A stretch of 64,000 nucleotides of DNA from Synechococcus sp. (GCA_047285535.1 JBJBDC010000001.1:2336136-2400135), one strand, 5' to 3'; positions 1-64,000 are shown, counted from the first letter of the stretch. Program-made: numbers and translations. Notes: a model not told the origin generated them from the sequence alone.

Positions 1-660
1 CGCATGCTGCAAGCGCAGTCGAGACAATCAGCACGACCGCAAGGGAACCTCGCACAATCCAACCTTTCACTGGGCGGAGGTTACCTGCAATTCACGTTTG
101 TTGGCGGCATGGATTGTGATTCAGTCATCAGGACGAGTGTTGATGATTTGCTGACCACAGTGTTCTGTCTGGACCGTGGGCCTCAAGCGCTGCCGTTAAG
201 TCCTGAGATGCCGTTGCGTCGACACAAGCTGCCTGCAGTTATTCATGAGAGACAAAAGCTGTTCATTCAGGCCATTTTGTTTGTTTTTAGGGTAGAGAAC
301 AGCGGCGAGTGAGATGAAACGTGGTGTCATCGGCAGGATGTCTTGGCGTTGTTGTGAATCCGAAAAGATGACAGCCAGCCAAAGTTCAGCTCAGTACAAG
401 GCAAATGTCCAGGAGGTCGGCCAAAGATGGAAGGAGCCGATCATGTGCTGCGTGCATGGTTATGGCTAGTGTCTAAGGAAGGAAGGCCAACCGCAACGGC
501 TCCTGGGCCAAGGGATTGTCTCCCCCCCCCCGCTCATCACGCTGAGGATGAAAATTGACGAGGGCGGGGAGGATGGATGGCACGTCGCTACAAATCGGGA
601 ATGGCTTCTATCCCATGAAAGAAGTTTGATCTCTGGGGCTCAAGTCTTCAGGGAAATCTG

Positions 661-801
661 ATGCTCATGTCGCGTTTCACGTATGAGAGTTTTCAAATGT
701 TGTTTGAAATCTGGATGCTGCTCGCATTGGCCTTTGGATTGAAAGCTTGCAGTAGCGTTCTTGTGCGGTTGGATGAATACTTGCCTGCGTGGATCTTTTG
801 A
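661..801 (+). CDS. Possible small hydrophobic protein (46 aa)
   Basis: Manual translation MLMSRFTYESFQMLFEIWMLLALAFGLKACSSVLVRLDEYLPAWIF*; one hydrophobic stretch; below the ORF-track cutoff; no family recognised. Confidence 0.25.
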   Translation: MLMSRFTYESFQMLFEIWMLLALAFGLKACSSVLVRLDEYLPAWIF

Positions 802-1137
802 GCGTGAATTCATTGATTTGATGGTTGTGATGAGCCGATCCTCTCTGGTTGTTGCTAAAGCATGACTAATTGTGGATTCAGCGTTTGTGAATTTGTGCCT
901 GTCTTTGTCTTTGTCTTTGGATGATTGATGTTAGTGGCTCTTGGGATTCGATCTCTTTGCGTGGGTATGCGGTGATTGAGCGGAAGTGGCTTTTGATTTC
1001 GGTCGCATTGGATACCAAATTACTTGAAAAGATTTTGCTTAATAGATTAGTTCAAATGATTTTTACTTCTTATAAAGTTTAGTGTGACCTTTTAATTGAC
1101 GGCTTGTTTGGCCATCTCTCGGTGAAATTCAAAAACT

Positions 1138-2646
1138 ATGGCTTCGATCCGTTTTGGCGAAGAGCTATCCAATCTGTTTGCGCTGATTGATGCTGACGGA
1201 GATGGGGTGATTACCACAGCCGAGGTGGAGCAGTTGCTGACCTCCATGGATGTAATCGTTGACCCTTCTGAAGCCAGTGCCTTGCGTGAACTCATCGCCA
1301 CAAAGGGGTCTTTGAATCGCGCTGACTTTTTGTTTTGGGCTAATCAGCAACCAGAGTTGGGGACCCATCAACTGCTCAGGGATCTGTTTGCGTTGATTGA
1401 TACCGATAGGAATGGCTGGCTGAGTCAGGAAGAACTTTCTGTGCTGGTTGCGCTTTTGCTTACGCCTGAGGCGCATTTGACCCCCGAGTTTTTGCTGGAG
1501 CGGCTTGATCGTGATGGGAATGGGCAGATCACAACGGATGAATTTCTGGCTTTATTTGAGGAGGAGAGCCTGTTGTCGTTATCTCTGGCTGACCTCAAGC
1601 GCCTGAAGAAAAATTTGGTACAGATCACCAGCACGTCCCGTTTGGCTGGGGTGAGCCTGGTGGAGGTGGATTGTGATCTGGGAGCCGGGATCCCGGGAGC
1701 AGGGGCTGGGATCGAATTGCTGAAGACTGCCATGCAGCGCCAGAAAGATCTGCAGCGGATGAGTGAATCTCTGATTGCTGAGATTCATGCTCAGCAGAGT
1801 CCTATTGCTCGAGCGACCGCCGCTGGCAGTCACAGTCAGACCCCGCATGCTCGCCACATCGAAACCATTGCTGGAGTGATGCGCAAGGCTTCCCAACTTG
1901 TGGCCAGCACCCTCGAGCAGGGACGTTTCCCTCTAGTGCTGGCAGGTGACCACTCCACGGCTGCTTCCACGATCGCTGGCATCCGTCGTGCTTATCCGCA
2001 GCAGCGACTGGGGGTGGTTTGGATCGATGCCCATGCTGATCTCCATTCACCCTTCACGACACCGTCGGGCAACATGCACGGCATGCCTTTGGCAATAGCC
2101 ACTGGGCTCGACAACTTGCCCGAGTCGATCAATGTCCCCGACGCTCGCACCCAAGAGCTTTGGAGGGAATTAAAGCAGTTGCACGGATCAGAATCGGCCG
2201 CGATCGCATTGCGGGATTTGATTTATGTCGCTGTACGCGACACCGAGGCCGCTGAGGATGCAGCGATCATTGCGCATTCAATTCCTGTAATCAGCACCGA
2301 GCAGCTGCGACAAGAAGGGGCCTTGCAGGTTGCCAATCGCTGCCTAGCCCACCTTGCGGAGGTGGATCTTATTTATGTGAGCTTCGATGTGGATGCCCTT
2401 GATTCAACGATCTGTAAGGGAACAGGAACTCCGGTGCCTGGGGGGCTCTGGGCCCATGAAGCTGCTTCACTCTTGCGCACTCTGCTGTCCGACCCACGGA
2501 TTTGTTGTTGGGAAATCTGCGAAATTAATCCTCATCTTGATGAGCTGAACACCCTGGCGGAGGTTTCGCTGGGGATCTTCCGGGCCGGACTGGAGGTGCT
2601 CTCGGAGCGGTTCACTCCCATCACCGTTGCCTCCTATGCCGATTGA
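1138..2646 (+). CDS. Arginase (ureohydrolase family) with N-terminal calmodulin-like EF-hand domain
   Basis: EF loops DADGDGVITTAE, DTDRNGWLSQEE, DRDGNGQITTDE; ureohydrolase Mn-binding motifs AGDHS, WIDAHAD, SFDVD, EINP; arginase-type PSGNMHGMP. Confidence 0.9.
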   Translation: MASIRFGEELSNLFALIDADGDGVITTAEVEQLLTSMDVIVDPSEASALRELIATKGSLNRADFLFWANQQPELGTHQLLRDLFALIDTDRNGWLSQEELSVLVALLLTPEAHLTPEFLLERLDRDGNGQITTDEFLALFEEESLLSLSLADLKRLKKNLVQITSTSRLAGVSLVEVDCDLGAGIPGAGAGIELLKTAMQRQKDLQRMSESLIAEIHAQQSPIARATAAGSHSQTPHARHIETIAGVMRKASQLVASTLEQGRFPLVLAGDHSTAASTIAGIRRAYPQQRLGVVWIDAHADLHSPFTTPSGNMHGMPLAIATGLDNLPESINVPDARTQELWRELKQLHGSESAAIALRDLIYVAVRDTEAAEDAAIIAHSIPVISTEQLRQEGALQVANRCLAHLAEVDLIYVSFDVDALDSTICKGTGTPVPGGLWAHEAASLLRTLLSDPRICCWEICEINPHLDELNTLAEVSLGIFRAGLEVLSERFTPITVASYAD

Positions 2647-4240
2647 TGACCATTCCCTGTTTGAGCTTTTACAGGTCTTGTTGCCGCCACCTCCCCCGGT
2701 TCGCAGAGCTGTAAGGGGTGGGGTTTTTAGCAACCGCTTTTCGTTGAGCCCTTGGCTCAGCTGGTTGCGTAGCTTTTCGCAGGTGATCTTCATCAACAAT
2801 CCGCTGAGTGGAGCCCTGCTGCTACTGGCTTTTCTGCTGGGTTCCCCCTGGATGGCTCTTTTGGCTGTGGTTGGCATGGCTGCGGCCAATCTCACCTCAA
2901 GCCTGCTTGGTTTAGCAAGGAATCTGCGTGACCAGGGCATTCATGGTTTCAACGGTGTTCTGGTGGGTTGTGCTGGGGCATCTCTCGTGAATCTCGGAGC
3001 CGTTCAAAGTGTTGGTCTTTTGGTGATCTTGGTGGGAGTCGGGGGCGGTTTCACCACGGTGCTTGTCGAAGTCTGGAGCCGCTTCTTTCATCGCCGCGGA
3101 GATCCACCGGTGCTCACGTTGCCGTTCTGTTTGGTCACCTGGTGCCTTTTGATTCTTGTCCTTCCTTCATCTTCAGATCCGATTGAGTCCCTGCAGTTCT
3201 CTGCAGCAGGAGGTTTGCTGCAGGCGTTGCTGCTCGGCCTGCCTCAAAGCTTTGGTCAAGTGTTTCTCTGCTCAGGCTTGGCGAGCGGATTCCTGGTGCT
3301 CCTGGCTGTCGCCTTGGCCAGTCCTATGGCTGCGGCTCTCGGCGCGGCTGGGGCGATGGTGGGGATGATGACCGCTCTGATTCTTTCCCAAGGCGCTGAT
3401 CATGCGGCCGTGGCTCAGGGGCTCTGGGGCTACAACGGTCTTCTGGTGGCGATCGCTCTTGGCGGGATCTTCCATGCTCCCGGAGTGAAAAGCCTGCTGA
3501 TGGGTCTGGCTGGGGCATGTCTTGCCACTCTGCTTCAATCCCTTCAGGTCTCGCTGATGAGCAGCCTGCCTCCTTTGACCTTCAGCTTCGTGCTGACGAC
3601 CTGGCTGCTGCAGCGCTTTGCCAGCCAGACGTTGCCGGCTCTGATTCCGGTCTCCTTGCATGCGGTGGTTACGCCTGAGGAACATCGCAAGCGGTTTGTT
3701 GTCGCCAGGGAGCTGCTTGGCAGTTTCCGTCGCAACCTGCGGCAGCGGATTAATGGAACAGTGCAAACCCCTGGCCTGGCTCCGTTGGCGCCGGCGCTGC
3801 AGACTCAGGCGCAACGTTTGTTCCAGTTGATCGACCGCGATTGCGATGGCAGCCTCAGCTTGGACGAGTTGCGTGAGGCGTTGCTGCCGTCTCGATCCAG
3901 GGATGAGGCCTCAGAGCAAAGCCTGTCCTTTCTGGATTCTCAGCTGACAGCAACGATGGCTGCGATGGATCTCGATGGAGATGGACGGATCGACTTCGCT
4001 GAATTCAGCCAGCTGATCCAGCGATTGCAGCGGCTCCGTGAGGGGGAGGAACGGCTCCTTCTGTACCTCTTGCCCGTCGATGTCAATGGTGACGATCGCC
4101 TCGATCGGGATGAATTGGCCCGATTGCTGCAAAGCCTTGGTCAAACGCCGCTCACGGCGACCGAACAGTCACTGGTTTTCGCTGATCAGGAGTTGGGTCT
4201 GCGCTGGCGCGATTTTGTGGATCGCCTGCTGTTGATTTGA
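2636..4240 (+). CDS. UT-family urea transporter/channel with C-terminal EF-hand domain
   Basis: Duplicated UT signatures SFSQVIFINNPLSG/SFGQVFL, GIHGFNG/GLWGYNG, PVLTLPF/PPLTFSF; about 10 hydrophobic segments; EF loops DRDCDGSLSLDE, DLDGDGRIDFAE, DVNGDDRLDRDE; ATG 2636 overlaps the arginase 3' end. Confidence 0.9.
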   Translation: MPIDDHSLFELLQVLLPPPPPVRRAVRGGVFSNRFSLSPWLSWLRSFSQVIFINNPLSGALLLLAFLLGSPWMALLAVVGMAAANLTSSLLGLARNLRDQGIHGFNGVLVGCAGASLVNLGAVQSVGLLVILVGVGGGFTTVLVEVWSRFFHRRGDPPVLTLPFCLVTWCLLILVLPSSSDPIESLQFSAAGGLLQALLLGLPQSFGQVFLCSGLASGFLVLLAVALASPMAAALGAAGAMVGMMTALILSQGADHAAVAQGLWGYNGLLVAIALGGIFHAPGVKSLLMGLAGACLATLLQSLQVSLMSSLPPLTFSFVLTTWLLQRFASQTLPALIPVSLHAVVTPEEHRKRFVVARELLGSFRRNLRQRINGTVQTPGLAPLAPALQTQAQRLFQLIDRDCDGSLSLDELREALLPSRSRDEASEQSLSFLDSQLTATMAAMDLDGDGRIDFAEFSQLIQRLQRLREGEERLLLYLLPVDVNGDDRLDRDELARLLQSLGQTPLTATEQSLVFADQELGLRWRDFVDRLLLI

Positions 4241-5577
4241 GCTTGCAAAGCACGATCGCTCTCCGCCTTAGAGAGTTCAAGGTCACAGCCAACCGGTTGG
4301 ATCAAGTGCTCGAGTGCGTCGGCGGTTTGAGACAGGCCCTTCTCTTCTTGGATGAGTTTCTGCAACTGGAGAGCACGCTGTTTGAAGCTTGGGGTAACGG
4401 CGAGGCTCTGCAAGCTTTTTCTGAGCCCATCGGTGGTCACTGTTTTTGCTGTGTAAGTGGCTGGACTGACTCCCAAGCGCTCAAGGGTGCGTCCCCAGGC
4501 CGGCTGATCAGCGAAGAAGGCCACCACGATGCTGGGAATGCCACTGATCAGTGTGCTGGCTGTTGTGCCTGCACCGCCGTGGTGGATGGCACCTTGCAGT
4601 TGAGGGAAGAGCCACTGATGGGGACAGTGTTCGAGTACGAACACTGACTCAGGCAATCGACCTTTTGGCAGCAGATGCCCCCATCCCGGCGAGAGGATCA
4701 GTCGTTGATTGGCTTGGCATGCCGCGGTGACGATGATCTCGGCAAGCTGTTCTGGATCTCTGGGGATCATGCTTCCAAAGCCGGCATAAAACGGGGCTGG
4801 CCCTTCCTGCAGAAAATGCTTGAGGTCCTCAGGGGGCTCGTAAGGGTGATCGGCCTCCTTTGTGGAAAGGCAGAACCCTGTCACTTTTGCTTGAGAAGGC
4901 CAGTCCGCCGGCTTTGGGATTAAGTGTTTGCTGAAGAGATGCAGCACCGTTGGGGATTGCAGAAACGGAGGGGTGTCTTGTCTGGCTGATGCTCCGTTCC
5001 AGGGCAGTTGGGGTAGTCCTTGCTGACGTCGAAACGCTTGAATCACGTTGCTTTCTTGTCGCCATTTGAGAAGGCGAATCGCTTCATAACTGAGTTGGTT
5101 GAGTTTTCCTCGGATGCGGTTGCGAGGTCCGCTCCCATTGGAAGACCCATCTCCTGGCCAGCTCAGGAAGGAGAAGTTTGTTGTGCTGAGCAACGGAATC
5201 GGGCTGACCACCGCGAACCTGCAGCCCTCAGCTTCAGCAAGGTGATATCCCCATAGAGCCAACGGCGGAGTGAGTAGCAGGTCGCAGCCATCGATTGCTT
5301 TGCGGGCAGTTTCGATCCATTCATGAAGCAAGTTGTTATTGATTAAACGAATGGCTTTGCCCTCCATTAACTGGACGCCGTCTTCTGAAGCCATGAGCTC
5401 TCTGAAGTCTCCCGCAAGAGAGGTGAAACGCACCCCCTCGTCTTGCACAGCCTCTTGAAAATTGGCGCTGCCAATGAGATGCACATCATGACCGCGCTTC
5501 TTGAGTTCCTTAAGAAGAACCAAATAGGGCTCGAGATCACCGCGTGAGCCGACGCTGATTAGATGGATGGATGCCAT
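4186..5577 (-). CDS. GT-B glycosyltransferase, sterol-glucosyltransferase-like (GT1/GT28_N)
   Basis: SVGSRGDLEPY N-terminal motif, HHGGAGTT, FFADQPAWG; start set at MASIHL. Confidence 0.85.
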   Translation of the reverse strand: MASIHLISVGSRGDLEPYLVLLKELKKRGHDVHLIGSANFQEAVQDEGVRFTSLAGDFRELMASEDGVQLMEGKAIRLINNNLLHEWIETARKAIDGCDLLLTPPLALWGYHLAEAEGCRFAVVSPIPLLSTTNFSFLSWPGDGSSNGSGPRNRIRGKLNQLSYEAIRLLKWRQESNVIQAFRRQQGLPQLPWNGASARQDTPPFLQSPTVLHLFSKHLIPKPADWPSQAKVTGFCLSTKEADHPYEPPEDLKHFLQEGPAPFYAGFGSMIPRDPEQLAEIIVTAACQANQRLILSPGWGHLLPKGRLPESVFVLEHCPHQWLFPQLQGAIHHGGAGTTASTLISGIPSIVVAFFADQPAWGRTLERLGVSPATYTAKTVTTDGLRKSLQSLAVTPSFKQRALQLQKLIQEEKGLSQTADALEHLIQPVGCDLELSKAESDRALQAQINSRRSTKSRQRRPNS

Positions 5578-5662
5578 AGACGGCGGCTTTTTAATAACAA
5601 CTATTTTCTGCAGATCGCTTGCAGCGCGTGCGCTCTCTCGCTTAGAAATCGATGAGAAAGCA

Positions 5663-6868
5663 ATGTGTTGGTTCCTGCCCCCTCCGATCCGATTTGTGGC
5701 CTGCAATCTGGTTAAGGATCTTCTCGATTGGTGGGAGATTCATGGTCGTAGGGATCCAGCGCAAAAGCCTTGGATGTTTACTCCTGAAGGGAAATGGCCT
5801 CAGCGCTGCGAGCACTTGAATCCCTATCCGATTCACGTGGCCGAGGTGATGCTGCAGCAAACACAGCTGCAGGTGGTGCTGCCGTATTGGCAGCGCTGGA
5901 TGGAGTTCTTCCCAGCTCTTGAGGCGTTAGCTGAGGCGGAGGCGCAGACAGTGTTGCTGTGTTGGCAGGGTCTCGGCTACTACTCCCGGGCTCGCCGTTT
6001 GCATGACTCGGCCCGGCAGCTGCTGAAGCGAATAGGCTCCAATGCCTCTCATGATCCACAGTGTTGGTCAAGGGATCTGGAGGCGTGGCTGGAATTGCCG
6101 GGGATCGGCCGCAGTACGGCTGGCGGCATTCTTTCCTCTTCTTTTAATAGCCCAGTGGCGATCCTGGATGGCAACGTGCGCCGGGTGTTGGCGCGGTTGC
6201 AGGCTCATTCGCTTCCGCCGATGCGGGCGCAATCTCTGTTCTGGAGATGGAGCCAAGCTTTAATCGATGCTGCTCCATCGCGGGCCAGAGATCTCAATCA
6301 GGCTCTGATGGATCTTGGTGCCACGGTTTGTACCCCCCGTTCACCACAATGCTGCTCCTGTCCCTGGCAGGATCATTGCGCTGCGTACGCTGCTGGCGAT
6401 GTGGAGCGCTTCCCCGTGAAAGAGACCCCGAAAGCTGTGCCCTTTCAGGTGATAGGTGTGGGTGTGGTGCTGAATGATGCCGGTGAGGTGTTGATTGATC
6501 AACGCCTGAATGAGGGGCTGCTTGGTGGATTGTGGGAGTTCCCCGGCGGTAAGCAGGAGCCTGGCGAGGCCATCGTTGCCACGATCTCGCGCGAATTGCA
6601 GGAAGAGTTGGGCATTGAGGTGGCTGTGGGAGAGGAGTTGATCAGCCTCGAGCACGCTTACAGCCATAAAAAGCTGCGATTTGTTGTGCATCTCTGCGAG
6701 TGGCGTTCTGGAAACCCACAGCCTCTGGCGAGCCAGCAGGTGCTCTGGGTAAGCCCGAATGAACTGCGGAATTACCCTTTTCCCGCAGCCAATGCACGGA
6801 TCATCGAGGCCTTGGTTGGCAGGTTGGATCCTTCTGGTCAGCCTGAAGCAAGTTGCAATGAGGACTGA
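5663..6868 (+). CDS. mutY: A/G-specific adenine glycosylase MutY with C-terminal Nudix (MutT-like) domain
   Basis: EVMLQQTQ, WQGLGYYSRARRL, HhH LPGIGRSTA, DGNVRRV, Fe-S motif CTPRSPQCCSCPWQDHC, Nudix box GGKQEPGE..RELQEELG; start uncertain. Confidence 0.9.
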   Translation: MCWFLPPPIRFVACNLVKDLLDWWEIHGRRDPAQKPWMFTPEGKWPQRCEHLNPYPIHVAEVMLQQTQLQVVLPYWQRWMEFFPALEALAEAEAQTVLLCWQGLGYYSRARRLHDSARQLLKRIGSNASHDPQCWSRDLEAWLELPGIGRSTAGGILSSSFNSPVAILDGNVRRVLARLQAHSLPPMRAQSLFWRWSQALIDAAPSRARDLNQALMDLGATVCTPRSPQCCSCPWQDHCAAYAAGDVERFPVKETPKAVPFQVIGVGVVLNDAGEVLIDQRLNEGLLGGLWEFPGGKQEPGEAIVATISRELQEELGIEVAVGEELISLEHAYSHKKLRFVVHLCEWRSGNPQPLASQQVLWVSPNELRNYPFPAANARIIEALVGRLDPSGQPEASCNED

Positions 6869-7830
6869 TGACCGAAAGCTCCTCTTCCCCCCAGGTGCTC
6901 TGTCTCGGTGAAGCTTTGGTCGATCGGCTTGGCCCTGCTGGAGGGAATCCGGCAAAGGATCAGCCGGTGGATGATCGTTTGGGGGGGGCTCCGGCAAACG
7001 TGGCCTGCGCCCTTGCCCGGTTAGGGACTTCAGTGGCCTTTCTCGGTCGGTTAGGTGAGGACTCGATCGGTGCAGCCTTCAGCGCGCTGTTCGCCGAACG
7101 CGGCGTCGATCAGAGGTTGGTGCAACAGGATCGTCAGCGCCCTAGCCGGACTGTGTTGGTGCGGCGATCCATTTCGGGGGAACGGCAATTCCAGGGCTTT
7201 GCGGGTGATCAGGGTCTGGGATTTGCTGATCAAGCGTTAGAACCGATAGCACTGCCCAAACCCGCTGGTTGGCTGTTGGTTGGCACCATTCCGTTAGCTA
7301 CGGCGGCGTCTGCTGCGTCCCTTGAGAAAGCGGTGGCAGATGCCCGTTCGCACGGCATCGCTTTGGCCTTGGATGTGAACTGGCGCCCAACGTTCTGGGA
7401 TCCCCTGGCTGATCCAGCGGCAGGGCCTACCACTGAAGCTGCCACGGTCATCAGGCCACTGTTGGAGCAGGCCGCCCTGATCAAGTTGGCCAGAGAAGAG
7501 GCGTTGTGGTTTTTCGGAAGTGATGATCCTGCCGCGATTGCTGCAGGTTTGGCACAGCATCCTGATGTGGTGGTGACCGATGGAGCAAACCCCGTCCGTT
7601 GGTTCATTGCGCAGGAATCCGGGAGCATGCCTGTGTTTCAACCCAATGAGGTGATCGACACCACAGGAGCAGGTGATGCCTTCACCGCTGGTTTGTTGCA
7701 CCGATGGGACCATCCTGTAATCGAGCGGTTGCGCTTCGCGTCAGCCTGTGGAGCCCTGGTGTGTGGTGGTGCTGGAGCTATTGATCCACAGCCGCGGGAG
7801 CGAGACGTTCTCGCTTACCTGAGCCGATGA
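6868..7830 (+). CDS. PfkB-family carbohydrate kinase (fructokinase-like)
   Basis: GEALVD, GGAPANVA, DVNWR, DTTGAGDAF. Confidence 0.9.
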   Translation: MTESSSSPQVLCLGEALVDRLGPAGGNPAKDQPVDDRLGGAPANVACALARLGTSVAFLGRLGEDSIGAAFSALFAERGVDQRLVQQDRQRPSRTVLVRRSISGERQFQGFAGDQGLGFADQALEPIALPKPAGWLLVGTIPLATAASAASLEKAVADARSHGIALALDVNWRPTFWDPLADPAAGPTTEAATVIRPLLEQAALIKLAREEALWFFGSDDPAAIAAGLAQHPDVVVTDGANPVRWFIAQESGSMPVFQPNEVIDTTGAGDAFTAGLLHRWDHPVIERLRFASACGALVCGGAGAIDPQPRERDVLAYLSR

Positions 7831-8369
7831 CCGTACGCGCCGTGCTCCGCCTTGGGGATTCCAGGCTGCGTGAGATGGCTCAGCCGGTGCAGGATCTTGG
7901 AACCCCGCAGTTGCTGGAGTTGTGCTCCGATCTAAAGGAAACGATGGAGGCTCTTTCTGGTGCGGGGCTAGCTGCACCGCAAATCGGTGTGCCCTCTCGT
8001 GTGGTGATTTTTGGCGGGGGAGGCCCTAATCCCCGCTATCCGGGTGCTTTGCCGGTGCCGCTTACGGTGCTGATCAATCCGGACCTAACGCCCATCGGTG
8101 AGGGGCGTTCCCTGGGTTGGGAAGGCTGCCTCAGTGTCCCTGGCTTGCGCGGCCAGGTGGAGCGCAGCAACCGGGTGCGCTATTGCGGCTGGACGCCCGA
8201 GGGGGAATGGCTTGAGCGCAGCGTGGAGGGTTTCCATGCCCGCGTGGTGCAGCACGAGTGTGATCACCTCGATGGAGTGCTTTTCCCAGATCGACTGCAC
8301 ACACCTCAAGCCTTTGGATTCATCCCCGAACTCGAGCATTCAGGGCTGATTCCAAGGGTGCCTTCTTAA
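7827..8369 (+). CDS. def: Peptide deformylase
   Basis: GAGLAAPQIG, EGCLSVPG, QHECDHLDG motifs intact. Confidence 0.93.
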   Translation: MTVRAVLRLGDSRLREMAQPVQDLGTPQLLELCSDLKETMEALSGAGLAAPQIGVPSRVVIFGGGGPNPRYPGALPVPLTVLINPDLTPIGEGRSLGWEGCLSVPGLRGQVERSNRVRYCGWTPEGEWLERSVEGFHARVVQHECDHLDGVLFPDRLHTPQAFGFIPELEHSGLIPRVPS

Positions 8370-8428
8370 TCGAGGGGGCTTGCAATAGCAAGAGCAGCGA
8401 GGCGATTCAGGTCTTGTGAGCTTGTTGA

Positions 8429-9376
8429 TCACAGCTCGTGGATCTCAATTGAATGAGCTGCCATAAAGCGGAGAGCTTCATCCTTGTTGAACACGCTCTC
8501 GGTGGCTGAGGTGCTGCGCACGCAGCTAGCCCCCATAGCACTGCCCCAGCGCACACAGCCCTTCAGATCCTGTCCGTTGAGATGGCCCGCGATGAAGCCG
8601 GCATCAAAGGCGTCGCCGGCACCTGTCCCTCCCCGGAAGTTGGTTGGATAGGCATCGCTACGAAGTCGCAGTCCATCTGTGATCAGATGGGTCCCTTGCT
8701 CGCCATCCGTAATCACCACAGTCCGGGCTCCGGCGTCGCGGAAGGCCTGGGCCTGCTCCAAGGGAAGGCTGCGTCCGGTAAGGAGTGTTGCTTCATCTCT
8801 ATTCGGCAGCACGATGTCGGTGTATGGCAAGATTCGCTTCACGCGTTCCATGGCGGCCGGATCGGTGACCTCGATCACATCCAGCACCACCAGGGCGCCG
8901 TTGGAGCGGGCCTGATCAAGGCGCTTCAGGGTCAGCTCGCTTTCGAGGGCGTCCAGCATCAGATAGCCACCGATGTAAACCACTGCTGCGGATTCGATTA
9001 GTCCCTCAGGAATCATCGCGCCGCTCAGCAGTCGGTTGGCTCCCACCGCTGAGATCAAGCGGCGGTCATCACCATCCACATTGATCACGCTTGATGTTGC
9101 GGTCGAGGCTTGTGGGCAGCGGATCACCCCAGTGGTCTGAACTCCAGCCTCCTCCAAGGTTTGGAGAAGAAAGTCACCAAATGGATCGTCTCCGATGCAT
9201 CCCCCTAAACACACATCCACCCCCAACTTGACTAAGTCGTAGGCGGTGTTGGCTGCACACCCTCCTAAGCAGAGTTCCATGTGAGAGGTCTCTACGATTT
9301 GGCCGGGGTTTGGCAGAGCAGGAACTGGGTCGCAGACCAGATCAGCGCAGAGAAGACCAAGACATAAACAATCCAA
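8429..9376 (-). CDS. PfkB-family sugar kinase
   Basis: GGCAANTA, PNRDEA, GTGAGDAFDAG; TTG start directly follows the upstream stop codon. Confidence 0.88.
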   Translation of the reverse strand: MDCLCLGLLCADLVCDPVPALPNPGQIVETSHMELCLGGCAANTAYDLVKLGVDVCLGGCIGDDPFGDFLLQTLEEAGVQTTGVIRCPQASTATSSVINVDGDDRRLISAVGANRLLSGAMIPEGLIESAAVVYIGGYLMLDALESELTLKRLDQARSNGALVVLDVIEVTDPAAMERVKRILPYTDIVLPNRDEATLLTGRSLPLEQAQAFRDAGARTVVITDGEQGTHLITDGLRLRSDAYPTNFRGGTGAGDAFDAGFIAGHLNGQDLKGCVRWGSAMGASCVRSTSATESVFNKDEALRFMAAHSIEIHEL

Positions 9377-10729
9377 CTACACAAGTCCCCCCACGATCGG
9401 CCACCAGCAACTATCAATCACTTGCTGCTCTGCTGACTTGGTCTCCGCGTTGCGGATTTCAGCAGCAAGACTATCCAGAAGAGATCCATGCAACAGCGGG
9501 CCCATGGCCTCATGCAGTACAGAATCGCGCTCGAACGCCATCCGGGCTTCAACAAGGCTGGCCGGAAGCTTGGGGATGTTGTGATCGCTCAGCAGAGCGG
9601 GATCACCCGTTTGCTCCGGTGGAAGTGTGCGTTGATCACGCAGGGCGTCAAGCACCTGAGCTTGAAGTGCACCCAACAGCAAGTAGGGATTTGCAGTGGG
9701 ATCGACTGCTTTGATTTCCAGGTGAGCGGCACTCTGATCGATTGCGGTGGGAATTAAGCGAACGGCTGCCTCACGGTTCTCCATGCCCCAGACCTGGAAA
9801 GGGGCGGACCAGCTGCTGGGCACCAGCCGTAGGTAAGACACAGGAGAAGGGCTGGCCAGCGCCACCAGAGCAGGGAGTTGCTCAAGCATCCCGGCAATCA
9901 GGGCTTCTCCTTCAGGACGCAGCCCATAGGGACCTGGCCCGTCTTGGAGCAGGGGGCCTTGAGCATCCCGAAGGCTGAAGTGCAGGTGGCCGCCATTCCC
10001 GATCCAGTCCAGTCGGGGTTTGGCACTAAAGCTGCTGTACCAGCCAAAGCGGCGCGTCACGCGTTGGATCACCAGACGGGCTCGTATCAGCTGATCCGCC
10101 ACCTGGAGTGGGGCTTCGGCTGCGAAGGACAGTTCGAACTGCGAGGGGCCATATTCGGGATGAAACTGGATCCAGTCCACCTCTGCGGTATCGAGTGCCT
10201 CGAGAAGTGCCGAGGCGTAATCGAGGCCCTCGATCAAACGGTCGGCTCCGTAAGGTCCCCCAGAGATCATCGCCTTTGGGGAGCCGTTTCTGTCAGGGCT
10301 TACGACAACCCATTCCAGTTCAAATCCGGCGGTAAGGGACAGTCCAGCTGCATCGAGTTTCTCCTCCATGCGGCGGCAGAAGTGGCGTTGATCTGCGCCG
10401 TAGGGTCCGCTCGTACGAGTCCAGCGTTCGCCCGCGGCCCAGGCCCAGCCCTGATTGGGCTCCAGCATTGCCAGCGATTTAGGGTCTGCCTTGAGGCGCA
10501 GATCGCCATCCGGTCGTGTGAGGCGATGCGTTGGTTCGATGATCCCGTCCGAACGGAAGGCATCGGATATGGGCGAGAAGCCGACTCCGATGTCGACGGC
10601 GAGTTGCCAACGACGCAAAGGCACAACCTTGACGAGCGACTCGCCCGCGTGGTTGTCCCAGGTGATGGCGATCTGACGCACACCTTTGGCGGTCAACGCT
10701 TCGAGGGACTGGTCATACTCCGTGGTCAT
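9377..10729 (-). CDS. Glutamine synthetase-like gamma-glutamyl ligase (GlnA3-like)
   Basis: GFELEW, FHPEYGPSQFE, GNGGHLHFS, WGMENREAAVR, EIKAVDPTANPY; these resemble actinobacterial GlnA3 rather than cyanobacterial GSI. Confidence 0.85.
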   Translation of the reverse strand: MTTEYDQSLEALTAKGVRQIAITWDNHAGESLVKVVPLRRWQLAVDIGVGFSPISDAFRSDGIIEPTHRLTRPDGDLRLKADPKSLAMLEPNQGWAWAAGERWTRTSGPYGADQRHFCRRMEEKLDAAGLSLTAGFELEWVVVSPDRNGSPKAMISGGPYGADRLIEGLDYASALLEALDTAEVDWIQFHPEYGPSQFELSFAAEAPLQVADQLIRARLVIQRVTRRFGWYSSFSAKPRLDWIGNGGHLHFSLRDAQGPLLQDGPGPYGLRPEGEALIAGMLEQLPALVALASPSPVSYLRLVPSSWSAPFQVWGMENREAAVRLIPTAIDQSAAHLEIKAVDPTANPYLLLGALQAQVLDALRDQRTLPPEQTGDPALLSDHNIPKLPASLVEARMAFERDSVLHEAMGPLLHGSLLDSLAAEIRNAETKSAEQQVIDSCWWPIVGGLV

Positions 10730-10905
10730 GGCTGCGCATGCAGTGCATTAAGGATGCAGCAGGGTGCCGTTGAGGACTCAGAACGGGCAGGAGCAAGTTC
10801 CATCCATGGCTGGACTTTTACTGATCCAGTCCTTTTGGGCTGTGCTGTGGCTTTTGATGTGGTTGGTGATTGATCAGAATCGTTGCAGCGTGGGGGGTCG
10901 GTTTC

Positions 10906-11091
10906 ATGTCTGAAGTTCCAAGAGGTCTGCTATGGCTGGCCGTGCCCGCTGCGGTTGTTTTGGCCTTAGTGGTGCATGGTCAGGCTGAATCGGCCCTGCC
11001 TTTTTGGGCTGGCATGCCTGTTTGGGTGTTGATGTTCATCGCCCTGCAGGCGGCACTCACCCTTGTTGCTGCTTGGATCGCCCGCCCATGA
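10906..11091 (+). CDS. Small two-TM membrane protein, typical partner of SSS symporters
   Basis: 61 aa, two hydrophobic helices separated by PFWAGMPVW; ATGA overlap with the symporter. Confidence 0.7.
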   Translation: MSEVPRGLLWLAVPAAVVLALVVHGQAESALPFWAGMPVWVLMFIALQAALTLVAAWIARP

Positions 11092-12545
11092 GCATCACCT
11101 TGATCTCCGCGCTCCTTGCGCTGGTGGCTTATCTCCTGGCGTTGCTCTGGCTTGGTGCTCAGAGTCTCGGGGGTCAAACCAACAGCGCCGACTCCTATTT
11201 TCTGGCCGATCGGCGACTGCGTGCCGGTGTGCTGTTTTTCACGCTGATCGCCACTAATTTCAGCGCTTTCTTTTTTCTTGGCTTTGCCGGCGCGGGATAT
11301 CGAATCGGGATTGCGTACTACCCAATGATGGCGTTCGGAACAGGATTAGCAGCCTTCAGCTTCGGCAGCCTCGGCTGCCGGGTGCGCAAACTCAGCGCTC
11401 AACATGGCCTGATCACCCCGTCCGAATTGATCGGTCATTTCTTGCCTGGGGAAGGCCTGCGCCTCTTGGTGCTTGCGGTGATGGTGCTGTTCACCCTTCC
11501 CTATTTAGCTCTGCAACCTTTGGGTGCCGGTTACTTGTTGGAGAGCCTTACGGGAGGTGCGGTTCCTTTTGGCGTTGGAGCAACCCTGCTCACGGTCGTG
11601 ATTGTGCTCTATGTCGTAGGCGGCGGCATGCGAGCTGTGGCACGGACCGACGTGCTTCAGGGGGTCTTGATGTTCCTGCTGATGCTGATGGCCTTTGGGG
11701 CTGTAGCCAAAGGTGTCGGTGGCGTCGAGATGGCGAATCGTACGCTGTTCCAACAACGTCCAGACCTCTTCAGTACGGCTGGTCTTGGCGGGTTCTTTAC
11801 GCCGCGAATGATGGCGAGCTATTTGCTGCTCTGGCCTTTGTGTCTGCCGATGTTTCCGCAGATGCTGATGCGTTTCTTTGCCGCCGGGGATGACCGTTCG
11901 CTGAAGCAATCCATGGTGCTGTACCCAGTGGTGGCGGGGGTGTTGTTTATCTGCCCGGTCATGATCGGGATGTGGGGGCATCTGGCCTTCCCCGATCTGG
12001 TGGGTCGCGCCTCAGATCAGATCCTGCCGTTGATGCTTGGACGCTACAGCCCTGAGTGGTTAACGGGAATCGTGATGGTGGGGGCCTTGGCTGCGTTTAT
12101 GTCAACCCTGGACTCGCAGTTGTTGGCGCTGTCTTCGATGCTGACTCGCGACCTCTACACAAGATATTGGCGCCCGCAAGCTTCCTTGCCAGAGCAAGTG
12201 CGTGTCGGGCAGTTCGTGGTGATCGCCCTTGCGGTTGCTGGGCTGGTCATCGCCCTTCGGCCTCCGGATGCGATTCTTTCGCTTGCAACCCATGCGTTCT
12301 CCGGTTTGGCCTTGCTGTTCCCGATGCTGGTGGGGGCGGTCTATGGCCTGCGTTGGTCTGTCCTTGGGGCGATGTTGTCGGTGATCGGCGGCGAAGCCGT
12401 CCTGCTGGGTTTTGCAACGGGTGTGATTCCAGAGGGGTTCCAGGTTGGCTGTCTACCTTTGATTCCGGCACTGGTGGTGGCCTGCTCGATTTTGGTTGTG
12501 GATCAGCTCATTGATCGCTGGTCTTCGTCTTGCTTGCAGGCCTGA
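11088..12545 (+). CDS. Sodium:solute symporter (SSS, PanF/PutP-like)
   Basis: YFLADR, ATNFSAFFFLGFAG, GGMRAVARTDVLQG, AAFMSTLDSQLL; about 13 TM segments. Confidence 0.92.
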   Translation: MSITLISALLALVAYLLALLWLGAQSLGGQTNSADSYFLADRRLRAGVLFFTLIATNFSAFFFLGFAGAGYRIGIAYYPMMAFGTGLAAFSFGSLGCRVRKLSAQHGLITPSELIGHFLPGEGLRLLVLAVMVLFTLPYLALQPLGAGYLLESLTGGAVPFGVGATLLTVVIVLYVVGGGMRAVARTDVLQGVLMFLLMLMAFGAVAKGVGGVEMANRTLFQQRPDLFSTAGLGGFFTPRMMASYLLLWPLCLPMFPQMLMRFFAAGDDRSLKQSMVLYPVVAGVLFICPVMIGMWGHLAFPDLVGRASDQILPLMLGRYSPEWLTGIVMVGALAAFMSTLDSQLLALSSMLTRDLYTRYWRPQASLPEQVRVGQFVVIALAVAGLVIALRPPDAILSLATHAFSGLALLFPMLVGAVYGLRWSVLGAMLSVIGGEAVLLGFATGVIPEGFQVGCLPLIPALVVACSILVVDQLIDRWSSSCLQA

Positions 12546-13032
12546 CTTTCGGGGACTGCAGCGAGATGGTGCGTCCGCCACCAGGAGCGTAATGAAGATC
12601 GAAGCGCCAGGCGTCAGGCAGGGCAAGGCTGAGTCGCTCCGGCCACTCCACCACGAGCAGGGCTCCTAATGCGCTTGCCTCTTCCTCCTCTTGCAGGAAG
12701 AGGTCGTCGGCTGCGACGGCTTGCTCGAGTCGGTAGAGGTCGAGATGGATCAGAGGTGGGGTGCCTTCGGGGTAGTGCTGCGCTAGCGCGAAGGTTGGGC
12801 TGGTGATCGGTTCTTGGATTCCTAGAGCTTCGGCTAGCCCTTGCACCAGAGAGGTTTTGCCTGCACCGAGTGGACCCTGTAAAAGCACAATGTCGAGGGG
12901 TTTAAGGCATGCCGCCAACATCCGACCAAGGTTTTTTGTGGCCTCGAGATCGTCAAGGCTCCTTGTTTCATCTGTAGATTGGCCGTCAAGGGAGCCCGAA
13001 GCCTCGGCGTCTCCGAAGTATTTATCGTTCAC
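12508..13032 (-). CDS. tsaE: tRNA t6A biosynthesis ATPase TsaE
   Basis: [27 protein letters not shown]; start uncertain. Confidence 0.92.
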
Positions 13033-13056
13033 ATCCTCCTCAGGGAGCTTTTCAAT

Positions 13057-14487
<1,431 letters not shown>

Positions 14488-14550
14488 TCCCTAGCTGCTG
14501 CTTGGTTCTGCTTGCTCCATGGAAGACTTGCGCGATCACTCGCTGTCTTC

Positions 14551-15210
14551 ATGGGGCTTTCTGAACTGATCACCCAGCTTCCAGAGCTGATCGGACAGGC
14601 TGTTGAGGCGAATCAATGGTTGGGCTATGGCGCTATTTTTTCGGCCATGTTTTTGGAAAATTTATTTCCCCCTATCCCCTCAGAGCTGATCATGCCTCTG
14701 GGGGGATTTTATGTGCAGCAAGGGCAACTGCAGTTCATCCCTGTCGTGCTGGCTGGTTTGATTGGAACTGTGCTTGGAGCGTTGCCTTGGTATGGCATCG
14801 GTCGCCTGATCAATGAAGAACGCATTGAGCAATGGCTGGAGCGGCATGGCCGCTGGATTGGTATTAGTCCCGAGGAGCTGGCCCGTAGTCGCCGTTGGTT
14901 CAGCCGCTACGGCACAGCTCTTGTGTTTTGGGGACGTTTAGTCCCAGGGATTCGAACTCTGATTTCGGTTCCTGCAGGGATCGAGCTGATGCCGATGGCG
15001 CCATTTTTAATCTGGACGACGGCAGGCAGCCTGATTTGGACTCTTCTGCTCACCATTGCTGGGATGGTTCTAGGTGAGGGCTACAGCAATGTTGAACTTT
15101 GGATTGAACCCGTTTCAAAAGTGATCAAAGTGGGCTTGGTCATTGCTGTGCTGGCCGCAGGGATTTGGCTGGGCCTTCGAATCTGGCGTCGCCGTCAGTC
15201 GTCCGATTAA
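14551..15210 (+). CDS. DedA family membrane protein
   Basis: ENLFPPIPSE, GRLVPGIRTLISVPAG. Confidence 0.92.
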   Translation: MGLSELITQLPELIGQAVEANQWLGYGAIFSAMFLENLFPPIPSELIMPLGGFYVQQGQLQFIPVVLAGLIGTVLGALPWYGIGRLINEERIEQWLERHGRWIGISPEELARSRRWFSRYGTALVFWGRLVPGIRTLISVPAGIELMPMAPFLIWTTAGSLIWTLLLTIAGMVLGEGYSNVELWIEPVSKVIKVGLVIAVLAAGIWLGLRIWRRRQSSD

Positions 15211-15272
15211 TCATGAGCGACCTTCGCTGGGCCTGCTCAACGCATGCAGCAGGTCGCTCCTGTTTCCCTGAT

Positions 15273-15653
15273 TTAAAAGGGGACCTCTTCGTCAGTAGGG
15301 CTACCCCCTCCGAAACCGCTGGATGCAGCTTCACTGTCCCGCTTGGATCCGAGCAGTTCGAGGCGATCCACCCGAACCACTGGCTTGCTGCGCTCCTCGC
15401 CGCTGTTGCGGTCTGTCCAGCGATCCAATTTGAAGCTGCCGATGATGCCCAGGAGAGAGCCTTTCTTGACGTAATCGGCTGCAACTTGAGCCTGTTTTCC
15501 CCAGATCTCAAGATTGAACCAGTCCGGTTCGTCGTCGCGACTGCGGCGATTCACGGCAATGGTGAGGTTGGCCACCATGCTTCCAGATTCGAAGTAGCGC
15601 ACTTCGGGGTCTCGGCCGGCCCGGCCGACAAGGGTTACGGAATTGACACCCAT
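15273..15653 (-). CDS. ssb: Single-stranded DNA-binding protein
   Basis: NSVTLVGRAGRDPEVRY, acidic tail EEVPF. Confidence 0.95.
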   Translation of the reverse strand: MGVNSVTLVGRAGRDPEVRYFESGSMVANLTIAVNRRSRDDEPDWFNLEIWGKQAQVAADYVKKGSLLGIIGSFKLDRWTDRNSGEERSKPVVRVDRLELLGSKRDSEAASSGFGGGSPTDEEVPF

Positions 15654-15788
15654 AAAAGGTCCTGCTGTGTGGATTAATGATGCGCCACGGTTGTGGTGGC
15701 TGCTTTTAAGGAGTTCCACCCTCCTTGCCGGATGTATCAGTCAGTGCATGACAACACCCCTAAGATTCGTCATCTTGTGCGACAGCCA

Positions 15789-16841
15789 GTGCTCTTCCGT
15801 CGATTTCAGCTTTCCCGCGACATCGGTATCGACCTCGGCACGGCCAATACTCTGATTTATGTCTCCGGAAAGGGGATTGTGTTGCAAGAGCCTTCAGTGG
15901 TGGCCATTGATTTGGAGAAAGGGGTGCCCTTGGCTGTCGGCGATGAGGCGAAGTTGATGCTGGGTCGTACTCCCGGCAACATTCGCGCCGTCCGCCCACT
16001 TCGTGATGGCGTCATTGCCGATTTTGATGCAGCTGAGCAGATGCTCAAAAGTTTTATTCAGAAAGGAAATGAGGGTCGAGGGATCGTTGCCCCCAGATTG
16101 GTGGTGGGGATCCCTAGTGGGGTTACGGGAGTGGAGCGCCGTGCGGTGCGTGAGGCAGGTCTAGCCGGTGCCAGAGAAGTCCATCTGATTGATGAACCCG
16201 TGGCGGCAGCGATCGGTGCGGGTTTGCCCGTTACGGAACCCGTTGGCACAATGATTGTTGATATCGGAGGTGGCACCACCGAAGTGGCGGTGCTCAGCCT
16301 TGGCGGGACGGTTCTAAGTGAATCAGTCCGGGTTGCAGGTGATGAGATCAGTGATTCCATCGGTGTCCATCTCAAAAAGGTTCACAACCTGGTGGTGGGA
16401 GAGCGCACAGCCGAAGACATCAAGATTCGAATTGGCTCTGCATTTCCCGACAATGACTTTGACCAGACCGTGATGGATGTGCGGGGTCTTCACCTGTTAT
16501 CTGGCCTGCCGCGTACGATTCAACTTCAGGCTGGCGACTTACGAGAGGCGATTGCCGAGCCTCTCAATGTGATTGTGGAGGCGGTGAAGCGAACGCTCGA
16601 ACGCACCCCTCCTGAGCTGGCCGCAGATATCGTGGATCGCGGCATCATGCTCGCTGGTGGTGGGGCCTTGGTGCGTGGTATCAGCGACTTGATCAGTCAT
16701 GAAACTGGGATTTTCACCCACGTGGCTGAGGATCCTTTGCTGTGTGTGGTGAATGGCTGCGGTCAGGTGCTGGAGGACTACAAGCGCTTGCAGCGTGTGC
16801 TCGATACTCCTGAATTTGTTCGCTCTGCGTCGAGCCTCTAA
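15789..16841 (+). CDS. mreB: Rod shape-determining protein MreB
   Basis: GIDLGTANT, DIGGGTTE, LAGGGAL; GTG start. Confidence 0.97.
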   Translation: MLFRRFQLSRDIGIDLGTANTLIYVSGKGIVLQEPSVVAIDLEKGVPLAVGDEAKLMLGRTPGNIRAVRPLRDGVIADFDAAEQMLKSFIQKGNEGRGIVAPRLVVGIPSGVTGVERRAVREAGLAGAREVHLIDEPVAAAIGAGLPVTEPVGTMIVDIGGGTTEVAVLSLGGTVLSESVRVAGDEISDSIGVHLKKVHNLVVGERTAEDIKIRIGSAFPDNDFDQTVMDVRGLHLLSGLPRTIQLQAGDLREAIAEPLNVIVEAVKRTLERTPPELAADIVDRGIMLAGGGALVRGISDLISHETGIFTHVAEDPLLCVVNGCGQVLEDYKRLQRVLDTPEFVRSASSL

Positions 16842-16846
16842 TTTCG

Positions 16847-17590
16847 ATGGGCTTCTCGCCGTGGCCTCAGGGAACCCAATCCCGGAGCCTCAAACGAATC
16901 TGGCCTTGGCTTGCTCTTCTTGGAGTCTTAGGGATCGTGCGTTGGAGCAAAGGCGCCGGTTTTGCTGATGCGTATGCCTTGCTCAGTCGTCCCTTTTGGC
17001 CTGGTCCGGCTCAGAAAGAGTGGATCCAGTCTGCTCAGCAGACAGATGATGCATCTCGTCTGCAATTGCTTGAGGCTGACAATGCCCGTCTCAGGGATTT
17101 GCTTTCGTTAGATCGGCAAGGAGCCAGCAGTGCGATTTCTGCAGCTGTGATCTCTCGGACGCCTGAGGGCTGGTGGCAGCAGATTGTTTTAGGCAAAGGT
17201 TTGCTGGATGGAATCACAAAAGATGATGCGGTGATCGGACCCGGTGGATTGATTGGCCGCGTTCAAAGTGTGACGCCGGCCACAAGCTTGGTGCGCTTAC
17301 TCACAGCTCCTGGAAGTCGGGTCGGAGTTTGGGTGCCGCGTACCCGTCAGCATGCATTGCTGGTGGGAATGGGAACAGCCCGGCCTCAATTGGAATTTCT
17401 TGATAAAGACGTGCAGGTGCGTCCTGGAGATTTGGTCAGCACCTCACCCGCCAGCACGTTGTTGCCGGCCAATATCCCAGTGGCCGTTGTGCAGTCCTTG
17501 AATCCCAGAGGCGTGCCGGCGCCCACGGCTCTTGTGCAGTTGATTGCACAACCGGATGCAATCGACTGGGTTCAGGTCAGTAGACGCTGA
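16847..17590 (+). CDS. mreC: Rod shape-determining protein MreC
   Basis: N-terminal TM, coiled coil (LEADNARLRDLL), GLIGRV; follows mreB. Confidence 0.9.
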   Translation: MGFSPWPQGTQSRSLKRIWPWLALLGVLGIVRWSKGAGFADAYALLSRPFWPGPAQKEWIQSAQQTDDASRLQLLEADNARLRDLLSLDRQGASSAISAAVISRTPEGWWQQIVLGKGLLDGITKDDAVIGPGGLIGRVQSVTPATSLVRLLTAPGSRVGVWVPRTRQHALLVGMGTARPQLEFLDKDVQVRPGDLVSTSPASTLLPANIPVAVVQSLNPRGVPAPTALVQLIAQPDAIDWVQVSRR

Positions 17591-17593
17591 TCC

Positions 17594-18097
17594 ATGGCTC
17601 GTCTTCATCGTCAACCGCTTTGTGTTGCCTCTGGATTATTGGTGCCTTTGATTCACTTTGCGGCGCCGTCATGGCTGACCCTCGGTGGAATCCCTCCCAG
17701 CTGGGCTGTGTTGTGGTTACTGCCCTGGTCCTTGATTGATGGACCGGTGTCAGGTGTGATCGCTGGTGCCTCAATGGGATTGGTCCTGGATGGTCTAAGC
17801 GTTGGCGATGCCAGTCAGGTGCCGATTTTGATGTTGTTGGGTTGGTGGTGGGGATGGCTCGGACGCCGAGGTCGGCCAATTCAACGCAGCTTCAATCTTG
17901 GTCTGCTCGCTTGGATCGGCACGATGCTGCTTGGGTTCAGTCTTTGGGTTCAGCTGTTGATTCAGGGTATGGATGCACCTCTGGCCCAAGCCTTTGCGTT
18001 GCATACCTGTTTGGCTCAAGGACTGCTGACAGGCCTCTTGGCCCCGATGATTGTGTCTTGGCAACTTCTGATCTGGCGACGGCGCATTCCCGCATGA
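17594..18097 (+). CDS. mreD: Rod shape-determining protein MreD
   Basis: Hydrophobic 167-aa protein directly after mreC. Confidence 0.8.
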   Translation: MARLHRQPLCVASGLLVPLIHFAAPSWLTLGGIPPSWAVLWLLPWSLIDGPVSGVIAGASMGLVLDGLSVGDASQVPILMLLGWWWGWLGRRGRPIQRSFNLGLLAWIGTMLLGFSLWVQLLIQGMDAPLAQAFALHTCLAQGLLTGLLAPMIVSWQLLIWRRRIPA

Positions 18098-19401
18098 TTC
18101 AGCACACTTCCCATCCCCGTCGATGGCTTGCCCTTGCGTTGGTCGGCACTTCGTTGCTGATCGGAGGATGCAGGCGTGCCGCATCTCCAGAGGAAGCGCT
18201 CCAGCTCTGGACACTGCAATTGGCACCAAAATTCAACACTTATATGGAGAAGGTGATTGATGGTTGGGATCGAGACCATCCCGATGCTCCGGTGCGCTGG
18301 ACAGACTTGCCCTGGGGTTCTGTGGAGCGGAAGCTCCTGGCAGCTGTCTTTGCTCGCACTGCTCCGGATGTGGTGAATCTCAATCCCCCGTTTGCAGCCA
18401 ATTTGGCAAGTAAGGGGGGGTTGACTGATCTCACACCGCTGCTCCCTCCCAAGGCCGCAAAGCGCTATTTACCGTCGGTTTGGAATGCAGCAAGTGATCC
18501 GAAGGCTGGGCAGATCGCGGTGCCTTGGTATCTCACGGTCCGCCTCAGTTTGGTGAACCAGGACCTGCTTCAAAAAGCCGGCCTAACCTCTCCTCCCCGT
18601 CGTTGGGAGGACATTCCTGACTATGCCCGTCGCATCCGTCAGAGCACGGGCCGGTATGGCTTGTTCGTCACGGCTGTGCCCGACGATTCAGCGGAATTGC
18701 TCGAGTCGATGGTGCAGATGGGTGTCACGTTGCTGGATGCGCGTCAGCGAGCTGGATTCAACACATCGGAGGGTCGTAAAGCATTTGCGTTCTGGACTGA
18801 TTTGTATCGGGAGGGGCTTCTCCCAAGGGAGGTGGTGAGTCAGGGACAGCGTCGAGCTATTGAGCTGTACCAAAGTGGCGAGTTGGCGTTGCTGGCTAGT
18901 GGCGCCGAATTTTTACGCAGTATCCAGACCAATGCACCTGGAGTGGCTGCGGTGACCTCCCCCGAACCACCACTCACCGGTCGCGATGGCACGGCCAATG
19001 TGGCCTTAATGACTCTGGCGGTTCCTCGCCAGAGCCAGCGACCTAGAGAGGCGTTGTCGTTTGCGCTTGACCTCACCAACGGTCGGAACCAAGCTCAGTT
19101 TGCGCGAGAGGCCAGGGTCTTGCCTTCTTCCCTTGAGGCTCTCCAGACAGTGCTCGCTGAACTTGAGGCAGAACGCCCGAAGACTCCCCAGGACGCTCAA
19201 ATTCGAGAGGCCAGGCTTCTGTCTGCCAAGACGCTTGCAGGTGCAAGAGTCCTTGTGCCTGCAACGCCTGGGGTGAAGCGTCTCCAAAGCATTGTTTATA
19301 CGCAGCTACAGCGAGCCATGCTGGGCCAAATCAGCAGTGATGAAGCGGTGAGGATTGCAGCCGAGCAGTGGAATCGATACTCGGAAGCTCGATGGCCGTA
19401 A
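18094..19401 (+). CDS. ABC transporter sugar-type substrate-binding lipoprotein
   Basis: Lipobox LIGGC, APDVVNLN, AVPWY; ATGA overlap with mreD. Confidence 0.85.
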   Translation: MIQHTSHPRRWLALALVGTSLLIGGCRRAASPEEALQLWTLQLAPKFNTYMEKVIDGWDRDHPDAPVRWTDLPWGSVERKLLAAVFARTAPDVVNLNPPFAANLASKGGLTDLTPLLPPKAAKRYLPSVWNAASDPKAGQIAVPWYLTVRLSLVNQDLLQKAGLTSPPRRWEDIPDYARRIRQSTGRYGLFVTAVPDDSAELLESMVQMGVTLLDARQRAGFNTSEGRKAFAFWTDLYREGLLPREVVSQGQRRAIELYQSGELALLASGAEFLRSIQTNAPGVAAVTSPEPPLTGRDGTANVALMTLAVPRQSQRPREALSFALDLTNGRNQAQFAREARVLPSSLEALQTVLAELEAERPKTPQDAQIREARLLSAKTLAGARVLVPATPGVKRLQSIVYTQLQRAMLGQISSDEAVRIAAEQWNRYSEARWP

Positions 19402-19524
19402 TGGATCAAGCCTGAATGTTGTTAAAAACATGAAAACAATCGAAAACCTGAGTGAGCAGAGCTTTGGATTCCACGGGCTGTTCACACTGAGCAGTAGAGT
19501 TGCTTGTCTTCATATTGTCTTGCG

Positions 19525-20292
19525 ATGCCCACAGATGGGCCTTCCATAAAAGGAACCATTCTTGTGGTTGACGATGAGCCCGCGGTGCTGCGGGTCTTGT
19601 TGACGCGTCTGCGTTTAGCTGGATATCACGTTGTTTCCGCCGAAGACGGAGAACAAGCGCTGGAAGTGTTTCACAACGAATCCCCTGATTTGGTGGTTCT
19701 TGATGTGATGCTCCCCAAGATGGATGGATTCGCGGTTTGCCGGCGTCTCAGGGCTGAATCCTGCGTTCCGATCATTTTCCTTTCCGCCTTGGAATCCATT
19801 TCTGAGCGAGTAGCGGGTCTTGATCTTGGAGCTGACGACTATCTTCCAAAACCATTCAGTCCCAAGGAGCTGGAAGCTCGCATCTCCACAATCTTGCGTC
19901 GGGTCGGTTCTGGATCAGCCACCGTTGAACCTCGTGAGATCCCTAGTGGGCAAGGTGTGATGCGCGTTGGAGATTTGGTGGTGGACACCAATCGCAGGCA
20001 AGTCTCTCGAGGAACCGAACGGATTGCCTTGACGTATACGGAATTCAGCCTTCTTGAGTTGTTATTTCGTGAGCCAGGTCACGTCGTTCCACGGGCTGAA
20101 ATTCTGGAACAGCTCTGGGGATATCCACCTCGTCGTGCTGCTGATCTCCGCGTTGTTGACGTTTACGTTGCAAGATTGCGCGGAAAGCTCGAACCAGATC
20201 CACGGAATCCAGAGCTGATTCTCACCGTGAGAGGGATTGGCTATGCCTCCCAACGAATGGCCGAAGCCACTGGTACGCCAGCAGCGGTTTAA
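19525..20292 (+). CDS. srrA: OmpR-family response regulator, RpaB paralogue (SrrA type)
   Basis: ILVVDDE, VLDVMLP, KPFSPKEL, RVVDVYVARLR, LILTVRGIGY; position next to lysS matches picocyanobacterial srrA. Confidence 0.75.
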   Translation: MPTDGPSIKGTILVVDDEPAVLRVLLTRLRLAGYHVVSAEDGEQALEVFHNESPDLVVLDVMLPKMDGFAVCRRLRAESCVPIIFLSALESISERVAGLDLGADDYLPKPFSPKELEARISTILRRVGSGSATVEPREIPSGQGVMRVGDLVVDTNRRQVSRGTERIALTYTEFSLLELLFREPGHVVPRAEILEQLWGYPPRRAADLRVVDVYVARLRGKLEPDPRNPELILTVRGIGYASQRMAEATGTPAAV

Positions 20293-20363
20293 TGAATTCA
20301 GTGAGATGAAGTCGCTTCCGGTCCCGTCACGGGTGAGGATGGCGCCCGACTGCTTCTTCTCTC

Positions 20364-21833
20364 GTGTCTGAACTTCGTGAGACCCGCTTAGAGAAGGCGA
20401 ATGCTCTCAAAGAACAGGGGCAAGAGCCTTATGCACTGCGTTTTGAGCTTTCGAATCGAATGGCTTGCTTGCAAGCCGATCATGCCGATCTCCCCAACGG
20501 AACCGAGCGCGATTTAAAGGTGTCGGTTGCTGGTCGGGTGATGACGCGCCGAGTCATGGGAAAGCTCGCTTTCTTCACGCTGGCGGATGAGACAGGAACC
20601 ATTCAGTTGTTTCTGGAAAAAGCAACGTTGGGAGACAGCTTTGCTCAGCTCAGTTCTCTTGTGGATGCAGGGGATCTCATCGGAGTGCAGGGGATTTTGC
20701 GCCGCACTGATCGGGGTGAATTGTCTGTGAAGGTGAGCGCATGGCAGATGCTCACTAAGTCGCTGCAGCCTCTCCCTGACAAATGGCATGGCCTCGCGGA
20801 TGTGGAGAAGCGCTATCGCCAGCGCTATCTCGATTTGATCGTTACTCCCCAGTCCCGAGAGACGTTTCGGCGGCGGGCGATGACCGTCAGTGCAATTCGC
20901 CGTTGGTTGGATGAACGTGAATTTTTAGAGATTGAGACACCGGTACTCCAGTCGGAAGCCGGAGGGGCTGAGGCTCGACCGTTTGTTACTCATCACAACA
21001 CGCTTGATCTGCCTCTCTACCTCAGGATTGCCACAGAACTCCACCTCAAGCGATTGGTGGTGGGTGGGTTTGAGCGGGTGTACGAGCTCGGACGGATTTT
21101 CCGCAACGAAGGGGTGAGCACACGCCACAACCCTGAATTCACGTCGGTTGAGATCTATCAGGCCTATGCCGACTACACCGACATGATGACGCTCACTGAA
21201 CAGCTGATTTGTTCGGTTTGTCAGCAGGTCTGCGGCACTACACGCATTCGCTATCAAGGAGCGGAAGTGGATCTGACGCCGCCCTGGAGACGCGCCACGA
21301 TGCATGAACTGGTGCAAGAGGCCACTGGGTTTGATTTCAGCTCTTTTGGCGAGCGTGAGGCGGCTGCAGGTGCCATGCAGGCAGCGGGTCTTCCTACGCC
21401 GGATAAGGCCGATACGGTTGGACGGCTTTTGAACGAAGCGTTTGAGCACGCGGTGGAACCGAATCTGATCCAGCCCACGTTTGTGCTCGATTACCCCAAG
21501 GAGATTTCACCCCTGGCGCGTCAACACCGCAGCAAACCCGGATTGGTGGAACGGTTTGAACTGTTCATTGTTGGTCGAGAAACCGCCAATGCTTTCAGCG
21601 AGCTGACGGATCCTTTGGATCAAAGGAGTCGGCTGGAGCTCCAGCAGGAACGTCGTGCAGCTGGAGATGTGGAAGCTAATGGTGTGGATGAGGATTTCAT
21701 TCAGGCCCTGGAGGTAGGGATGCCTCCCACCGGTGGGCTTGGTATCGGGATTGATCGATTGGTGATGCTGCTTACCGACAGCCCTTCCATTCGGGATGTG
21801 ATCGCCTTTCCACTTTTGCGGCCAGAGGGGTGA
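20364..21833 (+). CDS. lysS: Lysine--tRNA ligase
   Basis: [41 protein letters not shown]. Confidence 0.97.
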
Positions 21834-21877
21834 TCCGTCAGAATGGATAATTAAACCAGTGGCAGGATCCAATTCTC

Positions 21878-22141
21878 ATGAGTGGTGAGCGCGTAGGTTT
21901 CCGCTTCAAGCACACCGATGCGGTGGTCAAGCGCAATCCGCAGGGTAGATCCCGTCGCGGATGGGTGATGGAGCCGGTGGAGCAGACCACGAGCAGAGGC
22001 ACAAAGATGCCCGCTTACCGAATCCGCTGGCGTGACAGTGAGCGTCCTGAGATTGTCTTGCAGCACATGCTGATCGCTGATCCAGACCCCACACCTCCGC
22101 CTGAAAACGTCAGCCTTGAGCCTCCTGCTCCAAAGGCCTGA
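21878..22141 (+). CDS. Hypothetical protein (87 aa, basic, beta-rich)
   Basis: Fills the gap after lysS; ATG start; Pro-rich tail. Confidence 0.7.
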   Translation: MSGERVGFRFKHTDAVVKRNPQGRSRRGWVMEPVEQTTSRGTKMPAYRIRWRDSERPEIVLQHMLIADPDPTPPPENVSLEPPAPKA

Positions 22142-22157
22142 TGGCTCGCAAGCTCAA

Positions 22158-22643
22158 TTAGTTGAGGCCTGTCTTGCGTCTTAGCTCTTCGAGTTCTTGC
22201 TTGGCTTCGAACAGCGCCCAATCTTCATCAAGGGTTCGTTTTGATGAAGATCGTTGTTCTTGCTTTTGAAGGTTTTGTAGCTGCTGTTCGAGTTCGTCGA
22301 ACTGAATGCCAAGGGCCTCGAACTCTTCCCAGAGTTCACGACCTTGCTGCATCAGAGCCTCAACATGCTGTTGAGCACGGTTTGCCAGTTCAAAAGCGCC
22401 GGCAGAGTGTGCCTTGAGACCACGATTCCTCCAGGCTTGCACCTGTTCGGCAAGCGTGAGCAACTGTCGGCGCAATTCGCGCGCGCGGACCTGTTGTTGC
22501 TCTCGACGATTGTTCAGATCTCGTTGGCGGTCTTGTAAATGCTGCTCGCGCAACAGTTTCTCTTGGCTCGGATTGCTTTTGAGAAAGTGTTCCAGCCGTT
22601 CTTCCAGACTGCGTTCCAGGTTGTCCAGCCAGGTGGGACTCAT
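22158..22643 (-). CDS. Coiled-coil protein associated with egtBD (hercynine metabolism protein family)
   Basis: Heptad-rich; last gene of the egtB-egtD operon; PspA-like segment AWRNRGLKAHSAGAFELANRA. Confidence 0.8.
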   Translation of the reverse strand: MSPTWLDNLERSLEERLEHFLKSNPSQEKLLREQHLQDRQRDLNNRREQQQVRARELRRQLLTLAEQVQAWRNRGLKAHSAGAFELANRAQQHVEALMQQGRELWEEFEALGIQFDELEQQLQNLQKQEQRSSSKRTLDEDWALFEAKQELEELRRKTGLN

Positions 22644-22873
22644 GGGATTTGGTCGGGTGCGCGCGTGATCAGTGGGGCTTCGATTTCCAGCTCAAGAGGA
22701 CTGATGGCGCCCTCTCTTGAACGCAGCAACAGCTGCGTGAGGCGGGCCATTGAGCCTTCGCCAAGTTCTTGTGTCCCCAGGCGATCAAAGGCGTTGCGGT
22801 AGACCTTTTCCAGCTCTTCCATCAAGGTTTCTCGTTGCCTACGGACCGTGGCCCGTTGTTCTTCACGACTCAT
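22640..22873 (-). CDS. Small protein associated with egtBD (hercynine metabolism small protein)
   Basis: 77 aa, ARLTQLLLRSREGA; overlaps the downstream gene. Confidence 0.8.
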   Translation of the reverse strand: MSREEQRATVRRQRETLMEELEKVYRNAFDRLGTQELGEGSMARLTQLLLRSREGAISPLELEIEAPLITRAPDQIP

Positions 22874-22898
22874 GGCAGCAGGGATGAAGGTCTGGATC

Positions 22899-23867
22899 TC
22901 AGTCTGGCGTTTCTAGAAGATGCAGAGAGAGATCATCCTCTGGATCATGCCAGCGGCGCACCCAACGCCATCCCGCCTGTTGCGCTAGCGCAAGAGCACG
23001 TTCAGGGCTGTATTTGAGGCTGCACTCGGTGATCAGTGGTTCATTGCGTTTGAAAGTCCAGCTCTCACCTGCGATCGTGATGGTCTGTTCGCAGCTGCTG
23101 ATCAACGCCATCTGCACGCGCTGTTGCTCAGCTTGCCAGCGTGCTTGGTATTGAAAGCATGCGGGATCAAAATTGGCTCCTAGATCGGTATTCAGGCGAC
23201 ACAGCAAGTTGCGTGCGAAGGCTGCTGAAATTCCAGCAGCATCGTTATAGGCGGCTTCGAGTCGGACCTGGCTTTTGGGTTGGTCGAGGCCAAGAAGGAG
23301 AGGTCCTCCGTTCAGTAATTGTCTGAAATGGCGTAGCACTCTGACGGCATCATGCTCTTCAAAATTGCCGAGTGAGCTGCCTGGAAAGAAACCGATGAGT
23401 CTCTTGTTGGAGAGGAATCGGTGTGCTGGTAATGCAGCAAGTGTGCTGTGATCACAACAGATTCCCAGCATCGAGACCTCAGGGTGGCGTTGCTGCAGGG
23501 CCGAAGTGGCCTGGCGTAGATGGTCAGCACTGATGTCGAGGGCCACATAGGCCGAAGGGTGAGCGGCTTCGAGAAGAGGTCCCACCTTTTGGGCGCTACC
23601 AGCGCCGAATTCAACGATCACACCTTCACCGATGGCCGTCGCGATGTCATGGGCACAAGACTTGAGCAGAGCGATTTCAATGCGTGTGAGGCTGTATTCG
23701 GGTTGCTCACAAATGCGATCGAAGAGGCGGGAGCCTTCCGCGTCGTAAAGAAACCAGGCCGGGAGTTGGCGCGGGTGACGGTTGAGCCCGATCCGGACGA
23801 GATGTTCCATATCCGCCGCTTGCGGATGGAGGTCAATGAGTTCGATCTGTTGAGAGGTGGTGGTCAT
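22899..23867 (-). CDS. egtD: L-histidine N-alpha-methyltransferase
   Basis: LYDAEGSRLF, PEYSLTR, EFGAGSAQK, FPGSSLGNF, AYND..G, TECSLKY. Confidence 0.93.
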   Translation of the reverse strand: MTTTSQQIELIDLHPQAADMEHLVRIGLNRHPRQLPAWFLYDAEGSRLFDRICEQPEYSLTRIEIALLKSCAHDIATAIGEGVIVEFGAGSAQKVGPLLEAAHPSAYVALDISADHLRQATSALQQRHPEVSMLGICCDHSTLAALPAHRFLSNKRLIGFFPGSSLGNFEEHDAVRVLRHFRQLLNGGPLLLGLDQPKSQVRLEAAYNDAAGISAAFARNLLCRLNTDLGANFDPACFQYQARWQAEQQRVQMALISSCEQTITIAGESWTFKRNEPLITECSLKYSPERALALAQQAGWRWVRRWHDPEDDLSLHLLETPD

Positions 23868-25072
23868 TGGGCCAGGCGAAGGCCAGCCGCCATCCAGCGG
23901 CTGGAGGGAGCAAAAAAATTGCGGTAGGTGTTACGGGCATGCCCATGTGGTGTGAGCTGGCTGCTGCCGCGCAATACAAACTGAGAGGTCATGAATTTGC
24001 CGTTGTATTCACCGATGGCCCCTGTGGTTGCTTGAAATCCTGGATAGGGCCGATAAGGACTAGAGGTCCATTGCCAAAGCTCGGCGTGGCTTTGCAGGAG
24101 CTGAAGCCCATGCTCTTGTGCAGCCACCTCCCATTCGGCTTCTGTGGGCAGGTGGGCTCCAGCCCACCGTGCGTAGGCATCGGCCTCAAACCAGCTCAGA
24201 TGGCGAACAGGACGATGGACGTCCAGGGGGCAGCGTCCTGCCAGGGTGAACTCCCAGTCCCAGGTTGTTTGGTCTGGCTGTGTTTTGCGCCAATAACAAG
24301 GTGCCTGCCATTGATGTTCTGATCGCTGGGCCCAACCTTCACTCATCCAAAGTTCGGGTCGCTCATATCCCCCGTCATCGATAAAAGCGGCAAACTCACC
24401 GTTGCTGACCAAGCGATCCGCCATGGAAAAAGGCTCCAGCCAGACGCGATGTCGTGGTTCTTCATTGTCGAAATGGAAGTCATGGTCTTTGCTGTCGCTG
24501 TTCACTCCGATCTCAACGAGGCCGCCTGCGCAGTCCAGCCAGACGGTTCCCTTCGCTTCTGTGGGAAGCCCTTTTGGTTCTTGCCAATTTGCTCGATAGG
24601 CAGGCTCCAGGGGCTGACGACTGAAGCCATCCAACACATCCATCAACATCAGCTCTTGATGCTGTTGTTCATGCTGGAGTCCCAGTTCTACAAGATCTAG
24701 CAATGAGGCATCGTTGCTGCTTTTGAGAAGATCTTCGAGAGCCTTGTTCACCTTGTGTCGCCAGACGATCACCTCAGTGATCGGCGGTCTGCTGAGCAAC
24801 CCCCTTTGAGGTCTGGGTTGCCGAGGGCCAAGCGCTTCGTAATAGGAATTGAAAAGATAGTTCCAGCGGGGATCTGCTCCTTCATAACCAGGGCAGTGGG
24901 GAGTTAGAACGAAGGTTTCAAAAAACCAGGTGGTGTGAGCGAGATGCCACTTTGGTGGGCTCGCATCGGCCATGCCCTGGAGGCAAAGATCTTCGGCTTC
25001 AAGTGGCTCAATCAAGACCTCGCTGGTGCGTCTCACGTCCATCAGCCGGCTGAGCAGCGTGCCGGAGTCCAT
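23864..25072 (-). CDS. egtB: Ergothioneine biosynthesis sulfoxide synthase
   Basis: DASPPKWHLAHTTWFFE, HEQQHQE iron ligands, FGE-sulfatase C-terminal domain with EYNGKFM. Confidence 0.94.
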   Translation of the reverse strand: MDSGTLLSRLMDVRRTSEVLIEPLEAEDLCLQGMADASPPKWHLAHTTWFFETFVLTPHCPGYEGADPRWNYLFNSYYEALGPRQPRPQRGLLSRPPITEVIVWRHKVNKALEDLLKSSNDASLLDLVELGLQHEQQHQELMLMDVLDGFSRQPLEPAYRANWQEPKGLPTEAKGTVWLDCAGGLVEIGVNSDSKDHDFHFDNEEPRHRVWLEPFSMADRLVSNGEFAAFIDDGGYERPELWMSEGWAQRSEHQWQAPCYWRKTQPDQTTWDWEFTLAGRCPLDVHRPVRHLSWFEADAYARWAGAHLPTEAEWEVAAQEHGLQLLQSHAELWQWTSSPYRPYPGFQATTGAIGEYNGKFMTSQFVLRGSSQLTPHGHARNTYRNFFAPSSRWMAAGLRLAQ

Positions 25073-25168
25073 GGGAGGTTGGTGCACTCAAAATGACCTT
25101 AATGAGATCAAGCTGCGAGTGCTTTCGTACAAGTCCCCCTACCATCAGCCCATCTAGGCCATGTCGTT

Positions 25169-27220
25169 GTGATCGGCACGCTGCTGGCTGAGCGCTATCG
25201 CTTGGATCAATGCCTCACTGCAGAAGAAACTGCACCTCAGGGACACCTTTGGCGTGGAACGGATCTACTGGCCGCAGATGCGCCAGTGGCATTGCGTCAG
25301 CTTCAGGATCCCGAAGCGCAAGAGCGATTTCGTCAGCTCTGGCCAACCATGCAATCTGTGCTCCATCCGCTGATTCCACGCTTCGGGGGACTGCTGGAGG
25401 ATTTGGATTCTCTCTGGTTGGTCAGAGAGTGGCAGGAAGGATCCACTTTTAGTCGAATTCAGCAGCAGCGACGCGAGCGTCAGCTGGTGTTTGGTACCGG
25501 TGAAGTTCTCCTGCTCTTGCGTCAACTTCTGCCGGTTTTAGGAGTACTCCATGCCAAGGGTCTGGTCCATGGAGATATCAATCCGAGCAATCTTCTTCGC
25601 CGAGATCAGGATGGATTGCCGGTTGTGTTGGACTTTGGCCTTCTCCAGCGCCTAGGCGAGGAGCCGATCTTGGGAGCCACGGCGGTCTATGCCCCAAGGG
25701 GTCAAGGTCGTGGAGAGAAGGCCGCCCCGTGGATGGATTTGCATGCCTTGGGTGTTACGGCATTGACGCTGTTGAGCGGTCGTCCTTCAGAGGCGTTGCT
25801 GCCGCCGGATGCCAGCGCATGCCAGTGCCCCCCTGAGCTGGATCTCCATGAGGGGTTCCGTGATGTGTTGGAACGGCTGCTCAGTGAAGCGCCAGGTCGT
25901 CGTTTTGACCAAGCCGCAGAGGTTTTGCAGGCTCTGAAAAAGGTTCCAATGCCGGATTCGACCGGTCCAACGCCGAGTTCCACTCGGACGGTCGTGCTTG
26001 CGCCTGTTGTTCTGGATTCTCCTGAACTTCCCGCCTTGGATTCGCAGGTAGTCGCTTCCGCTTCGTCTGAGCCCCGCCGCCGTCAGCGCGCTGAGGAGCG
26101 CCAAGAGGCTGCGGAAGGACGCTTGTGGCCGGTGGTGCTTGCCCTGTTGTTGTCAGCTGTGGTTGGCACCGTGATTGGCTGGTTTTTGCTGAGCCGCGGC
26201 AATGCTCCAGCCGGCGTGCCCTCCACAGAACGAGATGTGGTGGGCCGTTCACCAACGGCCAGCCTTCCCCCGGCAGAGGTGGATCAGCGTCAGCAACTGT
26301 TGAGTCGTCTTCGGGCTTTGCAGGTGGATCGCAGTTGGTTCTTGCAGCTTGTGGATGCCAGTTTGCTAGCCCGTTTCCCCGAACGCAGCGGCCGTTTGCC
26401 CAGTGATTCCCTGGAAGATGCTCCTTTGCGGAAGGTCTGGAACGAGTTGGCTGACGAATGGCTGGCCAGGGTGGAGCAGCTCCCTCCCGCTCTGCGCAGC
26501 CGATTGGGACAGCTGGATCCTAAGGATTGGCAGACGCAGCGCCAGGCACTGGTTGCTCAAGGCGTGAATGAGAGGGTGGTGGAGCAGCTGGTTTCTGTGG
26601 CTGCGAAAACTCTTTTGCCTGGCGTTCCCACTGGGACGAAGCCACCAGAACCCTTCCGTCAGCTCTGGTATGCAGCTGCCTTGCGCAGCCTGGAGGAGGT
26701 TCAAATTGAAAAGGTGAAGGCAGGGGCTGAGAGGGCCACGGTGCTTTCAAGTCGGGTTCCAGCTGATAGCGCCCGTCTGATTTCGATTCAGGTTCCGCCT
26801 GGCCGTCGGCTGGTGCTTGGAATTAACGGAACGCCCTTGATGCAGATGACTGTCTACGGAGCCGATGGCTCTGTGGCTGCTGAACGTGGTCCATTGAGGG
26901 TGGTCACCCTGCCGCCGGAAGTGGGCACGCCTGTGCAGGTGCTTGTGACGAATGAAGGAGTGTCTTCCGGGATCCTTACACTCTCTTGTCGGGCGGATCG
27001 TCCAATCCCGAAGCCCTTGCCCAAGGTGGATCCAAATCCGATTGCTGATCCTGCGACTGGAGCAAGAGGTCCAGTGGAGGCATTGCCTGAGCCTCCGGGA
27101 CCGAAGCCAGCAGGGATTGCGGAGGACTCTCCTGAACCGGAGGTCAATCCAAAACAAGACGTTTTGAACCCAACCGAGCAGACCAGCGATCCAATCATGG
27201 ATGACACTCAGACGCCTTAA
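25169..27220 (+). CDS. Membrane-anchored Ser/Thr protein kinase-like protein
   Basis: RYRL, HGDINPSN, LDFG, DLHALG; single TM near aa 320-341; Pro-rich C-terminus. Confidence 0.82.
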   Translation: MIGTLLAERYRLDQCLTAEETAPQGHLWRGTDLLAADAPVALRQLQDPEAQERFRQLWPTMQSVLHPLIPRFGGLLEDLDSLWLVREWQEGSTFSRIQQQRRERQLVFGTGEVLLLLRQLLPVLGVLHAKGLVHGDINPSNLLRRDQDGLPVVLDFGLLQRLGEEPILGATAVYAPRGQGRGEKAAPWMDLHALGVTALTLLSGRPSEALLPPDASACQCPPELDLHEGFRDVLERLLSEAPGRRFDQAAEVLQALKKVPMPDSTGPTPSSTRTVVLAPVVLDSPELPALDSQVVASASSEPRRRQRAEERQEAAEGRLWPVVLALLLSAVVGTVIGWFLLSRGNAPAGVPSTERDVVGRSPTASLPPAEVDQRQQLLSRLRALQVDRSWFLQLVDASLLARFPERSGRLPSDSLEDAPLRKVWNELADEWLARVEQLPPALRSRLGQLDPKDWQTQRQALVAQGVNERVVEQLVSVAAKTLLPGVPTGTKPPEPFRQLWYAAALRSLEEVQIEKVKAGAERATVLSSRVPADSARLISIQVPPGRRLVLGINGTPLMQMTVYGADGSVAAERGPLRVVTLPPEVGTPVQVLVTNEGVSSGILTLSCRADRPIPKPLPKVDPNPIADPATGARGPVEALPEPPGPKPAGIAEDSPEPEVNPKQDVLNPTEQTSDPIMDDTQTP

Positions 27221-27232
27221 AAGAACCTGTAG

Positions 27233-27727
27233 TCAGTAACGCGCAATGGCTGCTCGCGTTTCTTTCTTGACTTGTTTCTCTTTTGCAGCGGCGCGTTTGT
27301 CATGCAGCTTGCGCCCCTTGCCCAATCCGATCGTCACCTTGATCCATGATCCCTGTAGATGCAAATTGAGCGGAATGAGCGCGAGCCCCTTTTGCTCGAG
27401 GTGACCGCGTAACTTGTTGATTTCTCGGCGATGAGCGAGTAAGCGCCTCACCCTGAGAGGGTCGTGATTGAAATAGCGGCTGGCATGGCTGTGCGGGGAG
27501 ATGTGCACGTTGTGAAGGAGTAGTTCGCCTTTCCTGATCAGGCAGAAGCCATCGCGGAGATTGGCTTGTCCTGCGCGCACAGACTTCACCTCTGTACCCA
27601 GAAGTTCGATTCCCGTTTCTAGGGTTTCAAGGATCTCGTACTGGTGCCTCGCCAGTCGGTTATCGGCTAGCAGGCGATTCGCTGCTGCCCTTGCCGCTGC
27701 ACTCTTCTTGCCACCTCCCTTTCCCAT
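27233..27727 (-). CDS. smpB: SsrA-binding protein
   Basis: [31 protein letters not shown]. Confidence 0.96.
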
Positions 27728-27790
27728 CTCGCGTCAGGCCTTAGGCCGATCGGTCTCCCGACCCTATCCAGCTATCGGTACCCTGCAACC

Positions 27791-28870
27791 ATGGCGATTG
27801 TTTCTTCCAACGCTGGATCTCCGTCGGGAGCCCCCCGACAAAAGCGATCTCGAGTGGTCGATGGATCGCGTCAGGCCGATGACGCGGCTGAGTTGAGTTC
27901 TGTCAAGGAAGATGGCCTGAGGCCGCGTCGCTTGGACGATTACATCGGCCAGTGCGAGCTCAAGCAAGTGCTTGGCATTGCGATTCAGGCGACAATGGGG
28001 CGAGGCGAGGCCCTGGACCATGTTTTGCTCTATGGCCCTCCCGGGCTAGGTAAAACCACTATGGCGATGGTGCTGGCTGAAGAGCTGGGCGTGACTTGCC
28101 GGATCACCAGCGCTCCGGCTCTGGAGCGCCCTCGAGACATCGTCGGCCTGCTCGTGAATCTTCAGCCACGTGAGGTTTTGTTTATTGATGAAATCCATCG
28201 ATTGACCCGTGTTGCGGAAGAGCTCCTGTATCCGGCGATGGAGGATCGCCGCTTGGACCTCACGGTGGGCAAGGGCAGTACTGCTCGTACCCGTGCCTTG
28301 GAGTTGCCGCCATTCACCCTTGTGGGTGCCACCACCCGGGCGGGTGCGCTGAGTTCTCCTCTGCGCGATCGTTTCGGGCTGATTCAGCGCCTTGAGTTTT
28401 ATGGACAGGATGATCTGCAAGCAATCGTGATGCGGGCTGCTGGTCTCTTAGAGCTGCAGCTCTCCTCCGAGGCCTGTGCTGAGATTGCCCGTCGCTGTAG
28501 AGGAACGCCAAGAATTGCGAATCGTCTGTTGAGAAGGGTGCGCGATGTGGCCTGTGTGCGTGCAGTCTCTGGTTGTATCGATCTGCATTTGGTTGATGAA
28601 GCGCTCACGCTTCATCGCGTTGATGGCAGGGGGCTCGATGCCAGTGACAGGCGATTGTTGGAGCTATTGCTTCAGTCCCACGGAGGTGGCCCCGTGGGTC
28701 TTGAGACCTTGGCCGCGGCGCTTGGTGAGGACCCCACCACCCTTGAAGCGGTTGTGGAGCCCTATTTGCTCCAACTCGGGTTCCTGCGTCGCACTCCTCG
28801 TGGACGCGTGGTGACCGCCGCTGGCCGAGGTCATTTGGGGTGGCCGTTGGAGGAGGGAGATGTGGCATGA
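27791..28870 (+). CDS. ruvB: Holliday junction branch migration helicase RuvB
   Basis: [40 protein letters not shown]. Confidence 0.97.
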
Positions 28871-29676
28871 GTTTTGATCTCAGGCGTTGTTTTGTATCTG
28901 TGCTGGTTGCCGCAGGCATCGTGGTTGCCCTTGGAGCCGATCCGGTCCTTGCTCAATCGCTTCCCAAGGATCAGCATCATGAGCTGTTTGACCAGGCCCT
29001 GCGCTTCAGCCGTCAGGGCAATCCAGAGCAGGCATTGGTGAGTTGGGATCGGGTGCTGGAGCTGGCCCCAGACGATGCTGCGGCTTGGAGCAATCGCGGC
29101 AATGTTCGTCTCGTCTTAGGCGACACGGAGGGGGCGATCGCAGATCAAACCAGGGCCATCGAACTTGCGCCAATGGAAGCTGATCCCCATCTGAATCGAG
29201 GCACGGCTGAAGAGGCATTGCAGCGATGGTCAGAGGCTGAACAGGATTACAACTGGATTTTGAAACGGGATCCTCAGGATGCTTCGGCGCTTTACAACCT
29301 CGGCAATGTGCGCGGCTCTGAAGGCGACTGGGAATCTGCTGAACATCTTTATCGGCTTGCCTCTGAGGCCCGTCCTGGTTTTGCGATGGCACGCTCCAGC
29401 AGGGCACTGGCCTTGTATCAATTGGATGCGGTTGCTGAGGCTGAGCGTGAGATGCGCAATTTGATTCGCCGTTATCCGATGTTTGCCGATGCCCGAGCCG
29501 GTTTGAGTGCCCTGCTCTGGATCCGTGGCTCCCATGGTGAAGCAGAAAGCAACTGGGCCGCTGCAGCAGGCTTGGATCCGAGTTATCGCGATGCTGATTG
29601 GCTTCTTCAGGTGCGTCGCTGGCCGCCACGACCCGTCTCTGACTTACAGCATTTTCTGGCTCTGGAACGTCCATGA
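28867..29676 (+). CDS. TPR-repeat protein with signal peptide
   Basis: Repeated AWSNRGN / HLNRG / ALYNLGN TPR units. Confidence 0.88.
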
Positions 29677-30848
29677 CGATCACCACTGCTTCTCTCAACC
29701 AACGGCTTGAGGCGATCTTGCCTGAGTTGATTGAACTACGACGTCATCTGCATGCCCATCCGGAATTGAGTGGGGAAGAGCATCAGACTGCGGCACTCAT
29801 TGCCGGAGAGTTGCGGCAGTGCGGCTGGCGTGTTCGGGAAGGGGTGGGTCGTACGGGTGTGTTGGCGCAGCTCGGGCCTGAGAGTGGGCCACAATTGGGT
29901 TTGCGGGTGGATATGGATGCTCTTCCCGTGGAAGAACGCACGGGGTTGCCCTATGCCTCCCGTCAACAAGGTGTGATGCATGCCTGCGGTCATGATCTGC
30001 ACAGTTGTATTGGGTTGGGTGTTGCTCGCTTGTTGGCGCAGGAGTCGTCGTTGCCTGTAGGGATGCGATTGCTGTTTCAGCCGGCTGAGGAGCTCGCCCA
30101 GGGAGCCCGCTGGATGCGCGCTGATGGCGCGACCGATGGGCTCACGGCTTTATTTGGCGTGCATGTGTTCCCAGAACTGCCGGTGGGCTCCATCGGGGTA
30201 CGAAGCGGCAGCTTGACGGCCGCCGCTGGAGAACTGGAAATCGAAGTGATCGGTGAAGGTGGTCACGGGGCCAGACCCCATCAATCGGTGGATGCCATTT
30301 GGATCGCATCTCGGCTGGTCACGGGATTGCAGGAGGCGATCAGTCGTCGGTTGGATGCTCTGCATCCGGTGGTGATCAGTTTTGGGACAATCGAAGGTGG
30401 AAAGGCCTTCAATGTGATTGCGGATCGAGTCACCCTCCTCGGAACGGTTCGCTGCCTTTGCGCAGATCTCCATGAACGACTACCGGGCTGGATTGAGGAG
30501 ACGGTCCAGGCCATCTGTGCAGGCTTTGGAGCTCAAGCTCGAGTTCGCTACCGCTGCATCGCGCCTCCGGTGCGAAATGATCATGGGCTCACGGCTTTGC
30601 TAGAGGGCATTGCGATCGAGCAGTTGGGGGCAGAACAGGTGCAACGGCTCGAACAACCCTCACTCGGTGCTGAGGATTTTGCCGAACTTTTGCAGGATGT
30701 TCCTGGCAGCATGTTTCGTTTGGGGGTAGCAGGTCCTGAGGGATGCGCTCCGCTGCACAACGGTTATTTCAATCCTGAGGAACAGGCTCTGGGAGTGGGC
30801 GTGAAGGTGTTGACCGCAGCAATGTTGGCTTGGACTCCCGTCTTATGA
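29673..30848 (+). CDS. M20D amidohydrolase (N-acyl-L-amino acid amidohydrolase type)
   Basis: RRHLHAHPELS, RVDMDALP, MHACGHD, FQPAEE, GAEDF. Confidence 0.93.
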   Translation: MTITTASLNQRLEAILPELIELRRHLHAHPELSGEEHQTAALIAGELRQCGWRVREGVGRTGVLAQLGPESGPQLGLRVDMDALPVEERTGLPYASRQQGVMHACGHDLHSCIGLGVARLLAQESSLPVGMRLLFQPAEELAQGARWMRADGATDGLTALFGVHVFPELPVGSIGVRSGSLTAAAGELEIEVIGEGGHGARPHQSVDAIWIASRLVTGLQEAISRRLDALHPVVISFGTIEGGKAFNVIADRVTLLGTVRCLCADLHERLPGWIEETVQAICAGFGAQARVRYRCIAPPVRNDHGLTALLEGIAIEQLGAEQVQRLEQPSLGAEDFAELLQDVPGSMFRLGVAGPEGCAPLHNGYFNPEEQALGVGVKVLTAAMLAWTPVL

Positions 30849-31075
30849 GCCGTCAAACCACGACGCGGATCTATATCTTGTTGTCACTTGCGGCACCGTT
30901 GATGGTGCTGCTCGGCGTTGTGGCGATGCTGCAGCGAGAGGGCACCGACCGATGGCAGGCTCTTCCTGCCATTGTTGTGGGATCTGGTTTGGTGATCCAT
31001 GCAGTGGTGGGTCGTCGTCACCGGCGCCATCAGTTGTTGATTGCCTTGCGCAGCATCCGTTCTCAGGAGGATTGA
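30845..31075 (+). CDS. Small two-TM membrane protein (DUF3188-like)
   Basis: Two hydrophobic helices and a basic tail; ATGA overlap with the upstream gene. Confidence 0.7.
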   Translation: MSRQTTTRIYILLSLAAPLMVLLGVVAMLQREGTDRWQALPAIVVGSGLVIHAVVGRRHRRHQLLIALRSIRSQED

Positions 31076-31076
31076 G

Positions 31077-31703
31077 ATGGCGAGTAGCTCTGAACAGTTG
31101 GCGCCCGACCCCGACGAGTTGCGTGCAGCCATCGTCTCTGGGGATCCCGTGCAGGCGATGCCAGCCTTAGCAAAATTGCGAGCTTTGCCCGATTCAGCCA
31201 ATGACAGCGTTGTGATTCCATTGCTGATTCTGGGCAGTGAGCAGCAGGCATTCTTGGTGCGTTCCTTGAGTTGCAGTGGTCTGGGTTACCGGCGCAATGA
31301 ACAGGGTTGGCAGGTACTGAGTCGTTTGCTTGTGCGAGACGAAGACCCCAATGTGCGTGCAGAAGCAGCGAATTCTTTGGCCAGCTACGGGGTCGATCGG
31401 GCCTGGCCTGTATTACGCGACAGCTTCGCGAAGGATCAGGCCTGGTTGGTGCGCTGCAGCATTCTTTCTGCCTTTGCGGAGCAGCCAGGGATCAATCCAG
31501 CCTGGTTGCTTGATCTCGGACGTCAAGCCATTGCAGATGCGGATGGCACTGTGCGCGTGAGTGGTGCTGAAATTTTGGCTCGGGTGGTGCGTGAGCAGGC
31601 CGGAGATGCCAATGGCGCTGAGGCCAGGGCGCTCCTGCAGCCGCTTCAGAAGGACGGTGATCATCGCGTGGTGGCTGCTGCATTGAATGGATTGCAGTCC
31701 TAA
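31077..31703 (+). CDS. HEAT-repeat (PBS lyase-like) protein
   Basis: DEDPNVRAEAANSL, DQAWLVR, DADGTVR, DGDHRV repeats. Confidence 0.85.
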   Translation: MASSSEQLAPDPDELRAAIVSGDPVQAMPALAKLRALPDSANDSVVIPLLILGSEQQAFLVRSLSCSGLGYRRNEQGWQVLSRLLVRDEDPNVRAEAANSLASYGVDRAWPVLRDSFAKDQAWLVRCSILSAFAEQPGINPAWLLDLGRQAIADADGTVRVSGAEILARVVREQAGDANGAEARALLQPLQKDGDHRVVAAALNGLQS

Positions 31704-31745
31704 AAGCAGAAGTGCACCAGACCCGGAAACTGTGGCTAGCTTGTC

Positions 31746-31843
31746 AATACCACTAGGGGTGCCTCGGCTGTCCTTGCGATAGACGGGGCTGAGATCACAC
31801 CCTCTGAACCTGATCCGGGTCATGCCGGCGCAGGGAAGTGAAT
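31746..31843 (+). promoter_or_regulatory. TPP riboswitch
   Basis: Consensus elements CTAGGGGTGC...GCTGAGA..ACCC..GAACCTGATCCGGGTCATGCCGGCGCAGGGAAG directly upstream of thiC. Confidence 0.95.
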
Positions 31844-31850
31844 AGCGTGA

Positions 31851-33299
<1,449 letters not shown>

Positions 33300-33325
33300 T
33301 TCTTTCCCCCTCAGCGCATAGGCAC

Positions 33326-33356
33326 AAAAAAGCCCCCCCTTAATGGGGGGCTTTTT
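33326..33356. terminator. Bidirectional rho-independent terminator
   Basis: AAAAAAGCCCCCCC-TTAAT-GGGGGGCTTTTT after the thiC stop. Confidence 0.85.
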
Positions 33357-33372
33357 GCTGGATGATTGAGAC

Positions 33373-33471
33373 TCAACCCAGCAGAGTCTTTGACTTCTCC
33401 AAAACATTCTCAACGGTGAATCCGAACTTTTCCATTCATTTGCGGCCTGGCGCAGATGCACCACAGCGATT
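33373..33471 (-). pseudogene. Decayed duplicate of the tkt 3' end
   Basis: Translates [31 protein letters not shown], versus Tkt C-terminus [32 protein letters not shown] at 37549-37647. Confidence 0.9.
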
Positions 33472-33666
33472 TTGAATGGAACAAACTGTTCGAGTTTTTC
33501 TCTATCTTCAGTGAGCAAAACAGTACTAGGTTGATACTCTGTCTGCCGATATTTTCAATAGGGTGGGATTGTGTTCAATGTGTGCTTCAAAGTACTGTAC
33601 TGCCCGATGCAGACCAAGATTACGGATGCTGATCTGGCAAGTCTCACTATAGTTTTAAATAATCAG
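33471..33666 (+). pseudogene. Decayed duplicate of the thiC 3' end
   Basis: Reads [49 protein letters not shown] with frameshifts, versus Thi[50 protein letters not shown]. Confidence 0.88.
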
Positions 33667-33938
33667 CCGATCTCAGAACAATTTACTTCGTTGGTTGAGC
33701 TTTAGGGCATGCTTGTCGTAGAGATACGCATCGTATGACGATTGATGTTTTGATGGAGCATCAATCATTTAACTTGCCTTCATCTCTCCTTTGGTGGAAG
33801 TTTGGTTGCCTGAAAATATTCCCTTTGTCCAAATTTTGGTTTTACCCTTGAAATCTTGAGTGTAATCATTTCTTTTGTGGCACTGATTGAGTTCGTAGAA
33901 TTGCATTGTGTTAAAATAAATTGTCTAATTGCTGGGAA

Positions 33939-35429
33939 ATGAAAAGTACTCTTGCCTTTGTATTTACTCGTAAGCGTGTTGCTCGATACTTGCCATTTTT
34001 AGTTGTAACGTTGATTGCTGTATTTTGTGTCGAAGGTATTCTTGGGCTTAAAGCCGGCTTGGGTGGTGATGCAACTCAGAATTTTCTAAGTTCATATAAC
34101 TTGTATTCCAACTCTGAGTATGGAAGGCATCTTGGAAGTGCTGGTTTTAGAAGGGAGCCTTTTCCAAACTGGATATTGGCTTTTTTTATGCACATATTTG
34201 TAAGGCCTCCCAGGGGCCTTTCAGAAGATCAGATTCTTTCATTGCCAGAAGTTTTAGATAAATCCGTACAGATCAATATCTTTTGGGCAATTTCACTCTT
34301 TGTTTCATTGTGGATTTTAAGCAGACTGCTCTTTAAAAACTCTCTGGTAGCGGATCTTGTAGCCATTAATTCCATAGTTATCTCGCAAGCGGTGTTTGTC
34401 AAGCAGGAGATGTCTAATTTAAATACTGAACTCCCAGCATCAGTTTTAATTTGCTTATTGTCTATTGCTCTTATTTCTTCTTTGAGGACTAAGCTGTGGT
34501 GGTGGGTTGTTATTAGTGGCCTTTTTTATGGTTTGCTGGTTTTAACGAAAGCATCTGGCGCCTATGTTGCTTTTCTTACCATGCCTTTTGCTGCAATTTG
34601 CATAGCTATTTCTCCTGAAATGGGTTTTAAACAGAACTTTAAGCATGCTCTTAAGTATTTCCTGTGTATTGCTATTGGCTTCTTAGTTGTTGTAACGCCG
34701 TGGATTACACGCAATTATTTTGAATTTGGTCAGCCATCGATTGCAATGGGTGGTGGAAGGGTTTTGTGGATAAGGTCAGAATACAATAAAATTAATAGGG
34801 AGCAGTATATTGGTTCGTTTTATGCTTTTTCTCCTAAGGGGTTGCAAATGCACTTTTGGGAGCCCTTGCTGGGATATAGCAAGAATCAATTAGATTGCGG
34901 GGGATCTCTTCAACTTTTCAGTAGAAATCTTCCATGTGATAATCAATTGCGTGAGCAAGGCAGGTATGATGAAGTTGTTAGTTTGTATGACCGTGGCAAA
35001 AAAGCTTTGCCTCAGAAATACAAAGAGAGAGCTATAGAAAAAGGTATTGATTACAATAATGATGATCTTGGCAAGCAGGTGTTTATAGAAAATATAAAGG
35101 CAAATCCTCGAAGCCATTTAGCGCTGACGCTGCCTCTTGCTTGGCGTGGAATTTGGTCGTTTGTTGTTTTTGATATGTTTGGACTTTTTGTTAACTTTGT
35201 CTTTATGGTTAATTTGATCTTAATGCCTCTTGTGTCATTAATTTTACGCAATAAGACTTTATTCCTGTTATCGCTTCTGCCCGCTTCTTACTATTGGTTT
35301 TATGCTCTATTCAGTCAGTTTTGGACTCGTTTCTCTGAGCCATTTATTCCTATATCCTCAATACTATTTTTGTACCTAATAGCCAACGTTGTTGTTCCTT
35401 ATTTTCAGAAGAGAAGGTTCAATACTTGA
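33939..35429 (+). CDS. Polytopic membrane protein, GT-C (PMT/ArnT/GtrC-like) glycosyltransferase
   Basis: N-terminal TM followed by GGDA loop, FRREP, NTELP, LTKA, PWITRNY, late RF..P; many TMs; AT-rich. Confidence 0.7.
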   Translation: MKSTLAFVFTRKRVARYLPFLVVTLIAVFCVEGILGLKAGLGGDATQNFLSSYNLYSNSEYGRHLGSAGFRREPFPNWILAFFMHIFVRPPRGLSEDQILSLPEVLDKSVQINIFWAISLFVSLWILSRLLFKNSLVADLVAINSIVISQAVFVKQEMSNLNTELPASVLICLLSIALISSLRTKLWWWVVISGLFYGLLVLTKASGAYVAFLTMPFAAICIAISPEMGFKQNFKHALKYFLCIAIGFLVVVTPWITRNYFEFGQPSIAMGGGRVLWIRSEYNKINREQYIGSFYAFSPKGLQMHFWEPLLGYSKNQLDCGGSLQLFSRNLPCDNQLREQGRYDEVVSLYDRGKKALPQKYKERAIEKGIDYNNDDLGKQVFIENIKANPRSHLALTLPLAWRGIWSFVVFDMFGLFVNFVFMVNLILMPLVSLILRNKTLFLLSLLPASYYWFYALFSQFWTRFSEPFIPISSILFLYLIANVVVPYFQKRRFNT

Positions 35430-36393
35430 TTCCTTCATTGGACTGGGCTTATTCTGAGTTGTTATTGTATACAGTGTCAGGGTTTTATCCAAAAATTAGG
35501 TAGTTTTGCATTAAAACACTCCAAATAAGGCCTTTTGCGTTGTTTGATCTGGAGTAATTGGCGTTAACTTCTAGAGACCCGTGTATGCCATTGGCTTTGA
35601 TGTTTATGGCACTATTTTGATCTCCTATAGGTTCGAATGCTTTGATGCTGAATGATTTCTGCAGCCTGGGTACTGGCGAACAGAAAGTTTCTCAAGCCTT
35701 TTCGAATTTCAGGCTTGGTACTTCATTCCCTTCATTAGTTGGATTCCTTCTTTTTAATTAAACTGTCGACAGTGCAGAATCAGCGAGTTAGGCATGCCAA
35801 ATACATGCAGGAAAATACTTTTCTCGCTGTGATTTTCAAAAATTAAATTACAAACCAAACTTCCATCATTAAGGTCTAGTTTTACGCTTTACGAACCAAA
35901 CTGTATTCCTCTATTGAGGTGCAATGACTAGTTGACAGGCAGAGCAAAGACCCATTGTCCCTCTCTTGCCATCGTCTTCGCTGCTTCTGACTCCTATTGT
36001 TTAAATGATTAGCTTTAACCTCAGACTAAGGAGCTTCTTGATTTCTTTGATGCTTGCTGATGCATTTGAGTATCCACTGTTTTTGGTCCAGCAAAAAGTT
36101 TTGATTTGCATCAAAAGTTGGTATTGACTGTTTGCTTATATTAAATGCAGCGAACCTGTTGCTTTGAGATGGTGGTAAATTAGAAAATTGAATCCTGTTT
36201 AAGTTGACTTAGCCTATATATCTAGCGTTTGATCATTTTAGCGTTGAATCAGCTACTCCAAATGGAAATAATCTCTGATGGCTTATGAATCAATTTCATA
36301 AGTGACAATATCTTCTGAAGTCTGAATTAATCTTGTCATTGAAGTTTGGGCTCATAAGGATTGGCAGGACGTGATTTGTTTTTTATTGATAAT

Positions 36394-37086
36394 TTAAAGG
36401 TTCGCCCATAGGTTATATTTTAAGATGCAGTAAATTGCTCGAACTCCATCTTTCCAGCCAATTTTTTTGCCTTCGTCATACGTCCTTCCATAATATGAGA
36501 TGCCAACTTCGTAAATTCGTAGATTCATTTTTGCAATCTTTGCTGTCACTTCTGGCTCGAAGCCAAATCTATTTTCGTGAATCGTAATTGATTGGATCAC
36601 TTCACGCCGAAAAGCTTTGTAGCAAGTTTCCATGTCAGAGAGATTGAGGTCGGTAAAGAAATTGCTCATGAGGGTGAGCAATCCGTTGCCAACACGGTGC
36701 CAGAAATAGACAACTCGATGTGGACGACCGCTTTGAAATCTGCTTCCGAACACCACATCAGCTTTTCCATCCAGTATGGGTTGGATTACGATAGGAAATT
36801 CTTGGGGGTCATATTCGAGGTCGGCATCTTGGACGATACAAATATCCCCAGTAGCTTCTCTGAAGCCTGTACGCAAAGCACCACCTTTGCCTTGGTTTGA
36901 ATCATGGAAAATGACTTTAACTTCTTTGTCTTTGAGTTTATTTAATATGTTTCGAGTGCCATCATTTGAGCCATCGTCCACGATGATTATCTCTCGATCT
37001 TCAACAGGAGACTGTTTGACTGCGTTAAGAAGCGAAATGATAGTGTCTGACTCATTGTAGCAAGGAATGATGATGCTAAGTTTCAT
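36394..37086 (-). CDS. GT2 polyprenol-phosphate glycosyltransferase (DPM1/GtrB-like)
   Basis: SIIIPCYNE, VDDGSNDGT, NQGKGGA, QDADLEY, FGSRF, DMETCYK, GKKIGWKDG. Confidence 0.92.
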   Translation of the reverse strand: MKLSIIIPCYNESDTIISLLNAVKQSPVEDREIIIVDDGSNDGTRNILNKLKDKEVKVIFHDSNQGKGGALRTGFREATGDICIVQDADLEYDPQEFPIVIQPILDGKADVVFGSRFQSGRPHRVVYFWHRVGNGLLTLMSNFFTDLNLSDMETCYKAFRREVIQSITIHENRFGFEPEVTAKIAKMNLRIYEVGISYYGRTYDEGKKIGWKDGVRAIYCILKYNLWANL

Positions 37087-37544
37087 TATTTGAAGGCCCA
37101 ATGCTTTTGTGAAAAGTAAGATGTTGCTGCTAAGCAGGGAATCATTGCGATTGCGGCTAGGTTCTTGCTGAGGCCAAGGAGTTCTCCAAGCTCAATGCCA
37201 AATATATTTAGGAGCCATATTGCTGTCATTAGGATTAAATATTTGAAGATTGGTTTTCTGTGTCTAAGGCCTTGTGTTCGGAATACCAGCTTGCCATAAA
37301 TTACATATCCAATACATGTATTAATTACTTGACTGATTAATGTTGCAACGGTAACGCTAACTACGTTACTGAAGAGTAATGCCTGCAGCGCAAGATTTGT
37401 TAAAATGACATTAATAATTCCTGCCATGCCGAATCTTCGCTTGGTTCCAAGACCGTCCTTGCTAAACCCCCATAGCTTTTTTGCGATAGGGGTGTTCTTA
37501 AGATCCTGATTTGCTGATTGTTGTGTCGAAGGTTCGGCCGGCAA
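37086..37544 (-). CDS. GtrA-family membrane protein (lipid-linked sugar flippase)
   Basis: RRFGMAG..N, four TMs, YVIYGKLVF, terminal SYFSQKHWAFK; TAATG overlap with the GT2; TTG start just after tkt is tentative. Confidence 0.75.
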   Translation of the reverse strand: MPAEPSTQQSANQDLKNTPIAKKLWGFSKDGLGTKRRFGMAGIINVILTNLALQALLFSNVVSVTVATLISQVINTCIGYVIYGKLVFRTQGLRHRKPIFKYLILMTAIWLLNIFGIELGELLGLSKNLAAIAMIPCLAATSYFSQKHWAFK

Positions 37545-37548
37545 ATTG

Positions 37549-39558
37549 TTAGCCCAGCAGAGCCTTTGACTTTGCCAAAACGTTCTCAACGGTGAAGCCG
37601 AACTTCTCCATACATGTGCCACCTGGCGCAGATGCACCAAAGCGATTCATGGTGACGCTATCGCCATCGAGACCGATAAAACGGTGCCAACCGAAGCTTT
37701 CGGCGGCTTCCACCACAATGCGCTTGCGTACAGAGTTGGGGAGCACCTCTTCTTTGTAAGCATCGCTTTGCTCGTCAAAGAGTTCTACACAAGGCATCGA
37801 AACAACCCGTACTTTTTTGCCTTCAGTAGTGAGCTGCTTAGCGGCTTGAACGCAAAGGTCGAGCTCGGTGCCCGTTCCGATCAGGATCAGGTCAGGAGTG
37901 CCGTCGCAATCTTCCAGGATGTAGCCGCCATGGGCGACCTTCTCGATCGAGGAGTTGGCCTGGTTGGCCATGCCTTGACGGCTTAGACAAAGTGCGCTGG
38001 GACGATGACGGTTCTCGATGGCTAGCTTGTAGGCACCACTGGTTTCGTTGCCGTCACCAGGACGGAACACCAGCATGTTGGGCATCGCCCGCAATGAAGG
38101 GATGGTTTCGATCGGCTGGTGAGTCGGTCCGTCTTCCCCGACGCCGATGGAGTCGTGGGTGAGAACGTAAATCACTCCTAGCTCGCTCAGCGCCGATAGG
38201 CGCATGGAGCCGCGCATGTAATCGGCAAATACCAGGAAGGTGCCGCCATAGGGGATCAATCCACTGTTGTGATAGGCGATGCCGTTGAGCACAGCCGCCA
38301 TCGCATGCTCGCGAACGCCGAAGTGGAGATAACGCTTTTCAGGAGTTTCAGGCTGGTAAGAGCCAGTTTCACCGGCAATATCGGTGTAGTTGGAGTGGGT
38401 GAGGTCGGCCGATCCTCCGATCAATTCGGGCAGGTGGGGCCCCAAGGCACCTAAGCAGATTTGGGAGTGTTTGCGAGTGGCAAGTCCCTTGTCGTCTGCG
38501 GTGTAGGTCGGTAGATCCTGATCCCAGCCCTGGGGCAGTTCTCCCCGCAGCATGCGCTCAAATTCAGCGGCCTCGCTGGGGTATTTGCTGCGATAGGAGG
38601 CGAGAGCTTGATTCCACTCAGCTTCAAGGCTGGAGCCGCGCTCGATGGCCTGGCGATATTGGTCATAGGCCTCTTGAGGAATCTCGAAGGGCCCGTGAGT
38701 CCAACCCAGTTGCTTGCGCGTGAGCTCAGCTTCTTCCTCTCCAATGGCAGCCCCATGAATGCCAGCGGTGTCGCTCTTGTTGGGTGAGCCATACCCAATG
38801 GTGGTGGTCACCTTGATGATCGATGGCTTGTCGGTCACCGCTTTTGCTGTCTCAATCGCCTTTGCAATGGCATTGAGGTCGGTATTGCCGTCAGCGACGT
38901 GTTGCACATGCCATCCGTAGGCTTCGTAGCGCTTGAGGACGTCCTCTGTGAAAGACACATCGGTGCGGCCATCAATGGTGATGTGATTATCGTCATAGAG
39001 GGCAATCAATTTGCCCAATTTGAGGTGCCCGGCTAGCGAGGCGGCCTCTGATGCCACGCCTTCCTGGTTGCAGCCGTCACCCATGATGACGTAGGTGAAG
39101 TGATCGACAATTTTGGCGTCGGCCTTATTGAATTTGGCGCCAAGGTGAGATTCGGCAATCGCTAAACCGACGGCATTGGAGATCCCGGCTCCCAGCGGGC
39201 CTGCAGTCACCTCGATGCCTGGCGTCTCAAACGTTTCGGGATGGCCAGGTGTTTTCGAGCCCCACTGACGGAATTGTTTGATGTCGTCCATGGTCACCGA
39301 GTCGTAGCCGGTGAGGTGGAGCAGGGCGTACACCAACATGCAGCCATGCCCTGCCGAAAGCACAAACCGATCCCGGTTGAACCACTTCGGATTCTTGGGA
39401 TTGTGCTTCAGAAATTGATGCCACAGGGTATAGCCCATCGGTGCGCAACCCATGGGTAATCCAGGGTGACCGCTATTGGATTTATTGACGGCATCAACGG
39501 CCAACATACGAATGCTGTTGACGCAGAGCGTGTCGAGAGAAGCGGTTGCGGCGGCCAT
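37549..39558 (-). CDS. tkt: Transketolase
   Basis: [44 protein letters not shown]. Confidence 0.97.
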
Positions 39559-39605
39559 GGATTGAAGGGTGGGGAAGATGAAAGGGAAATGCGTTTGAGT
39601 CTGGA

Positions 39606-40853
39606 CTAGTTCATGCGACTGAAGGCCAGGCAGACGTTGTGACCGCCGAAGCCGAAGGAGTTGGACAGCACTGTTCTTAGTGTTAGTTCACGAGCAGTAT
39701 TCGGCACAATATCCAGATCGCATTCAGGATCGGGATTGGTGTAGTTGATGGTGGGCGGGACGACACCATGCTGAAGTGCGAGAACACAGGCCACCGCTTC
39801 GATGCCGCCAGAACCTCCGAGAAGATGACCGGTCATCGACTTGGTTGAACTCACAGGAATCTCTGTGGCGCGACTACCTAGCGCGCTCTTGATCGCTGCG
39901 GTTTCGTTGCTGTCGTTTGCAGGAGTGCTGGTGCCGTGAGCGTTGACATAATCAACGCTTCCAGCTGCGATTCCGCCATCGTTAAGAGCGAGGCGGATGG
40001 CAGCAGCGCCACCCACACCGCCGGGGGTGGGAGATGTGATGTGGTGGGCATCGCAAGTGGTCCCGTATCCCACGATCTCAGCCAAAATGGTGGCATCTCG
40101 AGATTCGGCATGGGCCAAGGTTTCGAGAACCAAAATTCCGGAGCCTTCTCCGATGACAAATCCATCTCGGTCTTTGTCAAACGGGCGACTGGCGGTGGCA
40201 GGATCGTCGTTACGGAAGGAGAGGGCTTTGGCACTCGCAAAGCCAGCCACCCCAAGTGGTGTGATGGCTGACTCGGCACCACCGCAAATCATCGCGTCAG
40301 CTTTGCCTAGCTGAAGGAGTTGAAAGGCGTCGCCGATCGCATTGGAGCCTGCGGCACAGGCAGTGGCCACAGCGGAACTGGGGCCTTTCGCGCCTAGGGC
40401 GATAGCGGCTAATCCTGTAGCCATGTTTGGAATCATCATCGGCACCGTGAAGGGGCTGACGCGATTTGGACCTTTGTCCTTGAGAACATGAGCTTGGGTT
40501 TCCATCATCAGAAGTCCGCCCACGCCCGAGCCGATACTGACGCCGATGCGGTGTGCATTGGCGTCAGTAATGGTGAGACCAGCGTCAGCAAGGGCCTGCT
40601 TCGCAGCTACCACTCCGAACTTGCAGAAACGATCCCAGCGTTTGGCTTCTTTGGGCTCAATGAAACCGCTTGGATCAAAATTCTTGACTTCCGCAGCAAA
40701 GCGGCAAGCGTGCTGCTCTGCATCGAACAAAGTGATCGCTTCAACGCCGTTCCTACCGGAGGTCAAGCCCTCCAGGTAATCAGCGACGGTGTTGCCGATC
40801 GGTGTGATGGCACCGAGGCCTGTGACCACGACGCGCTGTAGACCCTCCACCAT
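39606..40853 (-). CDS. fabF: 3-oxoacyl-ACP synthase II
   Basis: [38 protein letters not shown]. Confidence 0.96.
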
Positions 40854-40861
40854 GCAGATCC

Positions 40862-41104
40862 TCAGGCTTGCTTGTCTTCGATGTATTTGACGGCATCGCC
40901 AACCGTGGCAATTCCTTCGGCTGCTTCATCGGGAATTTCGATGTCGAAGGCTTCTTCAAGAGCCATTACCAACTCGACGGTGTCGAGGGAGTCAGCTCCC
41001 AGATCGTTCTGAAAGTTGGACTCAGGTTTGACTTCGCCGGCCTCGACGCTGAGTTGCTCCGTAACGATCGAACGGACTTTTTCGAGGATCGATTCCTGGG
41101 ACAT
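40862..41104 (-). CDS. acpP: Acyl carrier protein
   Basis: [18 protein letters not shown]. Confidence 0.97.
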
Positions 41105-41177
41105 GGCCGTGCAGACGTGACGTCGCATCTTACGGGCTGACCTACTGGTCACCCCTGCGTGGCGTTAACAACAGTGA

Positions 41178-41501
<324 letters not shown>

Positions 41502-41526
41502 ACTGATCTTCTACTCATAAGATCAG

Positions 41527-41548
41527 CCCGGCAACGCCGGGTTTTTTT
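41527..41548 (+). terminator. Rho-independent terminator after psaC
   Basis: CCCGGC-AAC-GCCGGG followed by T7. Confidence 0.75.
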
Positions 41549-41550
41549 GT

Positions 41551-43437
41551 ATGTGCGGAATTGTTGCGGTCATCGGTTCGCGAGATGCGGCACCGCTCCT
41601 GCTGGAAGGACTGCGTCAGTTGGAGTATCGCGGATATGACTCCGCTGGCATTGCCACGTTGCAAAACCAAGAGTTGCACTGCATCCGTGCCAAGGGAAAG
41701 CTGAACAACCTCACGTCCCGTGTGGAGAATGAGGGTGCTCCAGGGCTTTGTGGCATTGGTCATACCCGATGGGCCACCCATGGCAAGCCGGAGGAGCACA
41801 ACGCTCATCCCCATCGTGATGGAAGCGGCGGGGTTGCTGTTGTTCAAAACGGCATCATTGAAAATCACCGGGCCTTGCGGGAGGAGCTCACGGCTGCAGG
41901 GGTGAATTTTCTGTCCGAGACCGACACCGAGGTGATTCCTCATCTGATTGCGGCTCAACTCGAATTGATGGGGGTTGGAGAGGGCGCTGGTAATGGCAGT
42001 GTTCTGCTTCAAGCAGTCCAGGCTGTCTTGCCCCGTCTTCAAGGTGCTTATGCCCTGGCTGTGTTGTGGGCCGATGCCCCAGGTGCCCTGGTTGTGGCGC
42101 GCAGAGCTGCTCCGCTGTTGATTGGTCTTGGCGAGGGAGAATTTCTTTGCGCCAGTGACACTCCGGCGTTGGCGGGGTTCACGCGCACCATTCTGCCCAT
42201 GGAAGATGGCGAAGTTGCGCTGCTAAGCCCCCTTGGGATCGAGCTATATAACGCCCAGGGAGATCGGCAACAGCGCACACCATCAATTTTAAGTGGCTTT
42301 GATCACATTGCCGACAAGCGGCATTTTCGCCATTTCATGTTGAAGGAGATCCACGAGCAGCCCGAAACAGCAAGGCTCTGGGTTGATCGACATCTGCCAA
42401 CTGGCCTTCCCTCCTCTAATCCTGTAGCGCTTCCTTTTGAAGAGACTTTTTATGAGGGAGTCGAGCAGATTCAAATCTTGGCTTGTGGCACCAGTCGCCA
42501 TGCGGCTTTGGTAGGGGCCTATTTACTGGAACAGTTTGCTGGAATTCCAACAACAGTTTTCTATGCCAGCGAGTTTCGCTACGCACCACCTCCACTGGCG
42601 TCCCATACCCTCACGATCGGAGTCACTCAATCCGGGGAAACGGCCGATACCTTGGCAGCTCTCAGCATGGATGCCAAGCGGCGCCAGACCTATGGCCACG
42701 CCGATTACGCATCAAAGCAGCTTGGCGTGACCAATCGCACGGAGAGTTCCTTGGCCCGGCAGGTGCCTTACATCCTTGATATCGGTGCCGGGATCGAGGT
42801 GGGTGTTGCTGCCACGAAAACGTTTCTTGGTCAGTTGTTGGCTTTCTATGGACTGGCGGTTGCTTTCGCCGCAAGGCGGGGGCATCGCTCTGAGGCTGAG
42901 ATCAGCGCCTTGCTGGAAGAACTGCGGGCTTTGCCTAAGCAACTGGAGAGCTTGCTCGAGCATCACGACAAGGGCTCGGAAGCCTTGGCGCACCACTTTG
43001 CTGAAACCCAAGATGTGATCTTCTTAGGCCGAGGGATTAACTATCCGATTGCCCTGGAGGGAGCCCTCAAGCTCAAGGAAATCAGCTACATCCACGCAGA
43101 GGGCTATCCTGCTGGGGAAATGAAACATGGGCCAATCGCCCTGCTCGATTCACATGTGCCAGTGGTGTCGATTGCCATGCCTGGCTTGGTGTTTGAGAAG
43201 GTATTGAGCAATGCCCAGGAGGCTAAAGCCCGCGATGCGCAAATGATCGGTGTGGCGCCTGAAGGCCCTGATACGGAGTTGTTCGATGCGTTGCTGCCGG
43301 TGCCGGAAGTGAGCGAGTGGGTCAGCCCCCTACTCACTGTGGTGCCGATGCAATTGCTGAGTTATCACATTGCTGCCTACCGGGGCTTGGATGTCGACCA
43401 ACCGCGAAATTTGGCCAAAAGCGTGACGGTTGAGTGA
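41551..43437 (+). CDS. glmS: Glutamine--fructose-6-phosphate aminotransferase
   Basis: MCGIV, EYRGYDSAG, GHTRWATHG, C-terminal PRNLAKSVTVE. Confidence 0.97.
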   Translation: MCGIVAVIGSRDAAPLLLEGLRQLEYRGYDSAGIATLQNQELHCIRAKGKLNNLTSRVENEGAPGLCGIGHTRWATHGKPEEHNAHPHRDGSGGVAVVQNGIIENHRALREELTAAGVNFLSETDTEVIPHLIAAQLELMGVGEGAGNGSVLLQAVQAVLPRLQGAYALAVLWADAPGALVVARRAAPLLIGLGEGEFLCASDTPALAGFTRTILPMEDGEVALLSPLGIELYNAQGDRQQRTPSILSGFDHIADKRHFRHFMLKEIHEQPETARLWVDRHLPTGLPSSNPVALPFEETFYEGVEQIQILACGTSRHAALVGAYLLEQFAGIPTTVFYASEFRYAPPPLASHTLTIGVTQSGETADTLAALSMDAKRRQTYGHADYASKQLGVTNRTESSLARQVPYILDIGAGIEVGVAATKTFLGQLLAFYGLAVAFAARRGHRSEAEISALLEELRALPKQLESLLEHHDKGSEALAHHFAETQDVIFLGRGINYPIALEGALKLKEISYIHAEGYPAGEMKHGPIALLDSHVPVVSIAMPGLVFEKVLSNAQEAKARDAQMIGVAPEGPDTELFDALLPVPEVSEWVSPLLTVVPMQLLSYHIAAYRGLDVDQPRNLAKSVTVE

Positions 43438-43456
43438 TTCATTCACGGTGTGATTA

Positions 43457-44911
43457 TTACGACGTGCTGGTCACTTGATCAGTTCGTCCGTAGCAGTCCT
43501 CAAAGCGCACGATGTCGTCTTCTCCGAGATATTCGCCGCTCTGAACCTCGATCATCTCCACTGGGATTCGCCCTGGGTTGGAGAGCCGATGTTTGCAACC
43601 AAGGGGGATATAGGTGCTTTGGTTTTCGCCGATCAGCTGCTTGTCCCCATCGCGTTCCACCAGGGCGGTTCCACGCACGACGACCCAATGTTCGGCTCTG
43701 TGATGGTGCATCTGCAGTGACAGGCTGGCGCCGGGATTCACTGAAATCCGTTTCACTTGCCAACGGCTACCTTCCACGATTCCGGTATAAGAGCCCCAAG
43801 GCCGATAAATCTTGCGGTGTGCTTTCCCTTCGGGACTGTTGGCTGCTTCCAGCTGCTTCACTACGGTTTTGACGTTCTGGGCTTGGCTGCGATCTGAGAT
43901 CAACACGGCGTCATCGGTTTCGACGACGACCAGGTTTTCAACGCCTAGACCTACGACCAGTCTGTGCTCACTGCGGAAGTAGCAGTTGCTGCTGCCTTGG
44001 CTGATCACCCGGCCACGCAACACATTGCCGTTTTCATCACGATCAGCTGTGTCCCAGAGGGCACTCCAGCTGCCCACATCACTCCATCCCGCATCGAGTG
44101 GAAGCATGGTTCCGAGCTCGGTTTGTTCCATGACGGCCACATCAATGGCCACATTGGGACATCTGGCGAAGGCCTCTCTCTCCAGCCGTAGGAAGTCCAA
44201 ATCGACCGCATCTTGTTCCAAGGCTGCTCGGCAGCAGCTCACAACCTCTGGTGCTAGTCGTTCGAGCTCAGCCAGCATGGCGCTGGCTTGAAAGAGGAAC
44301 ATCCCGCTATTCCAGGTGAAGCGACCACTCGCCAGGAAGCGTTCAGCGGTTTCTTGATCTGGCTTCTCGACGAAGCGTTTGATCGGAACTGGGGTCAAGG
44401 CACCGGTCTGGAGAGCGGCAGCGGCCTCGATGTAGCCATAGCCCGTTTCGGGTGCTGTAGGCACGATGCCAAAGGTCACCAAGCGTCCTGTCTCTGCTTC
44501 TTTGCGACCAGCGGCGATCGCAGCCTGAAAGTGGGCCTTATCGCGGATCACGTGGTCGGCAGCAAGGACGAGCAGTAGGGGGTCGTCTCCCCTTGCTGTC
44601 GCTTGAAGCGCAGCGACCGCAACCGCTGGTGCCGTATTTCGACCCATCGGTTCGAGCAAGATCGCTCCAGGCTCTACATCGATCTGGCGCATTTGCTCCG
44701 CCACGATGAAGCGATGATCCTCATTGCAGATCAGCAGAGGGCTCCCTAACGCTTCGATCCCAGCCAAGCGCTTTTGGGTTTGTTGAAGCAGGGTGTCATC
44801 GCCGCTGCCGCCCAGAGGCCAATATTGCTTCGGATAACTGGCGCGTGAGAGGGGCCAGAGGCGTGTTCCTGTTCCGCCACAAAGAATTACCGGAATCAGG
44901 GGGGTGGTCAC
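43457..44911 (-). CDS. manC: Mannose-1-phosphate guanylyltransferase / mannose-6-phosphate isomerase
   Basis: GGTGTRLWPLSR..PKQ, EPMGRNTAPA, FVEKP, WSDVGSW, cupin RPWG..HHHRAEHW. Confidence 0.94.
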   Translation of the reverse strand: MTTPLIPVILCGGTGTRLWPLSRASYPKQYWPLGGSGDDTLLQQTQKRLAGIEALGSPLLICNEDHRFIVAEQMRQIDVEPGAILLEPMGRNTAPAVAVAALQATARGDDPLLLVLAADHVIRDKAHFQAAIAAGRKEAETGRLVTFGIVPTAPETGYGYIEAAAALQTGALTPVPIKRFVEKPDQETAERFLASGRFTWNSGMFLFQASAMLAELERLAPEVVSCCRAALEQDAVDLDFLRLEREAFARCPNVAIDVAVMEQTELGTMLPLDAGWSDVGSWSALWDTADRDENGNVLRGRVISQGSSNCYFRSEHRLVVGLGVENLVVVETDDAVLISDRSQAQNVKTVVKQLEAANSPEGKAHRKIYRPWGSYTGIVEGSRWQVKRISVNPGASLSLQMHHHRAEHWVVVRGTALVERDGDKQLIGENQSTYIPLGCKHRLSNPGRIPVEMIEVQSGEYLGEDDIVRFEDCYGRTDQVTSTS

Positions 44912-45319
44912 CGAGGGGCTGCCATCAATGGGAATCAGTGTCGCGCAGCTGAGGTGTTTGATTCAAGAGCTTTTGATGTCTATGCCTGCTTAGGAGGTTT
45001 TGTTGGCTGACAATCGCGAATTTGTTGTCCTCAGAGTTATGAAAAATGAGTGTTCATGGAAGCTTTGCCTTTTAGTTATTGCGTAAATCAGTAAGTTCGA
45101 ACTCTTCGTTCTCACGTCGGTGAAGAGCTCAATGCAGGCCTCACTCGTCAGAGAAATAAGTCGATCGTTGTGACTATCTTGCAGATTCCATCACGCAAGC
45201 TAGGTGGCATGGTCATCGGGCGTTTGAAAAAGCCTTCACCAATCCCTTGTCAATTCGTTCCATCGTCTACACCGATTTCAGACTGATTCCAAGAGCTTTT
45301 GCTTCTCCTTCCGGTCGCT

Positions 45320-46618
45320 ATGACTGACCACACCAATGAGGAGCATGCGCTCAGAGTTCTGTTCCGCTGCCTATGGAGTGGTCAGCTGATCTCCAACCTT
45401 GGGACCCAAACAAGTTTGTACGGAATTGGTCTTTGGTTGTTTTCCCAATCAGGACAGCTCTTGGATTTCGGTCTGGTGGCGGTGGTGGTGCAGGTGGCCC
45501 GGCTGCTGGCCTTACCTTTGCTGGCCTCGCGCCTGAACCTTTGGCCGCCGGCGTGGGTAATGCTGATGTCTCATGCTGTTGGCGCCTTGTGCACCTTGGC
45601 GTTGGCGTGGGTGTTGTTGGTCGCGCCGCAACAAGCCTTAGATCCGCCTTCACTAGCTCCGATTTTGTTGATTCAGGGGGTGGCTGCGATCGCTGAAGCA
45701 ACCCTGGTGTTGCGCTTCTCCAGCCTGATCCCGCTGCTGATTGCCGATGGCCCCACATTGATTCGGGCCAATGGATTGTTTGCAACCACCGATGGGTTGG
45801 TGGTGACGATGGCGCCCTTCCTCGGTACCTGGCTGGTGTCGTCGTTGGGGCTTGGGGGGGTCCTTGGTTTGGATGCCCTCAGTTTTGTGGTGGCGATGTC
45901 TTTAGTTCTTATGGCGCCCTGGAGTCAGGAGCTGCTTGAGCGGCTTCCATGCCCACCACCGTCGGATCCAATTGGATGGCGCACACTCCTTAGGCGGTTG
46001 CGTGGCTTCTGGCACAGGCGCATTCAGGCCAGGCAAGCGTTGCTGATTAGCGCCGGGGTGATGGGGGTGTATGCGGGTTGCGAGATCCTTTTTCCCGCCT
46101 GGGTGGCGGAAGGTTGGGGCCCCAATCGCATGGCGGGTGTGCTGGTGCTGGGCTGTACGGGCTATGTGGGAGGTTTCATCGCATGGCGCCTCTGGCTAGG
46201 TCGCTACTGGCGCTTGAGTGGCAGTTTGCTGTTGTTGCTTCAGGCCTTGATCTTGGTAGGCGCGGGTGTTCCAGCCTTGGCGCAGTCCGATTTGCTTTGG
46301 TTCGCCGGCGTGCTGGGTTTCAGCTTGGGCTTACCTGTGGTGACAGCGGCATTGCATCAGTCGTGGGTCACTCTGGCTCAACAAGAGGATCCCACCCGTG
46401 TGTTCGCCTTGCGCTACGGCTGTGAATGGACCAGTCGCCTGCTGGCCTTTCTTACGGTGTCCTTGTTGGCGGATCGGTTGGTGCGCCCTTATGTCTCTGC
46501 GGGCCTGGGTGAGAGTCCTGGCCATGCGTTGGCCTTAACGATGGCCGGTTTGGGAGTGCTGTTGCTGCTGGTGTTGGTTTCAGAGCAGGCTTTGAAGTCC
46601 AGGACTGCTTTGAAGTGA
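45320..46618 (+). CDS. MFS transporter (macrolide-efflux/H+ antiporter-like)
   Basis: LWSGQLISNLG N-terminus, RANG motif, about 12 TMs. Confidence 0.85.
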   Translation: MTDHTNEEHALRVLFRCLWSGQLISNLGTQTSLYGIGLWLFSQSGQLLDFGLVAVVVQVARLLALPLLASRLNLWPPAWVMLMSHAVGALCTLALAWVLLVAPQQALDPPSLAPILLIQGVAAIAEATLVLRFSSLIPLLIADGPTLIRANGLFATTDGLVVTMAPFLGTWLVSSLGLGGVLGLDALSFVVAMSLVLMAPWSQELLERLPCPPPSDPIGWRTLLRRLRGFWHRRIQARQALLISAGVMGVYAGCEILFPAWVAEGWGPNRMAGVLVLGCTGYVGGFIAWRLWLGRYWRLSGSLLLLLQALILVGAGVPALAQSDLLWFAGVLGFSLGLPVVTAALHQSWVTLAQQEDPTRVFALRYGCEWTSRLLAFLTVSLLADRLVRPYVSAGLGESPGHALALTMAGLGVLLLLVLVSEQALKSRTALK

Positions 46619-46631
46619 GAGTCTTGCTGTT

Positions 46632-47741
46632 ATGCGCATCCTGATTTTTACCTCCAGTGGTGGCACCGCCCATGATGCAGCTGCCTATGCGTTGCAGGCT
46701 TGGCTTCGTCAGTGGGACCCCTTAGGTGAGGTGTGGGTGGATCATGTCCTGGAGAACGCAAGCCCCGTTTCGAGAGGGGGCGTGGCGCTCTACAACTGGA
46801 TCCAGCGCCATGCCCCCTGGCTGCACAAGATCTATTGGCGTCTCGTCGAATTTGAGGATTTGATGAAGCCCGGCACCATCACGTTTGGGCGCACATATGT
46901 CATTCGGCTGTTGCGCCGATTGCAACCTGATCTGCTGATTTCCACCCATCCCCATATCAATCGCGGTCATTTCGATCTGGCTCAGCGTGTGCTGCCAGGC
47001 CTGAGGTGTATGACCTGTTGCACTGAGTTGGATGGCGGATTCGGTTTTAGTCGCAACTGGTTGACCCGTCGGAGTGAAGCCTTTTGGACTCAGACTCCGG
47101 AAGTGGCTGCTGAAGTGCGTCGCCGGGGGTATCGGCGCATGAGGACGCCGGTGCTCGGTCCGCTCTTTGATCCTCGTTTTTTGATGGAACTGCGCAGTTT
47201 CACACCTGAGCCTGGGGATCTCCCCGTAGTGGTTCTGGGAAGTGGTGCAAATGGCGCGAATAATCACATTCGCTTGTTGGAGACGTTGAAGTCTCTGGCG
47301 GGCCGCATCCGGGTGGTGGCTTTGTGTGGCAAGCGCGAAGCGGCTAGAGAGCAGCTGGAGGCCTGGGCTCGAGCCCACCCGGAGCTTAGGGTCGAGGCGC
47401 TTGGCTTCCAGGATCCTGCCGGTATGGCCCGTCTCTATCGCCGCGCTTGGCTGATGGTGGCTCGACCTGGGGCCCGAACCGCAACGGAGGCTCTGGCCAG
47501 TGGTTGTGTGTTGGTTTTTAACGGCTTTGGTGGCTTCATGCCCCAGGAGTGGTTGGCGAGGAGCTACTTCGCTGCGCGTGGTCTGGATCTTGCGATTCGC
47601 AGGCCAAAGCAACTGCGGCCGTTGCTGGAGTCATTGCTGGCGCGGCCGGAGCGCTACCGGGCGCTGAAACAGGGCCTTGAGGCGCATCGGCTGAGTGGAA
47701 AGCCAGAGGCCATTCGTGCTCTTTTACTGGCAGATGGGTGA
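46632..47741 (+). CDS. GT28 MGDG-synthase/UgtP-like glycosyltransferase
   Basis: SSGGTAHDAAA, PDLLISTHP, ARPGARTATEA, PQE. Confidence 0.82.
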   Translation: MRILIFTSSGGTAHDAAAYALQAWLRQWDPLGEVWVDHVLENASPVSRGGVALYNWIQRHAPWLHKIYWRLVEFEDLMKPGTITFGRTYVIRLLRRLQPDLLISTHPHINRGHFDLAQRVLPGLRCMTCCTELDGGFGFSRNWLTRRSEAFWTQTPEVAAEVRRRGYRRMRTPVLGPLFDPRFLMELRSFTPEPGDLPVVVLGSGANGANNHIRLLETLKSLAGRIRVVALCGKREAAREQLEAWARAHPELRVEALGFQDPAGMARLYRRAWLMVARPGARTATEALASGCVLVFNGFGGFMPQEWLARSYFAARGLDLAIRRPKQLRPLLESLLARPERYRALKQGLEAHRLSGKPEAIRALLLADG

Positions 47742-47751
47742 AGACGGACTG

Positions 47752-50700
47752 ATGAATTGGCACCAGAACGCTACCGATGATCTCAACGCAGAGTCGTCCC
47801 TGAATTTAGAGCCGATTGCTGTGCTGGGGATGGGATGCAGGCTTCCTGGTGGCATTGAGAGTCCTGAGCAATTTTGGGAGTTGTTGGCTGATGGACGGGA
47901 GACGATTACTGAGGTGCCAGCAAGCCGTTGGGATCAGAGCTTGCATTACCACCCCGACCCACGCCATCCCCTTACCCAGCATGTGAGTCGGGGCGGCTTC
48001 GTGCAGGGGATTGACCAGTTTGACCCTGCGTTTTTTGGGATCAGCCCGCGCGAAGCAGTGTGCATGGATCCTCAGCAGAGGATGTTGCTAGAGGTGGCCT
48101 GGCGGGCGATTGAAAATGGTGGTCAACCGCTGGAGCGGCTCAAGGGTCGTGCCGTGGGGGTGTTTATGGGCATCTCCAGTACTGATTACGCAGCCTTGCT
48201 TTGGGCTTCGGAAGATCGTTGGCTCACCCCCGATAACGATCCTTTCATTTTGGCGGGTAACACCGGTTCCATTGCTGCCAATCGGATCTCCTATCTCTTT
48301 GATCTTCGAGGGCCGAGCTACACGATCGATACGGCCTGTTCTTCGTCGTTGGTGGCTGTGGATCAGGCCTGCGCCAGTCTCTGGAGAGGCGAATCTGAAC
48401 TGGCGCTGGTCGGGGGCGTCCAAGCTCTGATTCATCCGGCGATGCAGACCATGTTCTGCAAGGCAGGATTGTTATCTCCTGCAGGGCGTTGCAGCAGTTT
48501 TGATGCCGCAGCGGATGGGTATGTGCGTTCAGAGGGTGCAGGAGCGGTCTTGCTCAAACCATTGGCTGCTGCATTGAAGGATGGGGATCCCGTACAAGCT
48601 TTGATCCGCGGGACGGCAGTGAATTCCGATGGACGCAGTCCAGGCATGGCCGCTCCCAGTGTCAAAGCCCAGGCGGCCTGCATGAAACAGGCCTATGCCC
48701 GCGCAGGTCTTGATCCGAGAGATTGCCTTTATGTGGAGGCCCATGGCACAGGAACCCGTCAGGGGGATCCGATTGAATTGCGCGCCTTGGGGAGTGTGTT
48801 GGCTCCTGGCCGGGACTCCGATTCGCCCTGTCGGGTGGGATCGGTGAAATCAAATCTCGGCCACAGTGAAACTGCGGCTGGGATCACAGGCTTGATCAAG
48901 GCGGTGCTCTGCTTGCAACAAAGGCAACTGCCGGCCAGCTTGCATCTCAAGACGCCCAATCCGTCGGTTGATTTCGCTGCTCTTCGCCTGCAGGTGCAAA
49001 CAGTGCTCGAACCCTTCCCGGAGCTTGAGAGCGAGCCGGTGTTGGGCGTTAGTTCCTTCGGCTTTGGCGGCACCAATGCCCACGCGGTTCTCACTCCGGC
49101 ACCCGAGCAATCTCCCCAAGAAACAGAGCATGAGCATGGGCCCTGGGTGCTAGTGCTCAGTGCTCGCAGCGAAGTGGCGCTCAACCACCTCAGGCGTGAG
49201 ACAGCCGATTGGTTGGAAGCCGACCCCAGTCTCAATTTGGCAGATGTTTCTGCCACCAGCCTTCGAGGGCGTAGCCGTTTCCCCCATGCATTGGCTTGTC
49301 GTTACAGCAATCACCAGGATTTGCTGGTCCAATTACGGGGAGAGCAGCCCGTTAGCTGGCAGGGGATGCTCTCCGAAGAAGGTCCTGCAGAGCTTCAGGC
49401 CTTAATCAAGGCCTGCAAGCCGCTGCCGGAGCGACACCGCTGGCTGCCGCTGCCTGGGCACCCTTTCCTGCGGCAACGCTTCTGGTGGCCTCAGGCTGAC
49501 GCTGATGATGCGGTAAAGGGTGCGTCTCTTTGGCTTGATCGGCTTGGTTTAGGTCAAGTGGTTAATGACACTCAGGCGCATGCCTGGCAACGTTTGGACT
49601 TGCCTGGTGAAAGTCAGTACCTGCAGGCAAGGATTCTTGAGCCCAGTCAGGGAGATCTGGACGACCATCGCATCCGTGGCCAGATCGTTTATCCAATAGC
49701 TGGGCATCTGGCGCTCGCTTTCGATTGGTTGCAGCGCAATCGAGAGCCTCTGCAGCTTCAGAAGTTCGTGCTCGACACCCCTTTGCGCCTTGATCACCGG
49801 AGTGATGTCACGCTGCAGGCCGTGCTGAAGGATCAGCAGCTGGAGCTGTTCAGCCGTTCGGATGGGGAGGAAGGCAACTGGTGCCGCCACGGCGCTTTAG
49901 CCATGGTTTCCACTGCTGAATGGGACCTGTCGCCACATCCATTGATCGACGAAGACAGGGAGCAGGAGCGAAAGGACTGTGGGGAGTTTTATGCCGAGCT
50001 GCACAGTCACGGGTTGGAGTACGGCCCGAAGTATCAGCCGATTCTCAGTTTGCGTGCCCAGAACGGGATTGCTGAGGCCGAACTGCAGCGGCCAGCGGAT
50101 GCCCCAGATCGATGCCTTCTCGATGGATGCCTTCAGGTGGTGGCTGCGACCTTGCCTCAGGGTTCGGCGAGAGCTCAGCTGCTGTTGCCGATTGGATTGG
50201 AGCGGATCCAGATGCAGTCTTGGCCACTGCCCGAGCGGTTGCAGTGCTGGGCGCAGAAGCGTCCTGATGATGGTCAGGCTGATCCTTCTCTATTAGTTGC
50301 GGATCTCTGGATCGAGGCGGATGGTCAACGCGTTGGCTGGATCGAGGGTCTGAGGGCGCGCCGCCTCCCGCGGCCAATGCTCGAGCTGCTTTTCCCTCTG
50401 CCCCCACCTCCTGCAGGACCGGACTTGCTGGAAACCCGCTGGGAGCAGCTCGAGGTTTTGCCAGATCCGCCAGCCGTCTCGATACCCGAGGACTCCAATG
50501 AGGTGGCGGAGCAGTTCGTTGAACTCGAGGACATGACGACGGCCTTGTTTCTGGAGAAGGTTCAGGCTTACGCAGCGGATGAACCCCTTCAATTGAGGGT
50601 GATCGTTCGGGATGCCGGTGACGATGCGCTCGCTCTGCGAGCAGCATTGCGCTGCCTGGCCATGGAAAGATCTCGTTGGACCTGTAGCTGGTGGCAGCTA

Positions 50701-53700
50701 CCTCCGTTGGTCGAGCGTCAGCCGGATGAGGTCGATCGGGCCCGTTTGGCCCTGATCAGTTCTGAGATCAGTGAACTGCGCTGGCAGGACGGGAAGGTTT
50801 CAGTCCCGCGTCTTCAGCGGTTGGATCCTGTGCGGATTCAATGGCTCGGTGACGGCAGCGGCCGATTGGATGGACTGCTTCGTCAGCCGTTGCCAGTGCC
50901 GGCCTTAATGCCGGGTGAGTTGGAGGTGAAGGTTGAGGCGACGGGGCTCAATTTCAGAGACGTGCTCAATGCCCTTGGGCTGTTGCAGGCGCATGCTGCG
51001 GGTCTCGGTCTGCAGGCAACCGGTCAGTTGCCCTTCGGTGGGGAGGCGGTTGGGCAAGTGCTGGCTGTGGGGGAAGGAGTGGATCCGGCCCTTGTCGGCC
51101 AACGGGTGCTAGCAGCTCTCTCGGTGGGCAGCCTGGCCACGCATGTTGTATGCCGGGCTGATCTCTGTGTGCCCTGGCCTGAGGCGTTGCCACTGGAGTT
51201 GGGAGCGAGTGTGTCCACCGCATTCCTGACGGCGATTTATGGGCTGGAGACGCTCGCCAAGCTCCAGCCTGGTGAAACCGTGTTGATTCATGCCGCTGCT
51301 GGTGGCGTTGGGCAGGCAGCCCTGCAGATCGCCCATCGCTGTGGTGCTCGGATTCTGGCAACAGCCAGTGCTGGTAAACACGAGAGGGTGCTGGAGCACC
51401 CCGGGGTCGAAGCCGTGTTTGATTCCCGCAGCACAGCATTTTCTGAGCAGGTGTTGGCCCACACCAGCGGCCGCGGCGTGGATGTGGTGCTCAACAGCCT
51501 CAAGGGGGAGTGGGTGGATGGCAGCTTTGCGGCTCTCGCTGATGGCGGTCGTTTTGTGGAGCTTGGCAAGTTGGACGTGTGGACGCGAGAGCAGGCCCAG
51601 GAACGACGCCCCGATGTGCGCTATCTCCCCTTTGATCTGCTTGAAGTGTCGGCAGCTGATCCCTTATCGCTGCGCTGTCAGTTGCAGAAGCTCGTCGTTG
51701 CCTTTCAAGAGGGTGCACTCGCTCCGATTCCCTGCCAATCCTTTCCGGTGGAACAGCTCGCCGATGCCTTTCGCCTGATGGCCCAGGGCCGCCATGTGGG
51801 CAAGCTGGTCATCCTTCAACCGCAACGCCCTGAGCCGGTGCGGATCCTGGCGGATGCCACCTATCTCGTGACTGGCGCCTTGGGAGGGGTGGGCTTGCAG
51901 CTGCTGCCTTGGCTTGCCGATCAGGGCGCGCGTTCCCTGTTGCTGGTGAGCCGGGGCGTGGAAGCGCCCTCTGCAGAGGCCCAGGCCGTGTTGGATCAGT
52001 TGGAGGCCCAGGGCGTGGGCTGCCGCAGGTTTGCTTGTGATTTGTCCGGGGGCGTTTCGGAAGCGGAGCGCTTGCGCCAGGTGCTGATGGCCTTGCCGAT
52101 GGAGCAGCCCTTACGCGGGTTGATCCATGCGGCTGGGGTGTTGCGCGATCGCCCCATGCAAGAGCTCACATCTGAAGACCTCAATGCAGTGATGGCTCCC
52201 AAATTGAATGGTTGGCAGTTACTCGAGCAAGCTCTCGAATCCCTTCCTCCTCTGGACTTTCAGCTGGCGTTTTCATCATTGGCAACCCTGCTGGGCTCCC
52301 CTGGCCAAGTGGCCTATGCCGCCGCCAATGGTGCTCTGGAGACCTGTTGTGCCATGGCTGCAGACCACAATCCTGGAAGCCCGATGAAGCTGGCAATTCA
52401 GTGGGGACCCTGGGCTGGGGCTGGCATGGCCGCTGGCCTGGAGGATCGTTTCGCAAGTGTGGGCCTTCAGATGTTGGCACCGGATGCGGCGCTTGAGGCT
52501 TTGGGGGCTCTGCTTGAGCGTGGGTGTTCCGGGGTGGTGGCAGTGGTGGAGGCCGACTGGGCACGGGTGCGGGGCCAGGCCCTGCCACGCCAGGGGGATT
52601 TTTTGAATGCACTGCAGCCGGATGAGACGGCCGATGCCCGTTTGGCAGTGCAAGAACAGTTGCGGTCTTTGACCGTGGACGATCGCCTGCCTTGGTTGTT
52701 AGGTCGCTTGACAGAGAAGCTGGGTGAGGTGATGGAGACCGATGCCGGCACGATTGATCCGCTCGCCTCCTTGTTCAGCCTGGGCCTTGATTCGCTCATG
52801 GCGGTGGAATTCGCTGCGGAAGTGCAGAGCGAGTTGGGGTTGCGCTTGGAGTTGGAGGCGTTTCAGAACGACCCTCGTTTGCAGGATCTGGCCCAGATGG
52901 GCCTGGAACAGTTGCTCCCCGAAGCCGGTGGTTCGGCTCCTGCGCTTGATCTGACTGTTGAAGCTCAGCTGCCGGAGGACTGGATGATGCCCAAGTCGCC
53001 TGCTCTTGAATCCCCCGGTGAGCGGGTGCTGATGACTGGTGCGAGTGGGTTCTTGGGCGCTTATCTGCTTGCAGGGCAGTTGAGGCGCTGGCCCGATCTC
53101 AACGTGCGCTGTTTGGTGCGCTGCCCTTTGGCGGAACAGGGTCTGGAGCGGCTGGAGGCCAATCTGCGCGGCTACGGCCTTTGGGATCCCGCATGGCGTG
53201 AGCGGCTGGAGGTCGTCCCCAGTGATCTGGCGCAGCCACGCTTCGGGCTGGAGGAGGACGCTTTTCAGTCTCTGATCGATGGAGTGGGAGGCATCCTTCA
53301 TAACGGTGCCCAGCTGGGCTACTTGGCTTCCTATTCACAGCTGGCAGCGGCGAATGTGGGCAGCACCCGCGATCTTTTGCGATTGGCAACGGAGCACGGG
53401 CCGATTCGCCTGGAGCTGATCTCCAGCGTGGCTGCTTTTGAGGCGGATGCCTGCCGGAACCGCGAGATTTTGGAAGATGAACCCCTGCTGCATTGGCAAG
53501 GCATCCATCTGGGCTACTCCCAGACCAAGTGGGTGAGCGATCGGCTGGTGTGGAAGGCGGGTCAGTCCGGGTTGCCGGTCACGATTTATCGGCCTCCCTT
53601 GATCGGCGGCAATACTCAGCCTGATCGAGACGGCCGCCATCATTGGCAGGAGGGCAATCTTCTGCAGCGCCTTCTGCAGGGCTGCTTGCAGCTGGGCAAG

Positions 53701-54141
53701 GTGCCTGATCTGGAGTGGGAGCTTGATGCAGTGCCTGTGGATTATGTGGCTGATGCCATTTCGGCGTTGGCCTGGAGCGATGGAGCCGCAGGGCAGGTTT
53801 ATCATCTCCAGCACCCGCGGCCGTTATTACTGAGTGAGCTATTGGCGCGGCTCTCGGCACGGGGGATGTGTCTGGAGACGGTGTCAACGGAGGAATGGCT
53901 AACTGCAATCGCGGCGACGAGCTCTGAGCATCCATTGCGAGCGCTGTTGCCCTTCTTTCAGCAGCGCTGGGGTCTTGAAGGACTCACATTCCCAGAACGG
54001 AATGTGCGTGGCGTGCGGGCTCGCCCCAGCTGTGATTTCACGATGCGGGCCTTGGGGGCTCTGGGGGTGCAATGCCCGGATCACGACCTCTTGGAACAAG
54101 CCTGGGGAACGGCTCTACTGGGTCAGGCAACCGTGGAGTGA
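47752..54141 (+). CDS. Single-module type I PKS, KS-DH-ER-KR-ACP-thioester reductase, without AT
   Basis: KS EPIAV, DTACSSS, HGTGT, KSNLGH; DH HRIRGQIVYP and LLDGCLQ; ER LNFRD, HAAAGGVG; KR TGALGGVG, HAAGVLRD, YAAAN; ACP LGLDSL; R TGASGFLG, YSQTKW; alternative start at 47734. Confidence 0.93.
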   Translation: MNWHQNATDDLNAESSLNLEPIAVLGMGCRLPGGIESPEQFWELLADGRETITEVPASRWDQSLHYHPDPRHPLTQHVSRGGFVQGIDQFDPAFFGISPREAVCMDPQQRMLLEVAWRAIENGGQPLERLKGRAVGVFMGISSTDYAALLWASEDRWLTPDNDPFILAGNTGSIAANRISYLFDLRGPSYTIDTACSSSLVAVDQACASLWRGESELALVGGVQALIHPAMQTMFCKAGLLSPAGRCSSFDAAADGYVRSEGAGAVLLKPLAAALKDGDPVQALIRGTAVNSDGRSPGMAAPSVKAQAACMKQAYARAGLDPRDCLYVEAHGTGTRQGDPIELRALGSVLAPGRDSDSPCRVGSVKSNLGHSETAAGITGLIKAVLCLQQRQLPASLHLKTPNPSVDFAALRLQVQTVLEPFPELESEPVLGVSSFGFGGTNAHAVLTPAPEQSPQETEHEHGPWVLVLSARSEVALNHLRRETADWLEADPSLNLADVSATSLRGRSRFPHALACRYSNHQDLLVQLRGEQPVSWQGMLSEEGPAELQALIKACKPLPERHRWLPLPGHPFLRQRFWWPQADADDAVKGASLWLDRLGLGQVVNDTQAHAWQRLDLPGESQYLQARILEPSQGDLDDHRIRGQIVYPIAGHLALAFDWLQRNREPLQLQKFVLDTPLRLDHRSDVTLQAVLKDQQLELFSRSDGEEGNWCRHGALAMVSTAEWDLSPHPLIDEDREQERKDCGEFYAELHSHGLEYGPKYQPILSLRAQNGIAEAELQRPADAPDRCLLDGCLQVVAATLPQGSARAQLLLPIGLERIQMQSWPLPERLQCWAQKRPDDGQADPSLLVADLWIEADGQRVGWIEGLRARRLPRPMLELLFPLPPPPAGPDLLETRWEQLEVLPDPPAVSIPEDSNEVAEQFVELEDMTTALFLEKVQAYAADEPLQLRVIVRDAGDDALALRAALRCLAMERSRWTCSWWQLPPLVERQPDEVDRARLALISSEISELRWQDGKVSVPRLQRLDPVRIQWLGDGSGRLDGLLRQPLPVPALMPGELEVKVEATGLNFRDVLNALGLLQAHAAGLGLQATGQLPFGGEAVGQVLAVGEGVDPALVGQRVLAALSVGSLATHVVCRADLCVPWPEALPLELGASVSTAFLTAIYGLETLAKLQPGETVLIHAAAGGVGQAALQIAHRCGARILATASAGKHERVLEHPGVEAVFDSRSTAFSEQVLAHTSGRGVDVVLNSLKGEWVDGSFAALADGGRFVELGKLDVWTREQAQERRPDVRYLPFDLLEVSAADPLSLRCQLQKLVVAFQEGALAPIPCQSFPVEQLADAFRLMAQGRHVGKLVILQPQRPEPVRILADATYLVTGALGGVGLQLLPWLADQGARSLLLVSRGVEAPSAEAQAVLDQLEAQGVGCRRFACDLSGGVSEAERLRQVLMALPMEQPLRGLIHAAGVLRDRPMQELTSEDLNAVMAPKLNGWQLLEQALESLPPLDFQLAFSSLATLLGSPGQVAYAAANGALETCCAMAADHNPGSPMKLAIQWGPWAGAGMAAGLEDRFASVGLQMLAPDAALEALGALLERGCSGVVAVVEADWARVRGQALPRQGDFLNALQPDETADARLAVQEQLRSLTVDDRLPWLLGRLTEKLGEVMETDAGTIDPLASLFSLGLDSLMAVEFAAEVQSELGLRLELEAFQNDPRLQDLAQMGLEQLLPEAGGSAPALDLTVEAQLPEDWMMPKSPALESPGERVLMTGASGFLGAYLLAGQLRRWPDLNVRCLVRCPLAEQGLERLEANLRGYGLWDPAWRERLEVVPSDLAQPRFGLEEDAFQSLIDGVGGILHNGAQLGYLASYSQLAAANVGSTRDLLRLATEHGPIRLELISSVAAFEADACRNREILEDEPLLHWQGIHLGYSQTKWVSDRLVWKAGQSGLPVTIYRPPLIGGNTQPDRDGRHHWQEGNLLQRLLQGCLQLGKVPDLEWELDAVPVDYVADAISALAWSDGAAGQVYHLQHPRPLLLSELLARLSARGMCLETVSTEEWLTAIAATSSEHPLRALLPFFQQRWGLEGLTFPERNVRGVRARPSCDFTMRALGALGVQCPDHDLLEQAWGTALLGQATVE

Positions 54142-55358
54142 TCACGCTGATTTGTGAGCAGGGGTTGTGGCTGGCCCTAGGGATCCAGGGGTTGGTCCTG
54201 GTGCTGTTCGCTTGGCGCTGGCACGGGCTGCGCGATGAGCAACGTCGCTGGCCGAGGGAGCCCGAGGGTGGTTGGCCAGACCTGGAAGTGCTTCTGTGTT
54301 TGCGCGGCGCTGATGCAGCGCTGCCGGCTCTTCTTGCCAGTCTGGCGGCACAGGCCTACTCAGGCTGTTGGCATTTGAATCTTGTGGTTGACAGCGAGGA
54401 TGATCCCGCTTGGGGCCTGGTGGATCCTTGGCTGAAAACGTCGCAGGCGGGCTGGAGCTCGATCCGGCGTGAGCGTCTGCACCAAAGACCTGTGCAGGGA
54501 TCGCTGAAATGTGCAGCCCTCCGCCAGGCGTGTTCTTGCTTGGTGCCGACAACAAAGCTGGTGGTGTTGCTGGATGCCGATGCCACGCTCTCTCCGGACG
54601 GTCTCCAGCGGTTAGCACGTGCGTGTTGGCGTCCAGGGGTGGGGGCGGTGTCCGGTAATCGTTGGTATGCGCCTGCTGGCTGGGGCCTCCTTGCTTGGTC
54701 GCGGGCGGTGTGGGGTGCTGCTGCCCTGGTCTTGATGACCATGCTAGAGATCCCATGGGGCGGCAACCTCGCTCTGCGGCGGGAGTTGGTTGATGCTGGT
54801 GGTTGGAGTGAGCTGCTCGAGCGCGGGCTCTGTGAAGACACGGGACTGCTAGGACCGTTGCAGCACTTAGGGATGCGTTATGAACCGCGCCCCGAGTTGC
54901 TCGTCCTGGAGCGGAGCGTGCCAGAGACTTGGGGCGAGCTCTATCACTGGATCAGTCGTCAGATTCTCAACACCCGTTTGCACCATCCCGCAGGTGTGTT
55001 GGTGCTGTGTTATGGCCTGGGTTCCATGCTGGTTTTACTCCTGCTTGGGGTGGCAGTCCTCAATGGGATCTGGTGGGTGGCGCTTGGATACGAGCTGGGC
55101 TGTTGGATTCTGCTGCTGTGCCTACAGGCAGTGGTGATTCGACGCTTGTCGCAGTCTCGTCAGGTCATGGGTTGGCTGCTGGGTGTTCTGCCGGGACAGG
55201 TGATCAACAGCGCCACAACTGTTGGAGCTTGGCTGCAGAGAAAGGTGGCGTGGCGTGGCGTGACCTACCAGGTGACCCACCGTCCTGTTGGCGTGTGCTT
55301 GATCGCAGAGAGCAAGCGGCTTAGGCGGGAGCCAGCATCAACTGACGCAGTGTCTTGA
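54138..55358 (+). CDS. Membrane GT2/GT21 glycosyltransferase (ceramide glucosyltransferase/HpnI-like)
   Basis: N-terminal TM, LCLRGAD, SLKCAAL, LDAD, PWGG, CEDT, WISRQ, C-terminal TMs and VAWRGVTY; GTGA overlap with the PKS. Confidence 0.82.
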   Translation: MITLICEQGLWLALGIQGLVLVLFAWRWHGLRDEQRRWPREPEGGWPDLEVLLCLRGADAALPALLASLAAQAYSGCWHLNLVVDSEDDPAWGLVDPWLKTSQAGWSSIRRERLHQRPVQGSLKCAALRQACSCLVPTTKLVVLLDADATLSPDGLQRLARACWRPGVGAVSGNRWYAPAGWGLLAWSRAVWGAAALVLMTMLEIPWGGNLALRRELVDAGGWSELLERGLCEDTGLLGPLQHLGMRYEPRPELLVLERSVPETWGELYHWISRQILNTRLHHPAGVLVLCYGLGSMLVLLLLGVAVLNGIWWVALGYELGCWILLLCLQAVVIRRLSQSRQVMGWLLGVLPGQVINSATTVGAWLQRKVAWRGVTYQVTHRPVGVCLIAESKRLRREPASTDAVS

Positions 55359-55869
55359 AGTTCTTCTGAAGGCTGGCGTCATGGAGGCTGCGGAAGCTGG
55401 GAAGGAGCAACGGTGGCACCTCCGGTTTGAGACGGATGGTGTGAACGATGCGGGTGCCGCCTGCCACAGGAGTGAGTGTCCAGTCGCCTGAGAGGGCGCT
55501 GATGCGATCCCCTTGCACGAGCCAGTACCGGAGGGTGCGGGACTTCACATCTTCTTTCCCCTCAAGAAGGGCAGTGATGCTGAGCCCAAAGGTGTATGGA
55601 GCTTTCAGAACTTGGCGCAGGCGCAGTTGCTGCCCCTTCCTCGACACCAGGCTTACGGCCTTCACATCCGGCATGGCTGAGAAGGTGCGGGTGTAGTCGG
55701 TGAGGACGGCCCAGGCCCGCTCTGCTGGCACTGGAACTTGCATGGAGACTGTGGCCTTCTCTCCATTGCGTATCAGTTGCACTTGTTCACTGGCCCGGAG
55801 TTGCACCAGGGCTGCCGGTTTAGGCGGCGGTGGTTCCTGCAGCTGCGGGTTGAGGAGGAGCCACAGCAT
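55321..55869 (-). CDS. SRPBCC/START (polyketide cyclase-like) protein
   Basis: AWAVLTDY..MP, LSGDWTL, C-terminal helix. Confidence 0.8.
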   Translation of the reverse strand: MLWLLLNPQLQEPPPPKPAALVQLRASEQVQLIRNGEKATVSMQVPVPAERAWAVLTDYTRTFSAMPDVKAVSLVSRKGQQLRLRQVLKAPYTFGLSITALLEGKEDVKSRTLRYWLVQGDRISALSGDWTLTPVAGGTRIVHTIRLKPEVPPLLLPSFRSLHDASLQKNFKTLRQLMLAPA

Positions 55870-55871
55870 GG

Positions 55872-57647
55872 TCAGAAACTCACCAAAACCCTGCCACCCC
55901 AACGGATCTGCTCAGCATTGAGTAGCTGACCCACATCGAGGATGGAAGCGGCGGTGCTGCCGTAGGCCTCAAGTGCCAAGCTTTCAGTTGTGCTCCAGCG
56001 CAGACCCAAGGTGCCGTTGCTCTGAGCCAAATTATTGACCACCACATTGCCTTCTGGTACCAGTTGCCAGCGCGGGGCCAGCTGAACGTTGGCACTGAGG
56101 CCAACCCCCCAGAGATTGCCGCCGCCGCTTAAAACCACCTTGGGATTGGCATTAAGAGCTAAGCCAGGGCTTGCTTCCCAGGTGAGCATCGTTTCAGCGA
56201 ACACATAGCCCTGGCCAGTGTTGTTCACGATGTCGCTGTTGCGGCCGAGAGTGATGCGACCACCGCCCCAGACCGGGGCCCCGCGCAGGGGGCTGAAAGC
56301 AACAGCTTTTCCGCCAATGCGCCAGTTCCACGCTCCGTCATTGGCGTAGAGGCGGGCCTGGGGGGTTGTTTGGGGCACGTTGTTGTAGAGGCCGCCACTG
56401 AACAGAAACAGCTGGAAGATGTTGGAGATGGAATAGCCGAGGAATGGATTCAGGTTTCCGCCGCTATCGCCATTCACCCAGAAGTCAAAGCTGTCATCAG
56501 GTGGCACCAGGGCTGTATTCACGGTGAGCCCACCCTTGGCCAGAGAGCGCTGTCTGCTTGTGAGTGGCTGCTGGGGGGTGTCAGGCGCATCGGGGGTGAA
56601 CACAAAGCTGGCTGCATAGCCGAGGCGATTGTCTGAGGGGAGGGCGAGCAAGGATGTTGCAGGCGAGGCACCAAAGCCATTGGTGAGTTGTCCCCGTAGC
56701 CCGATTCGTGGGTTGAGATCCCAGTTAAGACCTGCTGAGACAATGGGTACGCGTGAAAAGTTGAGATCGGCATCGAAGCTGTTACTTCCTGAGCCGATGG
56801 GTTGAGCCACGCTTGCGGTCAGCCCTAAATGCTGATTGGCTTGCCAAAGCAGACCACCAGAGAGGTAAGGGTTGGTGCCGTAAAAACGGCCTCTTCCGCC
56901 CTGCCCTGATCCTTGAGTTGCTGGCAGCCAACTCACGCCAGGCGCAAAACTGAACTGAAGTTGGTCTGTGGCTTGCCAGGTGAAGGGGAGCGAAAGAGAC
57001 CCCACCAGATTGCGGGTGAAGACGCGTCGACCAGAATCATTGAAGATGTTTGGTGAGGCCGCATCGCCTTGAGAGGCGAATGAGTCGTCACCGCCGCTAC
57101 CAACGTTCCAGACTTCTAAAGAGCCGTTGATAGCCATGCTGAAGGTCTTGTGATTCAGCACGCGCCATCGAGCCGCACCGCCGTAGCTTTCCCAAAAATT
57201 GGCCGGTCGCGTCTGGAATCCAGTCAGTGGAGCATTGAGCGGGTCATCGGATTGGGTGTAAAAGGCGGAGATCTGCAGCGATTCCGTGAGTCCTATATCA
57301 AGATTCGCCGCGTAGTTTTGGTTGCCGGTGCCTGTGTCACTGTCAAATGGCGACAGGGTGATCGCGGAGAAGCGCCACCGCTCAGGTTCTAGTAACAAAG
57401 ACGTTGGCACTGCAGCGGAAAGGCGCAGCAATGGCAAGTAGTCCGCGGAGATCAGAGGAGTGTTAATGGATGCCGCTTCAATTTGTTTGACATTCAGTGG
57501 TTGTAAGGCCGGAGTTGGAGGGTTGGCTTTGATGGGTAATGCCGGCTCCTTGAGGACTTCCCAGCGAGGCCCATCGTTGGAGATGAAAGCTGGAGAAATG
57601 ATTGGCGGTGGTGGGGGTGGGGGAACAGGAGCCCAAGAGATTGGCAT
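55872..57647 (-). CDS. Probable outer-membrane beta-barrel protein with two internal repeats (YjbH-like)
   Basis: Alternating amphipathic strands rich in G/S/N/aromatics, C-terminal Phe, Pro-rich N-terminus. Confidence 0.6.
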   Translation of the reverse strand: MPISWAPVPPPPPPPIISPAFISNDGPRWEVLKEPALPIKANPPTPALQPLNVKQIEAASINTPLISADYLPLLRLSAAVPTSLLLEPERWRFSAITLSPFDSDTGTGNQNYAANLDIGLTESLQISAFYTQSDDPLNAPLTGFQTRPANFWESYGGAARWRVLNHKTFSMAINGSLEVWNVGSGGDDSFASQGDAASPNIFNDSGRRVFTRNLVGSLSLPFTWQATDQLQFSFAPGVSWLPATQGSGQGGRGRFYGTNPYLSGGLLWQANQHLGLTASVAQPIGSGSNSFDADLNFSRVPIVSAGLNWDLNPRIGLRGQLTNGFGASPATSLLALPSDNRLGYAASFVFTPDAPDTPQQPLTSRQRSLAKGGLTVNTALVPPDDSFDFWVNGDSGGNLNPFLGYSISNIFQLFLFSGGLYNNVPQTTPQARLYANDGAWNWRIGGKAVAFSPLRGAPVWGGGRITLGRNSDIVNNTGQGYVFAETMLTWEASPGLALNANPKVVLSGGGNLWGVGLSANVQLAPRWQLVPEGNVVVNNLAQSNGTLGLRWSTTESLALEAYGSTAASILDVGQLLNAEQIRWGGRVLVSF

Positions 57648-58126
57648 CAGTTTGCTTCTTTGTGAGCGCCCCTTAGAGCAGGGTTTCTCAACAGTGCGAG
57701 TTGGCCTGGAAGCGGGTTGGTGCCTGGATGCACCTGCATCAGGTAATCCAGAGCTTGCTCAGGGCTCAGGTTGTGGTGCTGCACTAGCCAACCCAGGCAG
57801 ACCAGGGGAGATCTTTCCATTGCTGCAACACAATGAACAAACACTGAGCCATGCTTTTGATGCAGCTTTGCCAGTCGATCCAGTGCTGCGATCAGCTCAT
57901 CAAACGCGGGAAGGCGCCCGCTTCGATGATCAGGCAGCACAAGGCGGCAACAGGCAAATTGGCCATTCATTGAGGGTGGAGGTGGGGCTTCATCTTCTGA
58001 GCAGAGGCTGAGAACGGCCTTAACGCCTGCATCCTTGAGCCTGGAGAGGTGACGCTCTGCACAGGGTGCTGGACCTATCGCTAGTTCATCAACAAGAATC
58101 CAGTCTATTTTAAAAGGTTTTTGCAT
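57647..58126 (-). CDS. Dual-specificity/protein-tyrosine phosphatase
   Basis: LPDH acid loop, VFVHCVAAMERS (CX5R). Confidence 0.88.
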   Translation of the reverse strand: MQKPFKIDWILVDELAIGPAPCAERHLSRLKDAGVKAVLSLCSEDEAPPPPSMNGQFACCRLVLPDHRSGRLPAFDELIAALDRLAKLHQKHGSVFVHCVAAMERSPLVCLGWLVQHHNLSPEQALDYLMQVHPGTNPLPGQLALLRNPALRGAHKEAN

Positions 58127-58131
58127 AGAGA

Positions 58132-60594
58132 TCAGCTATCAATCCAGCGCATAAAATTTCTGCGTTTTTCTCTAAATTTCTGGCGCCAAGCACTGCTTTT
58201 AGTTTGCGCGTTGGCTTTCTGATTGATTGAGTTTTCGTCGTCTGGGTTGGCGTAATGGGCATAGGTCCATGAGGAGTCGTAGGCCCCATATCCATATCCA
58301 TATCTGTATCCGTATTTTCCATAACCGTATTGTCCGTATCCATAGGAGGAGCGAGACTCTTTTGATGGCTTAATCCCTTTGGTGACTAGACCCAGCAGTG
58401 GGGCCCCACTGCTGAGAATGCGGTTTACAGATTCCTTTGGTAAGCCCCGATCAACACGTTCAAGACTGACGAGCAGCATCAGGCCGTCGCAATGTTCAGC
58501 CACGAGGGCGGCATCTGCCAGCCCGAGAACCGGCGGGGTGTCGAACAGCACGAAATCAAAATCACTGCTATCTACAAGATCTTTAACTAAGGACTGCATG
58601 CGTTTGGAACTCAGCAATCTGGTGGGATCGGGTGGCCTTCGGCCAGCAGTGAGCACTTTCCAGTTCTCGTAACCAGGAACATTTTGTAAGAGGTCTTCCC
58701 AGCGCTTTTGGTCTTCCGCGAGAAGATTGGAAAGGCCTGAGAGGTTGTTGAGCCCCAGACGAACATGCATTTGCGGTTTGCGCAGGTCTGCATCAATCAA
58801 CAGCACGCGCTGCCCCATTTCGGACAGGGTTTTGGCTAGCAGTACATTCACCAGTGATTTACCTTCTGCAGGGAGAGAACTGGTAAGAGCTACGGTCTTT
58901 AAGGGTGTATCACTGTTCAAAAAACGGATTGAGGTGAACAAGTTGCGGAACGCCTCTTGATAGAAAAAACGTTGATAGTTGTTATATTTGGGATCTGCTT
59001 TCTCTTCATTTACTTCAATTTTTGCAGCGCTATCGAGTTCTGAGAGCAGGAATCGTTTATCTTCTCGAACACCTTGAAAAAACTCCACATGGGGTATGTG
59101 ACCGAGCAAGGCAAGTCCAAGATCCTCTTTGACTTCTTCCGGGTTGTGAAAGACATGATCAAAACGGTCACGTAGTAGACCGATTCCAATCCCAGAGATC
59201 AGTCCAACAAAGATGGCCTTCAAAAGCCCTCTCCCCACCATGGGCTCGATGGGGTTGGGATTCATCCTGGGTGGAGACAGCAGACGCCACGGCACGCTGT
59301 TTTGAGCGAGTTCAAGCCGGAAGGATTCCTGGGCAGAGGTGAGAGCTGCCAGATTGCCTTGCACTAACTCAAGCCGGCCTAAAAGCTTCTCGTAGGCTTT
59401 AATCAAGGCTGGTTGGCGCAAAAACTGCTGATTCAGACGATTGAGTTCTAACTCTGTGAAATTGATCTGGTCAGCATTCACCTGCAGAGCTGTGTCGATG
59501 GCTTGAAGCTGGCTGGCTAAAAGCAATGGTTCAAGTTGAGCTTTTTTCTGCTCCAGACTTTGTACTACTGAGGAGTTGGCCTGGTAGGTGCTACGAGCTT
59601 CTGCGAGAGCTTCCTCCACCGAGGTGAGTTGTTCCACCAGACCAGGATCGATGCCGGTAATATTGAGACTTCCACTGAGGGAGGAGCCAGCGGTACTAGC
59701 AGCTACTCCCGAGGCGCTGCTCTGGCCGCTGCTAATACTTCCCTGGAAGCCGGAGGAACTGAGATTACCAGCTGATACTTGTGTCCGTACTTGTTGTAGA
59801 CTTCGTCTTGTATTTTTTAAATTTAATAAATGTTCTTCTTGCTTGGCTAGGTTTTTTTCAGCTGTAGAGGCTTCTGCTACCGCATCAATCAAGCGGTTTT
59901 GCTTACGGAACACTTCAAGTTCGTTAAGCACAATGGCTGTTTTTTCTTCTAAGGCGGGTGCTTGTTGATCAAGGAAAGCCAAACCATCTCTAAGACGCTG
60001 CTGGCGCTGTCTTTGGGCTGTTTTTAAATAAGTATTGGCCAGTTCTGAAAGAAGAACTCTGTCTTCTTCTGGATCCTTTCCATTGAGGCTAACCTTGATA
60101 ATACCGGCACCAACGTTATTAATACCGTTTCTTCTGCCGCCACCTTCGGGTGTAATTGAAATTCGAGAAGCAAGAATGTTTTCGCTAATACCTGTTTTTT
60201 TGGCAACCGGCTCAAGTACAAGATAGCTGCGCATCACTGCGATCAGTGTTTGCAGATCGTTGTTGATGGAATTAAGGGCTAGACTTTCAAAATTCGTATT
60301 GCTTTCGGATCTGTTTTGCGCTGAAGTGTTGTTATTAATAGGATCTTTAATGAGAAGGCTGAATGATCCTTGATAAACCGGATGAAAGATCCTTTGTATT
60401 GATAGCTGCAGCGTCATTGCAGATGTGATGGTGAGCGCTGTGATGGCAATAAGTTTTCTTCGCCTTGAAAGAATTCGAATAATTTCTTTCCATTTCAATC
60501 CTTCCTCAGTTCCAAGATTGAATTTGCCGCTTGTATCTTCGCTTGTAGAAGATTGTAATAGCTCATTTTTTTGCGAACCTGTGCTTAGGGCCAT
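58132..60594 (-). CDS. wzc: Polysaccharide co-polymerase / BY-kinase (Wzc/GumC)
   Basis: Two TMs flanking a coiled coil, EAFRNL, Walker A SSLPAEGKS, LIDADLRKP, FDTPP, C-terminal Tyr cluster YGYGQYGYGKYGYRYGYGYGAY. Confidence 0.93.
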   Translation of the reverse strand: MALSTGSQKNELLQSSTSEDTSGKFNLGTEEGLKWKEIIRILSRRRKLIAITALTITSAMTLQLSIQRIFHPVYQGSFSLLIKDPINNNTSAQNRSESNTNFESLALNSINNDLQTLIAVMRSYLVLEPVAKKTGISENILASRISITPEGGGRRNGINNVGAGIIKVSLNGKDPEEDRVLLSELANTYLKTAQRQRQQRLRDGLAFLDQQAPALEEKTAIVLNELEVFRKQNRLIDAVAEASTAEKNLAKQEEHLLNLKNTRRSLQQVRTQVSAGNLSSSGFQGSISSGQSSASGVAASTAGSSLSGSLNITGIDPGLVEQLTSVEEALAEARSTYQANSSVVQSLEQKKAQLEPLLLASQLQAIDTALQVNADQINFTELELNRLNQQFLRQPALIKAYEKLLGRLELVQGNLAALTSAQESFRLELAQNSVPWRLLSPPRMNPNPIEPMVGRGLLKAIFVGLISGIGIGLLRDRFDHVFHNPEEVKEDLGLALLGHIPHVEFFQGVREDKRFLLSELDSAAKIEVNEEKADPKYNNYQRFFYQEAFRNLFTSIRFLNSDTPLKTVALTSSLPAEGKSLVNVLLAKTLSEMGQRVLLIDADLRKPQMHVRLGLNNLSGLSNLLAEDQKRWEDLLQNVPGYENWKVLTAGRRPPDPTRLLSSKRMQSLVKDLVDSSDFDFVLFDTPPVLGLADAALVAEHCDGLMLLVSLERVDRGLPKESVNRILSSGAPLLGLVTKGIKPSKESRSSYGYGQYGYGKYGYRYGYGYGAYDSSWTYAHYANPDDENSINQKANAQTKSSAWRQKFREKRRNFMRWIDS

Positions 60595-60669
60595 ATTGCC
60601 TTACTTCCAGTGCAGGTATTGTCCGATGCATGCTTGCTAATGAGAGTCCCTATGGGACACTTCTTTTGA

Positions 60670-61806
60670 TTGTCTTTGGTGCTAGCGGTGATCTCATTGA
60701 TTCGTCGTCCCCTAGCGCTCTCTTTGATGTATGCCGTTTATTCGGCTCAGGTAGCGGCTGGAGCTCTGGCGGTGACTATCGACTATGAGGTTCCAGTCAA
60801 TGGTGTGTCTCAACAAGAAGTCGATATAACTGCAGATGTTTACATCATTGGTCCTGGCGATGTGCTTGAGCTCAAAGTCTTTGGTGCTGAAGAATTGTCA
60901 GGACCACTCACCGTTTTAAGTGATGGCAGCGTTTCATTTCCTTATCTCGGCTCGGTTCGCTTGGCAGGGCTCACGTTGCAGCAGGCGATGCTTTGGACAC
61001 GGGAGTTGTTAAGTAAGGAGTTGCTACGGACTGATCTCCAATTAACCGTTACTCGCCCTCGGCCAATGCACATTTCCATTATTGGGCAGGTTCAGCGGCC
61101 GGGGCTTTACACCCTTGGCGAAACCTCTGGAAGTTCATCTGGAAGAGGAGATTCTGATGGTGTGGGAGGCGCCACAAGTGGCCTACCAACTTTAGTTTCT
61201 GCAATTCAAACGGCTGGAGGAATCACCCAACAGGCCAGTCTGCGCGATGTGGTGTTGCAACGTCGAATGCCAGGCTTGGAGCCTCGTTACAAGATGCAGC
61301 GCCTCAATCTTTTCTCACTTCTGTTTGATGGTGATCAACGTCAAAATCCCTATTTATTTGACGGCGATGTGATAAAAGTGCCTTTGGCAGAGGAAACTCC
61401 TGAGGAAGCTGTTGAGCTCGCTGCGGTGAATCTGTCGCCAAACACCATCAGTGTCAATGTGATGGGAGAGGTTCAATCACCTGGGGTTATGAATCTCCGG
61501 GCCAATATTCCGCTCACTCAGGCCATTTTGATGGCAGGTGGGACGCGTGAATGGCGAGCAAACCGCGGAGATGTTGAGCTGGTGCGGCTCAATCGCAATG
61601 GAACCGTCACCTTGAAGAGGTTTCGGCTGGATTTAGCAGCGGGAGCTTCGAATGAGAAGAACCCACCACTTCGTAATGGCGACATTGTGCGTGTTAAGCG
61701 CAGTTTGCTTGCGAAAGGCTCGGACGCTATTTCCGGTGTGACTCAGCCTCTTACTGGCTTAGTCAGTGTTTGGGGTTTGGTACGGCTGGTAGGTAATTCA
61801 AACTAA
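60670..61806 (+). CDS. wza: Polysaccharide export protein (Wza/SLBB)
   Basis: YIIGPGDVL, DGSVSFPYLG, GQVQRPG, GEVQSPG, LRNGD; start uncertain. Confidence 0.88.
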   Translation: MSLVLAVISLIRRPLALSLMYAVYSAQVAAGALAVTIDYEVPVNGVSQQEVDITADVYIIGPGDVLELKVFGAEELSGPLTVLSDGSVSFPYLGSVRLAGLTLQQAMLWTRELLSKELLRTDLQLTVTRPRPMHISIIGQVQRPGLYTLGETSGSSSGRGDSDGVGGATSGLPTLVSAIQTAGGITQQASLRDVVLQRRMPGLEPRYKMQRLNLFSLLFDGDQRQNPYLFDGDVIKVPLAEETPEEAVELAAVNLSPNTISVNVMGEVQSPGVMNLRANIPLTQAILMAGGTREWRANRGDVELVRLNRNGTVTLKRFRLDLAAGASNEKNPPLRNGDIVRVKRSLLAKGSDAISGVTQPLTGLVSVWGLVRLVGNSN

Positions 61807-62426
61807 TTGCTTTCATCATTTGGCGGTAGTTGTACATAGCATTCCTTTTGATTTTTCACGCTTATCTGTCTAATACTTAAATTTTGGCTTCTTATGAGTG
61901 AAGTATATTGTCGAATTTCTTTTCAAAGTCTTTAATTTTTTTACTAATTGTATGTTTTTTAATTATTTTTTAAAGCGTTGGTTTTTGATTGGGGCTGGCG
62001 CAAGGGCCTTGGTCAATGCGATAGTAGCTACGAATCTATAGTGAGACGTCTGAGCTCTGCTCACGTCCGCTGCAAAAAATCAAAGACATGCTGGGCGATG
62101 GCTTATTGTTAAAATTAGTTAATTTTAAGCAAGGTTCTTTTGTTGTCGGAATAGCTAAAACTGTTTTTCCCGTTTAGTGGAGCTTTGCAGGATCAAGAAT
62201 CTGATGAACACCCTGTTAAAAGAAGAGAAGCGGATTTATCGTCGAATACATCAATCACATTTGTCATTATCCGTATTGATGGATCAGTATTTTGTGCTTT
62301 ATTACTAAGATTTTATGGATTCCGCCAAGTTGATCAGAATGATCTAAAGAGCTTGGCCTGCCTGTAAGCCGACTCAGAATGGGGCTGGGCTTCCAATTCC
62401 CATTCTTTTTAATGCTGAACACGTAA

Positions 62427-63371
62427 ATGCCTGCTTCTCTCACTCGCAATCTGGTTACTGGTGGCGCAGGTTTCTTGGGTTCTCATCTTTGTGACCGGTT
62501 GATGGAATCTGGAGAAGAGGTTATTTGCCTTGACAATTTTTTCACAGGGCGCAAGGCAAATATCGATCAATGGATCGGCAACCCACACTTTGAGCTGATC
62601 CGTCATGACGTAACAGACCCGATCAAATTGGAGGTGGATCGGATTTGGCATCTGGCCTGTCCTGCTTCACCGGTCCATTACCAATTCAACCCGGTCAAAA
62701 CAGCGAAAACCAGCTTTCTCGGCACATACAACATGCTGGGTTTGGCTCGGCGCGTAAATGCCCGCCTGCTGCTAGCTTCCACCAGTGAGGTCTATGGTGA
62801 TCCTGAAGTGCATCCCCAGCCCGAGAACTACAGGGGTTGCGTGAATACAATTGGCATTCGTAGCTGCTACGACGAAGGCAAGCGCATTGCTGAAACGCTT
62901 TGTTTCGATTACCAGCGCATGCATGACCTCGAAATCCGGGTGATGCGGATTTTCAATACCTATGGTCCGCGTATGCTTCCTGATGATGGCAGGGTGGTGA
63001 GCAACTTCATTGTGCAGGCGCTCAAAGGAGAGCCATTAACTTTGTACGGCGATGGAGGCCAGACGCGCAGCTTCTGTTTTGTAGACGATCTGATCGAAGG
63101 AATGATCCGTTTGATGAATGGGAGGCACACTGGTCCGATCAATATCGGTAATCCCAGTGAATTCACGATTCGACAGCTTGCAGAACTCGTGCGCGCCAAA
63201 ATCAATCCTGAGTTGAAACTAGTTGAGCAACCCTTGCCTCAAGATGATCCACTCCAGCGTCAGCCAGTGATTGATCTCGCCCAAGAAGAGTTGGGCTGGC
63301 ATCCCACGGTGTCTTTGGAGCAGGGACTTGATTCCACCATTGATTATTTTAATAAGTTGCTCAAGCCATGA
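62427..63371 (+). CDS. UDP-glucuronate decarboxylase (UDP-xylose synthase family)
   Basis: [42 protein letters not shown]. Confidence 0.93.
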
Positions 63372-64000
63372 CCATCCTCGTCACAGGTGCCGCTGGTTTC
63401 ATTGGATTTCACTTAAGTACCCGTCTGCTCGAAGAGGGATCGTCTGTGGTTGGTTTTGACAACGTCAACCCTTATTACGACCCCAACCTGAAGCGGGCCC
63501 GGATTGCTCAACTGAAAGCTACAGCAGCTCGTACGGGCACTAGTTTTAAATTAATAGAAGCTGATATAGAAGATGAAAAGTCAGTAGAGGAGGCGTTCGC
63601 AGAGTTTATGCCTAGCAAAGTCGTGAACCTAGCGGCTCAGGCGGGTGTACGTTATTCTATTCAAAATCCATCTGCTTATATTCAAGCTAATTTAGTCGGT
63701 TTTGGGCATATTTTGGAAGGATGCAGGCATCATGGGGTTGAACATCTTGTGTATGCGAGTAGTAGCTCAGTCTATGGAGGCAATAAGTGCATGCCTTTCT
63801 CTGAGCAGCACAGCGTGGATCATCCTGTGAGTTTGTACGCCGCCAGCAAAAAAGCCAATGAGTTGATGGCTCACACGTACAGCCATCTATATGATTTGCC
63901 AGCCACGGGACTTCGTTTTTTCACGGTATATGGTCCTTGGGGAAGGCCTGATATGGCTTTGTTTCTCTTTACCAAAGCAATATTAGAAGGCAAACCAATT
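63368..64000 (+). CDS. UDP-glucuronate 4-epimerase-like NAD-dependent epimerase (truncated by window end)
   Basis: Manual translation [64 protein letters not shown] overlap. Confidence 0.9.

Follow-up and report, generated by a model that had tools for sequence, protein, structure and literature searches.

Why should a ureohydrolase and a urea channel, encoded by adjoining genes in the picocyanobacterium Synechococcus sp., each carry a calmodulin-like domain? Such a pairing could reveal how calcium signals steer bacterial nitrogen use. We analysed the locus in a window of 64,000 nucleotides (the whole stretch of DNA under study), where the initial annotation had proposed a Ca2+-controlled arginine-to-urea module; comparison of the sequences partly supported this proposal. 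The reading that we prefer, with a probability of roughly 0.55, is that each protein would be controlled in cis by its own Ca2+ sensor and that the two together would set cytosolic urea production and permeation.

Two overlapping genes and the proteins they encode

By an ORF scan, two overlapping genes on the same strand were located at 1138..4240 (+). Gene 1 (1138..2646, +) starts with ATG and encodes an EF-hand-arginase fusion of 502 aa (Pfam PF00491 plus EF-hand families). Gene 2 (2636..4240, +), delimited by its start and stop codons, encodes a UT urea channel whose C-terminus carries an EF-hand domain (Pfam PF03253 and EF-hand families), 534 aa in length from the ATG at 2636; an alternative start, TTG at 2627, lies in frame with this ATG and gives 537 aa. 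The shorter length is that of the database representative P0121, and the gene 2 product is 100% identical to this cluster; the gene 1 product is 99% identical to cluster P0001. Because the stop codon of gene 1 (TGA) is at 2644-2646, the overlap amounts to 11 nt (ATG) or 20 nt (TTG). The two genes probably form an operon with translational coupling. The co-oriented, overlapping genes and both fusion architectures described in the initial annotation were therefore borne out by the ORFs and Pfam matches.

The region 5' of the operon (313..1137, no strand assigned) is poor in ORFs and richer in AT than the genes (GC 0.46-0.48 versus about 0.57). It contains no ORF of at least 60 aa, matched no Rfam family at E<=1, showed no sigma-70-like site in a promoter search and was not found in 20 genomes of the same genus. 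Nor was an NtcA-type site (GTAN8TAC) found 5' of the operon, which we counted against the preferred reading.

The arginase-clade ureohydrolase domain of gene 1 spans aa 172-492 (1651..2613, +). Pfam PF00491 matched aa 172-471 (E 2e-49; 168.9 bits against a gathering cut-off of 22), and the best PDB matches were the arginases 2eiv (1e-39) and 1cev (1e-36). In a Foldseek search the top matches were all arginases, those of Bacillus scoring E 1e-17 with a TM (target) of 0.73; the AF2 model was confident overall for a two-domain protein (pLDDT 79.4, pTM 0.78). Invariant among 39 aligned homologs are H272, D297, H299, D301, H303, S310, N312, H314, D417, D419 and E462. H272, D297, H299, D301, D417 and D419, which we take to be the binuclear-metal (Mn) ligands of arginases, coincide with the corresponding motifs of 2eiv and 1cev, so that all six ligands are in place as had been claimed. 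The Ser-Gly-Asn-x-His loop is also kept (S310, G311, N312 and H314, invariant and aligned with solved arginases); its Ser-Gly-Asn part presumably holds the substrate carboxylate, and H314 is presumably the catalytic His.

Compared with the bacterial arginase RocF (B. caldovelox 1cev, T. thermophilus 2eiv/2ef4, B. subtilis 6nfp), the gene 1 product has the same fold, and the catalytic domains are about 31-35% identical; the alignment includes all six metal ligands, the Ser-Gly-Asn-x-His loop and the catalytic His. It differs in having an additional N-terminal calmodulin-like domain and junction helix (170 residues), about 25 inserted residues near aa 325-350, a score below the cut-off of the NCBIfam RocF equivalog TIGR01229 (191.9 bits versus 227.6), and His303 at the position after the DAHxD motif where 2eiv and 1cev have Asn. 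In arginases this Asn presumably contacts the alpha-carboxylate of the substrate.

The conversion of L-arginine to ornithine and urea is, judging from these comparisons, the most likely reaction of gene 1. It is unlikely, but deserves serious weight, that the enzyme acts on agmatine or another guanidino compound, in which case urea would still be released and the module would belong to polyamine or other guanidine metabolism. Such a substrate would fit the RocF score and His303, which is invariant in the clade (39 homologs) and shared by 55/55 EF-less relatives. It would also fit a short SpeA-like (arginine-decarboxylase-like) gene found as divergent neighbour in 5 of the 8 EF-less relatives examined; arginine decarboxylase is the classic partner of agmatinase. 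On the other hand, the arginase model is the best ureohydrolase model for gene 1 by more than 100 bits (191.9 versus 61.7 and 64.5 for the agmatinase models), the structural matches and the conserved loop are those of arginases, and one EF-less relative exceeds the RocF cut-off (230.4 bits). Moreover, the genome already has a bona fide agmatinase of canonical type (251 bits against a cut-off of 174.3), and the arginyl-tRNA synthetase gene downstream in 4/8 of the examined EF-less relatives is a pointer to arginine. Of the earlier assignment as an arginase acting on arginine, the clade and the catalytic residues stood; the sub-cut-off score, His303 and the decarboxylase-like neighbours weaken the part concerning the substrate.

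The UT channel core of gene 2 extends over aa 43-359 in the 537-aa numbering (2753..3703, +). Pfam PF03253 matched aa 46-328 (E 2e-63; 214.8 bits against a cut-off of 25) over profile positions 4-287 of 292, and the core aligned along its whole length with human UT-A/UT-B, bovine UT-B and the D. vulgaris UT. Foldseek matches were 8blo, 4ezc and 3k3g (E about 1e-14, TM (target) 0.77-0.84), and the AF2 model, with pLDDT 83.8 and pTM 0.83, was again confident overall for a protein of two domains. Against the NCBIfam urea_trans_yut equivalog the score was 144.2 bits, below the cut-off of 274.6. T164 and T318, presumably the pore threonines (one per UT repeat), match the Thr in the motifs of human UT-A and are invariant, together with the surrounding motifs, in 39 homologs. 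Thus gene 2 has the ten-helix core and both pore threonines in common with known UT channels (dvUT 3k3f, bovine/human UT-B, human UT-A); what it adds is a proline-rich N-terminal extension, a PEEH motif, a basic helix and an EF-hand domain of 150 residues.

Distribution of the pair and its nitrogen context

Among 201 genomes of the same family, 10 have an arginase of the gene 1 type, and a UT gene is directly adjacent on the same strand in all 10; UT genes are found in 16/201. In public loci of the close clade, the arginase is followed by a UT gene in 14/25. The same gene order is also seen in filamentous cyanobacteria and Burkholderiales-labelled MAGs. In a sample of 301 genomes across the phylum, the gene 1 clade was detected in three (G000, G064 and G399), each with an adjacent UT gene. 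The arginase tree and the UT tree gave the same groups. The pairing described in the initial annotation is conserved across lineages. The initial annotation had named independent occurrence of the two fusions as a refutation, and this is partly what we observed. EF-arginase without UT in the available downstream sequence accounts for 7/25 of the close-clade loci, and the UT-EF fusion stands alone in 6 of the 16 UT-bearing family genomes, one of them with an arginase remnant alongside and another with the UT gene split by a transposase. A whole picocyanobacterial clade keeps UT-EF without the enzyme, and the EF-hands of UT-EF are retained after loss of the arginase.

The Synechococcus sp. genome contains speA as well as ureC and urtA, the latter two away from the operon; the presence of urtA agrees with the earlier remark that Urt is the usual route of urea uptake in cyanobacteria. 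Neither an ADI/ArgZ-type family nor cyanophycin synthetase scored above cut-off in this genome. On this inventory, the gene 1 enzyme would be the sole direct step from arginine to ornithine. A leaky urea pore alongside urease and a high-affinity Urt importer brings no evident benefit, a point also counted against the preferred reading.

Could the two genes be co-located without being coupled? In that case UT-EF would provide high-capacity urea uptake for urease, and the arginase would serve a separate nitrogen salvage under a shared nitrogen regime. Consistent with this, ureC is present in 16/16 UT-bearing family genomes, UT-EF and its EF-hands outlast the arginase, and many carriers are, by their record titles, lake MAGs or picocyanobacteria of fresh or brackish water. 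Urease is common anyway (152/201 overall), so that its presence with UT discriminates little. The unbroken adjacency in the family and its survival in distant lineages argue against mere co-location, as do the lack of an NtcA-type site upstream and the Urt system already present in the genome. We consider this explanation rather improbable, somewhat more so than a substrate other than arginine.

The calmodulin-like domains

Gene 1 encodes a calmodulin-like domain with four EF-hands at aa 1-145 (1138..1572, +). Pfam families EF-hand_1/5/6/7/8 matched aa 9-140 (E 1e-10 to 2e-17), calmodulin chains matched the same segment, and AF2 predicted eight helices within aa 6-142. As EF1 begins at residue 9, there is no room for a signal peptide, and we place the enzyme in the cytosol. 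Three loops of gene 1 are canonical, having Asp in the first position, Asp/Asn in the third and fifth, Gly in the sixth and Glu in the twelfth: EF1 at aa 18-29 (1189..1224, +), with D18 and G23 invariant and E29 in at least 90% of 39 homologs; EF3 at aa 88-99 (1399..1434, +), with D88 invariant and G93, L95 and E99 at the same level of at least 90%; and EF4 at aa 124-135 (1507..1542, +), with D124 invariant and D126 and E135 likewise in at least 90%. The EF2 loop, aa 54-65 (1297..1332, +), is degenerate in 29/29 aligned family members having the region.

Between sensor and enzyme, AF2 predicted a basic junction helix at aa 150-167 (1585..1638, +). Cyanobacteria, Burkholderiales and Polyangia all keep this segment; among 39 homologs, K158 and L160 reach a conservation of 90% or more. 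It may be the target of the sensor; it lies outside the six most amphipathic 18-residue windows of the protein, which makes the idea of a calmodulin target weak for the enzyme.

In gene 2, the channel is joined to the sensor by a PEEH motif and a basic helix (aa 350-376; 3674..3754, +; AF2 helix H350-376). P350, E352, H353, R356 and R368 show no variation among 39 homologs, and the helix is amphipathic, with a net charge of +4 over aa 359-376. The calmodulin-like domain follows at aa 389-537 (3791..4237, +). EF-hand families matched aa 393-466 and beyond (Pfam, E 1e-10 to 9e-18), and calmodulin chains matched aa 395-512. For both proteins, the Pfam E-values lie far beyond chance. Foldseek matches were calmodulin, the CaM-like domains of CDPKs (3khe, 3l19) and the regulatory domain of the ATP-Mg/Pi carrier (4zcu). 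The domain comes after the last helix of the UT fold and a strongly basic segment. Both termini are cytoplasmic in solved UTs; for these reasons we place the channel EF domain on the cytosolic side as well.

Two loops of this domain are canonical, namely EF1 at aa 403-414 (3833..3868, +; D403 invariant, G408, S411 and E414 in at least 90% of 39 homologs) and EF2 at aa 448-459 (3968..4003, +; D448, G453, D456 and E459 in at least 90%). EF3 at aa 485-496 (4079..4114, +) is near-canonical: it has Asp instead of Gly at position 6 but keeps all acidic ligand positions, with D485 and E496 in at least 90% of the 39 homologs. EF4 at aa 519-530 (4181..4216, +) is degenerate, as judged from loop inspection and the homolog alignment. 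The description 'three canonical plus one degenerate' was thus exact for the enzyme but a little too favourable for the channel. EF2 and EF3 are decayed in the two Burkholderiales-labelled channel homologs.

We considered it improbable that the EF domains are constitutive structural or oligomerisation modules binding Ca2+ or other divalent ions, or have lost their function, instead of sensing a signal. One loop per domain is degenerate in all homologs, the third channel loop is without the usual Gly, and some lineages have lost the domains or let them decay. Yet the Ca-ligand positions of the three other enzyme loops and the first two channel loops do not vary at all or are conserved to at least 90% (39 homologs each), in sequences from cyanobacteria to those labelled Burkholderiales and Polyangia, and it is the same single loop that is degenerate throughout. 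Conserved ligands with a constant degenerate loop make the pattern of a maintained sensor. In addition, both domains are placed in the cytosol, a setting where EF-hands act as switches; free Ca2+ is normally low there. Taken together, the conserved adjacency, the fusion architectures and the ligand conservation fit a shared functional context around urea.

The sensor of the enzyme is dispensable in some lineages: the arginase beside UT-EF has only two EF-hands in G080 and none, even at E 0.1, in G199 and G064. With EF-less arginases beside UT-EF and each fusion also found singly, docking of EF domain to EF domain, one of the possibilities raised initially, cannot be obligatory. A metabolon in which the enzyme docks on the channel by EF-EF pairing, or by a sensor binding the junction helix in trans, and passes urea directly to the pore appears very improbable: the two proteins share a domain type, which is on the cytosolic side in both, their genes overlap, and a three-on-three complex is geometrically conceivable since arginases and UTs both form trimers, but the EF-poor arginases just described, the solitary fusions of both kinds and, as weak evidence, the lack of an arginase-UT fusion among longer proteins speak against it.

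Proposed Ca2+ control and related systems

According to the preferred reading of control in cis, gene 1 would encode a cytosolic binuclear-metal ureohydrolase releasing urea, and gene 2 a passive UT-type urea pore. Each would have its four-EF-hand domain on the cytosolic side, joined by a conserved basic helix, and the sensors would act in cis, like those of calcium-dependent protein kinases, NOX5 and Ca2+-regulated mitochondrial carriers. Ca2+ bound to two or three intact loops would alter the packing of the sensor against the junction helix or the working domain, and in this way enzyme catalysis and channel gating would be switched. One cytosolic Ca2+ transient could thereby adjust both the production of urea and the permeability of the membrane to it, and contact between the proteins would be unnecessary. 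The net flux of urea may be an export of surplus, or a retention or import feeding urease. We infer here that the domains bind Ca2+, in which sense this affects either protein, that arginine is the substrate and which way urea flows.

A more specific version, plausible but somewhat doubtful, is that the Ca2+ transient switches on an arginase closing an ornithine-urea cycle and gates the pore, which would make gene 2 the first ligand-gated UT member. The module would then be a direct output of bacterial Ca2+ into nitrogen metabolism, apparently transferred as a whole between cyanobacteria and freshwater Burkholderiales. If so, the cell could make the choice between saving arginine nitrogen for urease and venting it as urea in a matter of seconds.

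In Helicobacter pylori, the gated urea channel UreI works with the RocF arginase (a source of endogenous urea) and urease. UreI belongs to another channel family, is proton-gated and has no fused Ca2+ sensor; its arginase and channel genes form no operon, and its aim is acid survival. The ATP-Mg/Pi and aspartate/glutamate carriers resemble gene 2 in that a transporter is fused to a gating calmodulin-like domain, but these Ca2+-regulated mitochondrial proteins are eukaryotic, differ in fold, have an N-terminal sensor and are carriers, not channels. The aspartate/glutamate carrier has a further role in the urea cycle.

In calcium-dependent protein kinases, NOX5 and calredoxin (PMC7317449, PMC4911631), a calmodulin-like four-EF-hand domain controls a fused enzyme in cis via a junction segment. 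Their outputs are a kinase, an oxidase and a thioredoxin, whereas gene 1 has its sensor on the N-terminal side of an arginase; by analogy, the junction segment may be autoinhibitory. UT+EF-hand architectures with C-terminal EF-hand modules, as in gene 2, have been reported from bacteria ('Bacillati') and stramenopiles/protists, and the authors of that report suggest Ca2+ regulation (Biol Direct 2026, PMC12998343). In its main text the work is a domain census with neither gene-neighbourhood analysis nor experiment, and the words 'arginase' and 'cyanobacteria' do not occur there. Our literature search found neither an EF-hand arginase nor an arginase-channel operon described, so the earlier statement that no such system is known holds for these two and not for the UT+EF-hand fusion. 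Anabaena CSE (PMC7065334, PMC13578307) is a small cyanobacterial EF-hand protein tying Ca2+ to nitrogen metabolism; it is a stand-alone protein of filamentous species with two EF-hands and no enzyme or channel domain.

Overlapping genes for two sensor-fused proteins

Two genes encode proteins in which EF-hands are joined to a domain handling urea. Gene 1 (1138..2646, forward strand; 502 aa, ATG start) encodes an enzyme with EF-hand families at aa 9-140 and Arginase PF00491 at aa 172-471 (Pfam, E 2e-49). Gene 2 encodes a channel in which UT PF03253 (aa 46-328, E 2e-63) is followed by EF-hand families starting at aa 393. In the ORF listing, gene 2 occupies 2627..4240 (forward strand; 537 aa from TTG); starting from the in-frame ATG at 2636 instead, the protein has 534 aa and is as long as the database representative with 100% identity (P0121). 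The stop codon of gene 1, TGA at 2644-2646, lies within gene 2, and the overlap is 11 nt (ATG) or 20 nt (TTG), a typical arrangement for translational coupling. The ORFs, this overlap and the Pfam domains bore out the co-oriented, overlapping fusion genes described in the initial annotation.

Upstream of the operon is an AT-richer stretch of 825 bp (313-1137) in which no ORF reaches 60 aa. The upstream search gave no sigma-70-like promoter, terminator-like sites in it were at chance level, and an Rfam search of positions 1-8000 returned no family at E<=1. For positions 1000-4300, the look-up for RNA data listed no RNA dataset containing the sequence, and one coded run of unspecified kind matched 0.29 of its words. 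No GTAN8TAC (NtcA-type) site was present near the operon; the window holds two, both elsewhere, versus 1.5 expected. The operon borders strain-specific DNA, because a comparison with 20 same-genus genomes did not recover the 825-bp stretch. On the 3' side there is a convergent gene for a GT1-type glycosyltransferase (4186..5706, minus strand; EryCIII-like_C, Glyco_transf_28, UDPGT), whose 3' end shares about 55 bp with that of the channel gene.

The channel core (aa 43-359) aligns with human UT-A/UT-B, bovine UT-B and the D. vulgaris UT, and its AF2 model (pLDDT 83.8, pTM 0.83) matched solved UT structures with TM 0.77-0.84 (Foldseek). T164 and T318, the pore threonines (one per repeat), are invariant in the aligned homologs. 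Beyond the last helix, the chain runs through an invariant PEEH motif and a strongly basic helix (aa 350-376) into the EF domain, whose fold matches calmodulin, the calmodulin-like domains of CDPKs and the ATP-Mg/Pi carrier's regulatory domain (Foldseek). At its N-terminus, the channel has a conserved, proline-rich extension (aa 1-45; window 2627-2760) with a short predicted helix at aa 11-18.

As first annotated, the enzyme has three canonical EF loops (aa 18-29, 88-99 and 124-135) and a degenerate one (aa 54-65). The same composition had been ascribed to the channel; two loops are indeed canonical (aa 403-414 and 448-459) and one is degenerate (aa 519-530), but the remaining loop (aa 485-496) is near-canonical, with all acidic ligands present and Asp at position 6. 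The enzyme alignment took in 39 homologs, which came from filamentous cyanobacteria and picocyanobacteria as well as from MAGs with Burkholderiales or Polyangia labels. Across these homologs, D18, G23, D88 and D124 do not vary, E29, G93, E99, D126 and E135 are kept in at least 90%, and each of the 29 inspected sequences having the region shows a degenerate second loop. Among aligned homologs of the channel, D403 is invariant and G408, E414, D448, G453, D456, E459, D485 and E496 are kept in at least 90%; loops 2 and 3 are lost in both Burkholderiales-labelled channels. Judged from the alignments, the conservation in both proteins is the pattern expected of working Ca2+ sites, as which these loops are predicted.

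Distribution and linkage of the pair

The pair is a conserved association of two sensor-fused proteins around urea. Among the matches listed, 113 of 120 arginase homologs combine EF-hand families with PF00491, and the other 7 (343-389 aa) have PF00491 alone; EF-hand families are present in 117 of 120 UT homologs among the matches listed. Database names for these homologs are only 'arginase family protein' or 'urea transporter'. In the family sample (201 genomes), the UT was found in 16 genomes and this arginase in 10, all of them among the 16, and in each of the 10 the UT gene adjoins the arginase gene on the same strand. In the UT-only genomes (n=6), the channel EF-hands are kept in all inspected. 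Genome G118 carries, just 5' of a lone UT-EF gene, a 119-codon arginase remnant (locus L088, 4455-4811) with 71% identity to the C-terminal 42 residues of the enzyme, which reads as a trace of arginase loss. In genome G022 (locus L092, 4803-8202), a Mutator-family transposase insertion splits the UT-EF gene into two ORFs. Five lone channels were placed in the tree: four form one clade (100*), and the fifth, a second copy in genome G182, groups with a paired channel.

In the phylum sample, matches at 1e-40 occurred in 4 of 301 genomes. This clade accounts for three of them (G000, G064 and G399), each with an adjacent UT; the fourth (G353) has a 33%-identical arginase without a UT. Genome G399, large and of filamentous type, has a second UT copy with two in-frame TAG stops 9 kb downstream of the pair (G399:C59:30429-31307).

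Of the 80 public loci taken, 25 fell in the close clade. The UT gene is directly downstream in 14 of these, including Microcoleus, Crinalium, a Prochlorotrichaceae MAG and three Burkholderiales-labelled MAGs. Seven loci (Symploca, Calothrix, a Coleofasciculaceae MAG, Moorena, two Polyangia-labelled MAGs and one Burkholderiales-type MAG) have no UT within 1.4-6 kb of downstream sequence, and four end too early downstream to be scored. Co-occurrence, which the initial annotation had proposed as a check, is thus complete on the arginase side of the family sample (adjacent in 10/10), but each fusion also stands alone, the UT in six genomes and the arginase in 7/25 loci. No conserved third partner was found, the neighbours of the pair and of the lone genes varying between loci. 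A Rosetta-stone search among longer proteins gave no fused arginase-UT protein at E<=1e-20, which is weak evidence.

Quick maximum-likelihood trees of the arginase and the UT, with one row on a long branch, recovered the same groups. Burkholderiales-labelled enzymes are nested among those of cyanobacteria (99* SH-aLRT), a placement that suggests the module was transferred between lineages. Taxon labels need caution, several MAG titles being plainly wrong for the content: loci L006, L021 and L022 are titled Bifidobacterium breve, Bordetella parapertussis and Sulfopaludibacter, and their content is cyanobacterial or Burkholderiales-like. L022 and contig G199:C12 are one and the same 105,167-b contig.

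Some loci have other neighbours. In the same-genus genome G080 (locus L096, 2642-4114), the glutamine synthetase gene glnA precedes the operon at a distance of about 900 bp. In the Symploca MAG (L008, 1502-5905), only 57 bp separate the end of an NRPS module (C-A-T-TE) from the UT-less EF-arginase downstream of it; the enzyme may have a further role there, e.g. in natural-product chemistry. Directly 3' of the UT-less EF-arginase in the Calothrix MAG (L009, 7458-8879) is a convergent gene of the sodium:solute symporter family, which could be an alternative transporter partner. In the Moorena MAG (L023, 6001-7967), about 520 bp lie between the part coding for the EF-hands (6001-6471) and the arginase part (6993-7967); this gene is either interrupted or mis-assembled.

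Regulation in cis and the question of docking

We infer that both sensors are cytosolic. EF1 of the enzyme starts at residue 9 and leaves no space for a signal peptide, and a basic linker precedes the channel sensor at the terminus that lies in the cytoplasm in solved UTs. On the same grounds, a periplasmic site for either sensor was dropped. In both proteins a conserved helix joins the sensor to its working domain, and the pTM values (0.78 for the enzyme and 0.83 for the channel) suggest defined domain packing. A hydrophobic-moment test for a 'calmodulin-target' modestly supported the channel junction and did not support the enzyme junction.

By analogy, regulation by Ca2+ in cis is the most likely reading. 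In the simplest model, each sensor would regulate its own protein, much as in CDPKs, NOX5, calredoxin and the Ca2+-regulated mitochondrial carriers. In that case, production of urea and permeability to it would both be reset by a single Ca2+ transient, and the urea flux could serve either to export surplus or to retain or import urea for urease. The initial annotation had considered, beside such Ca2+ synchronisation, docking of the enzyme to the channel through EF-hand pairing. The pairing of the two genes was upheld and is conserved, but docking through the EF domains is unlikely: comparative data oppose it in obligatory form, since arginases without any EF-hand (none at E 0.1) are paired with UT-EF in genomes G199 and G064. 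In G080, the arginase paired with UT-EF has only two EF-hands. Complex prediction with enzyme aa 1-172, channel aa 345-537 and alignments as input returned 'no answer' (score 0.00, mark 0.32), a score that counts neither way on binding. The interpretation first offered was supported in part.

Ca2+ transients in cyanobacteria are well documented; to our knowledge, very few of their direct protein targets are known. A sensor-bearing enzyme and channel would provide two simple readouts of bacterial Ca2+ signalling, urea release and urea flux, both assayable in vitro. If true, gating of a UT by Ca2+ would add a new type of regulation to this channel family, which is of medical interest. Picocyanobacteria are abundant, and their release or uptake of urea matters for aquatic nitrogen cycling. 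In the literature search, CSE, NOX5 and calredoxin appeared as precedents, and CSE, a small sensor of filamentous species, as the characterised cyanobacterial Ca2+ target (PMC7065334, PMC13578307). The initial annotation knew of no description of such a system. This agrees with our search of open-access and bioRxiv full texts, which found no EF-hand arginase or arginase-UT operon, but it does not extend to the channel: EF-hand modules C-terminal to UT domains were described in 'Bacillati' and stramenopiles, with Ca2+ regulation suggested (PMC12998343, Biol Direct 2026). The main text of that paper nowhere mentions arginase or cyanobacteria. The pairing of sensor-fused enzyme and channel is so far uncharacterised, and is of interest because it is directly testable.

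The enzyme and its candidate substrate

The best solved matches of the catalytic domain are bacterial arginases (T. thermophilus 2eiv, 1e-39; B. caldovelox 1cev, 1e-36), and the top Foldseek matches of the AF2 model are all arginases (E 1e-17, TM 0.73). The six metal-ligand positions, noted as present from the start, are invariant in enzyme homologs, as are the catalytic His314, a Ser-Gly-Asn loop and Glu462. We do not call the enzyme an arginase outright, because its score with the NCBIfam rocF model (191.9 bits) is below the cut-off (227.6) and because the position after the DAHxD motif is His303 instead of the Asn of both solved bacterial arginases (2eiv and 1cev). The NCBIfam agmatinase models scored far lower, at 61.7 and 64.5 bits. 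His303 is invariant in the enzyme clade, and the same His is found in 55/55 EF-less relatives, mostly Bacteroidota, one of which narrowly clears the rocF cut-off (230.4 bits). Urea would be among the products whether the enzyme is an arginase or an agmatinase.

The genome, a single 3.03-Mb contig (99.99% complete), carries ureC (973 bits), urtA (591 bits) and speA (718 bits). Its second ureohydrolase is a canonical agmatinase (251 bits versus a cut-off of 174.3), and was dropped as a candidate duplicate of the EF-enzyme. Since no ADI/ArgZ-type family was found in this genome and no cyanophycin synthetase above cut-off, the EF-enzyme would be the sole direct arginine-to-ornithine step here. The ornithine-urea cycle in cyanobacteria is usually considered replaced by other pathways; a true arginase would make it complete in these picocyanobacteria. 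ureC is present in 16/16 UT-bearing family genomes, but also in 152/201 overall.

Neighbours were inspected for eight EF-less relatives: a divergent, short SpeA-like decarboxylase was found in 5/8, which would fit an agmatinase and an arginase alike, and arginyl-tRNA synthetase was downstream in 4/8. L026, L039, L044, L047 and L061 are loci of EF-less relatives where a short SpeA-like PLP decarboxylase (460-485 aa) is encoded next to the His-variant arginase-like gene, in many cases with arginyl-tRNA synthetase as a further neighbour. In Bacteroidota, the His-variant arginase-like and SpeA-like genes may represent an undescribed polyamine gene pair.
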